Position numbers and translations under genes: made by a program | The notes under the pieces: model-generated | What the model was told of the DNA's origin: nothing | The model's database searches: none | What the model saw: the letters and a program-made list of their open reading frames with translations, nothing else | Shown here: in pieces, positions 1 through 64,000 of the stretch | How positions within the stretch are numbered: the stretch's first letter is position 1 | How the letters are laid out: each line of letters begins with the position of its first letter | NCBI GenBank assembly: GCA_040357565.1 | Contig: JBDODJ010000014.1 | Reading direction: 5' to 3' (one strand) | DNA length: 64,000 nt | Source: Cercozoa sp. M6MM | Taxonomy: Eukaryota > Protista > Endomyxa: Ascetosporea

Positions 1-1381
1 GGCAGCATTTGTAAACCCAATGGGAGGCACCAAGCAGGTGCCCACCACCGACAGGTCATCAAGCAGCGACTGGTCGGGCACTTGAGGCACCATGGTCACC
101 TGTGCTCCCGTTCGCACCATAAAACACAACAGTCCACCGGCGCAGTCGTCGTCACACAGACACTTGCGGCCGACTGGCTGCAAAGTCGCTGCTGGATAGG
201 AACAAGCACCGTCCACCGTGGCGAAACCTTGAGGGTTCAGGTCGCGGTTTCCCGTTCCCAAGGCAAAGGACGTGGTGACCTCAACACCGACTGCATTTAT
301 ACAACATAGGTATAAGCGTCTTGGTATCATATGAGAGAAGTAGTGTATTCAGGTCAAGATACGACGGTGCTTGCCGTGCAGCTCGGGCAGCGCGCTGGCG
401 ACGTGCGCGAGGCACGTGCCGTCTGCTTGACAGGCGAGATCAGGGTCAAACAGCGCGCATGTGTCATCAGGTGCCAACATGCAAGGTCCTCCTCTGCGCG
501 TCGAGGCAAGGTGAAGAAGAGTCAAAACGAGGTAAAATTGGGAAACTTTAGGCAGTAGAGTATCATCTATATTGTCGTATAAACTTACAGGCCATTGTCG
601 GGAGTGGGCGCGGCGTAGGGGAAGAGCGTCTTGGCCTCGGGCACGCTGATCTGCAGCTGCGGGACGCATTCGCTTCCCTGCAGTCAACCATCATAAGTCC
701 TGCATATAACATCTGGTGTAAACTTACAGTACTGTAAATTTACCTCGGGGTTGCAGTGACCCAGCCAAAAGCGCGTCGAGCACAGCGGCGTGTCTCCGTT
801 GCCAATCTATACTCCATGCAGTGTTCAGTTTAGTTGTCCTGGATGTAAGTTTATACTGACTGTGCATGAAGTGATTGTACCAGGCAAGGCTTGCCCTCGG
901 GACACAGACAGTCGGCCTCGATCTGCATTGGGAAGTTAGAGTGGACAATTCAAGATCCCCGTTGGTACTGAAAACGGCGTAGGCTCTGTACCTTGCCAGA
1001 GTTGAAGACCACGGGAGTGCAGGCACGCACTCCAAAGAAGGCGTGCTGTTCACAGGTTTAGTGTGTTTATGTAAATTGCATTTGAGTGTCAGTTGAGACA
1101 TACAGAGTACTCGTACTGTACTGTACCTTCTTGCAGATGAAGGGCGCTCCCGCTAGCGTAGTGCGCAGCAGCACGGAGGAAGCCTCGGTGGTGGAAACGC
1201 ACCCGTTGTCCTTGTCGCACACACCCGAGCAGCACACGGAGGGATCCACGTGACCATGATCGTCTATGCACTTGCCGAAACGGATGCACGTCGGACGCAT
1301 GATGGACAGCGGCACCAGTTGATCGGCTTGCGCCGTTGGCACGAACGAGAGCGCAGTTGCTCCGATGCAGAGCAGTTTCAT
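1..1381 (-). CDS. Secreted cysteine-rich repeat protein, paralog A (multi-exon, 3' end runs off window)
   Basis: Signal-peptide-like start MKLLCIGATALSFVPTAQA|DQLVPL at 1381. GT-AG spliced exons give HAFFGVRACTPVVFNSGK, IEADCLCPEGKPCL, IGNGDTPLCSTRFWLGHCNPE, GSECVPQLQISVPEAK, GGPCMLAPDDTC and KCLCDDDCAGGLLC. Exon-by-exon similarity to 21707-23447. Confidence 0.8.
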
Positions 1382-1653
1382 GCTTCAGTCCCCAAGCAAC
1401 GTTGTCGACGATGGAGCGATGGATCAATGGTAACCGGTCGTCACACTGCACTGTTTACCTTAATTAAATTTAGGCAGTAGGAGCGCTTACATGCGCAGCG
1501 TTTTTGCTCCTTGGATAAAAGCGAAAATTGACGATAATTTACTTCGACTCGCAACACAACTGTCGTCAGGAAATGATCGTTTTGGTCGCTATTCTCGACA
1601 ATACTAGTATGTGATGTCGGGTATTGCCGAACTGAACGCGCACGATGGGGCGT

Positions 1654-2616
1654 TCAGAACTGCACCAACATATCGCCAAAGTGGTGCGAGGTGCCTCCCG
1701 ATCGTCTGACTGCCGGTGCAGGGGGCTCGCCGTTGACGTTGTTGGGCTGCACGTTGATGTTGGCATTCGGGTTGGGACCCATGTTCATCCGTGAGTTGCA
1801 GGGCGCGCTGTAGTTTGCTTGAATCGAGTACTGTTGCTGTTGCTGCGGGTACTGTCGCGGCATGTCTTTATACCAAGCACGTTTCCCATATGCAACACCA
1901 CAGGGACTAGGAGGAGGGATGATACCTTCACCATCCGCAGCACTAGTGTGGTATGTGTACGTCACCGGATGCTGCAGTCCAGGCGGCATTGCCTGCGTGT
2001 ACTGCATGGTGTGCATTGCCACGGCTTGGTTTTGCTGCTCCTTTTGGCGTCGTCTCCATCCAGCTGCCAGGAGCAAAAGATGAAACACACTGACGAAAAG
2101 ACAGCCTCGAAACAAGCTTACCGCAGCAGAGTTTGGGCACAGCGTCGGGGCAGTAGATCATCATTATGCCAACTACACACGCCGCCACGACTACCACTCC
2201 GATCACGATCGCCTACCAGTAAAACAACCGCACCGTGTAAGTTTACTTGGTAGTAAAATAACAGCTATTGAAAAAAAGAGAGTTACAGTTTTGCTGGCGG
2301 ATTCGTTATGCGTGCTGTTCGTCGTACAGGATCGAAGTGCCGTGAAGGAGCAGTATGCTGCTCCCAAAGAAGAGGTCAAACATTGTATTTTCACAGTACT
2401 GTACAGTTTAACCAAAGCATCAGAGTACAGTCGGTGGTATTTGAGCAGTCGATGCGACTTCAGAGATTCCAATTCAGGTAATAAACGAATCAATAATTTA
2501 CAAGAGAGAAGGCACGTACATTGGTCGGGGACTGTGTGTCGTTGTGTAGTCACGAAAGTGAAAGCATTGATCGGACGAGATGTTGGATTTAAAGTTGAAT
2601 TCAACTACAAGGGCGG

Positions 2617-2666
<50 letters not shown>

Positions 2667-2676
2667 NNNNNNNNNN

Positions 2677-2730
<54 letters not shown>

Positions 2731-3372
2731 AAGCGCGCACGCACATAGTAAATATGATGCAGGCTGTAAAAGATACAGAGTAATTTTATCGATACCAGCA
2801 GTGTGACCGTCGATAGAGAGCGAGCCCGACGAGTTGCTGTTCACGGAAACCAGCAAAGCCATCTGTCTGCAAATGAAACACCCCGTGAGCATCTGTCTGA
2901 CGGGTGTCGATACACGTATGAGGAACGTACGACGAGGGATCACTTGCAGGATCGACTGTACAGGCTTCATGCAGTTCGTTTCCGAAATGGTACTCGAAAG
3001 TTTTGCTGCGCAATTAGGCACTTCAGGTGGCACTGACATTATCCCTTACGCGTCCAGTTTATACCTCTCTCCGGGTTGCACTATAAACGAAAGAGTAGGG
3101 ACAACGCGGTCATCTTGCCAACTGCGTGAATCGAACCCCATTCAACTGACATCACAGCACAGAACAGTTTTGTTTACTGGTAAGAACTGGAGTCCGGTAG
3201 CGAGCACGCGCCGATGCGCAGACAAGACGACGTATTGTGCGCGCTGACATACCATCATCATCACCACCAGTCTGGTTGAGCATGATCAAGAAATGATGGT
3301 ATTTTACTACTCCGCGGCTGCTCGGGTCACCATCGCCGCAAGCGCCAACAAGTTGCTCGCGGAGAATCGCAT
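1654..3372 (-). CDS. Hypothetical type I membrane protein (signal peptide, Cys-containing ectodomain, TM, Gln/Pro/Tyr-rich tail)
   Basis: MRFSASNLLALAAMVTRAAA at 3372; TM exon AIVIGVVVVAACVVGIMMIYC at ~2218-2150; last exon WRRRQKEQQ...QYPQQQQQY ending 1654. Internal exons only partly resolved. Confidence 0.55.
2620..2722. repeat. (CA)n microsatellite, intronic, with 10-N gap
   Basis: Direct inspection. Confidence 0.95.
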
Positions 3373-3519
3373 CGCTACGTTTTCCTGGGCCGAAACTGAC
3401 TCAATCACGTCACCTGTCAGTGACGCTGTTAGTAGTCGCGACGTCTCTCCCGTCACAACGGTTATTCCCGGATAAAACGTGATCGGGACCAAAGTTCGGT
3501 GAACCCGGCAAAAGGTACC

Positions 3520-5300
3520 CTAGTACTGTCGGCAGCAGGGAGCGAAGTGAGTTCCAATTGGTCTCTTCAAAAGGTACCAATGGCATCCTCAGTCCTGAAC
3601 CAAACCGTTGTCTAGATAGTGATGGTTGTTTTGCAGCTAAAACTAAAACGTCTGAGCGGTCGCCACTTTACACGACTAAATTGTATTGGTACGACTCAAT
3701 TGTAAATCTGAATTCGAGCGCTCCTGCAAAAGTTGCAACAGAGCGCTGCCTTTGCGCACGACGCTGTAGCGCACTTGTTCACACAGCGACTGGAGCTGTG
3801 AGTGCACAGAGTCCTCCTTAACATATCACACGGGCGTCGAAGTTTGTTTTACAGGTACCTGCGAGACCACGAAAGAAGACTGCGTGTCAGTTCCCAGCTC
3901 ACCGAGAAGCGTTTCCACTAAGAGTTGTCCCGTCGTAAACACAGCAACCAAACAGTCTCAATGGTGCAGTATTCACAGTACCTCGCTTCAAGGCGGCATG
4001 CACCTCCGCAGCGATCGAGCTGCTCAGCGTCAGGAAATGGTACCTGTGGACGACTTGCCGATCAGACACCGGGGAGTACAGTGCCGCCTCTGCTCGTGCT
4101 TGAACTCGGGCCATTCGTTTCTGCGTGTTACTCTCAGTGCCTTCTACCTGAAACAAAGAACTTGACAGAGATACCGTACCCGGGATTTCAGTCGCGTGGG
4201 TGATATGGCAGCAATTAAGTCATCCAGAGCGAGCTGCAGGAGACTCCACTTGCGTCCTCGGGTGTGTCTGCCAATTAAATAGGATAAAGACGGGACGATC
4301 TTTTCTATATAAATTTTTACTAGTTTAATTTGGTACGCCATGATGTGCTGTCGGCACAATCGGACTGAGTCTGTTTTTTGCACAGCACAATTGAATCAGC
4401 AGGCGCAGATCATGGGAATTTGAGGGTACCCACAAGCAGACGAAGCGGAAGCTTGGAACTGCAGGCATCTTCAGTTTCACTGGAGCTCCTGCCGTTTCTG
4501 CCGCTGCGACTCTGACTCCTGTTGTCTCCTTCTTTTGTTCCCTGTGCGGCTTCGGTGTCGCCACTTTTAGATCTAAATGGTGCCGGTTCTTGGGCGACAG
4601 TTGGTTGGAACTTGGGATCAGGAGTTCGACGTTTGCAGGTTCTCGCATCCGTCTCGCCGTCGTTGTGCGAGTTATTTTCATCGAGTTGCTGCACGGACAT
4701 AAGTGGATTGTCTTCGCACAGCGAGTTTTGTTCTGCTTGAGCTGCCTCCTGATCGTCTTCGGCCGATTCGCTTTCATCCAAACTTTGTTCTCCTGGGCTC
4801 TTTCTGCACAACATTTTATCGATGATATTGTGTCAGGATACATGGCACCCTCCCGTTTCTGTGTAGGTACCGAAGTGGCTGTCCACGACAGTTGAGTCCG
4901 CACTTTCGCATCAGTGCCCTTCTACAATCCCGTCAAAGCTGGTATCTCAATTGAGTGCAGTGAGACGGTTATTGATACCTCAAACGCATGCGCAAGACAT
5001 CGACGGTGACACCGGGCGAAAACTTCGAAACCCACTGACGACACTGGTCGGCCGTCACGCGGATATCGCCTTTCACTTTAACATGCGCAAACCGCGTTCT
5101 GCAACACATCGCAGCACCAGGTCACCTTAAATTCCAGAAAGCCAAGAACTCACTTCACCAGGTCGTCCAAAACCGCCTCATCTTGCGCACCAAATTTTGT
5201 CATTCTGGCATCTACAAAGAACGCTAGAGGGCTGACTCTATCTCGACACTCTGTTGGATGTCGAAATTCACTATTAGCCTCCATTCTGGCGTGCGAGGCG
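3520..5300 (-). CDS. Hypothetical protein with acidic low-complexity N-terminal region (multi-exon)
   Basis: Long exon 4430-4850 (SLDESESAEDDQEAAQAEQ) splices in frame to further exons (DSVRLCRQHIMAYQIKL; VETLLGELGTDTQSSFVVSQ; EDSVHSQLQSLCEQVR). Both ends uncertain. Confidence 0.4.
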
Positions 5301-5509
5301 TGGAGTTCACTCGGCTTTTTGACTGTGCGGTCATCAGCAACGAAAGCTGACGGCGCTCCCTTTCGCTGGCCGGGCGCCGGCCGAGTTACATATGCATTGC
5401 GTTGACCTTTCTCGTCTGTTTCCGTTCAAGTTTTCTTCAGACCGCTCCCAAACGAAACGAAAGAGGATTAAATTGGTTAACGTTCCTTCTGGCTTCAGTC
5501 ACGTCACAT

Positions 5510-5909
5510 TTACTGCGGCTTGTAGTAGTTAGTCGGCACAAAGGGCATCGACGACACCGTGGCCGGCAGCTCCTTGTTGCGCACCACGGCCTATCGTATA
5601 GGCAGACAGTGAGCAAGATATGCACAAGCAGAAGACCTGGCTACCTTGAGCTCGGTGCCGATGGCTGCGTAGTCGGGATGCACGTACGCCATGGCCACAG
5701 GGCGCTGCAGCGTGGGCGAGAATGCGCCCGAGGTGACCTCGCCGACCTCCTTGTCTACACAGAGAGACGGAAGTGCTGTACTGCAAGGGCCTCGTGTGGG
5801 ACTGAAGATACCATCGTGCATGAGTACAGCGCCGCTGCGAGCAGCCTGGCGGCCCTCCAGCAACAAACCGACGCGCTTCTTCTCCACTGCGTCAATGCAC
5901 AACATACAC

Positions 5910-5944
<35 letters not shown>

Positions 5945-6270
5945 AGTGCAAGGGTTTACCCGGGATGGTGCCTTCGATCTGACCGCGGACAACATCGCCA
6001 CCCGGGAAGGGGCACGAGCGGCGACGCGGCTTGCTGTTCAACAGCCATAGCGGGGTACCTTTCAATGAGGACACAGAATTGGACAACGGAACCCTACCTG
6101 ATGGTCCACAGCAAGTCAGCCTCCACCGGCGTCGTCTCTTCGTCAAGGTCGTTGCCGTACAGACACAGGCCTAAGCAATTAGGGTACAACTCGTACATAT
6201 TTATATACCTACATACATCGTCTATACCGATGTATGCGTAAATAAATAAATAAGTAAATAAATAAATCAA

Positions 6271-6302
<32 letters not shown>

Positions 6303-7608
6303 TAAAAGGACAGGGCACCAGCCTCGAGACGCAGCGCATCACGAGCACCCAGACCAGCGAGAACGACTCCCTCCTGTTCCGACAGTGTCTCTACGGGCAC
6401 ACATCGATGCATAGGCGAAGCGAGGCAGGAAGCACACGGTACGAGCCAGGGCAGCGGCCTTGTCCTCGTCGATGGAGATCTCAAAGCCGTCCTCGCCCGT
6501 GTAGCCACTGCGCGTGGCCACCACGTCGGCGCTACTGCCGTCCGACAGCGCCAGCGTCAGCGGCACGGCGTCGAAGAAGCCCACCTGCGACAGGTCCTGC
6601 TGGCTTAGCTTCTCCACGATGCCGGCGGCCTTGGGGCCCTGTGAAGTAATACATTGATATACACGTTATGTATATACATATAGATTGATGGACAGACCTG
6701 CAGAGCCAGCAGCGACTTGGGCAGGCGCGTGTACGAGACCTCGCCTACAGTCAGTACCTACCACATCTTTGTTTAATACAAGGAAAAGACCATACCATCA
6801 AAGGCGGCAATCATGGCATCCAGATGGGCCAGGTCTATACAGGCCAATGTCTATACGGGGGGGGGGGGGGTAAGCACTGCATTACCCTCCTTGATGCGCG
6901 CAGCATTGACGACAAGGATGTGGTGGTCCTGTACCCCCGACTAGCTTGTTCAGTCAACAACATAATTCAAGAAAGCGAGGTACGTCCGAGGCAGCGCGCG
7001 TCACAATGGCGTCGTCGATGAGGCCGCCCTTGTCGTTGGTGATGAGCGTGTACCTGCAGGGGGGCATTAGTGCAACTAAACAAAGGAGGTATCACGGGAA
7101 AGTACCGACCCTGGCCAGGCTTGAGTGCCTTGACCGACGAGACCACAACGTTGCTCTATGCCCATACCATACACCTACAAAGCAAAGGGACAAATGACAC
7201 ACGACCTTACCAGGAAGTCCACGCGGTCCTTGCCTTCGAAACGCAGCTGTGTCAGCAACAAGATACAAAACACAGAGCAAGTCAGTGCATACCAAACGGA
7301 CACACAAACACACCTGTCCCATGTGCGACACGTCGAACAGACCGGCGCCGTTGCGCGTGCCGAGCGTCTCCTTGATGACGCCGCCATTCTCGCCCTTGTA
7401 CTGCACCGGCATCGCGTAACCGGCGAACTCGACCAGCTTACCGCCCTTCTCTACGCACAGATACTCGTGTCGACGTACACACACACACACACCAAGAGGC
7501 GGCGCATTTTATTTCACCCTCATGGAAGGCGTGCAGTGCCGTCTGCAGCACCCAGCGACGCTGAACCGCGAAACGCGCGCCACGGCGAGCCAAAGCACCT
7601 GACACCAT
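5510..7608 (-). CDS. gcvT: Aminomethyltransferase, glycine cleavage system T protein (mitochondrial)
   Basis: Motifs [71 protein letters not shown], and C-terminus [12 protein letters not shown]. Confidence 0.95.
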
Positions 7609-7962
7609 TCCAATGTGATCTCGCACACACAAGCACCTAAACGTCTTGCTTTTTGTAGTGACGTCCCGGGACCAATCGGCGATCACTGAGTCCAGTTATG
7701 GGTCCGTTTGGCAGAAACGATCAGCATTGACAGTGACACGACAACTTTCTGAGTCAGTCACTCTGCACCTTTCATTCATTTTTTGCCGTATTTTCACCGC
7801 ACTAAACAGTCAGGTGGGTTGCATTGCTGTCTTGTTAGACTATGTGCTGTACAAGAGCCTTTTTGCCCTCTGGCGAAAATGCGAGAATCTTGCTCACTCT
7901 GGCTCGTTTCGATTTTGTATTTTGCCCCCGTCAATTGTATTGCACATTGCAGAACCCGAAGT

Positions 7963-9249
7963 ATGTCCGTTCAAATCGACGCGTCCAACATCGCCTTGTA
8001 CTGCAGCCTATCTCCCCGAGCTCTGGTGCTTACTTTTACGTTTGTGTCAAAAAACCAGGCTCGGCAGCGACGTCGAGCTCGAAGCGCGCAAGAATGCCGC
8101 CGCCAGCGAGGATGAGTTCCAGGGGTAACTCACTTTGACCCCACGAGCTCTTGGATTGGTGTTCTTTACCCCATCCTGCGTCGTAGAGCCGGTGACCAGA
8201 CAGGCATTGAGAAGTGGCGCATCGTAAACTTTGGCGTGCGGCGCGAAGTGGACACGCCGCTGGACACGTTCTACGACGGCGACTGCTACATTGTGCTATA
8301 CACGGTACCCCTTCAGGCTTCTTCTGCTCTCAATACTTCGCTTCTGTGTATATTTGTATGCCGACGTGTAGTACACCAAGGGCAACTCGGAGAAAAAACA
8401 CTACAATGTGCATTTCTGGATCGGAAACGACTGCACGCAGGACGAGTCCACCGTTGCCGGTACTTACTCTTGTCTTGATGCAGTGTATTGCTTTAACATG
8501 TCGGTGTGCGCAGCCTACAAGACGGTTGAACTTGATGACCTTCTGGGCTGCGCGCCGGTGCAGTACCGCGAGGTGCAAGGCCACGAGTCGGTTGAGTTCC
8601 TCAAGCTGTTTGGCGGCAAGCTGCAGCTTCTCTCGGGCGGCGTCGACTCTGCCTTCAACGTTGTCAAGCCGGAGGAGTACGTGCCGCGCCTGCTGCACGT
8701 CAAGGGCAGCAGTACCATGACATCCTATGTGTCGTAGCTTGTGTGTGTGACTCTCCTTGATGCATGCATTTTTTGGTCTGTAGGCAAGACGGTGCGTGTC
8801 ACGCAGGTCGAGAAGGCGGTCTCGGCGATGAATGTCGGCGATGTTTTTGTTCTCGACTGCGGTCTGCGTCTCTTTGTCTTCTTTGGCGAGGAGAGCGCGC
8901 ACTGGTGCGTCCGTGTCTCTTGTATCGGTGTATCTGTAGGGTGTAAACTGTATCCATCTTGTGTGGGTTTGTGTTGTCACAGGGAGCGTCGCAAGGGTAA
9001 CACGATCGCCAACGAGCTGCGCGAGCAGCGACTTGGCAAGCCGACCATTGAGATCGTCGACGGTTCCGATGGTGCCCTGTGCTTAACGCACTCTCGCTTC
9101 GATTTTATAAAACACCTCTGCCTGTCTGTGTCTAATACGTGCATTTTAAGCAGACGATAACGAGGCCTTTTGGGCCGAGTTCGGTGGCAAGAGCGAGGTG
9201 CCGCCTGCCTCAGCCGGTGGTGACGACAACGAGGTCACGCAGATGGTGC

Positions 9250-9299
<50 letters not shown>

Positions 9300-9309
9300 N
9301 NNNNNNNNN

Positions 9310-9398
<89 letters not shown>

Positions 9399-9851
9399 GC
9401 TGCCCCGTTGGCTTGTCACATGCTTACTTTCGGCAGGAGAAGCGTCTGTATCAGCTGTCGGACGAGACGGGCGAGCTCGTGTGCACGCAGCTGCCGAGCG
9501 TGACGCGCGACTCGCTCAACTCGGTCGACGTGTTCCTGCTCGACATGGTTCCTCTGCTTTTGCACCCTGCTTCAACTACGCATCCTTGAATCCATCATCT
9601 GTCCTTGTTCTTTGTGCAGGGCGTCCAAATCTTTGTCTTTGTCGGCGAGGGCAGCTCCAAGGCCGAAAAGGCCAACGCCATGCAGTACGCCACGGGCTTC
9701 GTCACTCAGGTAGACTTGGGTATTTCAGAGGGAGGAAGGTTGCGCATCCGTACCTGGTGTGGTGTAGACCGGCCGCCCGGCGTACACGCCCATCACGCGT
9801 ATCGTGGAGGGCGGTGACGAGCCTGCCGCCTTCACCAAGGCCTTTGACTAA
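7963..9851 (+). CDS. Severin/fragmin-like three-domain gelsolin-family actin-severing protein (11 exons)
   Basis: MSVQIDASNIALLGSDVELEARKNAA, FYDGDCYIVL, HFWIGNDCTQDE..AAYKTVELDD, QYREVQGHES, PRLLHVKG, MNVGDVFVLD, LYQLSDETG. Fully spliced with 10 GT-AG introns to TAA at 9849-9851. Confidence 0.93.
9253..9392. repeat. (CT)n microsatellite in gelsolin intron 8
   Basis: Direct inspection; 10-N gap inside. Confidence 0.95.
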
Positions 9852-10229
9852 AGTTCAGGCGTGGCCTGCCTCCCGTTCGTCGACCGACGCAATAAACGAC
9901 CAACTGCAATATTCATTTCCGTGACCTTATTATAAGGGCCCTGGTCGGCGCACATGTGTAACAACCGAAACGCACGTACGCCGAGACGAAAACAATTTCA
10001 GTTTTACACGTACAGGAGACGGAATACACGACAGAAATAAATCAAAGGAGACGAATGCCACGCAACACGACACGACGCATAACGCGACACCGGTTGATCG
10101 AACGACTCGACGTCGACAGACTCCGAGACGGGATCGGTAGTAGTTTAATAAACTCTAGTTAGCACATGCAGGCCCTTGACTCGCCCAGTGACTTGCAATG
10201 TGCAGAGCGAGACGAGGCAGACCAGTGTC

Positions 10230-10262
10230 TCAGTTCTCCGGGACCGAGAGCAGGTACTCACG

Positions 10263-10302
<40 letters not shown>

Positions 10303-12208
10303 GGCGGGGGGGGGGGGGGTAAGTTCAGGCGTACCAGCTCTTGACGGGCAGGGCGCGCTGCATGCCGCCGCAGCGGTGCACGTACTGCATGGCGTCGGCG
10401 AATAGCAAGCCGAGCTTGATGTTGCACAGCAGCGGCACGCCGAAATCAATGGCGGCACGTCGAATCATGAAGCCTGACATGACAGCATACATATATATAT
10501 ATATATATATATAAATATTTTTAGATATATCGAGACAGGGGTACCATTGGTGACGGAGCGTCGCGTGAGACTCTCGGGCACGTTGATGACGAGGTCGATG
10601 GCGCCGCTCTTGAGCAGTGGCACCACGTCGGGAATCTCCTCTTGTGCCTGGTCGATCGAGGCATCCTCCGTCTCCGAAGACGAGGGATCGTCCTCCTTGC
10701 TCACACCCGCCGACATGGGCTTGCGCACCATGCCACACGGCACGTGGTGCCGCCGCAGGAAACTCGCCGTACCACGCGTGCCCACCAGCTTGTAGCCCAG
10801 ACTCTGGGGGGGGGGGGGTAAAGATGGTGGATGAGTGGGGACAAAGCTACCACAAGAGTCTGCGCAGCCGGCAGGAACTCGGCCACGGCGAGCGACGACA
10901 GCGTAACCAGCAACGTCGCGCCAGTGTGCGGTGCCGGAAGTTTCACGCCCTACACAGGAGGATAGGGGGGAGGGGGTAAACAGGGGGTAGGGGTACAGTG
11001 GACAGGATGGCCTTGAGGAAGGCCTCGTGCTTGTTGTCGCCCATGCAGGCCACCTCGCCCGTCGACGCCATCTCGACACGCAACGCCGGGTCGGCACCAC
11101 CTGTGGTAGGGGGTACAAAGAGTGGAGGGAGAGGGGTACAGACAACACACGCAAGCGGCCGAAAGAGAATGCCGGCGCCTTGACGCAGACAAAGTCGCGC
11201 TGCAGTCGGGGGGGGGGGGGGCAAAGGGGGGGGGGGGGGGGGGTAAAGCAGTCTACCTCGTCCAAATCGATCTTGTGTGGCACCACTGGAGTCTCCTTGG
11301 GCAGTACCTACAACAACCTTGTTTGAGATAGGCAGGCAGAGCGAACAAGCCTGTTCTACCATGGCACGCGTCGCCAGTGCAATGAAGTTCGCGTTGAGTG
11401 TTTTCGACACGAACGGGAACGAACGCGAGGCACGCAACTGCCGCACCACAAAGAGGTAGCGCGAGGGGGTAAGGGGGCTCAGGGGTATGGTAAAGTTACG
11501 TTGCACTCGATCACCTTGATCTCATTGTCACGCGACATCAACTGCGCGGGGAGGGGATAAAGGAGGTAGGAGTGGGGGGGGGGGGGTAAACTACCTGCAC
11601 ATTGAAGGGACCCGTGATCTTCAGTTCGCGCGCGATCTTGCGACACACGCGTTTCACGCGCTTCAGTGTCTGCGCACACATGTGACCGATCAGTCAGAGT
11701 GACCAGATCGATCAGAGTGACCACAGAGAAACACGTGCATATAGTACCTCGACATAAATCTTCTGCGCCGGCAGCACCAGCGTGGCATCACCAGAGTGCA
11801 CGCCCGCGTTCTCCACGTGCTCCGAGATGGCTGCCGGGGGGGGGGGGGGTAAAAAGATATAGGGAGGAGGNNNNNNNNNNNNNNNNNNNNNNNNNNNNNN
11901 NNNNNNNNNNNNNNNNNNNNNNNNNNNNNNNNNNNNNNNNNNNNNNNNNNNNNNNNNNNNNNNNNNNNNNATATATATATATATATATATAGTATCTACC
12001 GGGTCGGTGATGGCCTGCACGTAGCCGACCATGCCCGTGTTGAAGACAACCTCGCCGCTCACGGGCCGCACCGCGCCGAACGACTCACCCTGCTCACATC
12101 CTACATCGAGGGGGCGGCGCCCTAGGTATCGGAAGGCCCAACCTCAAACACGGTGCCATCGCGCAACTGCAGCTGGGCCGTTGCAGGCGATGTCTGCAAC
12201 TCGGCCAT
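10230..12208 (-). CDS. Carbamoyl-phosphate synthetase, fused small (glutaminase) + large subunit; most of the gene lies in the gap 11871-11970
   Basis: N-terminal [32 protein letters not shown] before the gap. After it: [59 protein letters not shown] domain [21 protein letters not shown], ending [14 protein letters not shown]. Confidence 0.9.
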
Positions 12209-12977
12209 CCTACAAAAGTACCCAACATGATAATATGATGCGACCGCCAAACTGAGCCAATGAAACTGCCCCATGCAAACAAGTGCGCACAACTGCGCAA
12301 AAGCAAACGGAACGAGCTAGCCAAAAAACGCCTGGGTGTGAAACTAAAAGAAGGCGCCAAGCGCCTACGGCACCGGATCGCGTATCCACAAGCAATGTCA
12401 GTTGTGCTGGCGCTCATAACAAGGCCCACAGCTCAGCGAACAATTTTTGCTTTGATTATAATCGCTCCTGTCACGCACGGCAAAATTGAACCTACGGATA
12501 TGGAAGGACTAAATGCAGGCAATGCGACCACTGAGTGCGTCGCACAAAGCACACGCAGCGTGGCAAGTATTTTCTTTAATCTTTTGGACCACAACAGGCC
12601 GCGATCATCGAGAGATCAGTGACGCCTCCGATCAGAGCCCAGAACGTGTCACTCGCAACTCAAGAATGATACACTTTCTGATCTCCAGAATGCAGAGCCA
12701 CGGCAGCGGTGCACGAAAGGCAAACACGGCGCCGGTGCCACAGCGCTGCAACCGGTCAACGACGAAAGCGAATTGTAGAACATGAACACTTGTGTACTAA
12801 ACCGAAAATTCGATCATACTGACCTCAAGCGTCCACTGGCCCAGGACGAGCGCTGTTTTTACGATCATCCGTCGCACGCAAACGCGAAGCCGCGAAGGCG
12901 ACGAAGGTTATCATGCCAGCGCTAGCATAGGGTACTGTGACCGATCTAACATTCTGGTACTGTACCTCCGGTCGCCG

Positions 12978-15900
12978 CTACTGCAGACCAAAAAAGTCGT
13001 CGATGCTGGTGGCGGCGCCGGTGTTAGTGTCCTTCTGCTGCTCCTGACCCGAGTGGCTGGCAGAGGCACCAAAGAGCGCCGCAGCAAGGCGTGCTTGCTC
13101 CTCGAGTTTCGCCTGGTCGTCCTGCGGGACAGGAGTTGCTGGGGAAGGACTGACGGTCCGTGCCTCAGTCGTCTGGGTGGGCAGGGTTGACTGTGTTGGT
13201 AGGACGATCGGTTGGGCAGGCAGAGTCGATTGGATGGGCAATGTTGGTTGAGTTGGCAGAGTCTCCTCGGTCGGCACAGGCAGACTTGGCAGTGGCGCAC
13301 GTGGCAGCACAGGCAGTGCTCCCTATAATAGCCTCTGGTACACCTACGGGTACAGAGAGAGACAGGCTACCTGAGGCACGGTACGCGCGTGTACAACAGG
13401 ACCAGTCCATCTGGACGGCATGATAGGACGGGCGCCGACTGAGGTGGTTACAGTAGCCGGTCGTGTCGGTAGAGAGGCCAGACCAACGGATGTAGCCAGT
13501 GCCGGCAGTGTTGGGACTGTCTCCGCCTTGGAGTCGCCGGTCTGTGCCAGTGTCTGTGTGTCTGCTTCCTCCCTATGTGTCTCCTCCTCTCTCTGTGTCT
13601 CCTCCTGTCCCGACAGGAAGCCGAGTGCAGCCTTGGCCAGTGCCTTGGCCTTGGCCTTGGCTGGCTCGTCGTCCAGCAGCTTGGTCTGTTCACGAGGGGG
13701 TAAGAGAGTAGGTGGGGTAAGAGGTGAGGTAAAACCTGCTGCGAGGCAACCCAGCGCTTGGAGGTGTCGAGCCACGACGTCAGTCGGCTCTTGAACTCGC
13801 CCGTGTCACCGCCAGCCTCGTCGGTGGCTACCGGCACAGTAGACACTGGCACAGCAGACACTGGCACAGCAGATACTAGCACTGGCGCGCTGCTGTGACT
13901 CCTCGTGTCGGCGCACTCGTTCGTGTCCGTCACTGCGTACCTCCATTGGGTAAGAGGTAAATGGGAGGGGGGAGGTAAACTACCAGCAGCCAGGCCGCCG
14001 TAGTCATCCAGCGCAGACGGAATCGACTGCGTGCGCGTGCGCAGCGGCGGCATCTGGACATATATACAGATAACCAATCTATCCATCTGTACATACGTGG
14101 AGATAGATACATAGATACATAGATACATACACACACATACATACACACATACATACACACATACATACACACATACATACANNNNNNNNNNACATACATA
14201 CACACATACATACACACATACATACACACATACATACATACATATACATACGGACAGTAGATGAACACACCTGCGGTGGCAGCACAGGCGTGAACACGGG
14301 TGGCAGCTGCACCGACACTGAGCGCGGCGACGGTGCCTGCGACACGTGCGGTGACGGTGTAGTCACTGGCGGTGTGTCCACAGTCACTGACGGTGTGGTC
14401 ACTGACGGTGCGGTCACTGACGGTGCGGTCACTGACGGTGTGATAACCGACGGTGCAGTCAGAACTGGCAGTGTGCTTTGCGGCAGTGTTTTTTGAAGCA
14501 GTGCCCGAGGCGACGGTTGCTGCAACGGTTTCTGGGGTGACGGTTGCTGTTGCTGAGGTGACGGTTGCTGCGATGGTGACGGCACGGTGACCGACGGTGA
14601 CTGCGACGGTTGCAAGGGTCCGCGCGGAAGCGACGGTTCAGTCTGCACGGCCTGCTCACTCATGACAGGCGGCGGCAACGGCGTCGCCTGCTCGGTCTGC
14701 GTGGAGACACTCCTGGTGGCACGTGCCAGATCAGCGTGATCGTCTGTGTCAGTGACAGTATCAGTGACGGTATCATTGACGGTGTCAGTGACGGTGTCAG
14801 TGACGGTGCCACTGGAGGCCAGCAGGAAGAGCAGTTCGTTCTGCTGTCGCGTGAGTTGCGCCACGTGTCGCCGCAGCTCCTCCTCAGTCTCTTCTGTGGT
14901 CGCCTGAGTGGCCACGTGACTCACTGGAGTGGCCACTTGAGTGGTCACCTTGGTGGTGACTGGAGTGATCGGTCCAGTGGCCACGTGGGCGGCCATGTGC
15001 GACAGGACGAACTCGAGTGCGACGCGGGCGGCACGCGGCCGCAGCTGCTGCCACAGGCGTTGCGTTTCTTCCTGCGCCGCACCGTCATCGGCACCGAGAT
15101 CACCGTTGAAATGATCGATCAGTCGGATCCAATTGATGCCGTTGAGTGCAGTGACACCGTCGCGATCGGCACCGTCACCGTTCTGACTTTTGTTGTTGTT
15201 AATGCGATCGATGCGCACCAGGAGGTACAATGCCGCCACCTGACGCAGTTCGGACGACGGTTCCTCCACCAGCGACAACAGCGTGCGCACCGTCAGGGCA
15301 CCAGTAGCCACGCGCTCGGTGGGCACGTGCTCAGTCACGTGCTCGGTGGCCAAGTGGTCACTCAGGTGGTGCAGACACTGCAGCGACAGCACACGCAGTC
15401 GAATGTCCTCGCTGTCGCGCAGCACCGCTTGCAGCTGCCGCACCACGCTGTGCTCGTCCGGCGTACTGGGCGGGGGAGGGGGCAGTAAAGGAGGTAAGGG
15501 AGGTAAAGGGCAGGTATACTTGGCCACATCGACGAAGGTGTGCGTCGACAGCAGCGCGAACAACAGCAACAACGCGTTGTGCTTCGCCTTGTCGCTTCTG
15601 TGGCAAAGGGTGAGAGGGTAGGAAGGGGTAAAGGAGGTCAAAAGAGGTGAGAGGTAAAGGAAGGTAAGAGGGAGGGAGGAGCAAGAACACACCCGTGTCG
15701 CAGCGCGTCCATCAGCAGAAAGCCGAAGGAGTGGAACGGGTGTTCACGCAGCGGGTGTTCCTGCGCCTGTCCAGAAGGTCCATATGTCCAGTCTGGATAG
15801 GTTAAGGAAGTGTTGATTAAGGGAGAACAGGGGTGGCTACAGGATCATGGACGTCCCAGGACAGCGTGCGGCACAGCAGTGCGCCGACGCGAGTGTGTCG

Positions 15901-16233
15901 GCACACGCGCAACAGCAGGAAGCACGCGTGCGACGCGATCTCGTCCCACGTGTCGCTGAAGGTGACGGTGCTGCCACTGACGGTGCTGCCACTGACGGTG
16001 CCACTGTGATCGTTCAGGTACAGTGCTGTGTGCAGCAAGAACAGCACGGCCACGCGCGTGTCGCCCGTCGCCGACACCACCAGCAGCGCGTCGCACAGCG
16101 TCAGCACGTTGCGGTGCGACGCCTCCGGCATGCACTGGGGGACGGGGAGGGGTAGGGGTAGACGTGGAGGTAGGAGTAAAGGTAGGAGTACAGGTAGGGG
16201 TAAAGGAGGGTTGGGGTAGATGGTGTGTGTGCG

Positions 16234-16300
<67 letters not shown>

Positions 16301-18443
16301 AGGGGGTAAGCTACCAGTCGAAGCAATCGCCACGCGTGCAGTCGCAGCAGCAGCGGCGTGCGCTTCAGCGCGCTGTCGTCGGCGCACACCTGCAGCAACG
16401 CCAGCATCACGTTACCTACTCAGAGGGGAGGGGTAAGGAGCAGGAGCTAGGGAGTAAAGGGAGGAAGCATGCTACCACTGTAGTCAGACTGCGAGGCGAC
16501 ATGACCGAACGCCTCAGCTATGAACATGTCACTCCTTAACTAGAATTAAACAAACCTGAAATAAACGAACTGTACCAACATCTGTAGCCACCTGACCTTC
16601 CGTCAGCGCGGACAGGAAGGCCACGCACGAGGCGATCACGGGAACCTCACTGGCGCGCGTCTCCTTGGCACCGACATTGCTGTAGCGCAGCATCAGCGGC
16701 ACCTGCGCCATCAGCTGCCGGCACCCGGAGGGGGTAAAGGGTAAGCAAGTAAACAGGGGGGGGGGTAAGCCCTACCGACGAGTGCAGAAACAGCGATCGG
16801 TTGCCGACAGAGAGCGCATGCAGTGCACACAGATGACGCTGCACCCGTGCGCCGCCTTGTACCTGTCCCACCGTACCGTCCACACAGTATAAATGGACCC
16901 AGCAAGACCTGTACATAAATTGTGTACCAGTCCATCCCGCCGACAACACTGCAGTAGCGCAAAGTGCGCGTTTTCGTACAGCGCGAGCTTTCGCAGCTGC
17001 TGCGCGATTTCGTCTGATTCGAGGGGAGGGTAAAGGGGCACAAGTGAGTAAGAGGGGCACAAGAGAAAGAGGAAGTAACAAGGGGACAAGAAGTAGGGAG
17101 GGGGGTAAAAAGGGCAGACACCACTGTAACGCGGGTGGCACAGTACGCGCAAAAAGACGACCGCATCGGTTCGAATCGCCTCCTGCAGCACCGTCTCCTC
17201 ATCACCTGTGCGATAGATACAGACGAACAGGTACAGATAGACATGTACAAATGGTCAGGTACAGATACAGATGGACAGATACAGGTGGACAGGTACACAT
17301 GGACAGGTACAGAGAGACTGCAGTACCAGGAGTGATCAGAGTCACCAGACGTTGCATACTGTCGGCACGACACAGAAAATTGTGTCGTCCAAGCTGCCAC
17401 TCCTCCTCTTGGCCTACCCCAACACAAGAGAGGGATCAAAGGTATCAGAGGGGTTAATCAAAGGAGTTAAGTGGTTAAATGGGTTGGAGGGGACAAGGAT
17501 CAAAGGGTAGGTTAAGCTTCAAGAGGGCCATTGATACAAGAAAACGCAAGCGCCAGCAGCACTTGCATCAGTCGGTGAGCACACCTGTCCCGCTGTCTGC
17601 ACAGTTAAGGTGTGCCTACCTGTACTCCCCTTAACTAAAAATAAAGGCTGTCCATTCTACCGAAAGCACAGGAACAAAGCTTCGAACAGCGTGACGAATG
17701 CGACGTCGTCTCGCATGAACTGCTTCCTCAGCGCCACTGTTTCCTGAAGGGATGAAAGAGGGTTCAATAAAGGTGAAGGGGTAGGCAAGTATAAGCACCT
17801 GAGGCTCGCTGCTTTCGCTCTCGGCCCGTGGTTCCTCCACTGCACATACAAATATCTAGATACATCCAGATATATTATATATCTATTTCTCTGTGTGTAT
17901 AAATATGTATACAAGGACGGTACCATGCGTGAGCAGACGGTCGAGATGCGCGATACAAAGTTCGGCACCCACGCGGCGCTGCATGTCACCAAAGGCGTCC
18001 GCGCGGAAGAGCGCCGCCTGCGTGACGTCTGCCACACGCAGGAGGCACTTCTGCTCAAAAGTAGATAAGGTAGGCAGAGGGAGAGGGGTCAAACTACCTC
18101 AGCATCGGCGTGTTTTTGCTGCGCTAAAGTTTTCGCCTTGCTAAGGATCTGCACCAGGAACTGCACCGAGTGCACCTGTCCATACACACAAGACATACTC
18201 CCCGTACCAAAAAGGCGATATAGATGAGAGTGTACACTGTCTAGCTTGACTTTCTGCAGAGCCTCCAGCAGTTCCTCCACTGTCGTGGCCGCTTCGACCT
18301 GACAACAGTCAGCAAACACAGTTTTACAGTCACCGAAGCGAGTGTAATTTTCACGTATTGGCAATCAGTACATCGGCGATGCTCTGCAATTCACGGCGCT
18401 TTTGTGCGTCCGCCCCACCCACAAATGCGCCAAAAAAGTTCAT
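12978..18443 (-). CDS. Large hypothetical protein, helical (armadillo-like) N-terminal part plus Pro/Thr/Gln-rich disordered C-terminus
   Basis: Start MNFFGAFVGGADAQKRRELQ at 18443; many Leu-rich helical exons; long exon 14270-15460 with VTAPS and TVTD repeats; ends AALFGA...SIDDFFGLQ* at 12978. Family not recognised. Confidence 0.6.
14105..14250. repeat. (CATA/CACA)n compound intronic repeat
   Basis: Direct inspection. Confidence 0.9.
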
Positions 18444-18596
18444 GCCTGCATTGGCACACTTCCAGGTCTACGGAAAGGTGCCTCAAAACCACATGGCTAC
18501 AATGTCTTTGTTGTCGCAGCCTTAACAAAAAACAGAAAATGCCCATTTTCGCACGCTATTAAACCGCAATCGTAGAGTAGATCGTCACATTGTATT

Positions 18597-19609
18597 ATGG
18601 CGGTTGTTGAGGCAATCGAGGAGGTGTCGGAAGGTTCGCAGGTACCTGTTGTCGATGGTTTCCAAACCGAAGAACGAATATCCTCTGAACGATGATGCGA
18701 GCAGAGCCAGGCCTCGAGCAGTCCCGTGCGACGTCGCATGACGCCAGCGCAAAGAAAAAAGATGGTGTGTTTTGCCCGTTTTATTCTGTTATGTGCGATA
18801 TCCCTCTGTGTGAGTAAAGGCCGAGATGCGACGGGCGCGTATCCTGGCGCGCAGTGGCAGTCGCATGGACTTTGTCATGGGCAGGCAGACTGAGCTGGAG
18901 AAGCCGCCCGAGATCACACACGAAGAGGCCAAGGAGATCAATCGCACGGTGCGTGGTTTCTGCTTTGCTCCTTTTGTTTGTGTGTTTTCTGTGGTGGGTA
19001 CATGCGGGTGTCTGGCGACAGGCCAAGCTGGACGAGCGGGCCACCGACGCCTCAAGCACCAAGGTGAGCAACGAGATCGCGGCGCCGGCGCTGGATCTGC
19101 TGCGGCAACACAAGCGGCAGCGCGACACTTTGTCGCAGTGGCGCCGCACACTTGCACTCGTCGTGGCGCTGCTGTGCGCGCTGCTGCCATTGCCGGTGGT
19201 GGCACCGCTTGGCGTCCTCTCGCGCTCGGCTCTCGTGTTCAACGCCTGTGTGCCCTTCGTGCTGGCCTTTGAGTTCCTGCTGTACCCCCTTTTTCTCTCT
19301 CGTTTAATCTATACATGTACGGGTATATCACTGTGCAGTTGGCAGCAAGGCAAGCGCGAGCAGCGCGAGACACGGCTCTTGCAGCAGTCGCACACCACCG
19401 ACGAGAACGTCGACAACAATGCAGCTGCACTGCCCGAACAACTCCTTGGTGGTCGCACGGCCGGCATGCTCGCCAAGGGCGACATTGCTTTGCGTGTCTT
19501 TGGCGTCGGGCAGCGCATGTTCCAGGACGCACTCGTGTTCGCGCCGGCCTTCCTCATTTCGGACTTTGTGGTCGGCAAGCTCGCCGCTCCGGCTACCGAT
19601 AAGTATTAA
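18597..19609 (+). CDS. GET2/CAML-like ER receptor for tail-anchored protein insertion
   Basis: Spliced N-terminus ...MTPAQRKKM|AEMRRARILARSGSRMDFVMG matches the Get2/CAML basic helix (RRRKIL...RL..ITG type). About three C-terminal hydrophobic segments; size ~250 aa. Confidence 0.65.
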
Positions 19610-19997
19610 CTTAAACTAACTATTAACTGAATTTATTCAGCGGAGCTATGTGACGTGCGATCAGCGGGCAGCGTCCGTCAGTACAGCCAACCGAATGTAC
19701 TCCTACAGTCGAGTACTGTGCAGATGACAGCGCAGCGCAGTCTCGATACTGTCAGAGACTCAGAGTCAACGTTACAGTCCGGAACCAGTCGGCTTGACGG
19801 TGTTGCAGTCAGTAACAACTACAGGAGCCGGCAAACCAGTTGCGTGCACATGAAGCTGCCACTTTCGGCCGAGCAGAATCACTCGCACACAGACGCAGAG
19901 AGCAGGCGCAACACAGTGTAAAAGTAAGATGGCTCTTCGAGAGGAGTTTGCACCACAAGAAGCCTGAGTGCGAGCAGTCTGGACTCAAGCAGGTAAA

Positions 19998-21180
19998 TTA
20001 ACCGCCGTATGATATGACAGCAACTAAAATTAACGCGGACGGGAAGAAGAGGTGGAAGCGACGAGATCCTTGCACTCTGTTGACGTTACAGCAACATCTG
20101 CTATATTGTAAAGAAACATCGGTACTGTACACAGAGGAAAGCAGCAGACTTTGGCGATCGAAAGCACATGCAGTGCTTTGCAACGTACTGCACCGCTGGC
20201 ACTGAGGAAAAAGGTTGTTGTTACTGTGCGGTTTTAATTCATGCATGATGAGTGTGTTTTAAACTCACTTGCGGAAAGAAGAGCATCCTCTGCGAACGAT
20301 GTCGGGCGTACTTGCGCGGAGGAATGTGGTCACACACTGTGGCGACGTCACTGTTTTTGCTGCCGCAGTGATGGCACCCGTACCTGACGGAGTGTACACA
20401 GTATATTATAGCCATATAAAGAAACAAAACATGTACCTCGATCGAAGGCGGTGCAGCTCGCGTCGTTGCTTTTCTTTTAATTTTTGCAGGCAATCGCAGG
20501 GTGCATACAACTTAGGCAGTAGTACCAGTTGCAAAAAGATGCGGATTCGTGCCACTGGTCGGCAGACTCTCGAATGCAAACGGACCGCGCTCGCACAGGT
20601 CGGCGCAAAGCAGTGCTTCGACCATCTCAAAATGAGTAAAACATTACCTGATTGGAGTTGAAAGTCACCTCGCAGCCGGCCTCCCATCGCAAAGAAGAAC
20701 AGTGCTGAAGCTAGTGTCTGTACAAAAAGTAAATTTATATCAGTTAATAAATCTACCAGTAGGGTTATTACTCAGCAGTTTACACTTTTGTGTGTTGATA
20801 CCATTAGCGGAATTACTTCAACAAAGTTCGCGAGTGTGAAAGGAAAGTGCGCAGAAAAGGTATCAGTTCGAATGCAGTGCCTGCGAGGCATCCACATCAC
20901 AGAGATTCAACAAACACCGGAAGAAACTGAATCGATAAACGGACAAGAAGAAGAGGTTGGCAGTAAGCACACTCAAAACGAAAAGAGCGCTCGCGCTCAC
21001 AAGCGCGAGTCGATGCGCAGTGTGAATCTTCAGTTTCATCAAAGCGAAAGCTCCCGCATACAGGACTGCTCTGTAAAGCACTTGCGACACTAGCCAGGCC
21101 CTGGGACAGGCGTACCGTACACCAATTCCTGGAGTGTTTACAGAAGGAAGTGGCGCACTTGTACCCGGACAGCTGCATCG
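19998..21180 (-). CDS. Membrane-associated protein with CxxC...DH.PP...CxxC His-Me-finger (HNH-like) domain
   Basis: Spliced: hydrophobic N-terminal exons, FFFAMGGRLR|ALLCADLCERGPFAFESLPTSG..|EKQRRELHRLRSR|YGCHHCGSKNSDVATVCDHIPPRKY...FFPQ|CQRCSTLQS, then hydrophobic FHLFFPSALILVAVISY. Both ends approximate. Confidence 0.65.
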
Positions 21181-21706
21181 TTTCGGCCGACGAGAACTCG
21201 GTCTAAAAATGCTGAAGTTACTCGGAGACAGCATCGGTTCACTTGCATGCACGTCTTGCAGCACAGTGCCAGGTGACAAGATATTTATCGATAACGAGAC
21301 TACCAGCGGCACATGCATGTCTGGGGATGAACACTGCAATCTAGATTATCATTGGCATTTATCGTATTGTAGGCCTCCCCGCAATCCCCGAGTCATGGTG
21401 ATTCGCTGACGTGACGCAACAAAACGATGTCAACGGGATTGGTTCGACTCAAGAAATCCCACCCCACCCCTGATTCATTAGAGAATGTGGCGGTTGCTGG
21501 GATGCTGACTCAAACGACAGCTTTATTGGTTGGGCATCCCAGTTGAGCGGTGTCAAAAGTCACTGTTTTATTTTTGAACATATGCTTTATTTCTTAGTTT
21601 CAGTTAACACACACAAACTGCGAATTCTTAAGTGAGCTGCCGCGTTGGTGGGCGGCTTACTTTCACTCAAAACTCGAGTGCCGGCAGTTCCGGTCGGATC
21701 GATTTT

Positions 21707-23447
21707 TTAAGGGAGCTGGCACACGCCGACTCCTGTCACCATATCGGAACACTCGAGTCCTGGAGCGCAGTTAAAGTTCGGCACTATGCCGCCACTAGCC
21801 AGTGGGTAGCAGGGTTCGCCCTTAAGCGCAAGGCACACCATTCCGCCACCGACGTCACCGCAAACACCGCTGACGCAGTTTTCGTCCTGGGCGCACGACT
21901 CAAAGTTCGGCAGCAGGCAGTGGCCCTTGTTCCAGCCTAAAGGCAGGTAGTAGGTGCAAATCATATCTGTACACGTCTTCTGATTCGGGAGTAACTTGTA
22001 CTACAGTGTATGTAAATTTGCAGTACCTGCAGGAATGTGGCACACGGCTGGAGCGACACACTGGATTGTGGCGACGCAGCGATCTCCGATATCGGCGATG
22101 CATTTGCCGTTTGGCCCGGGGTTCTCGCACATGCCGCTGATGCAGTGGCTGTTGTCGAAACACGGGAGACCGTTGGGTTTCTTGCAAAGGAAAACGCCAC
22201 TGCCCGCTGTCGTTTCCGTACATTCATGCCCAGGTAAACAGTCACAGTCGCGGGTACACTGCGGTGCACCGGCGGGCTGAAATGCACCGGCAGGAGGGAC
22301 GAGACAAGTTCCAGTGACAGAGAGGTCTTCGAGAAGAGACATGTCTGGCACTGGCAAAGTCGCCAATGCGCCCGACTTGACCATGTAGCATTGCAAACCA
22401 GACGCACAATCTGTCTGACACAGGCAGCAATCGCCAACTCCTTGGCTGCCCGGGATGTAGGAACAGACGCCGTCAACATTGCCGAGACCAAGCGGGTTCA
22501 CCTCACGTGGCAGGAATGTCGGCGACGGTACAACACCGACTACAGTACAATTTCAAAGCATAAAATACTGTGCTGTATTATGGAAGAACTAATTACGATG
22601 ATGATCGCCGTCAAATTCCGGCAGAGGAGTCGCAACTTTCGACAAGCAAGCCGTGGAACAAGTGAGGGCAGTGTCAAAGTCTTGACAGTCAACACCGACA
22701 CCGATCTCACACGGCCCTCCCCTAGAAATAAACTGACGTGTAAAACAGGACAAACCCCGGCAAAAAACTATACAGGCCATTGTCGGGAGTGGGCGTGGCA
22801 TATGGAAACAGGGTCTTGGCCTCTCTCACGCTGATTTGCAGCTGTGGCACGCATTCGCTTCCCTGCGATCAGTCACCCAGCATACGGTGTCAACTAACTT
22901 ACCACGCAATGTACTGTACTCTACTCTACCTCGGGGTTGCAGTGGCCCAACCAGAAGCGCGTCGAGCACAGCGGCGTGTCTCCATTTCCGACCTGCCCAA
23001 GGCAGTACAGTATGATTTAATGGTGCAGTTTAGAAAATATATACTAGAGTTATGTACCAAGCAAGGTTTTCCTTCGGGACACAAGCAGTCCGGCTCGATC
23101 TGAAAGGAAAAACTGGTAGAATACTGCCAGTATTGCCATTTTCTTTCAGTTGGGCAGGAGAGCCACTCATAATTCAGCGTACGATGCCGGAGCGGAAGAC
23201 AATAGGAGTGCAAGCTCGAACCCCAAAAAACGCTTTCTGCAAGACAAAAACGCAAATATGCATAAAAGTACTGTTAATTAAAAGTCGAAAATGTACCTTT
23301 TTGCAGATCCACATGACCATGATCGTCTATGCACTTGCCTTGACGAATGCACGTCGGACGCATGATGGTCAGTGGCACCAGCTGATCGGCTTTCACCATC
23401 GATGAGCACACGAAGCTTAAGGTCAGCAGCAACGAAGTCATTTTCAT
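21707..23447 (-). pseudogene. Secreted cysteine-rich repeat protein, paralog B; exon 1 carries a frameshifting 107-bp deletion relative to paralog A
   Basis: MKMTSLLLTLSFVCSSMVKA|DQLVPLTIMRPTCIRQGKCIDDHGHVD then jumps to the sequence equivalent of A's exon end. Downstream exons are intact in A's frame with repeated G.PC..N..C.SG.C units, ending GVGVCQLP* at 21707. Confidence 0.6.
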
Positions 23448-24399
23448 TTTTTAAAGCCAGTCTTTTCGCAAGTTTGGTATCAGTTCGCAGGTGGGTCACC
23501 GTACCGTGTAGTGATCGCAAAACACCGAGATCGCAGTTGGTTTAGCTGTAAAATGGCGTTTCTGGGAGAAACGCTGCGTACGTGCAGACAACAGTAGAAA
23601 CGCTGAAGGAAACTCTACAGGAGGAACGTTGAGTTTCCCTCCTGTGGAAACGCTTAATGCGGCAAGTAAACATTTGATTATAACGAAGCAGAGAGTCGCC
23701 ATTTCAGTTGCGTGTCAGTGCACTGCGTTGGTCTGTTCAGTGACACTGCAAATTTAGCACTTGGCTGGCAGTTACTGATCGAATACAGTAGCTTAAGTGT
23801 GCCTGGCAGACTTTAAGCTTGCTAAGCAATACAAAGGCTCTAACTTGTATCGACAGAGCTCGCACTTGGTGTAATATGTTTTGTTGAGTTTGCGGTTCAG
23901 TAAACCTGTGCAGCGTGTTGAGTACTGTCAGTAAAGTGTTTTGGGTTAAGCAGATCTCCGAATAGTGCACAGTGAAACAGACTATTCGGGTTTCAAGCGG
24001 GAGCAGGATAGATGTTTCCTGGCTAGCCAAAGCTAGACAGCTGTAGTAATTTAGACTGGGACCAGGCCCGTTTATTTGGGCTCTAACTAACTACTGACAT
24101 TACTCAAATGGCATCGCCCCTCATGTTTCTTTAAATCAAAAAACCAAATTCAGAAAACAAAGGGGGCGGAACTGCAAAATTTCTACTTTTTTGTAGAAAT
24201 TCTACTTTCATGAAATTGACGTGAATTAATATTGCTTCTACGCGAAAATGCAAATTTCTAACACTCTCTACTTCTGGATTACAAATCAAAAGTGGGTGTG
24301 CCTTTCGCCCTAGAAAACGAACGTGCTGCTACATTCGATTTCTGCTGGGGGAGGGGGTGCTCGCCAGGCGCGATTGACGTTTAAAGCTGCGTTACTGTA

Positions 24400-25586
24400 C
24401 TTCCATCTGAGACGATTGGATGGTGTTGAAGTCAACCTGTCTGCGAGCGAATGCCAGCGCTTTGACAGACACTCCAAGTGAGCATGGAGTCAGTGCCAAA
24501 CAAGACGTTATTACTGGAACAACAAACTCAACTGAAAAAGCGATAATATAAGAGAAAGAATTCAAATTACTCAGCAGCGGCTCGAGCAACGCAAAGCGAC
24601 AGATCGCGAGCGAAGCGACGCTGTTGCGCTTGTGGCAGGCAGCTCTACAGACACGTTCGCAACAGACACAGTGCGACAGAGCGCAACGCACCATCACAAA
24701 GTTGTCAATCGCATCGGCGATTCTCTCGGTTCTGTTGGCCTAAATGTACATAGTAATGTGCTTGTTTGGTCAACATAGTCAATGCCTTTGAGTGACTAAA
24801 ACATACCTGTCGCTGCCGAAAGAAACGAACTGGCTGCTCTGGATGCTTGGCAGAAACTACGCGCAAAAGGACAGACATAACCATACACACGCACAAGACA
24901 CAAGTCAGTTGTACCTTCAAACAATGCTGTAGCGGTGCCAACCTGCATGCGAAAGTCTTCAAACATATGCTTGACAGGACTGTCATCGGCAAGCCACGAA
25001 TCCCACACACACTGGTCGAGGTGGTCAACGCCACTGCTGTCGGTGTGCATCAAGTCATTCTCGGTGTCACACTTGCTAATCACGAGTGCCACACACGGAC
25101 GCGCTGCAGGCGCTATCGGTTCGATCATCGAGCGCACTTGCTCGAGCACTTCCTGCATCTCTCGCACGCGTTCTTTATCTTGGTGCAGTTGCTGCAAACT
25201 GCAGGCACCAAACAGCAGCAAAATGGCATGTGTGCCCTGCATGTAATGACGCCACAGCGGACGCAACCTTTTTGCACCCCCAATGTCCCACTGGAAAGGT
25301 TCATGCTCTATAGATCATTAAAAATACGATGCATTTACCAGGTTAAGGGTGATGCCGTGGAAGGAAATCTCTTCCACGTTGAAGCCTATCGTGGGGATTG
25401 TCGCAGGGTTCTCGCCGTGCTTGAGCCGAAACAAGAGCGAGGTCTTGCCCGCGTCAGCACCAAGCATCAGGAAGCGAAACGCAGGAGGAGAAAGAGCATC
25501 GCGCAGTTGGTTTATCTCTTCACTGCGCTGATCACAGAAGGCGGTGTTCGCGTCGGAGAGACTACAGTACCTCTAAACTCGCCCAT
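24400..25586 (-). CDS. Divergent Arf/Arl-family small GTPase with large C-terminal insertion
   Basis: [39 protein letters not shown]|[32 protein letters not shown] (G4). N-terminus and C-terminal end uncertain. Confidence 0.8.
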
Positions 25587-26099
25587 GCGCGGTTGTAACT
25601 GGACACGTTTACCGGAGTAAAAAGAGCAAAGCAGCGGGCTCGCCTGAGTGAGCTCGAATTCTATCGAATCGTTCCCGGAGCATTGCTTGCATCTCGGCCA
25701 CCTCTTGGCCGACTTGGGCTTCCACTGCCAAGAACGCACAAAAAGGCGCGTTTTACGATTGGATACGTCAACTAACACTGGCTACCCTCATCGTTGAAAA
25801 CTTCGCGATGCTCATTGGCCAGCGCAGCCCGAATGAGCTAAGTATGCAAACATTGTTTCCAAAGCATGGACACAAACAAACAAAAAGTTGAAACCTCGGA
25901 GTGGTCGTCGGACGATGCAAAGTCTTCAGAAACCGGCATGACGTTTAGTTTTACGGCAAACTCTGCACCTCTCCACTCGTAGTACCAGTTTGAATCTGTT
26001 TTAGTACACAACGTCCAGTAGATACTGTACAGTAGCGCCATTCAAAAAACTCTTGGCTGTCCGGGGTAGCCAGAAAGCTGTACTAATAATTGGCGGCCG

Positions 26100-26142
26100 T
26101 CAACCAATAGAAACCAAGCCAAGGACCAATAGTTGGCTCATT
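26100..26142. promoter_or_regulatory. Clustered CCAAT boxes in the divergent intergenic region upstream of the chromo-HDAC gene
   Basis: caaCCAATag...gaCCAATagttggctcattg about 70-100 bp upstream of ATG 26208. Confidence 0.35.
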
Positions 26143-26207
26143 GAGTGTGTTGCCAGTCACTCTGAGTCGCTTAGTGGGCCTTTTTTTTGATTCGATTTTG
26201 CACCTGC

Positions 26208-29200
26208 ATGGAGGACTTCGTGGTTGTGCTGTAAATCACTCTCTCAATATTATCTTTTCCAGCGCCGTTCATGGCGCATGCGTTTGCAGAAGCAGCGATA
26301 GCGAAGATGAAAGCAGTAGCGAAGAAACCAGTGTCTCTGATAAAGAGCGGTATACGACTGACCTATCACTGACCTTTTGTCCTGTGTGATGTGCTTTCAA
26401 ACGAGGTGCTGTTTCTGCTCTCAGGGGTGTGTCCGATCAGTCGACAGGGTCGCCAGCAGAGAGTTCCTCCGAAAGTCCTCGTGCCTTTGTTGTCGAATCC
26501 ATCGATGATCATCAGTGGACGGAGGATGGCTCGGTCGAGGTAGCGCCCTCGACATTGTTATGCACACCTTCCCTTGTGCTTGGCAGTCACCGCCCGCTTT
26601 TTTAAACTGTAGGTGTTTGTGCGTTGGGCGGGATACTCGCTGGACGAACGAACCTGGGAACCGCTGAACGAAGAAAACCGCAAGCTGCTCGTCTATCGTG
26701 ACTACTACAATTCTCGTGCTGTGCTTTCCCTCTCTTTTGCTTGTTCTTTTGGTGGACACCTTGAGAGTTTTCCTTCTTGGTAGAAACTCGACGTCAGACC
26801 ACTGCCGGAGCCTCTCACCCCGGACGAGGTTGACGACCTCGAGGAACTCCAAGACCTGGACAAGACCATCGAGGCAGTTTCCGTGGAGGCAACAGACGAC
26901 GACAAGACCATTGACGCCACGACCGTCGAAGCCACCGAAGACGAAGAAACCACTGTCACCTCCTTGAAGCAACAAGAACGACCAGTGCTGCTGCCCGTCG
27001 CTGTGTCGAAAAAACGCACACCAAAGAAGCGAACACCAAAAAAAGTCACCCCGAAAAAGCTCATGCCAGAGAAGACGGTTTCAGAAAAGGTCACGCCGAA
27101 GAAGATCACACCAAAGAAGATCACGCCGGAAAAGACTGCCGAAACACGACAAATGCCCAAGCCGCAAAAACCGGTGGCCGAAGTGAAGAAACGACCGCGC
27201 GGAAGGCCACGCAAGAATGCCGTCGCCGCCGTTGAGACGGCGAAGCCAAAGGCGCCCGCGCTGCGCGAACCTGAGCAAAAGCGTCGAAAGGTACAGCTCC
27301 AGTTGGCTCTTTGTGTTGTCTGTGTCTGTTGTCTCACTTGCTTTCATGTCCGCAGACACACCGAAAGACGAGTTTCCTGACGAACATCAAGTCCTTCCGG
27401 TGTGTCTCGCTCTACGGCATTGTTGTGTTTGTGTGTGACTCAACGTGTGCAGGCAAGCCAGAGGCAAGACAGTGGCGGCCAACTGCAAGCAATACGTAGA
27501 CTGTTCTTCCTGGCTTGCTTGTAAATCTTGTATAGCGTCTCTCTCTTTGCACAGTTACGTGACTCTATCGCACTGAAACGTCGACGCGCCTCACAACTGC
27601 GCGGTCACCGCGTAGCCATGAACATTCCCGGCGCAGTCTTTGGACCCGACGTTGGTACAGTTTTGTTGCTGTGCTTTCGGTGTTGTCTGTGGGTTGATTC
27701 AGTTGCTTTGTGTGTCTTGAATCGACTTGTCACAGGCCTGTCCATCCGAAGCGAGATCATGGCGGTGGCATACGACACGATGTGCGTGCTTAAGCGCTGC
27801 AGGAAGATCTGTACACAAGTTGTCCTTCTTATGGTAGTGTCATATGTATTGTTTGTTGATTTCTGTGTGTTTGTCGGCGCAGTGGAGGACCGGAAAAGGT
27901 TGCCGAACGAGCCAACGAAACGCAACTTTGTGTGGATGCTGATGGAGGTGCTTGAAGTGCTGCGGCGTGCGATCGACGTAGCCTCTGCACACACTCGCCC
28001 GCCTTGCTTTACCCCCACCTCACCCTCTTGTCTCTAGGTGGCAAGACGCACACAGTCGAACTTTGACCGAGTTCAGAACTTTGGCCTGCTGCACCAGTTT
28101 CTGGCCGTCTGCATCGTGCTTAATCGTATCCTGAGGGTTTTCTGTCTGACGGGGAGGGTACGGGGTAGAAGTGTCGATCGCATGCACCCTCAGACCTGTC
28201 GATGCCGAAGTGCGAGGTCGTGCACCAGATCCAACAGGAAGAGCTGGTGACTCAAATGTTCGGCGAGCCGGCCAAGTACGAGCACTTGGTGCATCTGGCA
28301 GGTACCTTTGCATACATGCACTATATCTATCTATATACTTATATATATATACTTATATATATATATTTTTTCAACTTTTTGTATACTGTGTCTACTCAGA
28401 GTCGGTGGTGTGCGCCGTGTCGATGGTGCAGCTGCTGGACGCGCTGAAGTGGCTGGACGTGCGCAAGCAGCTGTATGAGCTAAGCATGGACTTGAGTCTC
28501 AAGAATCTGCGCAACCTGCTGCCGCGCGGACGAACTCGCATGTGCCCTCTGCTTAGCCCTACCTGAGGTGGTGGCTAGTACAAAGCGTGTGCACATGTGA
28601 ACAGACAAGCCGCAGTGCGCGAGTGTATTTTGTCGACCATGGCGATCCAGAGGTACTCTCCTTGCTGCTGTTGTTGTTGCCTTGCAAGTACACTGAGGGT
28701 GTAATTGCAGCAATCAAGTGCGACTCCCCCTGTGTGTGATGGAACTGGATGACCTCAAGCAGTCGTTCGGCTTTTGCGTGCCCGAGTATAGCTACGGCGA
28801 CCTTATCGACAGCGACGATGACGACGACCAGTCTGACGACTCGTCCTCTGAGTCGTCCGATGATGACTCGGATAGCAACAGCAGAATGAGCAGTCTGAGT
28901 GACTCAAACGCTGCCGCTCTTGTCCAGTCGCTGATGATGGACTCGCCTGTCCCTGTCATGCAGTACTCGGTCCGTCTGTGCATCCTTCTGTGTTTATGTG
29001 TTCTCTCTCTCTTATTCAGTGTGCCTGCAGGGTCAGAACGAAAGATGTCGCAACGCAAACGTGTTTCGCTCAATTTTGGTGCCGTTTGTTGTCTTCCTTC
29101 CCTATGTGTGGTGGTTTGATGTCTACACAATGTCACAGAGCAAGAAAATATACGTCTACACTTTCGGCAAACGGAAATCGGACGCAAACAAGCTCATTCG

Positions 29201-29679
29201 ACTGTCGCTGGTGCGAACCTTTTCCACCATGATTCCCACATAGTAGCTTCCCTCTTACCCTTCTCCTTGCAGCCGTTCAACGACGAGGACTTTTTCGACA
29301 TGGCTCGCGCACTTGCGGCCGATAGGGTACTGCGCGCATGTCTCGTTGTGTGCCTTTATTGTGCGTATGTCTTTTCTTTGTCTATGTCACTATATTATTG
29401 TGGATTGTTTATCACGTGTTCACATGCAGAGAGAGCTAGGCCCGTTGGCAGTTGCCATTCTGCAGAACGCGAAACTGCGCGAGGAACTCGAACTTACGGG
29501 TTCGTTTCGACCCAGTGTCGCTGGAGGTGTCCTTTGCTTTCCTACCGAAGATATGTCTTGGCAGAGGAGGAGTGCCAGGTGGCATTGAGGCGGCACCAGT
29601 CGCACGGCGTTCCGCTGAGCGGTTTTCAGGTTTCAGTCGCTCTGGCTGCCGTGCCTCTGAGTGTACTATTTCACCTATC

Positions 29680-29740
<61 letters not shown>

Positions 29741-29760
29741 NNNNNNNNNNCACGTCTCTG

Positions 29761-29791
<31 letters not shown>

Positions 29792-31928
29792 GTTTTTGGA
29801 TTGAATGCAGCCTCCTGCGTCGGCCAACCAGCGTGTTGCCATCGTATCGCAGCAACATGGTACTTTTGTACTCCTTCGTCTTGTTTTGTACTGCCACCGG
29901 TGTTTGCAGTTCAAGGCGTCACACACAGCGAAGACAACGGCGTCGAGAACAGTGCGCGAATCGTACGTGTCCTCTTGTGCGTGTGCGTGTGCGTGTGTGT
30001 GTGTCTGCGTGTGTGTGTTGAAGCATACGTGAAAGCCTGTCTCTCTGCAGACGCGACTGATGCCGGCGATGCGCAAGCTCGCAGATCGCGCGCACGGCCG
30101 CTTTGAACTGCACGTATCAGATCGCGAGGCCTCGGACGAGCAGATGAAGTACGTGCACGACGACGCCTACGTCGAACACCTGCCCAAGAGTACAGTCAAG
30201 TCTACTTTAATATGGCTCCTATCCCCTTATAACTATACTACAGTCTGGTGGCTGGGCGGCTATGACGAAAAGAAGAACAGCAAGGAGGAGTCCGAGTGGA
30301 CGGAGCGCGTCAAGGCACTCATCGGCGACAGAGAAGTCCGGGAGGGCGAGATGCCCACTGTTGACCAGGTCGTCCGCTGCATTCGCAATGTAGTTTACCC
30401 CCAATCCCTCTATGCCTTGTGTCTTACCTATCAACCTTCTCCCATTTGGCAGGGTGCCGGTGCTGCCCTCGATGCACTCGACCTCGTGTGTCGCGACAAA
30501 GTTCGCAGGGCTTTTGGTAGCTTTGCTTTGTTGCCTGAGCTAGAGAAGAAGGCAGTATAAGGAATGGTCTGATGCAGCTTGCATTCGACCACCTGGACAC
30601 CACTGCGGTCGTTCGAGAATCTCATCTACCGAGCATGGCTGTATCCTTTCCTCCTTTAATCAATTTATCCTTTACCCTCTTACCCACTATGTTCTCATCC
30701 CTTCTCCCAGTCTGCTACGTAAACAACGCGGCACTAGTGGCTCGTTACGCTCAACTCACCTACGAGAATGTATGACAGTACTACTCGGGGCGGTTATGTC
30801 TCTATGAGTGTGTCTTGCGTAGGTGAGGAAAGTCGCCATCATCGACATCGACGCGCACCACGGCGATGTAGGGCTTGCCTTGTCCTCTATACCCATCTGT
30901 GTCCGCTGTCCTCTACCTCGCACCCATGTACTCTCCAGGGCACGGAAGAGATTTTCGAGGACGATCCGACCGTGCTGACGTTCTCGCTGCACCTGTCGGA
31001 ACGTGCCACTCCCGTGAGGAAAAACCGCCTGGCCGATTTTTCGTTCAACCGGAACTGCGCGGCACTGCGGGTAGTCTCTTTACCCCCCACTTACCCCCTC
31101 CCCACACTGCCACCTTTTTGCACAGTCCAAGAGAGAGTACAAGTACTGCGACACGGACCCGTCGTCACAGGTGCCGCCGAAACGACGCGTGCAGGACTGG
31201 CAGCCCGTGTGGAACGCCTTCTTTCCGTTCAAGTACCTTCTCTGCCCTCTGTGTATGGTGTAGATGCTGTAGGTAAACACTAAACCTACCTGGATTGTAC
31301 ACAGAGAGAACACGGTGTCACTCAACGATCGCTCACGCAACGCCGTGGTCGAACTCGACGTCTACACCGAGCCTGAGCAGTTTGTAAATTTGCACCTTTC
31401 CATCTGGGTATCCTTGCCTTATCCCACACCCACCCTTGGTAGTCGGAGCAGTGGATGACACGCTTCCGCGCGGAAATACTGCCGGCCACGCGGCAGTGCG
31501 CGCCCGACCTCATTGTGATCTCCCTCGGTCTGGACGCGCGTCGGCACGATGACGTAACCGAGGAAGCTCTTGGGTACTTATTTCTACCCTTTTAACCCCT
31601 GCCTTTTACGCCTACCTTTACCCCTCTTCTTCCTGGTAGTGAGCGTGGTCTAGAACCGAAGCATTACGCCAGTATGGTGGCTTCACTGTGCGCCGTGGCA
31701 CAGGTGCCTTGTTGTTAGACTGAACTCTTTGTCTGGCATGTATGTGTTTTTTTGTAGGACGTGTGTGACGGCAAGGTTCTCATGGTGCTTGAGGGAGGCT
31801 ACGGCGAGGTAGCCTTCTCTGCTCATAGGTTGCTTGGCCATGTAGTTACTTGCTTTCTTTTCCCGAGACAGGAAGGCATCGTGGAGTGCGCCGAGGCCGC
31901 CGTTCTCGCACTGGCCGTGCACGATTGA
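26208..31928 (+). CDS. Chromodomain / AT-hook / class II-like Zn-dependent histone deacetylase fusion protein
   Basis: Continuous GT-AG spliced ORF: MEDFVVVLSSDSEDE; chromodomain AFVVESIDDHQWTEDGSVE|VFVRWAGYSLDERTWEP; TPKK repeats; KKRPRGRPRK; HDAC motifs IRPPGHH, HGFCYVNN, DIDAHHGD|GTE, LTFSLH, ISLGLDA, VLEGGY; stop 31926-31928. Confidence 0.85.
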
Positions 31929-32691
31929 CAATGTTCACGTTCACTTTGCTGTAGTTTCCGTCTGATTCAGATTCTGCGCGTACTGTACATAGAGTATCGT
32001 TAGGTTCCCCCGTTGTTACTGGGGCTTAATGGCCGATGGTAATTGAGTTGGCGTAAAGAGAAGAAGAAGAGATCAGATTCCCTGGTCGAGAGAGCCCTTC
32101 TTTGAGTTCAGCTGCAAAAAGCTTGCTCAAGGCTTCCCTACTCAAACACAGGTGTTCCACAGTCTGGACTGAAGCTCAGTAGGTCATGATACCAGCGAAC
32201 ACATTTCAATATCTTCCACACCTCTCTTGAGGATTTTTGTAAGTTGCAGGGTTGCTTCCGCGAGGATAATGATGTTCGTTTTTACAGTGGTCTGTCTCTC
32301 TTTGTGTTACAGCATGAACCAGTTTGACAAGTCGACGCGACACAACGTAGGATGATGTGGGTGTTGATCGACGTCGTCGTTCAGTTCTTGTTGACTAAGT
32401 CAAGTCATTTCGCGTTGGAACTGAAGGTGACGAACAATTTTTAACTGTTCTCGGACCAGGCTTTGCCCAGGGCCGCTGCGTCTGCTACTTCTTGAAAGGA
32501 CGAACGCTTACAAAAAGAAAGACACCGTACGCCCATGCGCTTCGCTTAGTCGAGTCTTGTATGTACCATGCGCTTGTTACCCACCCCAGGATTGGTACAC
32601 AGGGAACTCCTGGTTTCTCAGCAGACGGAACTACTAGAACTACTAGTACACTGACAGGAAACCGGCGTGAAACTGGTGCCGTGGGATCTGT

Positions 32692-35600
32692 TCACGAGCT
32701 GAACTGTGACAGGAAGGCGTCTGTGGAGGCATCGTCGGACTCGGCACCACCGTCACGGTGTCCATCGGTAGGTTGCGGAAAACTCACGTGCACGTAGTCG
32801 TCAGCGACACCGTCGTCGAGTCGCACGGCCCGGTCAAACCTGTCAACCACCGAGTCTGCACACAATACCAAGACAGGTAAGGAACATGCCCAACAACCCA
32901 CAATCAAAAGCAGAGGGGAGGAGTACTGGAGGCGAGCACTTCGAAACTCCGCGGACGCGTCGCAACGTCGAACGAATCCTCCGGCGTTCTTCGCGGCTTG
33001 CTGTGTGTTACATATCAAGGTCAGTTTTGGGTCCTAGGGGGGGGGGGGGGTCAGCTGATACCTTGATCGGAACTCGGTAATATCAGCGAACGATGGCGAT
33101 TTCGCACGATGCTGCTAGGGGGTAAGGGGGCGGAAGTAAGAAGTAAGAGAGGGGGTAAGATAGAGGCTACCACGCGTTTCTTGAGACTGCGTTTCGACTG
33201 CGCTCGTCCACCCGACACCAGACGGCACCTCCTGTGGTCACACACGAACAAGGTAGGTCGTAGGTAGCAGTAGGAGGCAGTAGTGACAGTAAAGGGTAGG
33301 GCAGGAGCAGGGAGGGAGTACTGCCAGCGGTCTTTGGACAGGTTGAAGTCGACACGCAACACGGAGCAGTTGTCGATTTTGGCCACGTCCTTTGGCTACG
33401 ATTAAGGGTGCAACATTTGGGAAATTAAAGGGGTGCAACACGGAGATTAAGAGAGTGCAACAAGGTTAAAGGGGTGTCGACACAGGGAGGAAATTAAGGG
33501 GCAGGAGAGCGAGACTACATCGGTGTGCGTGAGTCGTGCCTCGACGTACTTGAAGAAAGAGCTGTGTCCGACCTGTACTCTCCAACACAACCTTGTTCAT
33601 AGACAGTACACCAAGGTAGTAGACAGATAGTATTGCAGGTACGCAGACGATGCTCTGCCGCGACGCGATCAGTTCGCGCCGCATCACCGACAGAAACTTG
33701 TCTCTATGGGGGGGGGGGTAAGATGGGAGCAGGGGGTAGAGGTATGAAAGGTTGAGGGTAAGGGTAGGGGGTAGGAGTGGGATAAAGCGTACATTCTGCG
33801 CTGCAGCGAGGTTTGCGATTCCTTCTGCGTCACTGGGTGCTTGGGCGGCCACCCTACACAAGAATGTGAGTACCGACCATACACATATATGACAACAACA
33901 GCACTACAGTGCTCCGGATCCATGCCGTTCTGCGCACTCTCGTCGCTCTCAATGTCGCTGCTCTGTCGGGGGAGGGGTGANNNNNNNNNNNNNNNNNNNN
34001 NNNNNNNNNNNNNNNNNNNNNNNNNNNNNNNNNNNNNNNNNNNNNNNNNNNNNNNNNNNNNNNNNNNNNNNNNNNNNNNNGGGGGGGGAACAGCAGCACA
34101 CCGTGGTAGGAGATGCCGCACGACTCAAAAAGTGCGTCTCAAAGTCGCAGTGCTGCCTGTTGAGCACGGGGGAGGGAGAGGGGTAAAAGAAGGATACAGG
34201 GGGGGGGGGGGGTTATTTCAGACAGGTACAGGATGTGCCGCATCGAGTAGAGTCGACTCAGCTGCGAGTATGGCGTGCCGACGTCGCCGATCGACGTGCG
34301 CATCTCGCCCATCCTACGCACGGTCCAGTTGTACGGTCCAGTTCCATGGTCCAGTTGTACAGTCTCGTCCATTTTGGACAGTGCAAAACCCCCTTAAACA
34401 CAAGGTACTCTGGCAGCACAATGAAGCGACGCAACTTCTCGTTGGAATCACTCGGACTCTTCTTGGGCGTTTCACTCCTAGAAAAATGAAGTACATGGAT
34501 GTGGGTAAATGGCAAAAGATACAAGTGATCTGGCGTGCCGATCAGCACTTCGTAGGCCGTCTGAAGTGCCCGACAGAAGGGCGACACAAACACCTGTGTG
34601 CTTGCCGAAGCGATCAATCATGACAGACTTGACACCTTGGGAGACCGGGAGTTACCTTGCACAGCGAGTCAGTGCTTGGAGGCCAGTCGGCAGTCTCTTC
34701 ATCTGAACTCTCTCTGGGGGGGGGGGTAAAGGAGCAGGGGAGCAAAAGACAAAGGTACAGCTGCTGCATCCACTGGTGTCGGAGTGCCGTGGCTACAGCC
34801 CAGCCATCCGGATCGCTCAGGTGCGGATCACTGACCCACTTGTGCACCTGAATCTTGCCTGTCCAAGCAAAGATATGACACAACTTGACCCCTTTGCCCG
34901 AGGACTGTGGCTAACCTAGCAAGTTGTTGATCGACGGTGCGTGCCGAATGAGAAAAAGCGAGGCGACCTTGTCTCTGGGATCGTCATTTTGGACCTCGTG
35001 ACTGGCCTAAGCGACAGCTCACACCTCAAACACATTGTGCGCTCTACTGGCACTCGGTTAACCTCAAGATACCGTAAAAGGCCGAATAGATACTGTTATG
35101 TCATTAAGGGTGTCGACCAGGGCGAAAAACGCGCTTTCGTTTTCGATCGCGTAGACTCGTTCCTGTAGTACACAAAGCTGGTGTTTTCTCGTTTCTGAAT
35201 AGATCTCTGAGCCGACAGCAGCATACCACTTCTGCGGGTCGGGGACTGTTGCTGCGTGGCGAAGAATTCGGCCGCTCGAAAATGCCGCCTTCGGACGCAG
35301 GATCCGTGATCAATCATGCTGCGTAGTCACGCAAAGCAGTGTTACCAGTGTCGATCACGTGCAGTTCTTGGGTAAGATCATCGAACAATAAGGTCAAACA
35401 GGAGCTACTGACGTCCTGGTGGTCCTGCAAGAGTGACACAAATCATTCCACTTAGCAAATACAACAAAGACAGCGATGTCCTGCAGTAGAATGACGACAC
35501 TACCAAGGGAAATAAATAGTCGCGCTGCAGTCGCGACGAACGCGAGATGCGCAGCACGTGCCTCACCGACTGGGAGCAACAGTGTATTGGCATACATACT

Positions 35601-35850
35601 GTGCAGTGCGACCAGTCGGTCCAATGACTCAGGCAACTGGGCACGATACCAATTCGGTGGTATGCCTCTCGACACTGAGGACACGCGTGTCTCCGCTCGC
35701 GTCCGGTCGAGTGGCACTTACTCGCGTTAGCACATCCTACAACATAACTCTCTGCTCAGGCGACCCCCATCCGTAGCACGTGACCACCTTCAGTTTTGGA
35801 AAACAAACCACATCAACTTTTCGACGCGCTAACTTCTGCACAAACCTCTC
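32692..35850 (-). CDS. Histidine phosphatase (phosphoglycerate mutase-like) family protein, possibly with N-terminal TM
   Basis: FLIRHAPSINN (RHG-type motif, ~34925-34960), DPHLS, FVSPFCRALQTA, VGHSSFF, IDNCSV. Contains the 100-N gap 33981-34080; 5' end uncertain. Confidence 0.75.
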
Positions 35851-36026
35851 CATACTACATACACGCGTTGGACGACGGCAAAACTGTGACACAAGGTTTC
35901 CTGCCTGGCAGCCGTGATCCCAAAGATAGCCCACAATTTAGTTAAAGGTTCGATACAAATACTGATCGGGCCTCAGAACGAGCTACACACACTCTAATAG
36001 TGTCGTATCAGTGTGGCGAACCTGAT

Positions 36027-37689
36027 ATGACACTCCAAAAGGCAAAATCATCAGCTGCGCGAAAGCTGGCGGCGAAACGCCGTGGTGAGTCCGCACGGAA
36101 GCTCGCCGTGAAAAAGCAGCAGCCACAGTCGGAGCAATCAAAGAAACCAGCCGAGAACAGCAGCACCGATGAACCGAAAGACAGCGCCGTGGTGGCGAAG
36201 TACTTGAACAAGAAGGAGGCGCGCAAGCATGCCGCCAAGGCACGACAGAAGCGTCAACAGAAGCAGGTGCTTTTTGTACCTCTGTTGCGTCGTCTGTTCT
36301 TTTGATTATCGGGATTTTTCAGGAGCGACGTGCTGCCCGGAAGAAGGAACGAAAGGAGGCGCGCAAACTGGCGCGACAGCAGCAGCAGCAGCACTCTGAG
36401 CCGAACGAGCCAAACGAGCCGGTGGATGATCCGCGTCCGAAAGGTGAGCCGACATGACTTGTTTTCTTCTTCCCTTTTGATCACTCACAAACTTTTTTGC
36501 ACAGTGCTGATTCGACTGAAGAAGAAGGTATCATGCACACCGCTTGTCTTGCTTGTCTGGATACTTGTCTAACACCCCCTTAAACACAGAGTCCAGAAAG
36601 CGAGCGCAGTGCCGACTTTGACGAAACTGTTGTTGCCATGGTTTACCCGCTCTCTCTGGTTCCCTTGTGCCTAGAATACGTGCTAACCTTGTCTTCTCCA
36701 TCTGCAGGACTGCGAGTTCGTCGGTGTCGGTCCGCTTGGCGCCACGGACGCTCTGGCGCGCGCTTCGGTACCCACCCCCTCTCCCCGTGACCCCCCCGGG
36801 GGCCCCCCCCCCCTGTCGTTCAGGTGGTCGACTACGACGGCCGCGTGCTGTACGACTCGTACTGCCGTCCTCCCGAGGCGGTACCTGGCCCCACATGTGC
36901 CACGTGTGACCCATGTGGGTGATGTGACCCTTGTGACCACACAGGTCGTGGACTTCCGCACGGAGGTGAGCGGCGTCACACCGCGTCACCTGAAGAAGGC
37001 GCCGTCCTTCAAGCAGGTGCAGCGCGAGGTTCAGAAGGTCTTGCAGGACAAGGTACCGTTATACCGTACGACCGGACGTGCCCCGTGTCGTGTGGATCCC
37101 ATGCCTGTGTGTACTGTGACTCAGGTGGTCGTGGGTCATGGTCTGTCCAGCGACTACTCGGCACTCATGCTGACCCGAGATCGACTCAAGATTCGCGTAT
37201 CTTTCTTCTTCATAATCCCACCTACCCTTGACCCTTGAGAGTTGACATGCGACAGGACACGTCGTTGTATTCGGGTCTGAGGGACCCGGCTCACCCCAGA
37301 AGGGTACCCAAACTGGCGCACCTGGCGCACAAGCACCTCGGCATCACCATTCAGCAGGTATATCTCCACCCAACAACGAAAGCTAGCTACCTGGAGTGAC
37401 TGTACACTCACGAGTGTCTTATTTGTGCTCCTGCAGGGCACGCACTGCAGTATCCAAGACGCGCGTGCCGCTCTCGGTCTATACAAGCTGCACCGCAAGC
37501 AGGTAGCACACTGCTAACTGAGTAAGTGGGGCAGGGGGACTTATATCTTGTTTGCGGCTTATCTTGTTTGCGGCTCAGTGGGACGCCGAGTTGCGCCGCC
37601 GCCTGCAGATGCGTCAGAACAAGATCAAGAAGCGCCGCGGCCAGACGCACAAGATGTTCGAACTGACCGACCAAGAGCTTTATGGCTAA
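36027..37689 (+). CDS. REX4: RNA exonuclease 4 (DEDDh)
   Basis: Basic N-terminus, then DCEFVGVGP..ALAR, VVDYDGRVLYDSYCRP, VVDFRTEVSGV, FKQVQREV, VVGHGLSSD, IRDT, HCSIQDARAALGLY, W in the terminal helix. Confidence 0.9.
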
Positions 37690-38021
37690 CTGGGGATCTC
37701 ACTGGTCGAGATTGCTTTATCGTCATTTATTTCTCGTTGGTCTGGCTTCGTTCCTCGTCGAATGATAGTGCGCCATAGTGGAATTCAAGCTATGGCTGAA
37801 AACCAAAGAAAACCATGCAGCCGCATTAAGAATTTCCTCTCGTCGTCATTTCTTTCTTGTTGGCCAAGTGGGCGCGAAACAATCATTCTAATTTGTGCGT
37901 GCTGAGGTTGCTCTTGGTGCAAGTACTTAGGTTTTAGGGACGCGTGGGTGAGCAGGCACATTGCTGCGCTCAAAAATTAGGAGCCACGTGCTACGTGCAC
38001 CGTGCAATACAATTTGCAGCG

Positions 38022-41000
38022 ATGTCGGGCATTGTGACTTTTGCCACCGATGTCGTTCTCTGGTGCCGCTTTACTCGGCATATATGGATTTTCTTGCGTG
38101 TGTCTTGATGTCGAATACTGTACAGGCCTACTGTGATGGGTGCGGCCATCGCGCGGCCTTCTCTTTCTTCAGTGGGTTGTCCATACCCCCCCCCCAGCCT
38201 CTTATGTATGTGTGGTATAGGCGCTGTACATGGCCATAACGGTGCTGTACTTTGCGTTCGGACGGCAACGAGGCGAGCCGAACTTTGTGGTGGTAGTGTC
38301 ACCCTTTCTATGTCTCTGTATGGTGCATGTGTCATGTGTCGGTGCCTGCAGTACAAGCGACGAGCCACGGAACCGGTGCCGACCTGGACTTGGGCACTCC
38401 TGTTGCTGGTCGCTTTGGGCACCTGCACGGCCCATGCCGTTCTGCAGACGCTCTACGCACTCGACGAAATGGGTAGACTCCTATCCCCCGTTATCACTCC
38501 CTGCATTGCCCTATTACCCTCGCTGCAGACGGTCCCAAGTCGAAAGATGACGTCCTATGGCAGCTTGGATACCTCCGCGTGGACGAGAGCAACTGGGCGG
38601 TACTACCTTCTCTGTGCAGTACCTGTGGAGACACGTGTCTGTGTGGCTGGTGAACAAGCTTGTTTGGGCAGAGAGTGCTCGTGCCGGACGTGGCCGTGGC
38701 CGTGGCGACGCTGCTGTTTTTCGCGCTGCAGCGCCGCTTCGTGCCGCGGCAGTACGACCGACTGTCTGGCGTGGACCAGCAGCCGCTCATGGGTACATGT
38801 GCCGTCTCTCTCTCAGTGTGCACGTGCCAGTGGGACACGTGCCAGTGGGACACGTGCTCATGTGGTACCTTGTAACTGAGGCAGGCAACGTGGCCGACCT
38901 CAAGCCGTGGCAAACCGATCTGTCGCGCTGGCGTCCGTCGCCATCCTTTTTGATCTCGGTACACATGACCACAGGTTTCAGAGTGATCGATCAGTCAATC
39001 GACCGGTTAGTCAGTGATCGATCAAAGTGACCACACTCTAAACTGGACAGGTGATGGCGCTGTTCTTTGCGGCTGCCGTGCTGTCGCCGCACGTGCTGTC
39101 GCTGCCCTTCTTTGCCGTCGTGTGGCCGCTGCTGATCCTGCGTAAGTTGCCACGTGTGTGCTGGGTGGCTGACTGACCACGTGGGTGGCTGACCACCTAG
39201 GTACCTGAGTGACTGACCACGTGCGCAGGCGCCGCGTGGCCCGACCTGCTGACGCGCGTGTCGACGCGCCGCGCGCAGTTCGCATTCGCCGGTGCTTTCG
39301 CCGTCTTCATCGTCGCGCACATGTATCCTCTGCCACGTGCTCACTCATTGATCATAGACTGGTCACTGAGTGGTCACTGCGATCATGAGTGACCACTCTG
39401 CTCTGTGTATGTTGTTGGTGTTGGTGTTGGCAGAGTCTTCTGGATGCTGACGCAGTTTCCCTTCTTCAACCAGGGCGTAGGCTTTGCCCCCTCCCCATTT
39501 ACCCTCTCCCCCGTTACCTTGTTGCCCCCCGTTGACTCCCGTTACCCCCTTTGACCTGGGCAGTTGTCGGGCCGGCAGGTGCGACTGCTGGGCGTGGTGA
39601 TGCTCTTCGACGACGACGCCGATCGCAACGGCGTAACCGTCACTCTCATTGCGACAGAACTCACTCCCTTAACCGCCACTCAGTTCGGTGAGACCACGTG
39701 TCTCTGTGTGTGCAGGAACCGTCGCGCACGGTGCCACTGGTGGCGCAGATCTGCGTCGAGGTTCTGCTGCTCGCCGTGCTGCTGCAGTGGCGGTATCTAC
39801 CCCCTCGCACGTGCCAACTAAGAGTGTGTGACATGTGCCCACTGAGAACACGTGGCAAGTGGGACACGTGCCAAGTGGGACACGGGCTAAGTGGGACACG
39901 TGCCAACTGAGAATGTACATGCGGATGTGCATGGTATAGGTATCACATGCGACCGCCGCGTCGCCGTCTGTTCGGACAGGTGTGCGACGAGGACGTGCCG
40001 ACCGATATTGTACTGTCCCGCTTAATTAAGTCTGCGTGGTCTCCCCTTTAACTAAGTCCAATGTGGACGGTACAGGTGGACCGCGAGGAGACGCTGCAGT
40101 CGCAGGTGCGCACTTTCGTCAAGAACACGCTCATCGAGCCTGGTAGGAGTTTTACCCCCCCCCACACACACACACACACACACACTTCTGTAATACCCCC
40201 CTCTTACCCCCTCTTACCCCCTCAGTAACATCGCTGGTGCGTGAGTACGGGTTTCGTGCCATCCAAGTCGCGCTGTTCGTGGTAACGTTTACCCCCCCCC
40301 AACTCCCATCTTACCCGTCTTACCCCCACCCATCTTACCCTCTGACCCCCCATACAGGTGTGCTTCGCGACTGACAGCGGACTCAGTCTCGGTCTCGTGC
40401 TGCTCTTGGTACTGTGAAACTTCATTTTACCCCTTTTACCCCCCTTTTACCCCTTTTACCCGCCTACTCTCGTGTTTGTGTTGGGCAGTTCGTGTCGATG
40501 TACCTGACGCAGAAGCAGTTCCGAAAGATCGTGCCGTTGCTGGTGCGTACACAATGTGTTTAAGGGGGTGCAACGAGGGTGGCTACAGGACATGGGTAGT
40601 TAAGGGAGCTGTCAGTAGTTAAGGGGGTTGTGTTTGTAGTTCATGTACGGTGCCGCCGTGGCTCTGGCGACGTTTCTGTTCGAGATGCCCGAGGTACTGT
40701 GACACAGACACGTGTGACCACCCACTGCTGAGGGACCACGTGACCACTGTGACCACTGTGAGTGACCACTGTGAGTGACCACGTGCTTGTGTGTACACAG
40801 GTGATCATTGGCGAGGCCGACAAGGACACGAAAAAGTACGAACTGCTCGAGAAACTCGGTCTGGAGCAGCGGTAGCGTTTATACCCCCCTGTTTACCCCC
40901 CCCCCCCNNNNNNNNNNNNNNNNNNNNNNNNNNNNNNNNNNNNNNNNNNNNNNNNNNNNNNNNNNNNNNNNNNNNNNNNNNNNNNNNNNNNNNNNNNNNN

Positions 41001-44000
41001 NNNNNNNCTGTTTACTCCCTGTTTACCCTATTTTTACCCCTGTCGACCTCTTTTCCTTCCCTGTCCCCCGTTTACCCCCTTTACCCCAGACCGCTGGCGT
41101 TCCTGCACGAGTGCGTGGTGTGGCTGCCGCTGCTGATCGTGGCGCTACACCTGTCGCTGGAACGACTGCTCCGCTGGTACAATGGTCGATCACTGTGTGG
41201 TCACTCTGACTGACTGACCCACTGAGCTGAATGATCGGTCACACGCGCGCCCGTGTGCAGGGGCGAGAGTGCCTCGGAACTCCACTTGCTCAACGAGGCT
41301 GCTCTGACGGTACTGGACGTGTTTTACCCGCTGTTTACCCCCCTGTTTACCCCCCCCCCAACAGTTGGCGCTGCTGGACGGCGACTCGCACCGCGTGGCC
41401 GTGTTTCTGCAGCGGCGCGCCGACCTGGTGAGTGCGCTGCGAGTAACGCCGTCGGGCGACACGGCACTCCACCTGGCTCTGCGACGACGTCGACGTGCCT
41501 GCGTGGACCTGCTGGTTAAGGCTGCGGAACAGTCGCCGGACATGCGACTGCTAGACCCGCGTGCCGTCAATAGCGACGGTGACACGGCCATGACACTGGC
41601 TCTGCGACTCGGCTTCCACGCCGTCGCACGCCGACTCTACCGCCTCGATCGACTGCACTACCAACGCACACCGCACGCCTGTCTCCTCTGGCAGGTACCA
41701 CCAGTACCACTTTACTCGTCCGCGCGGATTAGTCACCTGTGTGTAGCCGCATGAAGTCGCCATGAAACGCGTCGACACTCTCAAAAAGTGCGGCGTCGCT
41801 TTGCAGGAGGTACACACGCCCAAAGCTGTTTCGAAAGGCATTTCTTCGCTTTGCTTTGAGCGGATTTCAAAATTCGTGCTTTGCTTTGAAGGAAATTTCG
41901 AAATTCCTGCTTTGCTTGATTGCTTGGAGCATAATGTCGTAAATACCTTGGACAGGACCGCGTGGTGCTCGCAGTCGGCGACGCGGCGCGTCAGTTCGCA
42001 CTCGACGTGCGAAAGCAGGTGCTTTCTTGTTTCTTGATTTTTAATTTTTTGGCAGTTTGGTATTTGTAGCGTCTCCGCGCGGACGACTTCTTCGTCAACA
42101 CGGGCGCCGTGGACGACGAGTTTGACCTGGATTTGGACGATGTGGGCTCTGCTTACCTATTTACTCTTTTTAAGCCCCCATTGGACTGTCGTTTTGCCCA
42201 CCATTTTACCTGCTCCCTACCCTCCTGTGCCCCTTTCCTTTCCCTTACCCTTACCCTGACTTCATCCCCGCAGGGCGCATGCGTGGACATGCTGGCGGCC
42301 GGCGAGTTTTCGGAAACGCGCGGCCACACGTGGTCCGAGTCGGTGCGACACGCGGTACGCGGCGCCGTAGCGGTGGCCAAAACAGTGGTACGATCACTTG
42401 TTAAGGGGGCGTTTGTGTTAAGGCGGTATTGTTAAACGGACGCTTGATTAAGGAGGTGTCGGTTTGATTAAGGCTGCGTTATGTGTGTGTCTGAACAGGC
42501 ATGGAACCACGCGCAGAAACTTGTGTTGCTGCTGCTGTTTTTTGCTGCCATGGATCGACGTGATGCCATGCATGTAGCCTCCTTTTACCCCCCCTGTTTA
42601 CCCTCCTGTTTATCGTCCTGTTTACCTCTCTGTTCGCCTTCCTGTTTACTCCCCCTACCCTCCTATTTACCCCCTCCCCAGGTGGGCTACTTTGCGAGTT
42701 TCCTGCTCTTCTTTCTGATCGGTCGGCACGTGACTCTGACGCGTCGACTGTGGCCGTGTCTGCTGCTGTACTGCCAGCTAGGTACTCGGACAAGAACAAG
42801 GTTGTTGGCATGTGTGCACAAACAAGGTTGTTGGTGGGGCAGTGTGTGGCACCATGTACCTGTGGTTCGTGTGGGACCCCAACGGTCAGCGCACCGACCT
42901 GCCGCAGCGACCGCCTTCGTGGCAGCGACGTCTCGGCGTCGACTTTGGCCGCATGACGCTCGCGCAGTTCGCCGGTAGGCTTTACCCCCACCTCCCCCTT
43001 AACCCACCCTCTCCCTTAACCCTACCCTCCCCCTTAACCCCTCGCCCCCCTTAACCCCTCGCCCCCTTAAACCCCTGGCATACAGGCCTGTCGCTGGCGG
43101 TGCTGTGCGCCGTGTTCGCGCAGATGCTGGTGTTCCGCAGTCGGCACCAGGCGGCGCTGCAGCAGCGGCTACAGCAGTCGCACCCGGTGTACGTCCAGTT
43201 GTACGGCGTCCATTCGTACCGTCCACTCTGCCCTGCCTGTGTCCATTTGTACAGCTGTAGCCCCCCAATTCTTTACCTTTTTTACCCCCCCCCCCCGCCC
43301 GGATAGAGACGTGCACGTATCGCTTGAGGCACTGGCTTGGCGCAAGGACCGCGCCGCTTCGGTACTGACTCTCAGTGTGTCCAGATGGACCGACTGATTG
43401 TAGCCATGTTGTACATGTGTGTGTGTGGTACAAATGGACAGGAGCGTGGTCGCAAGTTGGCCAGTGTTTTCTGGAGCTCGGTGGCCGTGCTGGCAGCGGT
43501 ACTCGTTGTCTCTTCTATATTGATCGACCATGATTGATCGTATAGTCACTGATCGATCATATGGCCACTGGTCGATCGTATGGTCACTATGATCGATCAT
43601 AATTTTGATTCTGTTTAGGCTCCGAGACACGGGCTGTCGCTGCTGCTGGCCTACGCGGCGCTGTCGCTCGGCGCGACCGTTGGCGGCGTCGCCTCGCTGC
43701 TCTCGCTCGGCTACCTCGTCGTCTTCGCGGCCGCGCTGGCGTAGCCTCCTCTTCACCCCCTCTTTACCCCTCTTTGCCCCCCCCTCTTTACCCCCTCTTT
43801 ACCTCCCCTTTTTACCCTCTATACCCCTCTTACCTTCCCCCTTGAGGCAGTATGCACCGTCACCGGCACGAGCGAGTGCTGCGCTTTGCGTGGCTGCTCT
43901 TCGTGTGCTACGCACTGGGTACAATCTTGCTGCCTTAAGTAACTAATTAAGGGAGTGTGTGTAGCCGTTCTGCTGCTGCGATATGCGGCGCAACACGACG

Positions 44001-47000
44001 CGGCGTTCGACTATTTTGTGCGTTCTTTCCTGTTTGGTTAAGGCTGCGTTCTGGTCTGTTTAGTTAAGGCTGCGGTCTGTCTGTGCAGGCGTCCACTTTG
44101 TCCCTTAAGGGCTACCACTGCGAGGCAGACAATCCGGACAGGTACTGCGCCTACGACGACAAGGACTGGACGCTCGAAGATCTCGGACTCGTGCGCGCCT
44201 TTCCGATGCACCACGATGCCGATGGTAGCTTTACCCCCCCATACCCCCTTGTTTACCCCCACCCCCTACTCCCAGGTGGTTGGTCGCTGTTCGAGGTGCT
44301 GGTGGTGCCGATGTTCGTGGCGGTGCTGCTGGTGATGCGTTGGCGACACATGACTCCTGACACCCCTGTGAGTGACGGTGGTGTCACTGATCCCAGTGAC
44401 GGTACGACTGATCCCAGTGACGGTACGACTGATCTCAGTGACGGTGCCAGTGACGGGACCAGTAACGCTGCCAGTGACGGTGCCAGTGACAGTGCCAGTG
44501 AGGCACGTGCACCGTCGCGCGTGAGCTACGGACAGCGCTTTCTGCGGCGCGTGCGGCGTCGCGTGGCGCGTGTGCTGCAGCTGTCGGCGACGCACGCCAC
44601 GGCTCTGGCCGTCTTCGCCTTTGCCTCGGCTCGGTACGTCTGTACCTACTGAAGGGTCCATTTGTACCAGGTGGTCCACTTGTACCGTTTGCAATAATTG
44701 TTACACAAAACAGGAGTCACCTGGAGGGTCTGCTGGAGGTGACGCTCGTCGTGGCGCTCTACCTGGGCGCCGTGTCGCGTCGCGCCTTCCTGGTACCCTC
44801 TGCACGTGCCATGGTCACCTCGGTGGTCACCTAGGTGGTTACTTGGCTGGTCACTGGGTGGTCACTATGGCACGTGTGTAGTTGAAGTGCATGGCCTCGC
44901 TGTCGTCACTGGCACTGCTGGCGCAGTACACGCGCCAGGTGACGCCTCTGCGCGCCTTTAACAACAGGTGCCACTTCATTAAAGGGGTGTCGTTTGGTTA
45001 AGGGCGTGTTGTTGGGTTGGTTAAAGGGATGTGTATGTGGACACAGCTACCTGGACTGGTGCGGTCTGCGCGACTTTGCCTCCGAGTACTCCGCCTACGA
45101 GTCGTGGCTGCTGGTACCGCTGGGCACGTATGTGACTGGACTCTTCTGGGGGTCACTGGGTCACGTGGCTGACTGGCACGTGTTTGACTGGGTCATTGGG
45201 ACACTGGGACACGTGTGCGCAGGTCGGTACGGCGGCGGCGCTGGTGGTGACGACGGTGGCCACGGTGGCGACTCGCTGCGTCACTGCGGTCGTCGTTGAT
45301 CCCAGCAGCAATCAGAGTGATCGCGCCGATCACACCGTCGGCACTGATGACACCGTCAGTGACAGTGACACCGCTAGTAGTGGTAGTGACAGCGACACCG
45401 TCAGCGACACCGTCGACAGCAAGCACGTGGCGTCGACGCACGCCTCGATCAATCGCACGCACCGGTACACTCTGTCTGGCCATCTGGACCGACCTTATGG
45501 TCCATTTGGACCAACCCTGTGTGTACTGGAGTGACCCTGTGTAACCGTCCATCTGTACCGACCATGCCGTCCCGCTGTAGTGACCGCAAGCGACGCAGAC
45601 GAGTGAGTCAATTCACGCGCTACCTGCGCTACGTAGTGCGACACGCCGCGCACTTCTTTGGTACACCGCTCACGTGCCAGACACGACCAGTGTCTCAGTT
45701 GGCACGTGCCTCAGTTGGACATGAGTGCACTTGCTCCTGTGTGTGTGCAGGCATCGAACTGGCGCTGCTGACGGCACTGATTTGTGCTTTCTTCCGCAAC
45801 AACGCGCTGTCCTGGCTGTACTGCGAGTTTACCCCCACCCCATCCCTTTACTCCCACCCCCCTACCCCAGTTATTTCCGTTACCCCCTGTTACCCTCCCT
45901 CCATTACCCCCTACCTACTTACTCCCCCAGTTACGTCGGTATGACTGGCGTCTTTATTCTGCGAGGACGGCGTTCGCTGCGTCAGTTGTAGGGCTGCCCC
46001 TTTAACTCTGACTGTGTTGGTCCATTTGGACGATGGACTGGACTATGGACTGGACGGTGGACTGGCTACTGTGCAGACTGCCGACCATGGTGGTGGTGAC
46101 GGGACTGTCGCTGATCGGGCAGTTCTTCGTGTCGCTGCGAGACACGCCGTTCGAGTACCCGTGGCACGCCTGGGCCTCGCCGCTGGAGCGCGAGTGGCTG
46201 CTCCTGGATGGCTACAAAACCGGTACAATCCGTCCATATACTATATATATATATTATATATGCAATAGTAAGTATAGTATGTATATAATAATATAAATGT
46301 CTGTATCGATACAGGTGACCTGTGGTGGGACTACTTTGCCTTTTTGTTCGCCATTGCTGCCACCGGCGTACCGCGGCCTCCGGTACCTTGGCCTCGTCAA
46401 TTTGTACCTCGGGCATTTGTACATGTACAATTGGACAGGAGCCGCACGAGTTGTCCGAGGAGCAGAAGCGAGCGACGCAGCGGCTACTGCTCAGTTCGGT
46501 ACACACAGTTCCATCTGGACCGTGTCCCTTGTCCCGTGTCCATCTGGACCGTGTCTATTGTACCGCCCATTTGTACCGCCCATACTGAACGTATGTGTAC
46601 AGACGTCGGTGTCGCTAGTGCTGGTGTTCGTGGCGGCGCTGTGGAACGTCGACTTCCTGTCGCTGCTGTACCTGGGTCTAGGTACACCTGCCACGTGTCA
46701 CGTGTCACGTCTCTGGACTGAGTGACCCAGTGACCACCTGACTGAGTGACCCAGTGACCACCTGACTGAGTGACCCTGACTGAGTATGTATGTGTGTGCA
46801 CTGCAGCCATGTGGCTCCTGTTCGCCGAGTCGAGTCGCGCCAGGTGGGCCAAGGTGCACTGGTGCAACCTGCTCGTCCTCGTGCTCGGTACCTCTTGCTC
46901 CAGCGGTCACTTGACTGTGAGTGGTCAGTCTGACTGTGAGTGGTCACTCTGACTGTGAGTGGGCATTGAGAATGGGCACGTGTGTTTCTGTGTGGTCACA

Positions 47001-48784
47001 GCCACCGTGTTCCAGTTGCCGTGGATTCCGACGCCCGACCTCGTGGACCCTGTACTCGCACACTGTTGGGGATGTAAATAAGGGGTAAAGAGGGAAGTAA
47101 AGGTATGTTGTGTCGTGTGTGCAGGACCAGGAACTGTTCCGTGGCGCCGCTTGGAGTCGGTAAGTGCAGAGCTTACTGCCCTAGTTATTCTTACCCCCCC
47201 CCCCCCTACACCATCGGTGCAGAGTGATCGGACTGAACAAGTTCTTTGTGCGTTCGCTCCCACGTGACGAGCAGACACTGCGTGTCGACCCGTTTGGTAC
47301 CACCCTGGCATGTGTCCCTGGCACCAGTGCAGAGTGGTCCTTTCCCTCTGAGAGAAACGAGCTGACTGGTGACTCACTGGGGCAGGACCACGTGGCGTGT
47401 TGCACACGCTCGTCATCTTCGTCGTGGTCGATCTGCAGCTGCGACTGCTGCAGTCGACGTGAGTTTTTACCCCCCTCTTGACCCCCTTGACCCCCTCCCT
47501 TTGACCCCCTCCTATCCCTCTTACTCCGACAGGAGTGCCCGACGTGCCATCCAGCAGGAGAGAGATGACATGCGGTATCGTACCCTCCCTTAACCCCCCT
47601 ATCAAATGTGTGTTTGTGTGTGTGTGTGTAGCAATAGTCCCGTACGCGCGGTCATGTCGACTTTGCTGGCCAATGTACCTTGCTTCTTTTACCCCCCTGC
47701 CCCTTTGCCCTTTCCCCTTTCCTCTTTGCCGTCTACCCCGTTACTTTACCCCTTTACCCCTTACCCCGTTATTCCTTCACCCTTTATCCCTTGCCCCTTT
47801 ACCTCTCTACAGCACGAGCGACGTCGACGACAGGCGGCTCAAATCTCGGCGAAACGTCGCATTTTGGCCGTATCTCTTCTGTTTTGTATTTGCTGTGTGT
47901 GTGTGTGTTTTTTTGTTTGTTTATTTTCTGTTGTTGTTGTTTTGTGTCCTTGTATTAGTTGTGTTTTTTTTTGTGTCCTTGTTTTTGTATTTTGTTGTTG
48001 TTTGTTGTTTTCTCTTCTCACCTGACCCTGCTGTAGGAACTGCGCGCACTGCTGCACACGGGCGACGGTAGTTTTCTCGTTCCCACTGGGGCACCGGTCG
48101 TGTCACCAAGCACGTGCTGACTGAGCGTGCTGACTGAGTGACTGAGCACTTGCTGGCTGAGCACATGCACTGTGTGTAACACGTGCGCAGGCGACAAGCA
48201 GGTGGTCGAGTCACTCGGCATTGCTAAACTCAAGTTCAACGACCGCGAGCTATGGCCGGTGCTGCTCTTTCCTACTGTTATTCTTGAGTCTGACTTAGAG
48301 GGCAGATCCGCGAGGAGTACGTCCGCGCGGACGAAAACGCACGGCACAAGCGAAACGCAAGCGCTGTCATTTTGCAAAGCGAGGACGACATCGCGCGTGT
48401 CGAGACGGCCGAACTCAGCGTTGGCGCTTCCAACGGCGCTGCGAGTGGTTAACCCCCCCCCCCCCTACCTTCCTCTGACCTTCCTTTGACCTTCCTCTTA
48501 CCCTTACCCTCGCTTACCTCCAGAGGAGTACGAACATTGGTCGGACAAGGCGGCGCATGTCGACGTCGACGCCGACGGTCGCATTGTCGCCTGCAACGAC
48601 AAGTTCGCCAGTAAGCTTATCTATCTGTCTTTATCTTATCTCTGTGTATAGTTAGTATACTACCGAACACATGGATGTCTGTGTGCTTTTTAGAGATGGT
48701 GGGAGTCACTGGCGAAGCGGTAGCATATGCTCTGCACCGTCTGTATGTGTCTGTGTGTCTGTGTGTCTGTGTGTGTGTGTGTGT

Positions 48785-48832
<48 letters not shown>

Positions 48833-51212
48833 CTGTGTGTCTGTGTGTCTGTGTTTGTGCGTGTCTGTTTGTGCGTGTGTGTGTGTGTGTGTGTATGTGC
48901 GTGTGCGTGTGTGTGTGTGTGACGAGGGGTACTGATACAGGAGGGCGGCGGTGCACGCAAGGTGCTGCTACGCAACATGCCGTTGACGGAGTTGCTGCCG
49001 CTGTTCAACGATGCGTCTGGCCCGTACCTTTTTACGCAAGGACAGGAAACTCTGGACTGACATGTCAGTTAACTGACATGTGTACGGCATTAACCACAGG
49101 TGCGAGCTCTCGAAATCCTCGGGCAGCAGCGTCAAGGTCTTCCTGCAGCTGCGGTCGCTCCAGACATCTCTCCAGGCACCTCTGCGCCGCGTCTACGTGC
49201 TGCCGCAGCGGTCACTGTTGCATCGAGTCGCAAGGTCCGCGCGGAGGTGGCTACACGCGCGACTAGTCGACTCGGTCGACTCATCACTCTTTGTGCGCAC
49301 GGTAGCTCTGTTGCTGCGTGATCTTTTGGGACAAAAGATTGATGGGTTACCTATATGTGTGTTGCAGGACAATGCGGAGCTGCAGGAGATGGTTGATCTG
49401 GCTCGCTTCGCTGGTAGTCGTCTTTCCTGTCCTCGTGTGCTTGTGTGTGGTGTCGAAGCAAGGCTGGTTGGTTCAACACTCAGAGATGGCACCGATGGAA
49501 CGCGATGACGAAGCTTTCGCAGCCGAGAGCATTGCTGTGCCTCTTTTGTTTCTCTATGCTGTGCTGTGTAACAAGCGGTGTGTGTGCGATGACAGGTGAG
49601 CGCCCGTCGCAACGTGCTGAGTAGTCTCACCGTCCGCGTATTGCCTCTGTGTGAATGCCAGTGTAGGGAGGGGGATGTGCACCTGTGTGTCGCAGTCCAT
49701 CTGGCAGTGGCTCACTCTGTTCGGCCGAGTGCTGCGGTCGCACACGGCCACACTGTATCCATCGCTGTCTTGCATCCCCTGCTCCCAGTATGTTGGATGT
49801 GTGTGGTAGTGTGACAGTGTTCCTGTGTATGGACGTCTTGACACACCCTTCGCTTCTGTAAGAACACATCATTTTGATACCGAGAGATACGATTGGTTGC
49901 ATGTGCTGCCGACTCAGTACGCTGCTACCGCTCGTTCTGATTGCGTGTGCTGTCGTCCTGCCGTGTGGCAAGGGTGCTTCCTGCATTCCTGTCGCCTTTT
50001 TGCTTCCTGCTGTGTTTAGTTTGTTCGTTTGTGTACTTGCTGTGTAGGAGTCTGGCGATCGCTGCAGCTCCTGCTGATTTTCGTGGTGCTCGTGTCGTTC
50101 CTCGTGCAGCTTACCGTTGTGTGTGAGGTGTGCCGTTTTTCCCCTGGTCCTTTCACACTAAGCTTCGCACAAAAACACCTTTTCCAGACCTCTGGCGAAT
50201 CGCTCGCGCTCACGCCCCTTGCGTCGTGTCTGCCGGCCTTCAATCTCGAGGAGGTACTCTCCCTCTCGAAACACAAACTGGTGTGCTTTAGATCTCAAGT
50301 TGGCTGTCAGGCGAAGGAAATGTTTGGACTCGAGGGTGAAAAGCGCCAGCCACTCGCTTTTGTGCGACAGGTAGCTTTTGCTCAGCCTTGTTTGCTCTTT
50401 GAAATGTGTGCATTCCTTTCAGGTTTCGTGGAACAACCGACTTGGCATTTCAAAGGCTCCGCGCGGACAGGCCTTTTGGTTTTATTGCTCTGTTTCTTCA
50501 GTTTTGTGTTCTCTCTTGAACAACCGTATGATGACAGGTATTTCTGCGCATGGAAGCTTCTAGCGCTACTGGCGCTGTCCTGGCACCAGCAGGTTTGATT
50601 TTTCTATAATGGTGCCAGTTTGGGCTTTTGTGGTACTGACTTGGGTTTGTTCGCACAGTCGCTGAAGCGCAAGGGCAAATGGGACGCCGAATCTCTCGTT
50701 CGTTTTAGCTTGTTTTGGTCGTTTAAAGTAGTTTTTTGTGCGATTTTTGGCTTTGCTGGCAGCATGACGACTACGCCACAGTGCACTTCTGGTACAGTTT
50801 GCTGCATGTGCGTTTTTCTTTTCTACTGACTGTGCTATACGTTTTTGCTTGCAGGCACAGCACGAAGGAGAAGGAAAGCGAGCGGCGACGCCGAAACGCG
50901 GCGGAACGACTGCAGTTGCGAGAGGTGCTTCTTTCATCTTGTTTCGTCATGTTTTTTGACAGTATTTGGTGTTGTGTCAGAACTTTTTGGCGGCCACGCA
51001 GCGCCGACAGCGTCAACAGGATGCTCGTGTACCCTTCCTATTCTTGAGGACATAGTTGTCCAAACGGACCGTGTATGGACCTGGACCCTTAAATGAACCG
51101 TCGCATTTCGGCAGATGACGGATGCCGAGCGTGCCGAGGCCTTGGCCTTGCTTCGGGCCGATGATGCCGATCTGCGCAAGTACACTTGACTCTGTGTCCT
51201 GTGTGTACTGTC

Positions 51213-51261
<49 letters not shown>

Positions 51262-51271
51262 NNNNNNNNNN

Positions 51272-51332
<61 letters not shown>

Positions 51333-51664
51333 GTATATGTGTGTATTCTCAGAGAGTCGAAACGCAGCTTGTGGCGACGCCTGTTTCCAAGACAGCTGCG
51401 CGAGAACTTCTTCGCTATTGTTGCTTGCTTTTACCCCTCTTTTGTACCATCTTACTCCCCCGTGTCTGTGCAGTCACCGACCGACTTTGACGGCCGCGTG
51501 TTGTTCGACGTCAAGCCCGGTCGTGATTGGTGCGCTTCCGCGCGGATACAGTCTTGTGTGTGTGTGTGTGTGTGTCTGTGTCTGTGTCTGTGTCTGTGTC
51601 TGTGTCTGTGTCTGTGTNNNNNNNNNNTGTGTCTGTGTCTGTGTCTGTGTCTGTGTCTGTGTCT

Positions 51665-51696
<32 letters not shown>

Positions 51697-51808
51697 TTGA
51701 TGGGTTCGCTGTAGGTACACGGCCTTGTTTCTGATCGAGCTGTGCGCCGCCATCGTGATCCTGTACAGCTTACCCCTCCCACCTTATGTGTATGTAGATG
51801 AATGTATG

Positions 51809-51877
<69 letters not shown>

Positions 51878-54800
51878 GTAGCTTCGGCTACGCCGCTATG
51901 ACGGCACCTGCGACGAACTGTACCTTCCTTACCCCCTTGCCTCTTTAGCCCTTACCCCTTACCCCTGTACCCTCCTGATCGCAGCGAGCACGACCGATGC
52001 TCTAGCGCAGAGTCGTTTTTCGGTACCCCCCTCCCCGTACGTATGAGGTGTGAAACGTGTGCACATGGACAGGGTGGCATGGTTCTGTTCCTGTTCCTGC
52101 ACATTGCCGTCATGGTGTGCGAGCGGTACCTTTTACCTCCCCCTGCCCCGACCCCTGCCCCTCTCCTTACTTCTCTTTCCCCTTACCCCGTACCCCGTAC
52201 CCCGTAGATGGATCTTCCTGCGCAAGTCGCTGGTGGGCAAGACGCTACTGACGGTCTTGACTTTCGTGCTGTTCGCCTCGCTGAGTGTGCTGTCCTGGCC
52301 GGCGTAGGCTCTTCTATCTGTGTGTCCGCGCGGACGGGAACAGATACAATATTATCTGTGCAGTCGCTCGCGTCGACCGCTCTCGCAGAACGGAACCGCG
52401 CAGTTCTTCTTCTTCCTCAAGTTGCTCTACTGGTGGGTTTGCCCCCTCGTTACCCTCCCTTTTACCCCCCCCCCCCCCCTCAACCCACGCAGGACGGTGT
52501 CGCTGTGGCAGCTGCGTGACGGTTACGTTCTGTTCGATCCGCATCGGTAGTTCCCTTTACACCTTCAGTGGGCACGTGTGTGACCGAGTGTATCTGGGCA
52601 GCGATCGTATCACGCGCGGCTTTTCGACGGTGCGCAATGTGGTGTTCATCGCGTACCGCGCGCTGCCCTTCGTGTTCGAGTTGCGCACTCTGCTGGTACA
52701 CTTGGACTGCCTAGTTTCTAGGTGGCAGTAGGTAGTAAAGGCAGGTACTGAGGGGCAGGTGCTGAGAGTATGTCTGTGGTGTGACTGGACAGGACTGGGT
52801 GGCGATGGACACGACACTGGACCTGTGGGAGACCTTCAAGTTAGAGGACGTCTTCGCGTCGATCTACTCGTACACTCACTGACCACGTGGCCAACCAAGT
52901 GAGTGACCACCTGGGCAGGGTCAAGTGCGGTCTGCAGGGTCAAAATCCCGTCGACGACGAGCTGCCGCGCAAGCGGTACAGTTCCTTTGCCCCATTTACC
53001 TCCCTGACCCCATACCCCCCCCCCCCGGACAGAGGCCAGATCCAGACGCAGGTGACCAAGTACACCAACGGCGTGCTCGTGTTCGCCGCACTCATGACGC
53101 TGCTGCTTGGTAGACACGCACTACTGACCACTGGCCACGTGACCACCCACTCCATGTGACAATCGATGTGACCACTCGGTGTGCAGGCCCGCTACTGCTG
53201 TTCAGCACGGCGAACCCTGCGCAGCACGTGAACCCAGTACCCTCCTTTTATCTCATTACCCTCCTTTTACCCCTTACCCTCCTTTTACCCCTTACCCTCC
53301 TTTTACCCCTTCCCCTCCTTTTACCCCCCCCCCCCCTCCGACAGGTGCGAAGCGCGCGCCTGCAGGTTGACATCATCGATCTCAAGCAGTCCTCGCAGGT
53401 CGAGTTGCTGCGCATCTCGTCTGGTACAAACCAGCCTGTCTCCCTCTGTCCATATGGACGGAGTCTGTCCTGGCCCGTGTGTCCATTTGAACCGTTGCTG
53501 GTGTGTAGCCACTCTGATTCGCGAAGCCACGACGGCCGAGAGTTCGCTGCTAGGACGCTATGTACCTTCTTCCTATCTCACTTGACACGTGTCTTTTGTG
53601 TGTGTGACCGCTGGAGTGACCACTTTTGGCACGTGTGTGACCACTGGAGTGACCACTTGGCACGTGAGCAGCACTCGCTGAGTGGTGACAAGCCGGCCTC
53701 GATTCAGCGCACGCAGCTCGTGCAGTCTGACGAGTCGCTTTGGACGGTGCCTTTTACCCCCCCCCCCCCCGTCCTCTTTACCCACCCCCCTCCATGTGAC
53801 AGGTGGCACCGCCAGCACGTGCCGCACTGCTAAACGGTCTTCGAGGCGACGCTGGCGTAGGCTTGCCCCCCCCCCCCATCTTTGCCCTATTGTGTATACT
53901 CGCAGAACGGCATCGATGAGAGCAAGCCGCGACTGCGCTGGACGGTATTTTTCTACTCTTTTCGAGAAAGTAAGAGGGGTAAAATGGGGGGGGGGGGGAG
54001 ATATACATGCAACACAGCTGGCCTTCACGCGCGAGGAACCGGTCGGTTTCGAGACGGTGGACACGCAGGTCGAAATGACGCAGCCTCTGAGTGCCGCGCA
54101 GCGACTTGCACTGGCCGACGTTATCGATCAGGCGCAGACACATGTACCCTCCCTCAGTCAGACAGTCAGTGACCACGTGTATCTCAGTTGGCACGTGTGC
54201 AATCACTGTGTTTGTGTGAGTGACTGCAGGTGCAGGACACGCTGCTGCCTCTGCGCGACGGCAGCGACTGCGACGAGCGGACCGCCTTGCCGCCTGCTGG
54301 TACCTTTGGTCACAGTGGGCACGTGCCAACTGACCCCCAGTTAGCACGTGCCAATGCCCTCACTGATACATACACTCGCAGGCTCGACGTCGGAGAGTGC
54401 GTGGCCGCTGTGGTTCCGACTGCCGGCACATGGCGAACCGTCGCTGCTGACTGCCGGTACACATTTGCACTTGGGTGAACACGTGTCTGTTGGTACCAAG
54501 AGAGACACGTGCGCGCAGGCACTCCGGTGCGGTGCCTACGACTGCGTCTGCAGACTGATGCTGTCGTACCCTCTTGTTCTTACAGGGGTTAAGATGGGGT
54601 AATCAGATGGGGTCACTGTGGTCAGTCGCGTGGTGAGTATTGGACACTTGCGGATGCGTCGACCAGTACAGGCGTTAGTTTCCTGACGGTACCAGTGTGA
54701 TCAATAACTCTGACTGGGTGACCATCCCAAGTGAACACCTTCTGTAGGTGTCGAACGAGGTGCTGTCGTCGTCGCTGTTCGGACTGGCCAACCTCGACGT

Positions 54801-55358
54801 GATCACGCTGTACGTCACCGTTGTTCTCACCGTTGGCCGCTTCCTGCGACAGATGGTGCGTTCACCCTACCTCTTACCCCCTCCCATCCCTTACCACTCT
54901 TGGTGTAGGTGGCGGAGAAGCTGCACCAGATCGTATACGAGGACGTCATGAATGCCGACTTTATCTTCCGTCTGTGCATGGGTTCCTTACATACATAGAT
55001 ATGATATATTATATATATATATGTATATGTGTTAACTCTATGTGCACGGGCAGGCATCTACCTGGCACGCGCTCAACGCGAGTTCCTGCAAGAAGAGCAC
55101 CATTTCCGCATTCTGATTCGCATCTACCGCGACCCGACTCTGCTGCTGCTGCTCACGCGGCGTCGCGACGGCGCAGGTGCCTTACCCTCTTGATATCTCA
55201 TATCTAAACATCCAATGTATCTATATATATTTATATTAGCAGAAGAAGACACGCGCTTCGACGACGCCGACAGCGCCTCGTCGACGGCTGTGCTGTCGAC
55301 GAGTGCTGCCGCCTCGGCCCAACAGCATGACGAGGACTCCAAGAGCGACGACGAATGA
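38022..55358 (+). CDS. PIEZO: Piezo-type mechanosensitive ion channel with inserted ankyrin repeats and PAS-like domain
   Basis: Repeated 4-TM blade units; anchor motif PFVFELRTLL|DWVAMDTTLDLWETFKLEDV (PFEW); outer helix GPLLLFSTANP; inner helix ITLYVTVVLTVGRFLR; CTD GIYLARAQREFLQEEHHFRILIRIYRDPTLLLLLT; stop 55356-55358. Confidence 0.93.
48745..48920. repeat. Imperfect (GT)n repeat in a Piezo intron inside the PAS-coding region
   Basis: Direct inspection. Confidence 0.9.
51216..51876. repeat. Three (GT)n / (GTGTCT)n microsatellites in nearby Piezo introns
   Basis: 51216-51330, 51555-51695, 51811-51876. Confidence 0.9.
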
Positions 55359-56221
55359 AGCGCAACCGAACGGCATCGGAACTAAACTGTGCTCGCGCTC
55401 GCGCTCGGTCAGTTTGCTTCAGTTGAATTACCTCCGCTCTTTTCTGTAGTAGTTTAATCAGCCCTTCCTAAACTGCTGCGTTCCGTCTGTTCAGATTTTG
55501 ATCAAGCTGTATCGGGTGCAACGTCAATGTGTTAAGCTGGCTCAGGTTGAACTCCGATCAATCGTTCGCGCGTGCCCGCTTGAAGATGCTCAGATCGGAG
55601 CAACTCAGATCTTGATTGCGCTCCTTGGAAGTCGTGGGAAGCTCAACTCCGATAGTGCTCTACAATGCTGGTACAATGCTGGTGGTAGGCGCCATTGAGC
55701 GTTGGCTGAAGTTGGCGCAGATGGTTGTGACCAATGCGATGGCCGATTGTTCTGGAGTGCTTGCTGGTCGGGAACAGGTGGGCAGACGGGGATGATTGCG
55801 GGGATGATTGCGTCTCACGTGCGAGTCGTGACACAAAAACGTTGCAACGATGCTGATGATTCACGATCGGGCGATCTCCAGTTCTCTGACAGGCGCTTCG
55901 TGCAATTGCCGCTGCGTCTGGCCTGGTCTGTGCAGGAGCTCCGCCTGCATTCGTGGATCGGTATTCGACCCAACAAGTTCGACTTCATTCCAGTTTTCTG
56001 AGCTCGTGCGTGCGGCAGTGATGCAGAAGGATGATATAACTCTGTCGCGGCTACCTCCATCGGTACGAAATATCGGTATTGACGCCTAGCGCTTCATTCT
56101 CTCGTTTCCGACTCTTCCTTTTAGCAGGACTTGCTCGCTGTCGCTAGTGTCGACTGGTAACTTCTTTAGTGTGTCACTCGGCTCCCAAATTGCTTTGAAC
56201 TCAAGTGTTTATTTTACTTAG

Positions 56222-57173
56222 GGAGGCAGAATCGAGGCGGATTTGCGTCGACCAGCTGCCTGACTTGCTCTCGTCCTCTGACACCGGCGCGAGGAGGATA
56301 CCTCCTCCTCGGCCCAGGGTGCTGGGTGACCATGAGCATACCAGCCGGCTCGTCCAAGGACAGAGTGGTCAGCGAAGCCCATGTGCTGCGCAGCAAAACA
56401 CCAACGCGGACCTCGTGCAGCTACGCAAGCTGACAACGCGCGAGCGCGACGAACTCAAGTACTGTGGCCGACTATCATCACCTCAGTGCGTCGGCTGTAG
56501 AAATATCTCGATTTATGCTTAGTTGATTGATTTGATTCGCTGTATTGGGTGCCTTTTGTTTAGGTTCGCCGGCACCTTGGCTGAGTCGTCCTCGCACTTG
56601 CCGGAGAGGGTGCTAAATCGGTTGCGTGTTTGGTACTGTCCTGCGGTACGTTGTCCCACTGATCTTTTGAGTCAAATCAACCAACTGATCTTTTGAGCTG
56701 CCGATAATGTTTGCGTCCTGTAGCTGCAGAGGTACTACTTTGACTGCGAATGCGAAAAGCGTCGATGCTCGCGAAATCGCTGTGCCATTGTGGTAAGCTG
56801 TTTCAGGCATGTGCGTGTGACCGTGTGTCTGTGTCACCTGGTCGACTGTGCAAAGGCCCACGCGTGTCGACATGATCGTGGCGATGAGTGCCTCACCTGC
56901 AAAGAGTGCTCGAAGACGTTTCCTTCCATCAAGGTAGGTCTGTGTTCCGTCTTTCTTCCCAAGGACACGCAATCAGAGTTGTGTTCTTGGCAGGCACTGA
57001 ACGCGCACTGCAAAAGACACGTCAATGAGCGTCGTCGCCAAGTCGAGCACGGAGCGATCGAGCACTCTGACGAAACAGCTTACTTGCCTGAGCGTAAACA
57101 CTGCTTAAACCTCTGCTGCGGTTGTGTGTTTATAAGAATTTCCGGAGTCTTCGTGACTACTGCACTTTTGTAG
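56222..57173 (+). CDS. C2H2 zinc-finger protein (partial model)
   Basis: LTCKECSKTFPSIK|ALNAHCKRH joined across the GT-AG intron 56933-56993. Start uncertain. Confidence 0.55.
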
Positions 57174-57638
57174 CCACCGACTGTCTGCCAAGCTTGCATA
57201 CCTAATTTCCGTCTTAACCGTCACCTTTTCTGTCTTGGTATCTCTGGATCTGTGGCTTTCAACATTTTTGTCTTGGGTGTGATGTGTGAACTGCGTGCCT
57301 TCAGTTCAGTTTCGAGTTGTTTCGTGCCCGGCTGAAGTTCACTTTGATTGCATCGTAGCCGTCTGAGTGATCGGATCGACTCGACGTAGTTGCACGGCAC
57401 ATTGCACGTGCATTTTGTGTTTGTTTGTTTCCCATGTCAAATATCGTAGAGCGAGCAATATGCTGAGAAGAAACAATAACAGTTGCCATTTACGAGCCGA
57501 AGGAGATCGGCCAGAGAGGGCAAATGACTCGAAACGAAACGCGAGGAAAGGTTTGAGCGAGAACAAAAAAAAACTACAGCTAGCACCTATGCCGTAACAG
57601 CGTGGCGGTCGGTACATGGATGAGCCTGCCGGAGAAGT

Positions 57639-58778
57639 CTACTCGTAGATCCACTGGGCAGTGCAGAGACCGTAGTCGCAGACCTCGTCCTCCTTGAACC
57701 AGAACTCGAGCTCCTTCTTAGCAGAGTCGACACTGTCCGAGCCGTGGATGACTGCAGCACAGACACCCAGTAAAATCACAAGCCATTCAACACAAAGCAG
57801 CAAAAAAACAGGGCAGGGCAAGCTCACTGTTGCGGCCGAGGTCGAGCGCAAAGTCGCCGCGGATGGAGCCGATCGGCGAGGCGAGCGGGTTGGTCTCACC
57901 GAGCAGCTTGCGGCCGGTCTTGATGACGTTCTTGCCCTCGAAGCACATGCACACGATCGGGCCCGACGAGAAGTACTTGGTGAGGCCGGCGAAGAAGGGC
58001 TTATCGGACAGGTCCGAGTAGTGCTGCTGAGCCATCTCGAGCGTCGGCTGCACCATCTTGAGGCCGACGAGCTTGTAGCCCTTCTTCTCAAAGCGAGCGA
58101 TGATCTCGCCAACCAGCTGTCGCTGCACGCCTGTTATCAGCACACACACACGCACATACATCAACAGTGCCTTCCTCACAGAGTATCAGCAACACATACC
58201 ATCCGGCTTGATGGCGATGAAGGTGCGCTCGGCGTTCGTGCCCGCGACACCAGCCAGCGGCACCTCTGAAGCATTTCGGGGTTAGTAGTAACAACGACAT
58301 ACGACAAACAACAGATGGGGTACCCGCGGCCTCAACGACGCCCGACGACACGTTGAGGTTCGGCTTGGTGACGTTGAGGATCTTGTCGTACAGCTCGCGC
58401 TCGCCCTTGAGCGACTCCCACTGCTGCTCGGCATCCCAGATGTGCTTCGGCTTCAGGTTCTCGCGGTCCATCAGCTGCGACACCAGCGTGCCGGCGATGT
58501 GGAACGGCAGGTACAGCGCCACGAAGCCGAAGATCGTGAACGCTGTGCGAGCACAAAAAAAAACAAAATTACATCGCGATCAGAGAACATTTCATAAAAA
58601 AGCCAGCGCGAACACAAAAAGCTAAACGGATCGGAGAAACGCAACAGGCATGTCAGCACCCGAGTGGACCACACTGACATCCCTGCAGCGTCTCTGCAAA
58701 AGAAAAGTTGCACGCAGCGAAGAGGAGCGGCGGTGACTTACGCCGGCGGGTGATGCGGTTGAGCTCAACAATGGGCAT
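57639..58778 (-). CDS. ndk: Nucleoside diphosphate kinase with N-terminal membrane-anchor extension
   Basis: [11 protein letters not shown]|[45 protein letters not shown], catalytic VIHGSDS, C-terminus QWIYE*. Upstream exon with hydrophobic [20 protein letters not shown]. Confidence 0.93.
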
Positions 58779-58944
58779 GACTGTGAATACTCTCGTGCTG
58801 GGCAACACTGTCGAGCGGTGCGCTTGTAGGCCTCAGTTACTTTATATTTGGTCGTTTTGTACAGCTTTGGACACTATATGCAGCTTTTCCAAAAAAGCTG
58901 CAGCCTGTGGGGCGACATCACGTGCCCAAGCGTGTGAACACGAT

Positions 58945-59627
58945 ATGGATTTTCTTTTGGACAGCGAGGCGAGTCGGAAACTGCTTGCAGAGCTTCGATC
59001 GGATGCCAGGAGGTGTGCTGACCAACAAGTCGGTCCAGAGATTCTTCTGTTCATTGTTTGATCGTGTTGGACAGGATAAACTGGACAACACTCGGCAAGA
59101 ACGTTGGCATTCTCCTGTTCTGTCTGCTCGTGCACCGAGTGGCATTCGTGGTCGTTCTGGCAGTAGCGGTGATTAGGCACTTTGAGGCCATCCGGCGGCA
59201 CCCGTGGACACGCGTCGCTCTGTTCCTTGCCGTTGCCGCACTCTACAGTTTCCTCATCTCGGGTGGCATGTACTCCATCATTCGAAAGTCGCCTGCCCTT
59301 CACCGCGATCGCTATGGGGTAGGAACCCTCTCTGTCTATGTGTGTGTCGAACACTGCCATCATGATATTACTTGGACATAGCGCACCAGCTGGCTCGCAC
59401 CGTCCGCACGCGATCAGACCAGCACAGAGGCGCGAGCATTGTCCATGTTGGTGGCTGCTTTGGTGACCTCGCTGCTGGCTCTCTTCTCGAGTCGGCGCGG
59501 CGGCCTGCTGGCATCGCTCGGAGTGCCGGCCGTGGTGCCACTCGCCTCCGTGCTGATCCTGTCGGCGCAGCTCGTGATGACCTACACTCGCAAGCAGCAG
59601 CTGTACCACTACGGCCTGCTTTGGTGA
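58945..59627 (+). CDS. OST3/OST6/OSTC(DC2)-like oligosaccharyltransferase membrane subunit
   Basis: FLISGGMYSIIRKSP, DQTSTE and C-terminus YTRKQQLYHYGLLW* resemble the OST3/6 TM module (SG.M...IR..P ... Q...E ... K...Y.Y). About four TM segments and no thioredoxin domain. Confidence 0.65.
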
Positions 59628-59699
59628 TTTACTTAACGAACTGAATTAATTGTTGAACTGTACTACACACAGTACTGTACAGTAATGCTCTGCCATGAG

Positions 59700-61157
59700 T
59701 CCGACCCGCCCTATCTAGCGTACAGAACCCCCAGCAATAATGATTGGGCCAGGTCGGACAATGGCTAAAGCTCGTCGTGCACGACAACAGCTGCGCGATT
59801 CGGAAGCAGTGACAGCAAGAACTCGATGAGACGCCATAGTTGCCCTCGGAACACTGCAGACACACACGTGCAGGTTTTTTGGAAACATTAAACAAACTAA
59901 AGTACCTCGACGCAGAACGACAGAAAAGCAGCACATGGCAAAGAAGCCAAATGCCAGGAACACCTGTACACAGTTGAGTTGAAGCACCTCTCCATGCGTG
60001 ACACTGTTTTGCTCTGCAGAGTGCTACCAAAGCAGCGTCGGTGAGTCGTCTTCGGTGCAGCTTGTTCACCTTTTTTTGTCCTCGTCGGAGCGAGGTCTGG
60101 CCTTGCTTGAACTCGGCCGCTGCTTGCGACATGGTCCGCGTCGAGTCGCCTACCGGTACACACACACACACACCACACACGTCATACTGCCCCTTCGGAC
60201 GTAGACGATGCGAGTCTACCCAGTGCAGAGGCGGCATCGTGCGACGCGCGAATCTGCTCGTTCATCATGCGCGACACTCTGCGCCAGACGAAACACGAGA
60301 CAAAATTAAAATACTCGAGTCAATGCAAATACCACAAAAAGAAATTGACAGGCAAACGAGACAAGAAAGTACAAGAAATCAGAAAAATACAGAAAATACA
60401 GAAATACAAAAAAAAAACAAATGAATACAAGAAATACAGATGAATACAAGAAAATACAAGAAACTACACGAAACACAAGAAAATACAAGAAATCACAAGA
60501 AACTCAGGAAGATACAAGAAAATTGAGACCTGCGCATGGAAATCGTCAGTTCGCGCGACCGCTGCGCCGCGCGTTTCGCCGAAAAGTTCGCCGTTTTTTC
60601 TGCCGTCTTCGCCGACGAGTCGGAGCCGCCGCGACCGCCGCGCAGCAGTTCCGCGCGGACGTCAGACCGTACATGCGCTTCGTCCGCGCGGTGGTGTCGC
60701 CGGCGGCGCTCTTGCTCCGCGCGGAAGCGTTGTTGCAACCGTTTCACTAACGCCGTTTGCTGTGCAGTCTGTCGTTTCAGACTGCGTTGCATGAGGGGGT
60801 AAGAGGGTGTAAGGGGCAAAATGGGCAAGAGGGGAATAAAAGGGAACAGAGGGGGCGAAGGGGAATAAAAGAGCTCCAGGATACTCCACAAGCTTCTGCT
60901 GTTCGATTTCGCCGGTCGAGAGTTCGTATGCAGCGTCCGCGCGGACGTGCAGCTGCTGCGCACGCTCGGCAAGTGCTCGCAGCAGTGGCGCCAATCGACG
61001 CAGCGAAGAACTGCGGTCGCGTATGTGATCATCCGCGCGGACCTGCTGGCCCAGTGAGTGGTCACTCAGCGCGTCCAACTGCGTGTGGGCACGTGACACA
61101 TCTCCCACGAGCTCGGCCAAGTCCCTAAACAGCGACTTGGCATCTAAACCTGCCATG
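59700..61157 (-). CDS. Hypothetical coiled-coil protein (multi-exon)
   Basis: MAGLDAKSLFRDLAELVGDVSRAHTQLDAL; Arg/Gln/Glu-rich helical exons 60535-60790 and 60890-61050. 3' end uncertain. Confidence 0.45.
60305..60522. repeat. Degenerate AAATACAAGA-type A-rich intronic repeat
   Basis: Reiterated aaatacaaga/aaatacaga units; T-rich on the sense strand of the minus-strand gene. Confidence 0.7.
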
Positions 61158-61328
61158 GACTCGCTCAATTGCAGTTTGTGACACTTGTGCACACAAGTGC
61201 GCCTCTAAGTTCGCTTGTCAACTGGCGATAGCTGGCGCTAAATAATTCTGTATCAAAAACTTCATACTGTACAGGCTATGCATTATCCTGTCAAGGCCGA
61301 GCAGCGACATACTCTCTTCGATGCCAAG

Positions 61329-62641
<1,313 letters not shown>

Positions 62642-62938
62642 CGAGATATTGCTGCTGTATCCTCCCCTAACGACTCTGGCATGAACTCCTGCTTCGCTTC
62701 TACGCCGACTGCCGCGCAAGAAACGCAAACCTCATTTCAAGGAATGCGACACTGACTTGTACTGTACGGCGGACCGGTAAACTTCACAAGCAACGTGAGT
62801 TTACTGATCATTTGTTCTTCGATCGGTCCAGTTTGTCCATCCAGGACCAACGACAATCATGTTAAGGGTGCGACAAGGAATTATGTGCGAGAGACTCGGC
62901 AAAGCAATTAGTAGTTTAGGACAGTGCCGAGGCAGGAC

Positions 62939-64000
62939 ATGCGATTGTTGGGTAGTGTTCTGGCTCTCGTGGGCGCCGCCCAAGCGGCAACAACACAGAA
63001 GACGCTGAGCGCAGTGATCGCCGGCACAAAGGATGCTTTTGTGACGGCGTTGCCGCAGGCTTTGTGTGACATGCCAACGTTGTCCGAAATCTCAGTCAGA
63101 GGTGCACTTCTTATGTTTGACGTTTTGTTGAAAGCTGGAGAAACGCTGCAGTTGACGAGTGCGGTATTTGGTTTAAACTTGATGTCGTAGCCAATCGACT
63201 GACTTCGCACAAGTTCGCGCACGCAGGTGACGAAGTCGGCAAGATCATTGCCACCACGTGAGTTTTGGCTTAGTTTTCACCTTTAGCTTGTTACAAGCTT
63301 CCTTAAATCTTTGCTTTCATTCTTGAGTTTTCATTCTTGAGTTTTCATTCTTGAGTTTTCATGCTTGAGTTTTCATTTCATGAAAGCAGCGCGGGCCAGG
63401 AGCCGCGACTCTTTGGCGTGCTCGTGCAGGACGGCGTCGAGTCTTTGGACAAGCTCGTGGTGCCGGCGGCGCTGAGCGACCTGCGCTGCCAGGCGACTTT
63501 TGATGAGGAGGACCTCAAGCTGGCCGATGTGCGCGATGCTCTTCGCGTGGCACGTCGACGCAACGCGGCCTCCATCGTGGGTGCCGGCGACGTCGCCTTC
63601 GCCCGTGAGGCGCGCGCTTCGCCGCGCATTGTTGACGACTCAGCCCACTACGACAAGGTGGCGCCCACCTTTGCCGCCACCGCTGCCGGTCGCGATTCCG
63701 ACGTAGCTTTCTCTCTGCCTTGACTGAGGGGGGCTGCTTGTATCATGCTGCTTGACAGATGGTGCACAGCATCGACTACCGTGCTAGCAACGGCGAGGAT
63801 GTGCACAGCAAGCAGACGACCACGCAGGTGGACACGCGACTGCAGGCGGCGGCACTGCCGGTGACTGTGACCATCACGGACGGCAAGGTGGTTGTCAACA
63901 ACGGCACTGTTTCGAGCACGCCAATGCAGCGCTCGCTGTTGGCACCCTTCCTCGCCGAGGTTTCTGCGGCGTACCTTCTCTGCTTTGCTTTGGATTCACA
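62939..64000 (+). CDS. Hypothetical secreted protein (runs off window)
   Basis: Signal-peptide-like MRLLGSVLALVGAAQAA; GC-rich coding exons 63390-63702 and 63759-63959 flanked by GT-AG. Confidence 0.5.
63316..63378. repeat. 15-bp tandem repeat (TTTCATTCTTGAGTT) x4, intronic
   Basis: Direct inspection. Confidence 0.9.

Follow-up and report, generated by a model that had tools for sequence, protein, structure and literature searches.

A candidate single-chain fusion of a chromodomain, an AT-hook and a class II-type histone deacetylase in Cercozoa sp. M6MM

The coupling of methyl-mark reading to acetyl-mark erasing is central to heterochromatin maintenance, and in model organisms it is carried out by multi-subunit complexes. 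In S. pombe, the SHREC complex contains the Clr3 deacetylase together with Clr1, Clr2 and Mit1 and is recruited through the HP1 protein Chp2; the HCHC complex of Neurospora consists of HP1, CDP-2, HDA-1 and CHAP. The 64,000-nucleotide stretch of contig JBDODJ010000014.1 from Cercozoa sp. M6MM analysed here (the window, with position 1 as its first letter) contains a locus in which a chromodomain, an AT-hook and a class II-type deacetylase domain are all encoded on the plus strand (Table 1). With moderate confidence, these domains appear to belong to a single fusion gene of ~35 exons encoding ~1,130 residues.

Table 1. Predicted features of the locus, in window coordinates
Feature	Coordinates	Strand	Basis or remarks
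Probable first coding exon, ATG start	26208-26230	+	First ATG after two ACCAATAG boxes
Acidic/Ser-rich exon, possibly optional	26263-26349	+	Preserves the frame of the chain
Chromodomain, two exons (26425-26539, 26613-26720; intron 26540-26612)	26425-26720	+	Pfam Chromo, solved chromodomains
Exon of 507 nt encoding an acidic linker, six T-P-K/E-K repeats and one AT-hook	26784-27290	+	Pfam AT_hook and translation
Orphan middle region	27356-28962	+	Codon statistics; Asp/Ser-rich acidic tract at end
Middle exons, first part	27356-27399, 27453-27495, 27555-27654, 27736-27810, 27883-27977	+	
Middle exons, second part	28038-28115, 28169-28301, 28400-28541, (28605-28652), 28711-28962	+	
Weakest internal junction of the chain	28963-29138	+	Each frame-preserving option carries one poor signal
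Four pre-gap coding exons (29139-29210, 29273-29326, 29430-29499/29514, 29565-29629/29650)	29139-29650	+	Codon statistics
Putative linking intron	29651-29810	+	(CA)n, 10 N at 29741-29750, (CT)n, (TA)n
Class II-type histone deacetylase domain	29811-31928	+	15 exons, six colinear Pfam Hist_deacetyl pieces
Deacetylase exons 1-8	29811-29859, 29910-29962, 30051-30189, 30244-30389, 30453-30516, 30578-30640, 30711-30769, 30823-30867		
Deacetylase exons 9-15	30939-31070, 31126-31232, 31305-31383, 31443-31573, 31640-31703, 31758-31808, 31872-31928		
Stop codon of deacetylase/chain	31926-31928	+	

A Pfam search with the second chromodomain exon identifies similarity to the Chromo profile (PF00385, positions 20-36) with an E-value of 1.4e-4 and 22.1 bits, the cut-off being 25.1 bits. 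The same exon matches at least 30 solved chromodomains with E-values of 0.005 to 1, including those of Oxpecker, MPP8, HP1, Rhino, CDYL and SUV39H1 (0.005-0.1), and aligns to the W-x-G-Y ... T-W-E-P core of the HP1/MPP8/CDYL type, whereas a chromo-shadow domain is absent from the locus. The first chromodomain exon, searched alone, yields no matches in Pfam or with any other tool used. The aromatic residues F, W and Y, named as cage positions in the original prediction, are present in the exon translations; in the alignments, the W and Y of the second exon fall on the W and Y of the MPP8 and HP1 cages, and the position of the F in the preceding exon was assigned by eye. Upstream, the probable first coding exon (GC3 0.86; +9.7 bits in-frame versus off-frame) is in frame either with position 26263, across a 32-nt intron, or directly with position 26425, across a 194-nt intron; the intervening exon has weak codon statistics (GC3 0.43; +2.4 bits).

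The T-P-K/E-K repeats of the following exon resemble a histone H1 tail. The AT-hook that had been proposed in this exon can be read directly, as the core P-R-G-R-P-R-K, and scores 16.2 bits (E-value 0.009) with the Pfam AT_hook profile (PF02178) at exon residues 136-147 (~27189-27224), under the cut-off of 17.4. The middle region has zero family matches in Pfam. The codon signal in this region is strong and specific to the frame, at +15 to +53 bits versus introns, with GTA or GTG donors and introns of 53-98 nt.

The deacetylase domain belongs to the Hist_deacetyl family and contains the full set of catalytic residues. In exon-by-exon Pfam searches (Hist_deacetyl, PF00850; cut-off 27.9 bits), six exons match, in order, profile positions 13-49, 107-119, 142-155, 156-177, 210-248 and 270-284, with 15.7, 11.6, 19.3, 17.6, 24.0 and 11.4 bits; each single exon is below the cut-off, and the simple sum is ~100 bits. 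All the catalytic motifs listed in the original prediction are found in the exon translations: the His-His dyad in P-P-G-H-H (exon 30578-30640), the D-x-H zinc ligands in D-I-D-A-H-H-G-D (exon 30823-30867), the zinc-ligand D in G-L-D-A (exon 31443-31573) and the catalytic Tyr in G-G-Y (exon 31758-31808); the charge-relay Asp residues are kept as well. All 14 introns of the domain are GT-AG, 50-88 nt long, with A or G at donor position +3. A class II affinity is suggested by two exon fragments, for which the best solved-structure matches are the HDAC6 catalytic domains (E-values 1e-5 and 4e-4; these alignments cover the G-L-D-A exon), followed by HDAC7, HDA1 and HDAC4, and then by bacterial HDAH/APAH. 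The domain is predicted to be an intact-looking enzyme of class II (HDA1/HDAC6-type). Compared with HDAC6, HDA1 and the class IIa enzymes, it keeps the dyad, the zinc ligands, the charge-relay Asp and the catalytic Tyr but contains a ~50-residue insert behind S-L-H, in exons 30939-31232, and shows F-F-P-F in place of the usual F-Y-P-G-T-G loop; a ubiquitin-binding zinc finger and a class IIa N-terminal adaptor region are both missing. The domain is highly divergent, a 175-residue N-terminal piece of it having zero matches among 1.8 billion representatives. Neither these representatives nor metagenome contigs yielded an annotated protein or a relative.

The original prediction further held that an uninterrupted frame with GT-AG introns only runs through all these domains, and codon bookkeeping bears this out: the chain 26208-31928 comprises 34-35 exons and 1127-1147 codons, every junction is GT...AG, and the sole stop is at 31926. 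This open chain argues for a fusion. The non-coding intervals span 50-181 nt, inside the intron range of the genome (36-218 nt), and, with exon ends 29514 and 29650, one of the 34 donors lacks A or G at +3, compared with roughly 0-7% of donors in the genome. Copies of the enriched intergenic motif TACTGTACA lie on either side of the locus, at 26023 and 31981, with none inside it. Codon statistics also favour the fusion, with likelihood ratios that are rough because the training of the codon models drew in part on the locus itself and on ab initio exons. The four exons before the gap score, each in its own frame, +21/+15.9, +17.3/+11.3, +18.6/+13.2 and +12.2/+9.4 bits (versus introns/versus off-frame). 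The values of the last of these (29567-29629; GC3 0.81) are reached by 2.7% of open flanking non-coding windows versus 72% of in-frame exon windows; its frame is open as far as the gap, with the coding signal ending near 29629.

The link to the deacetylase would be made by a donor at 29651 (GTGCCT, 15th percentile among training introns) or 29630 (GTTTCA, 2nd percentile) and the acceptor at 29810 (10th percentile); the AG at 29809-10 is the only one after the gap, serves as the acceptor of deacetylase exon 1 and is in phase with both donors. Given that donors and acceptor fall at codon boundaries, the length of the unread gap is irrelevant to the frame. The 10-N gaps of the window all lie inside microsatellites, so that the unread part here is probably just repeat; this gap is located at the edge of the (CA)n run, the last letters of which recur on its far side. 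The original prediction is thus borne out in part. The domains, catalytic residues and open spliced frame stand, and intrinsic codon statistics favour a single gene, whereas one polypeptide is only the probable reading: two separate ORFs are equally legal, the linking splice sites rank in the lowest 10-25% among the introns of the genome, every solution of the junction 28963-29138 is poor in one signal, and the link crosses the gap.

An unlikely alternative is a pair of neighbouring genes on the same strand, divided at the microsatellite and gap and chained only through chance GT...AG pairs; these genes would encode a chromodomain/AT-hook protein of ~725-750 residues and a stand-alone class II-type deacetylase. 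Both ORFs are frame-legal. If no intron is removed from the stretch 29499 to 29565 (possible donors 29500, 29515 and 29527, at the 1st-11th percentile of training introns; acceptor 29564), the upstream ORF stops at 29586, giving 725 residues. An in-frame ATG at 29805, which directly follows a TGA at 29802, lies two codons ahead of deacetylase exon 1, and a product starting there would be a normal 414-residue enzyme with the domain beginning within ~10 residues. The weak linking splice sites, and the linking interval being the longest non-coding stretch of the locus and including unread bases, point in the same direction, as do published orthogroups: in the table of eukaryotic chromatin genes of Grau-Bove et al. 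(2022), the consensus architectures of the Hist_deacetyl groups all lack Chromo, and a single-gene PHD,Hist_deacetyl group is the one reader fusion with Hist_deacetyl that is listed. However, 29586 is the only stop visible for the upstream gene, and the frame leading to it has an off-frame score (-13.1 bits); the tail that would be encoded scores -2.2 bits, against the positive values of the other frame, which is open to the gap. Moreover, only ~216 nt plus the repeat separate this stop from the ATG, a space that would have to accommodate a 3'UTR, a promoter and a 5'UTR, and the visible part of the interval contains no TACTGTACA-type intergenic motif. Chance in-frame ATGs do occur here, as shown by another one 9 nt upstream of the exon 29139 acceptor.

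A break at the junction 28963-29138 is improbable. Under this scenario, the chromodomain/AT-hook gene ends at the TGA at 29117, which the upstream frame reaches, and the deacetylase carries a 95-residue N-terminal extension from the in-frame ATG at 29130, which precedes exon 29139-29210. The junction is the poorest in the chain and counts against the fusion in that it requires a GTT or GTC donor: 28963->29019 has to be combined with 29063 (GTT)->29138, where the donor, at -2.0 bits, is below every training intron and the acceptor is at the 7th percentile; 28970 (GTC) can be joined to 29138; or 28970 is joined to 29030 (61-nt intron), followed by a long exon 29031-29210. The last of these options stays in frame and has a strong acceptor (9.7 bits), and the stop and the ATG are only 10 nt apart, leaving no space for untranslated regions or a promoter; the other intergenic spaces near the locus are hundreds of bases long. 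Least probable of all is a scaffolding artefact in which the flanks of the 10-N gap are non-adjacent, or the gap hides several hundred unique bases, including a stop codon together with an intergenic region and a promoter: the gap is unread, its length is an estimate, and no second contig covering the region was found, but strand and codon phase agree across it. Moreover, four of the five other 10-N gaps of the window have one repeat unit on both flanks, and at this gap the last letters of the (CA)n run recur on the far side, a pattern that indicates unresolved repeat length rather than a join of unrelated contigs.

If the locus is a single gene, as we prefer to read it, the protein would contain, reading from the N-terminus, an HP1/MPP8-type chromodomain followed by an acidic linker and by an array that is rich in Lys, Pro and Thr, resembles histone H1 and includes one AT-hook. 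Next would come ~450 orphan residues, closed by an Asp/Ser-rich tract, then ~95 more orphan residues and, towards the C-terminus, the class II deacetylase. The chromodomain would dock on methylated H3 tails and the AT-hook, together with the T-P-K-K array, would grip AT-rich linker DNA; the tethered deacetylase would thereby be set on neighbouring nucleosomes, keeping methylated chromatin hypoacetylated. The sequence shows the domains, the catalytic residues, an open GT-AG frame and, before the gap, exons whose coding character and frame can be told; we infer that the gap-crossing intron is spliced, that the protein is produced, and that it has histone-mark specificity and deacetylase activity; specificity for H3K9/K27 and a silencer function, both part of the original prediction, we likewise only infer. 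The locus may represent two neighbouring genes caught soon after fusing; the long junction intron filled with microsatellites would fit such an origin, as would the relic-like ATG at 29805 and a domain start six residues past the junction.

If the fusion is real, read-erase coupling can be hard-wired in a single chain, the protein would provide a minimal system for tests of read-erase spreading in vitro, and the Chromo+deacetylase architecture would join the catalogue of protist chromatin-enzyme fusions. If there are two genes, an ordinary deacetylase lies beside an ordinary chromodomain protein, and the locus is a cautionary case of exon chaining over a gene boundary in an intron-dense genome.

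The resemblance to SHREC and HCHC lies in the shared activities: a chromodomain that reads methylated H3, DNA binding through an AT-hook (CHAP), and a deacetylase of the class II HDA1/Clr3 type; the deacetylase exons match the solved HDA1 and Clr3 chains weakly (E-values 0.05-0.6). In those complexes, the activities are distributed among separate subunits held by protein contacts, whereas here they would share one chain, in which the Arb2-type C-terminal domain, the chromo-shadow domain and the Mit1-type remodeller part are absent. Histone-mark readers are likewise joined to chromatin enzymes on one chain in SUV39 (Chromo+SET), CHD (Chromo+SNF2) and the single-gene PHD+Hist_deacetyl orthogroup. 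According to Grau-Bove et al. (2022), PHD, Chromo and Bromo account for most co-occurrences of readers with catalytic domains. We lean slightly towards the view that the locus encodes one chain that combines a methyl-histone reader with a DNA clamp of the AT-hook/H1-like kind and with an active class II deacetylase, and would be a one-polypeptide counterpart of SHREC and HCHC with an architecture absent from the published catalogue.

The plus-strand locus at 26208–31928 is moderately likely to be a single gene whose predicted product combines a chromodomain, an AT-hook and a class II-type histone deacetylase domain. The original prediction held that the spliced frame runs uninterrupted through these domains, and codon bookkeeping on the exon coordinates bears this out: the chain that starts at the ATG at 26208 comprises 34–35 GT-AG exons and 1127–1147 codons, with a sole stop at 31926. 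The exons were rebuilt by hand from the sequence and each was searched singly. The second chromodomain exon matches more than 30 solved chromodomains, the top ones being Oxpecker, MPP8, HP1, Rhino and CDYL; the first chromodomain exon, searched alone, has no match. The AT-hook lies last in a 507-nt exon, which encodes an acidic linker as well as six T-P-K/E-K repeats, and none of the exons of the middle region (about 450 residues, 27356–28962) matches a Pfam family. The deacetylase, for which the nearest solved structures are HDAC6, HDAC7, HDA1 and HDAC4, retains the His-His dyad, the D-x-D-x-H-H-G-D block, the third Zn ligand and the catalytic Tyr, and contains an insert of about 50 residues C-terminal to the S-L-H motif. 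A phmmer search of 1.8 billion representative proteins with a stop-free piece of this domain (30033–30557, 175 residues) yields 0 matches because the domain is so divergent. A scan of metagenome contigs found no relatives, and the sole returns from the ESM Atlas are clusters of short Hist_deacetyl fragments with scores of 0.85 or lower.

Domains of the locus, sites of the 9-mer and assembly gaps in the window
Feature	Position	Strand	Remarks
Chromodomain, second exon	26613–26720	+	Pfam Chromo, E 1.4e-4; domain interrupted by an intron
AT-hook	~27189–27224	+	Pfam, 16.2 bits, slightly below the cut-off
Deacetylase	29811 to stop 31926	+	15 exons; 6/15 match Hist_deacetyl colinearly
TACTGTACA sites	26023–26034, 31981–31989, 2397, 20123, 38116, 59673, 61265, 61514		
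10-N gaps	2667, 9300, 14182, 29741, 51262, 51618		
100-N gaps	11871, 33981, 40908		

The last upstream exon and the first deacetylase exon (29811–29859) are separated by a putative intron that contains 10 N at 29741–29750. The linking donor and acceptor both fall at codon boundaries, so that the frame is independent of the unread length. Codon models built on about 2,600 codons, taken from this locus and from the long plus-strand gene at 38–57 kb, give exon 29567–29629 (GC3 0.81) a score of +12.2 bits relative to introns and, in its own frame against the other two, of +9.4 bits; open 63-nt windows that score as well make up 2.7% in flanking non-coding DNA versus 72% in in-frame exons. The coding signal fades near 29629, the frame of this exon is stop-free up to the gap, and the only AG 3' of the gap is the in-phase acceptor of the first deacetylase exon. 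If the exon is real, the visible sequence ends the upstream gene solely by splicing into the deacetylase. A single gene is favored by the codon evidence, the absence of a visible stop, the agreement of phase, the type of gap and the lack of room for an intergenic region, and confidence in the fusion is limited by weak splice signals, by the ATG at 29805, by a junction that coincides with a domain boundary, and by searches that turned up neither RNA runs nor relatives.

A split into two genes at the gap is rather unlikely but would be compatible with the poor linking splice signals: scored with matrices built on 107 introns, donor 29651 is in the 15th percentile, donor 29630 in the 2nd and acceptor 29810 in the 10th, and donors 29500, 29515 and 29527 range from the 1st to the 11th. 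Two alternative frame-legal ORFs can be drawn. If no splicing occurs at 29499–29565 (donors 29500, 29515 and 29527; acceptor 29564), the upstream frame ends at a stop at 29586 after 725 residues; the ATG at 29805, directly 3' of a TGA, begins a stand-alone deacetylase of 414 residues in which the domain starts about 10 residues on. However, codon statistics put the frame leading to the stop at 29586 off-frame (–13.1 bits, and –2.2 bits for the encoded tail), the open frame reaches the gap, and the space is too small for an intergenic region. The ATG at 29805 could be a chance codon, a relic of a formerly separate gene or a genuine alternative start; a second in-frame ATG precedes the exon 29139 acceptor by 9 nt.

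A further objection to the fusion, that both linking introns require GTT donors (0/39 among homology-supported introns and those of the locus), is weakened by the in-phase GTG donors at 29515, 29527 and 29651. Donor position +3 is A or G in 39/39 introns that are either homology-supported (HSP70, CCT) or clear introns of the locus; in 86 ab initio introns of the neighboring gene, it is T in four and C in two. Placing the exon ends at 29514 and 29650 leaves the chain with only one non-A/G donor in 34, which fits expectation. The motif GTTT(T)ACCCC recurs in many introns just 3' of the donor (30390–30410, 31071–31100, 40143–40165, 45818–45840 and 47459–47480), and its GTT is readily confused with the true donor under a flat donor model. 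Our own dynamic-programming ab initio parser was discarded as a test of one versus two genes, given that it fuses everything into a single gene at any setting.

A break of the chain at the junction 28963–29138 is improbable. Every splice solution there is imperfect, the best one pairing donor 28970 (GTC) with the strong acceptor at 29030 across a 61-nt intron, and a clean solution is absent; nevertheless, the stop-to-ATG spacing would be just 10 nt, which makes a gene boundary unlikely. A scaffolding artefact at the gap is very improbable: the 10-N gaps lie within di-/oligonucleotide microsatellites, a common repeat unit is found on both flanks in four of the five others, and the gap at 29741 borders a (CA)n run, so that the unread bases are most likely further repeat. 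The 100-N gaps, in turn, adjoin long G or C homopolymers, and this rule can aid in judging other gap-spanning findings in the genome. An attempted control, which looked for Piezo homology flanking other gaps, found only the Piezo cap at 54739–55160, with Pfam Piezo_cap matches in two exons (E 3e-6 and 3e-5); these matches confirm a predicted Piezo-type channel gene on the plus strand downstream of the locus.

The assembly is eukaryotic (23.6 Mb in 2,235 contigs), and introns in the window are GT-AG, short and very densely packed. By DNA searches of the same genome, the locus is present once, and neither a haplotig nor a second contig spans the gap. A strand-specific map of intron composition places plus-strand genes at 26–32 kb and minus-strand genes on either side; the locus therefore neighbors other genes head-to-head upstream and tail-to-tail downstream. 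Genome-wide Pfam HDAC and Chromo scans, which list other loci, overlook the present one, whose exons are too short for them. Hist_deacetyl matches occur at no fewer than seven other loci (contigs C1690, C1, C457, C297, C1716, C1595 and C2), those on C1716 within an open frame of 480 residues that has few introns or none, and Chromo matches at three (contigs C56, C345 and C54). Genome scans for Pre-SET and Chromo_shadow are blank, in an exon-split genome where scans could miss such domains.

Two copies of the CCAAT-box-like ACCAATAG (26103–26110 and 26125–26132), the sole two in the window, lie 80–105 nt 5' of the ATG at 26208 and plausibly represent the core promoter of the locus. The first exon has two in-frame splice options, to 26263 (32-nt intron, 26231–26262, shorter than any supported intron in the window) or to 26425 (194 nt, 26231–26424), so the acidic/Ser-rich segment 26263–26349 may be skipped or non-exonic. 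The 9-mer TACTGTACA is strongly enriched in the window (36 matches at ≤1 mismatch versus 13.8 expected, equaled in 0/100 shuffles); it gathers at gene-strand switches, is rarer within gene bodies and is present in promoter-side and 3'-side spacers alike, the copy at 26023 being a perfect 12-nt palindrome. A role as a 3'-end or simple poly(A) signal is ruled out by its presence in a head-to-head promoter region.

If the fusion is real, a read-then-erase mechanism is likely, in which the chromodomain would bind methylated H3, the AT-hook and the H1-like T-P-K-K array would grip AT-rich DNA, and the tethered class II enzyme would strip acetyl groups close by. In a survey of chromatin genes across eukaryotes (Grau-Bove et al. 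2022), PHD, Chromo and Bromo predominate in reader-catalytic fusions; in its orthogroup table, Chromo accompanies none of the Hist_deacetyl groups, and PHD accompanies only one, a group of a single gene (PHD,Hist_deacetyl). No chromodomain-deacetylase fusion is described in the literature searched, which was a non-exhaustive set. The fusion, if real, would be a new variation on a known design principle and not a novel type of system. In the multisubunit heterochromatin deacetylase complexes SHREC of fission yeast and HCHC of Neurospora, reading and then erasing are carried out by separate subunits, whereas the protein predicted here would have the same activities on one chain.
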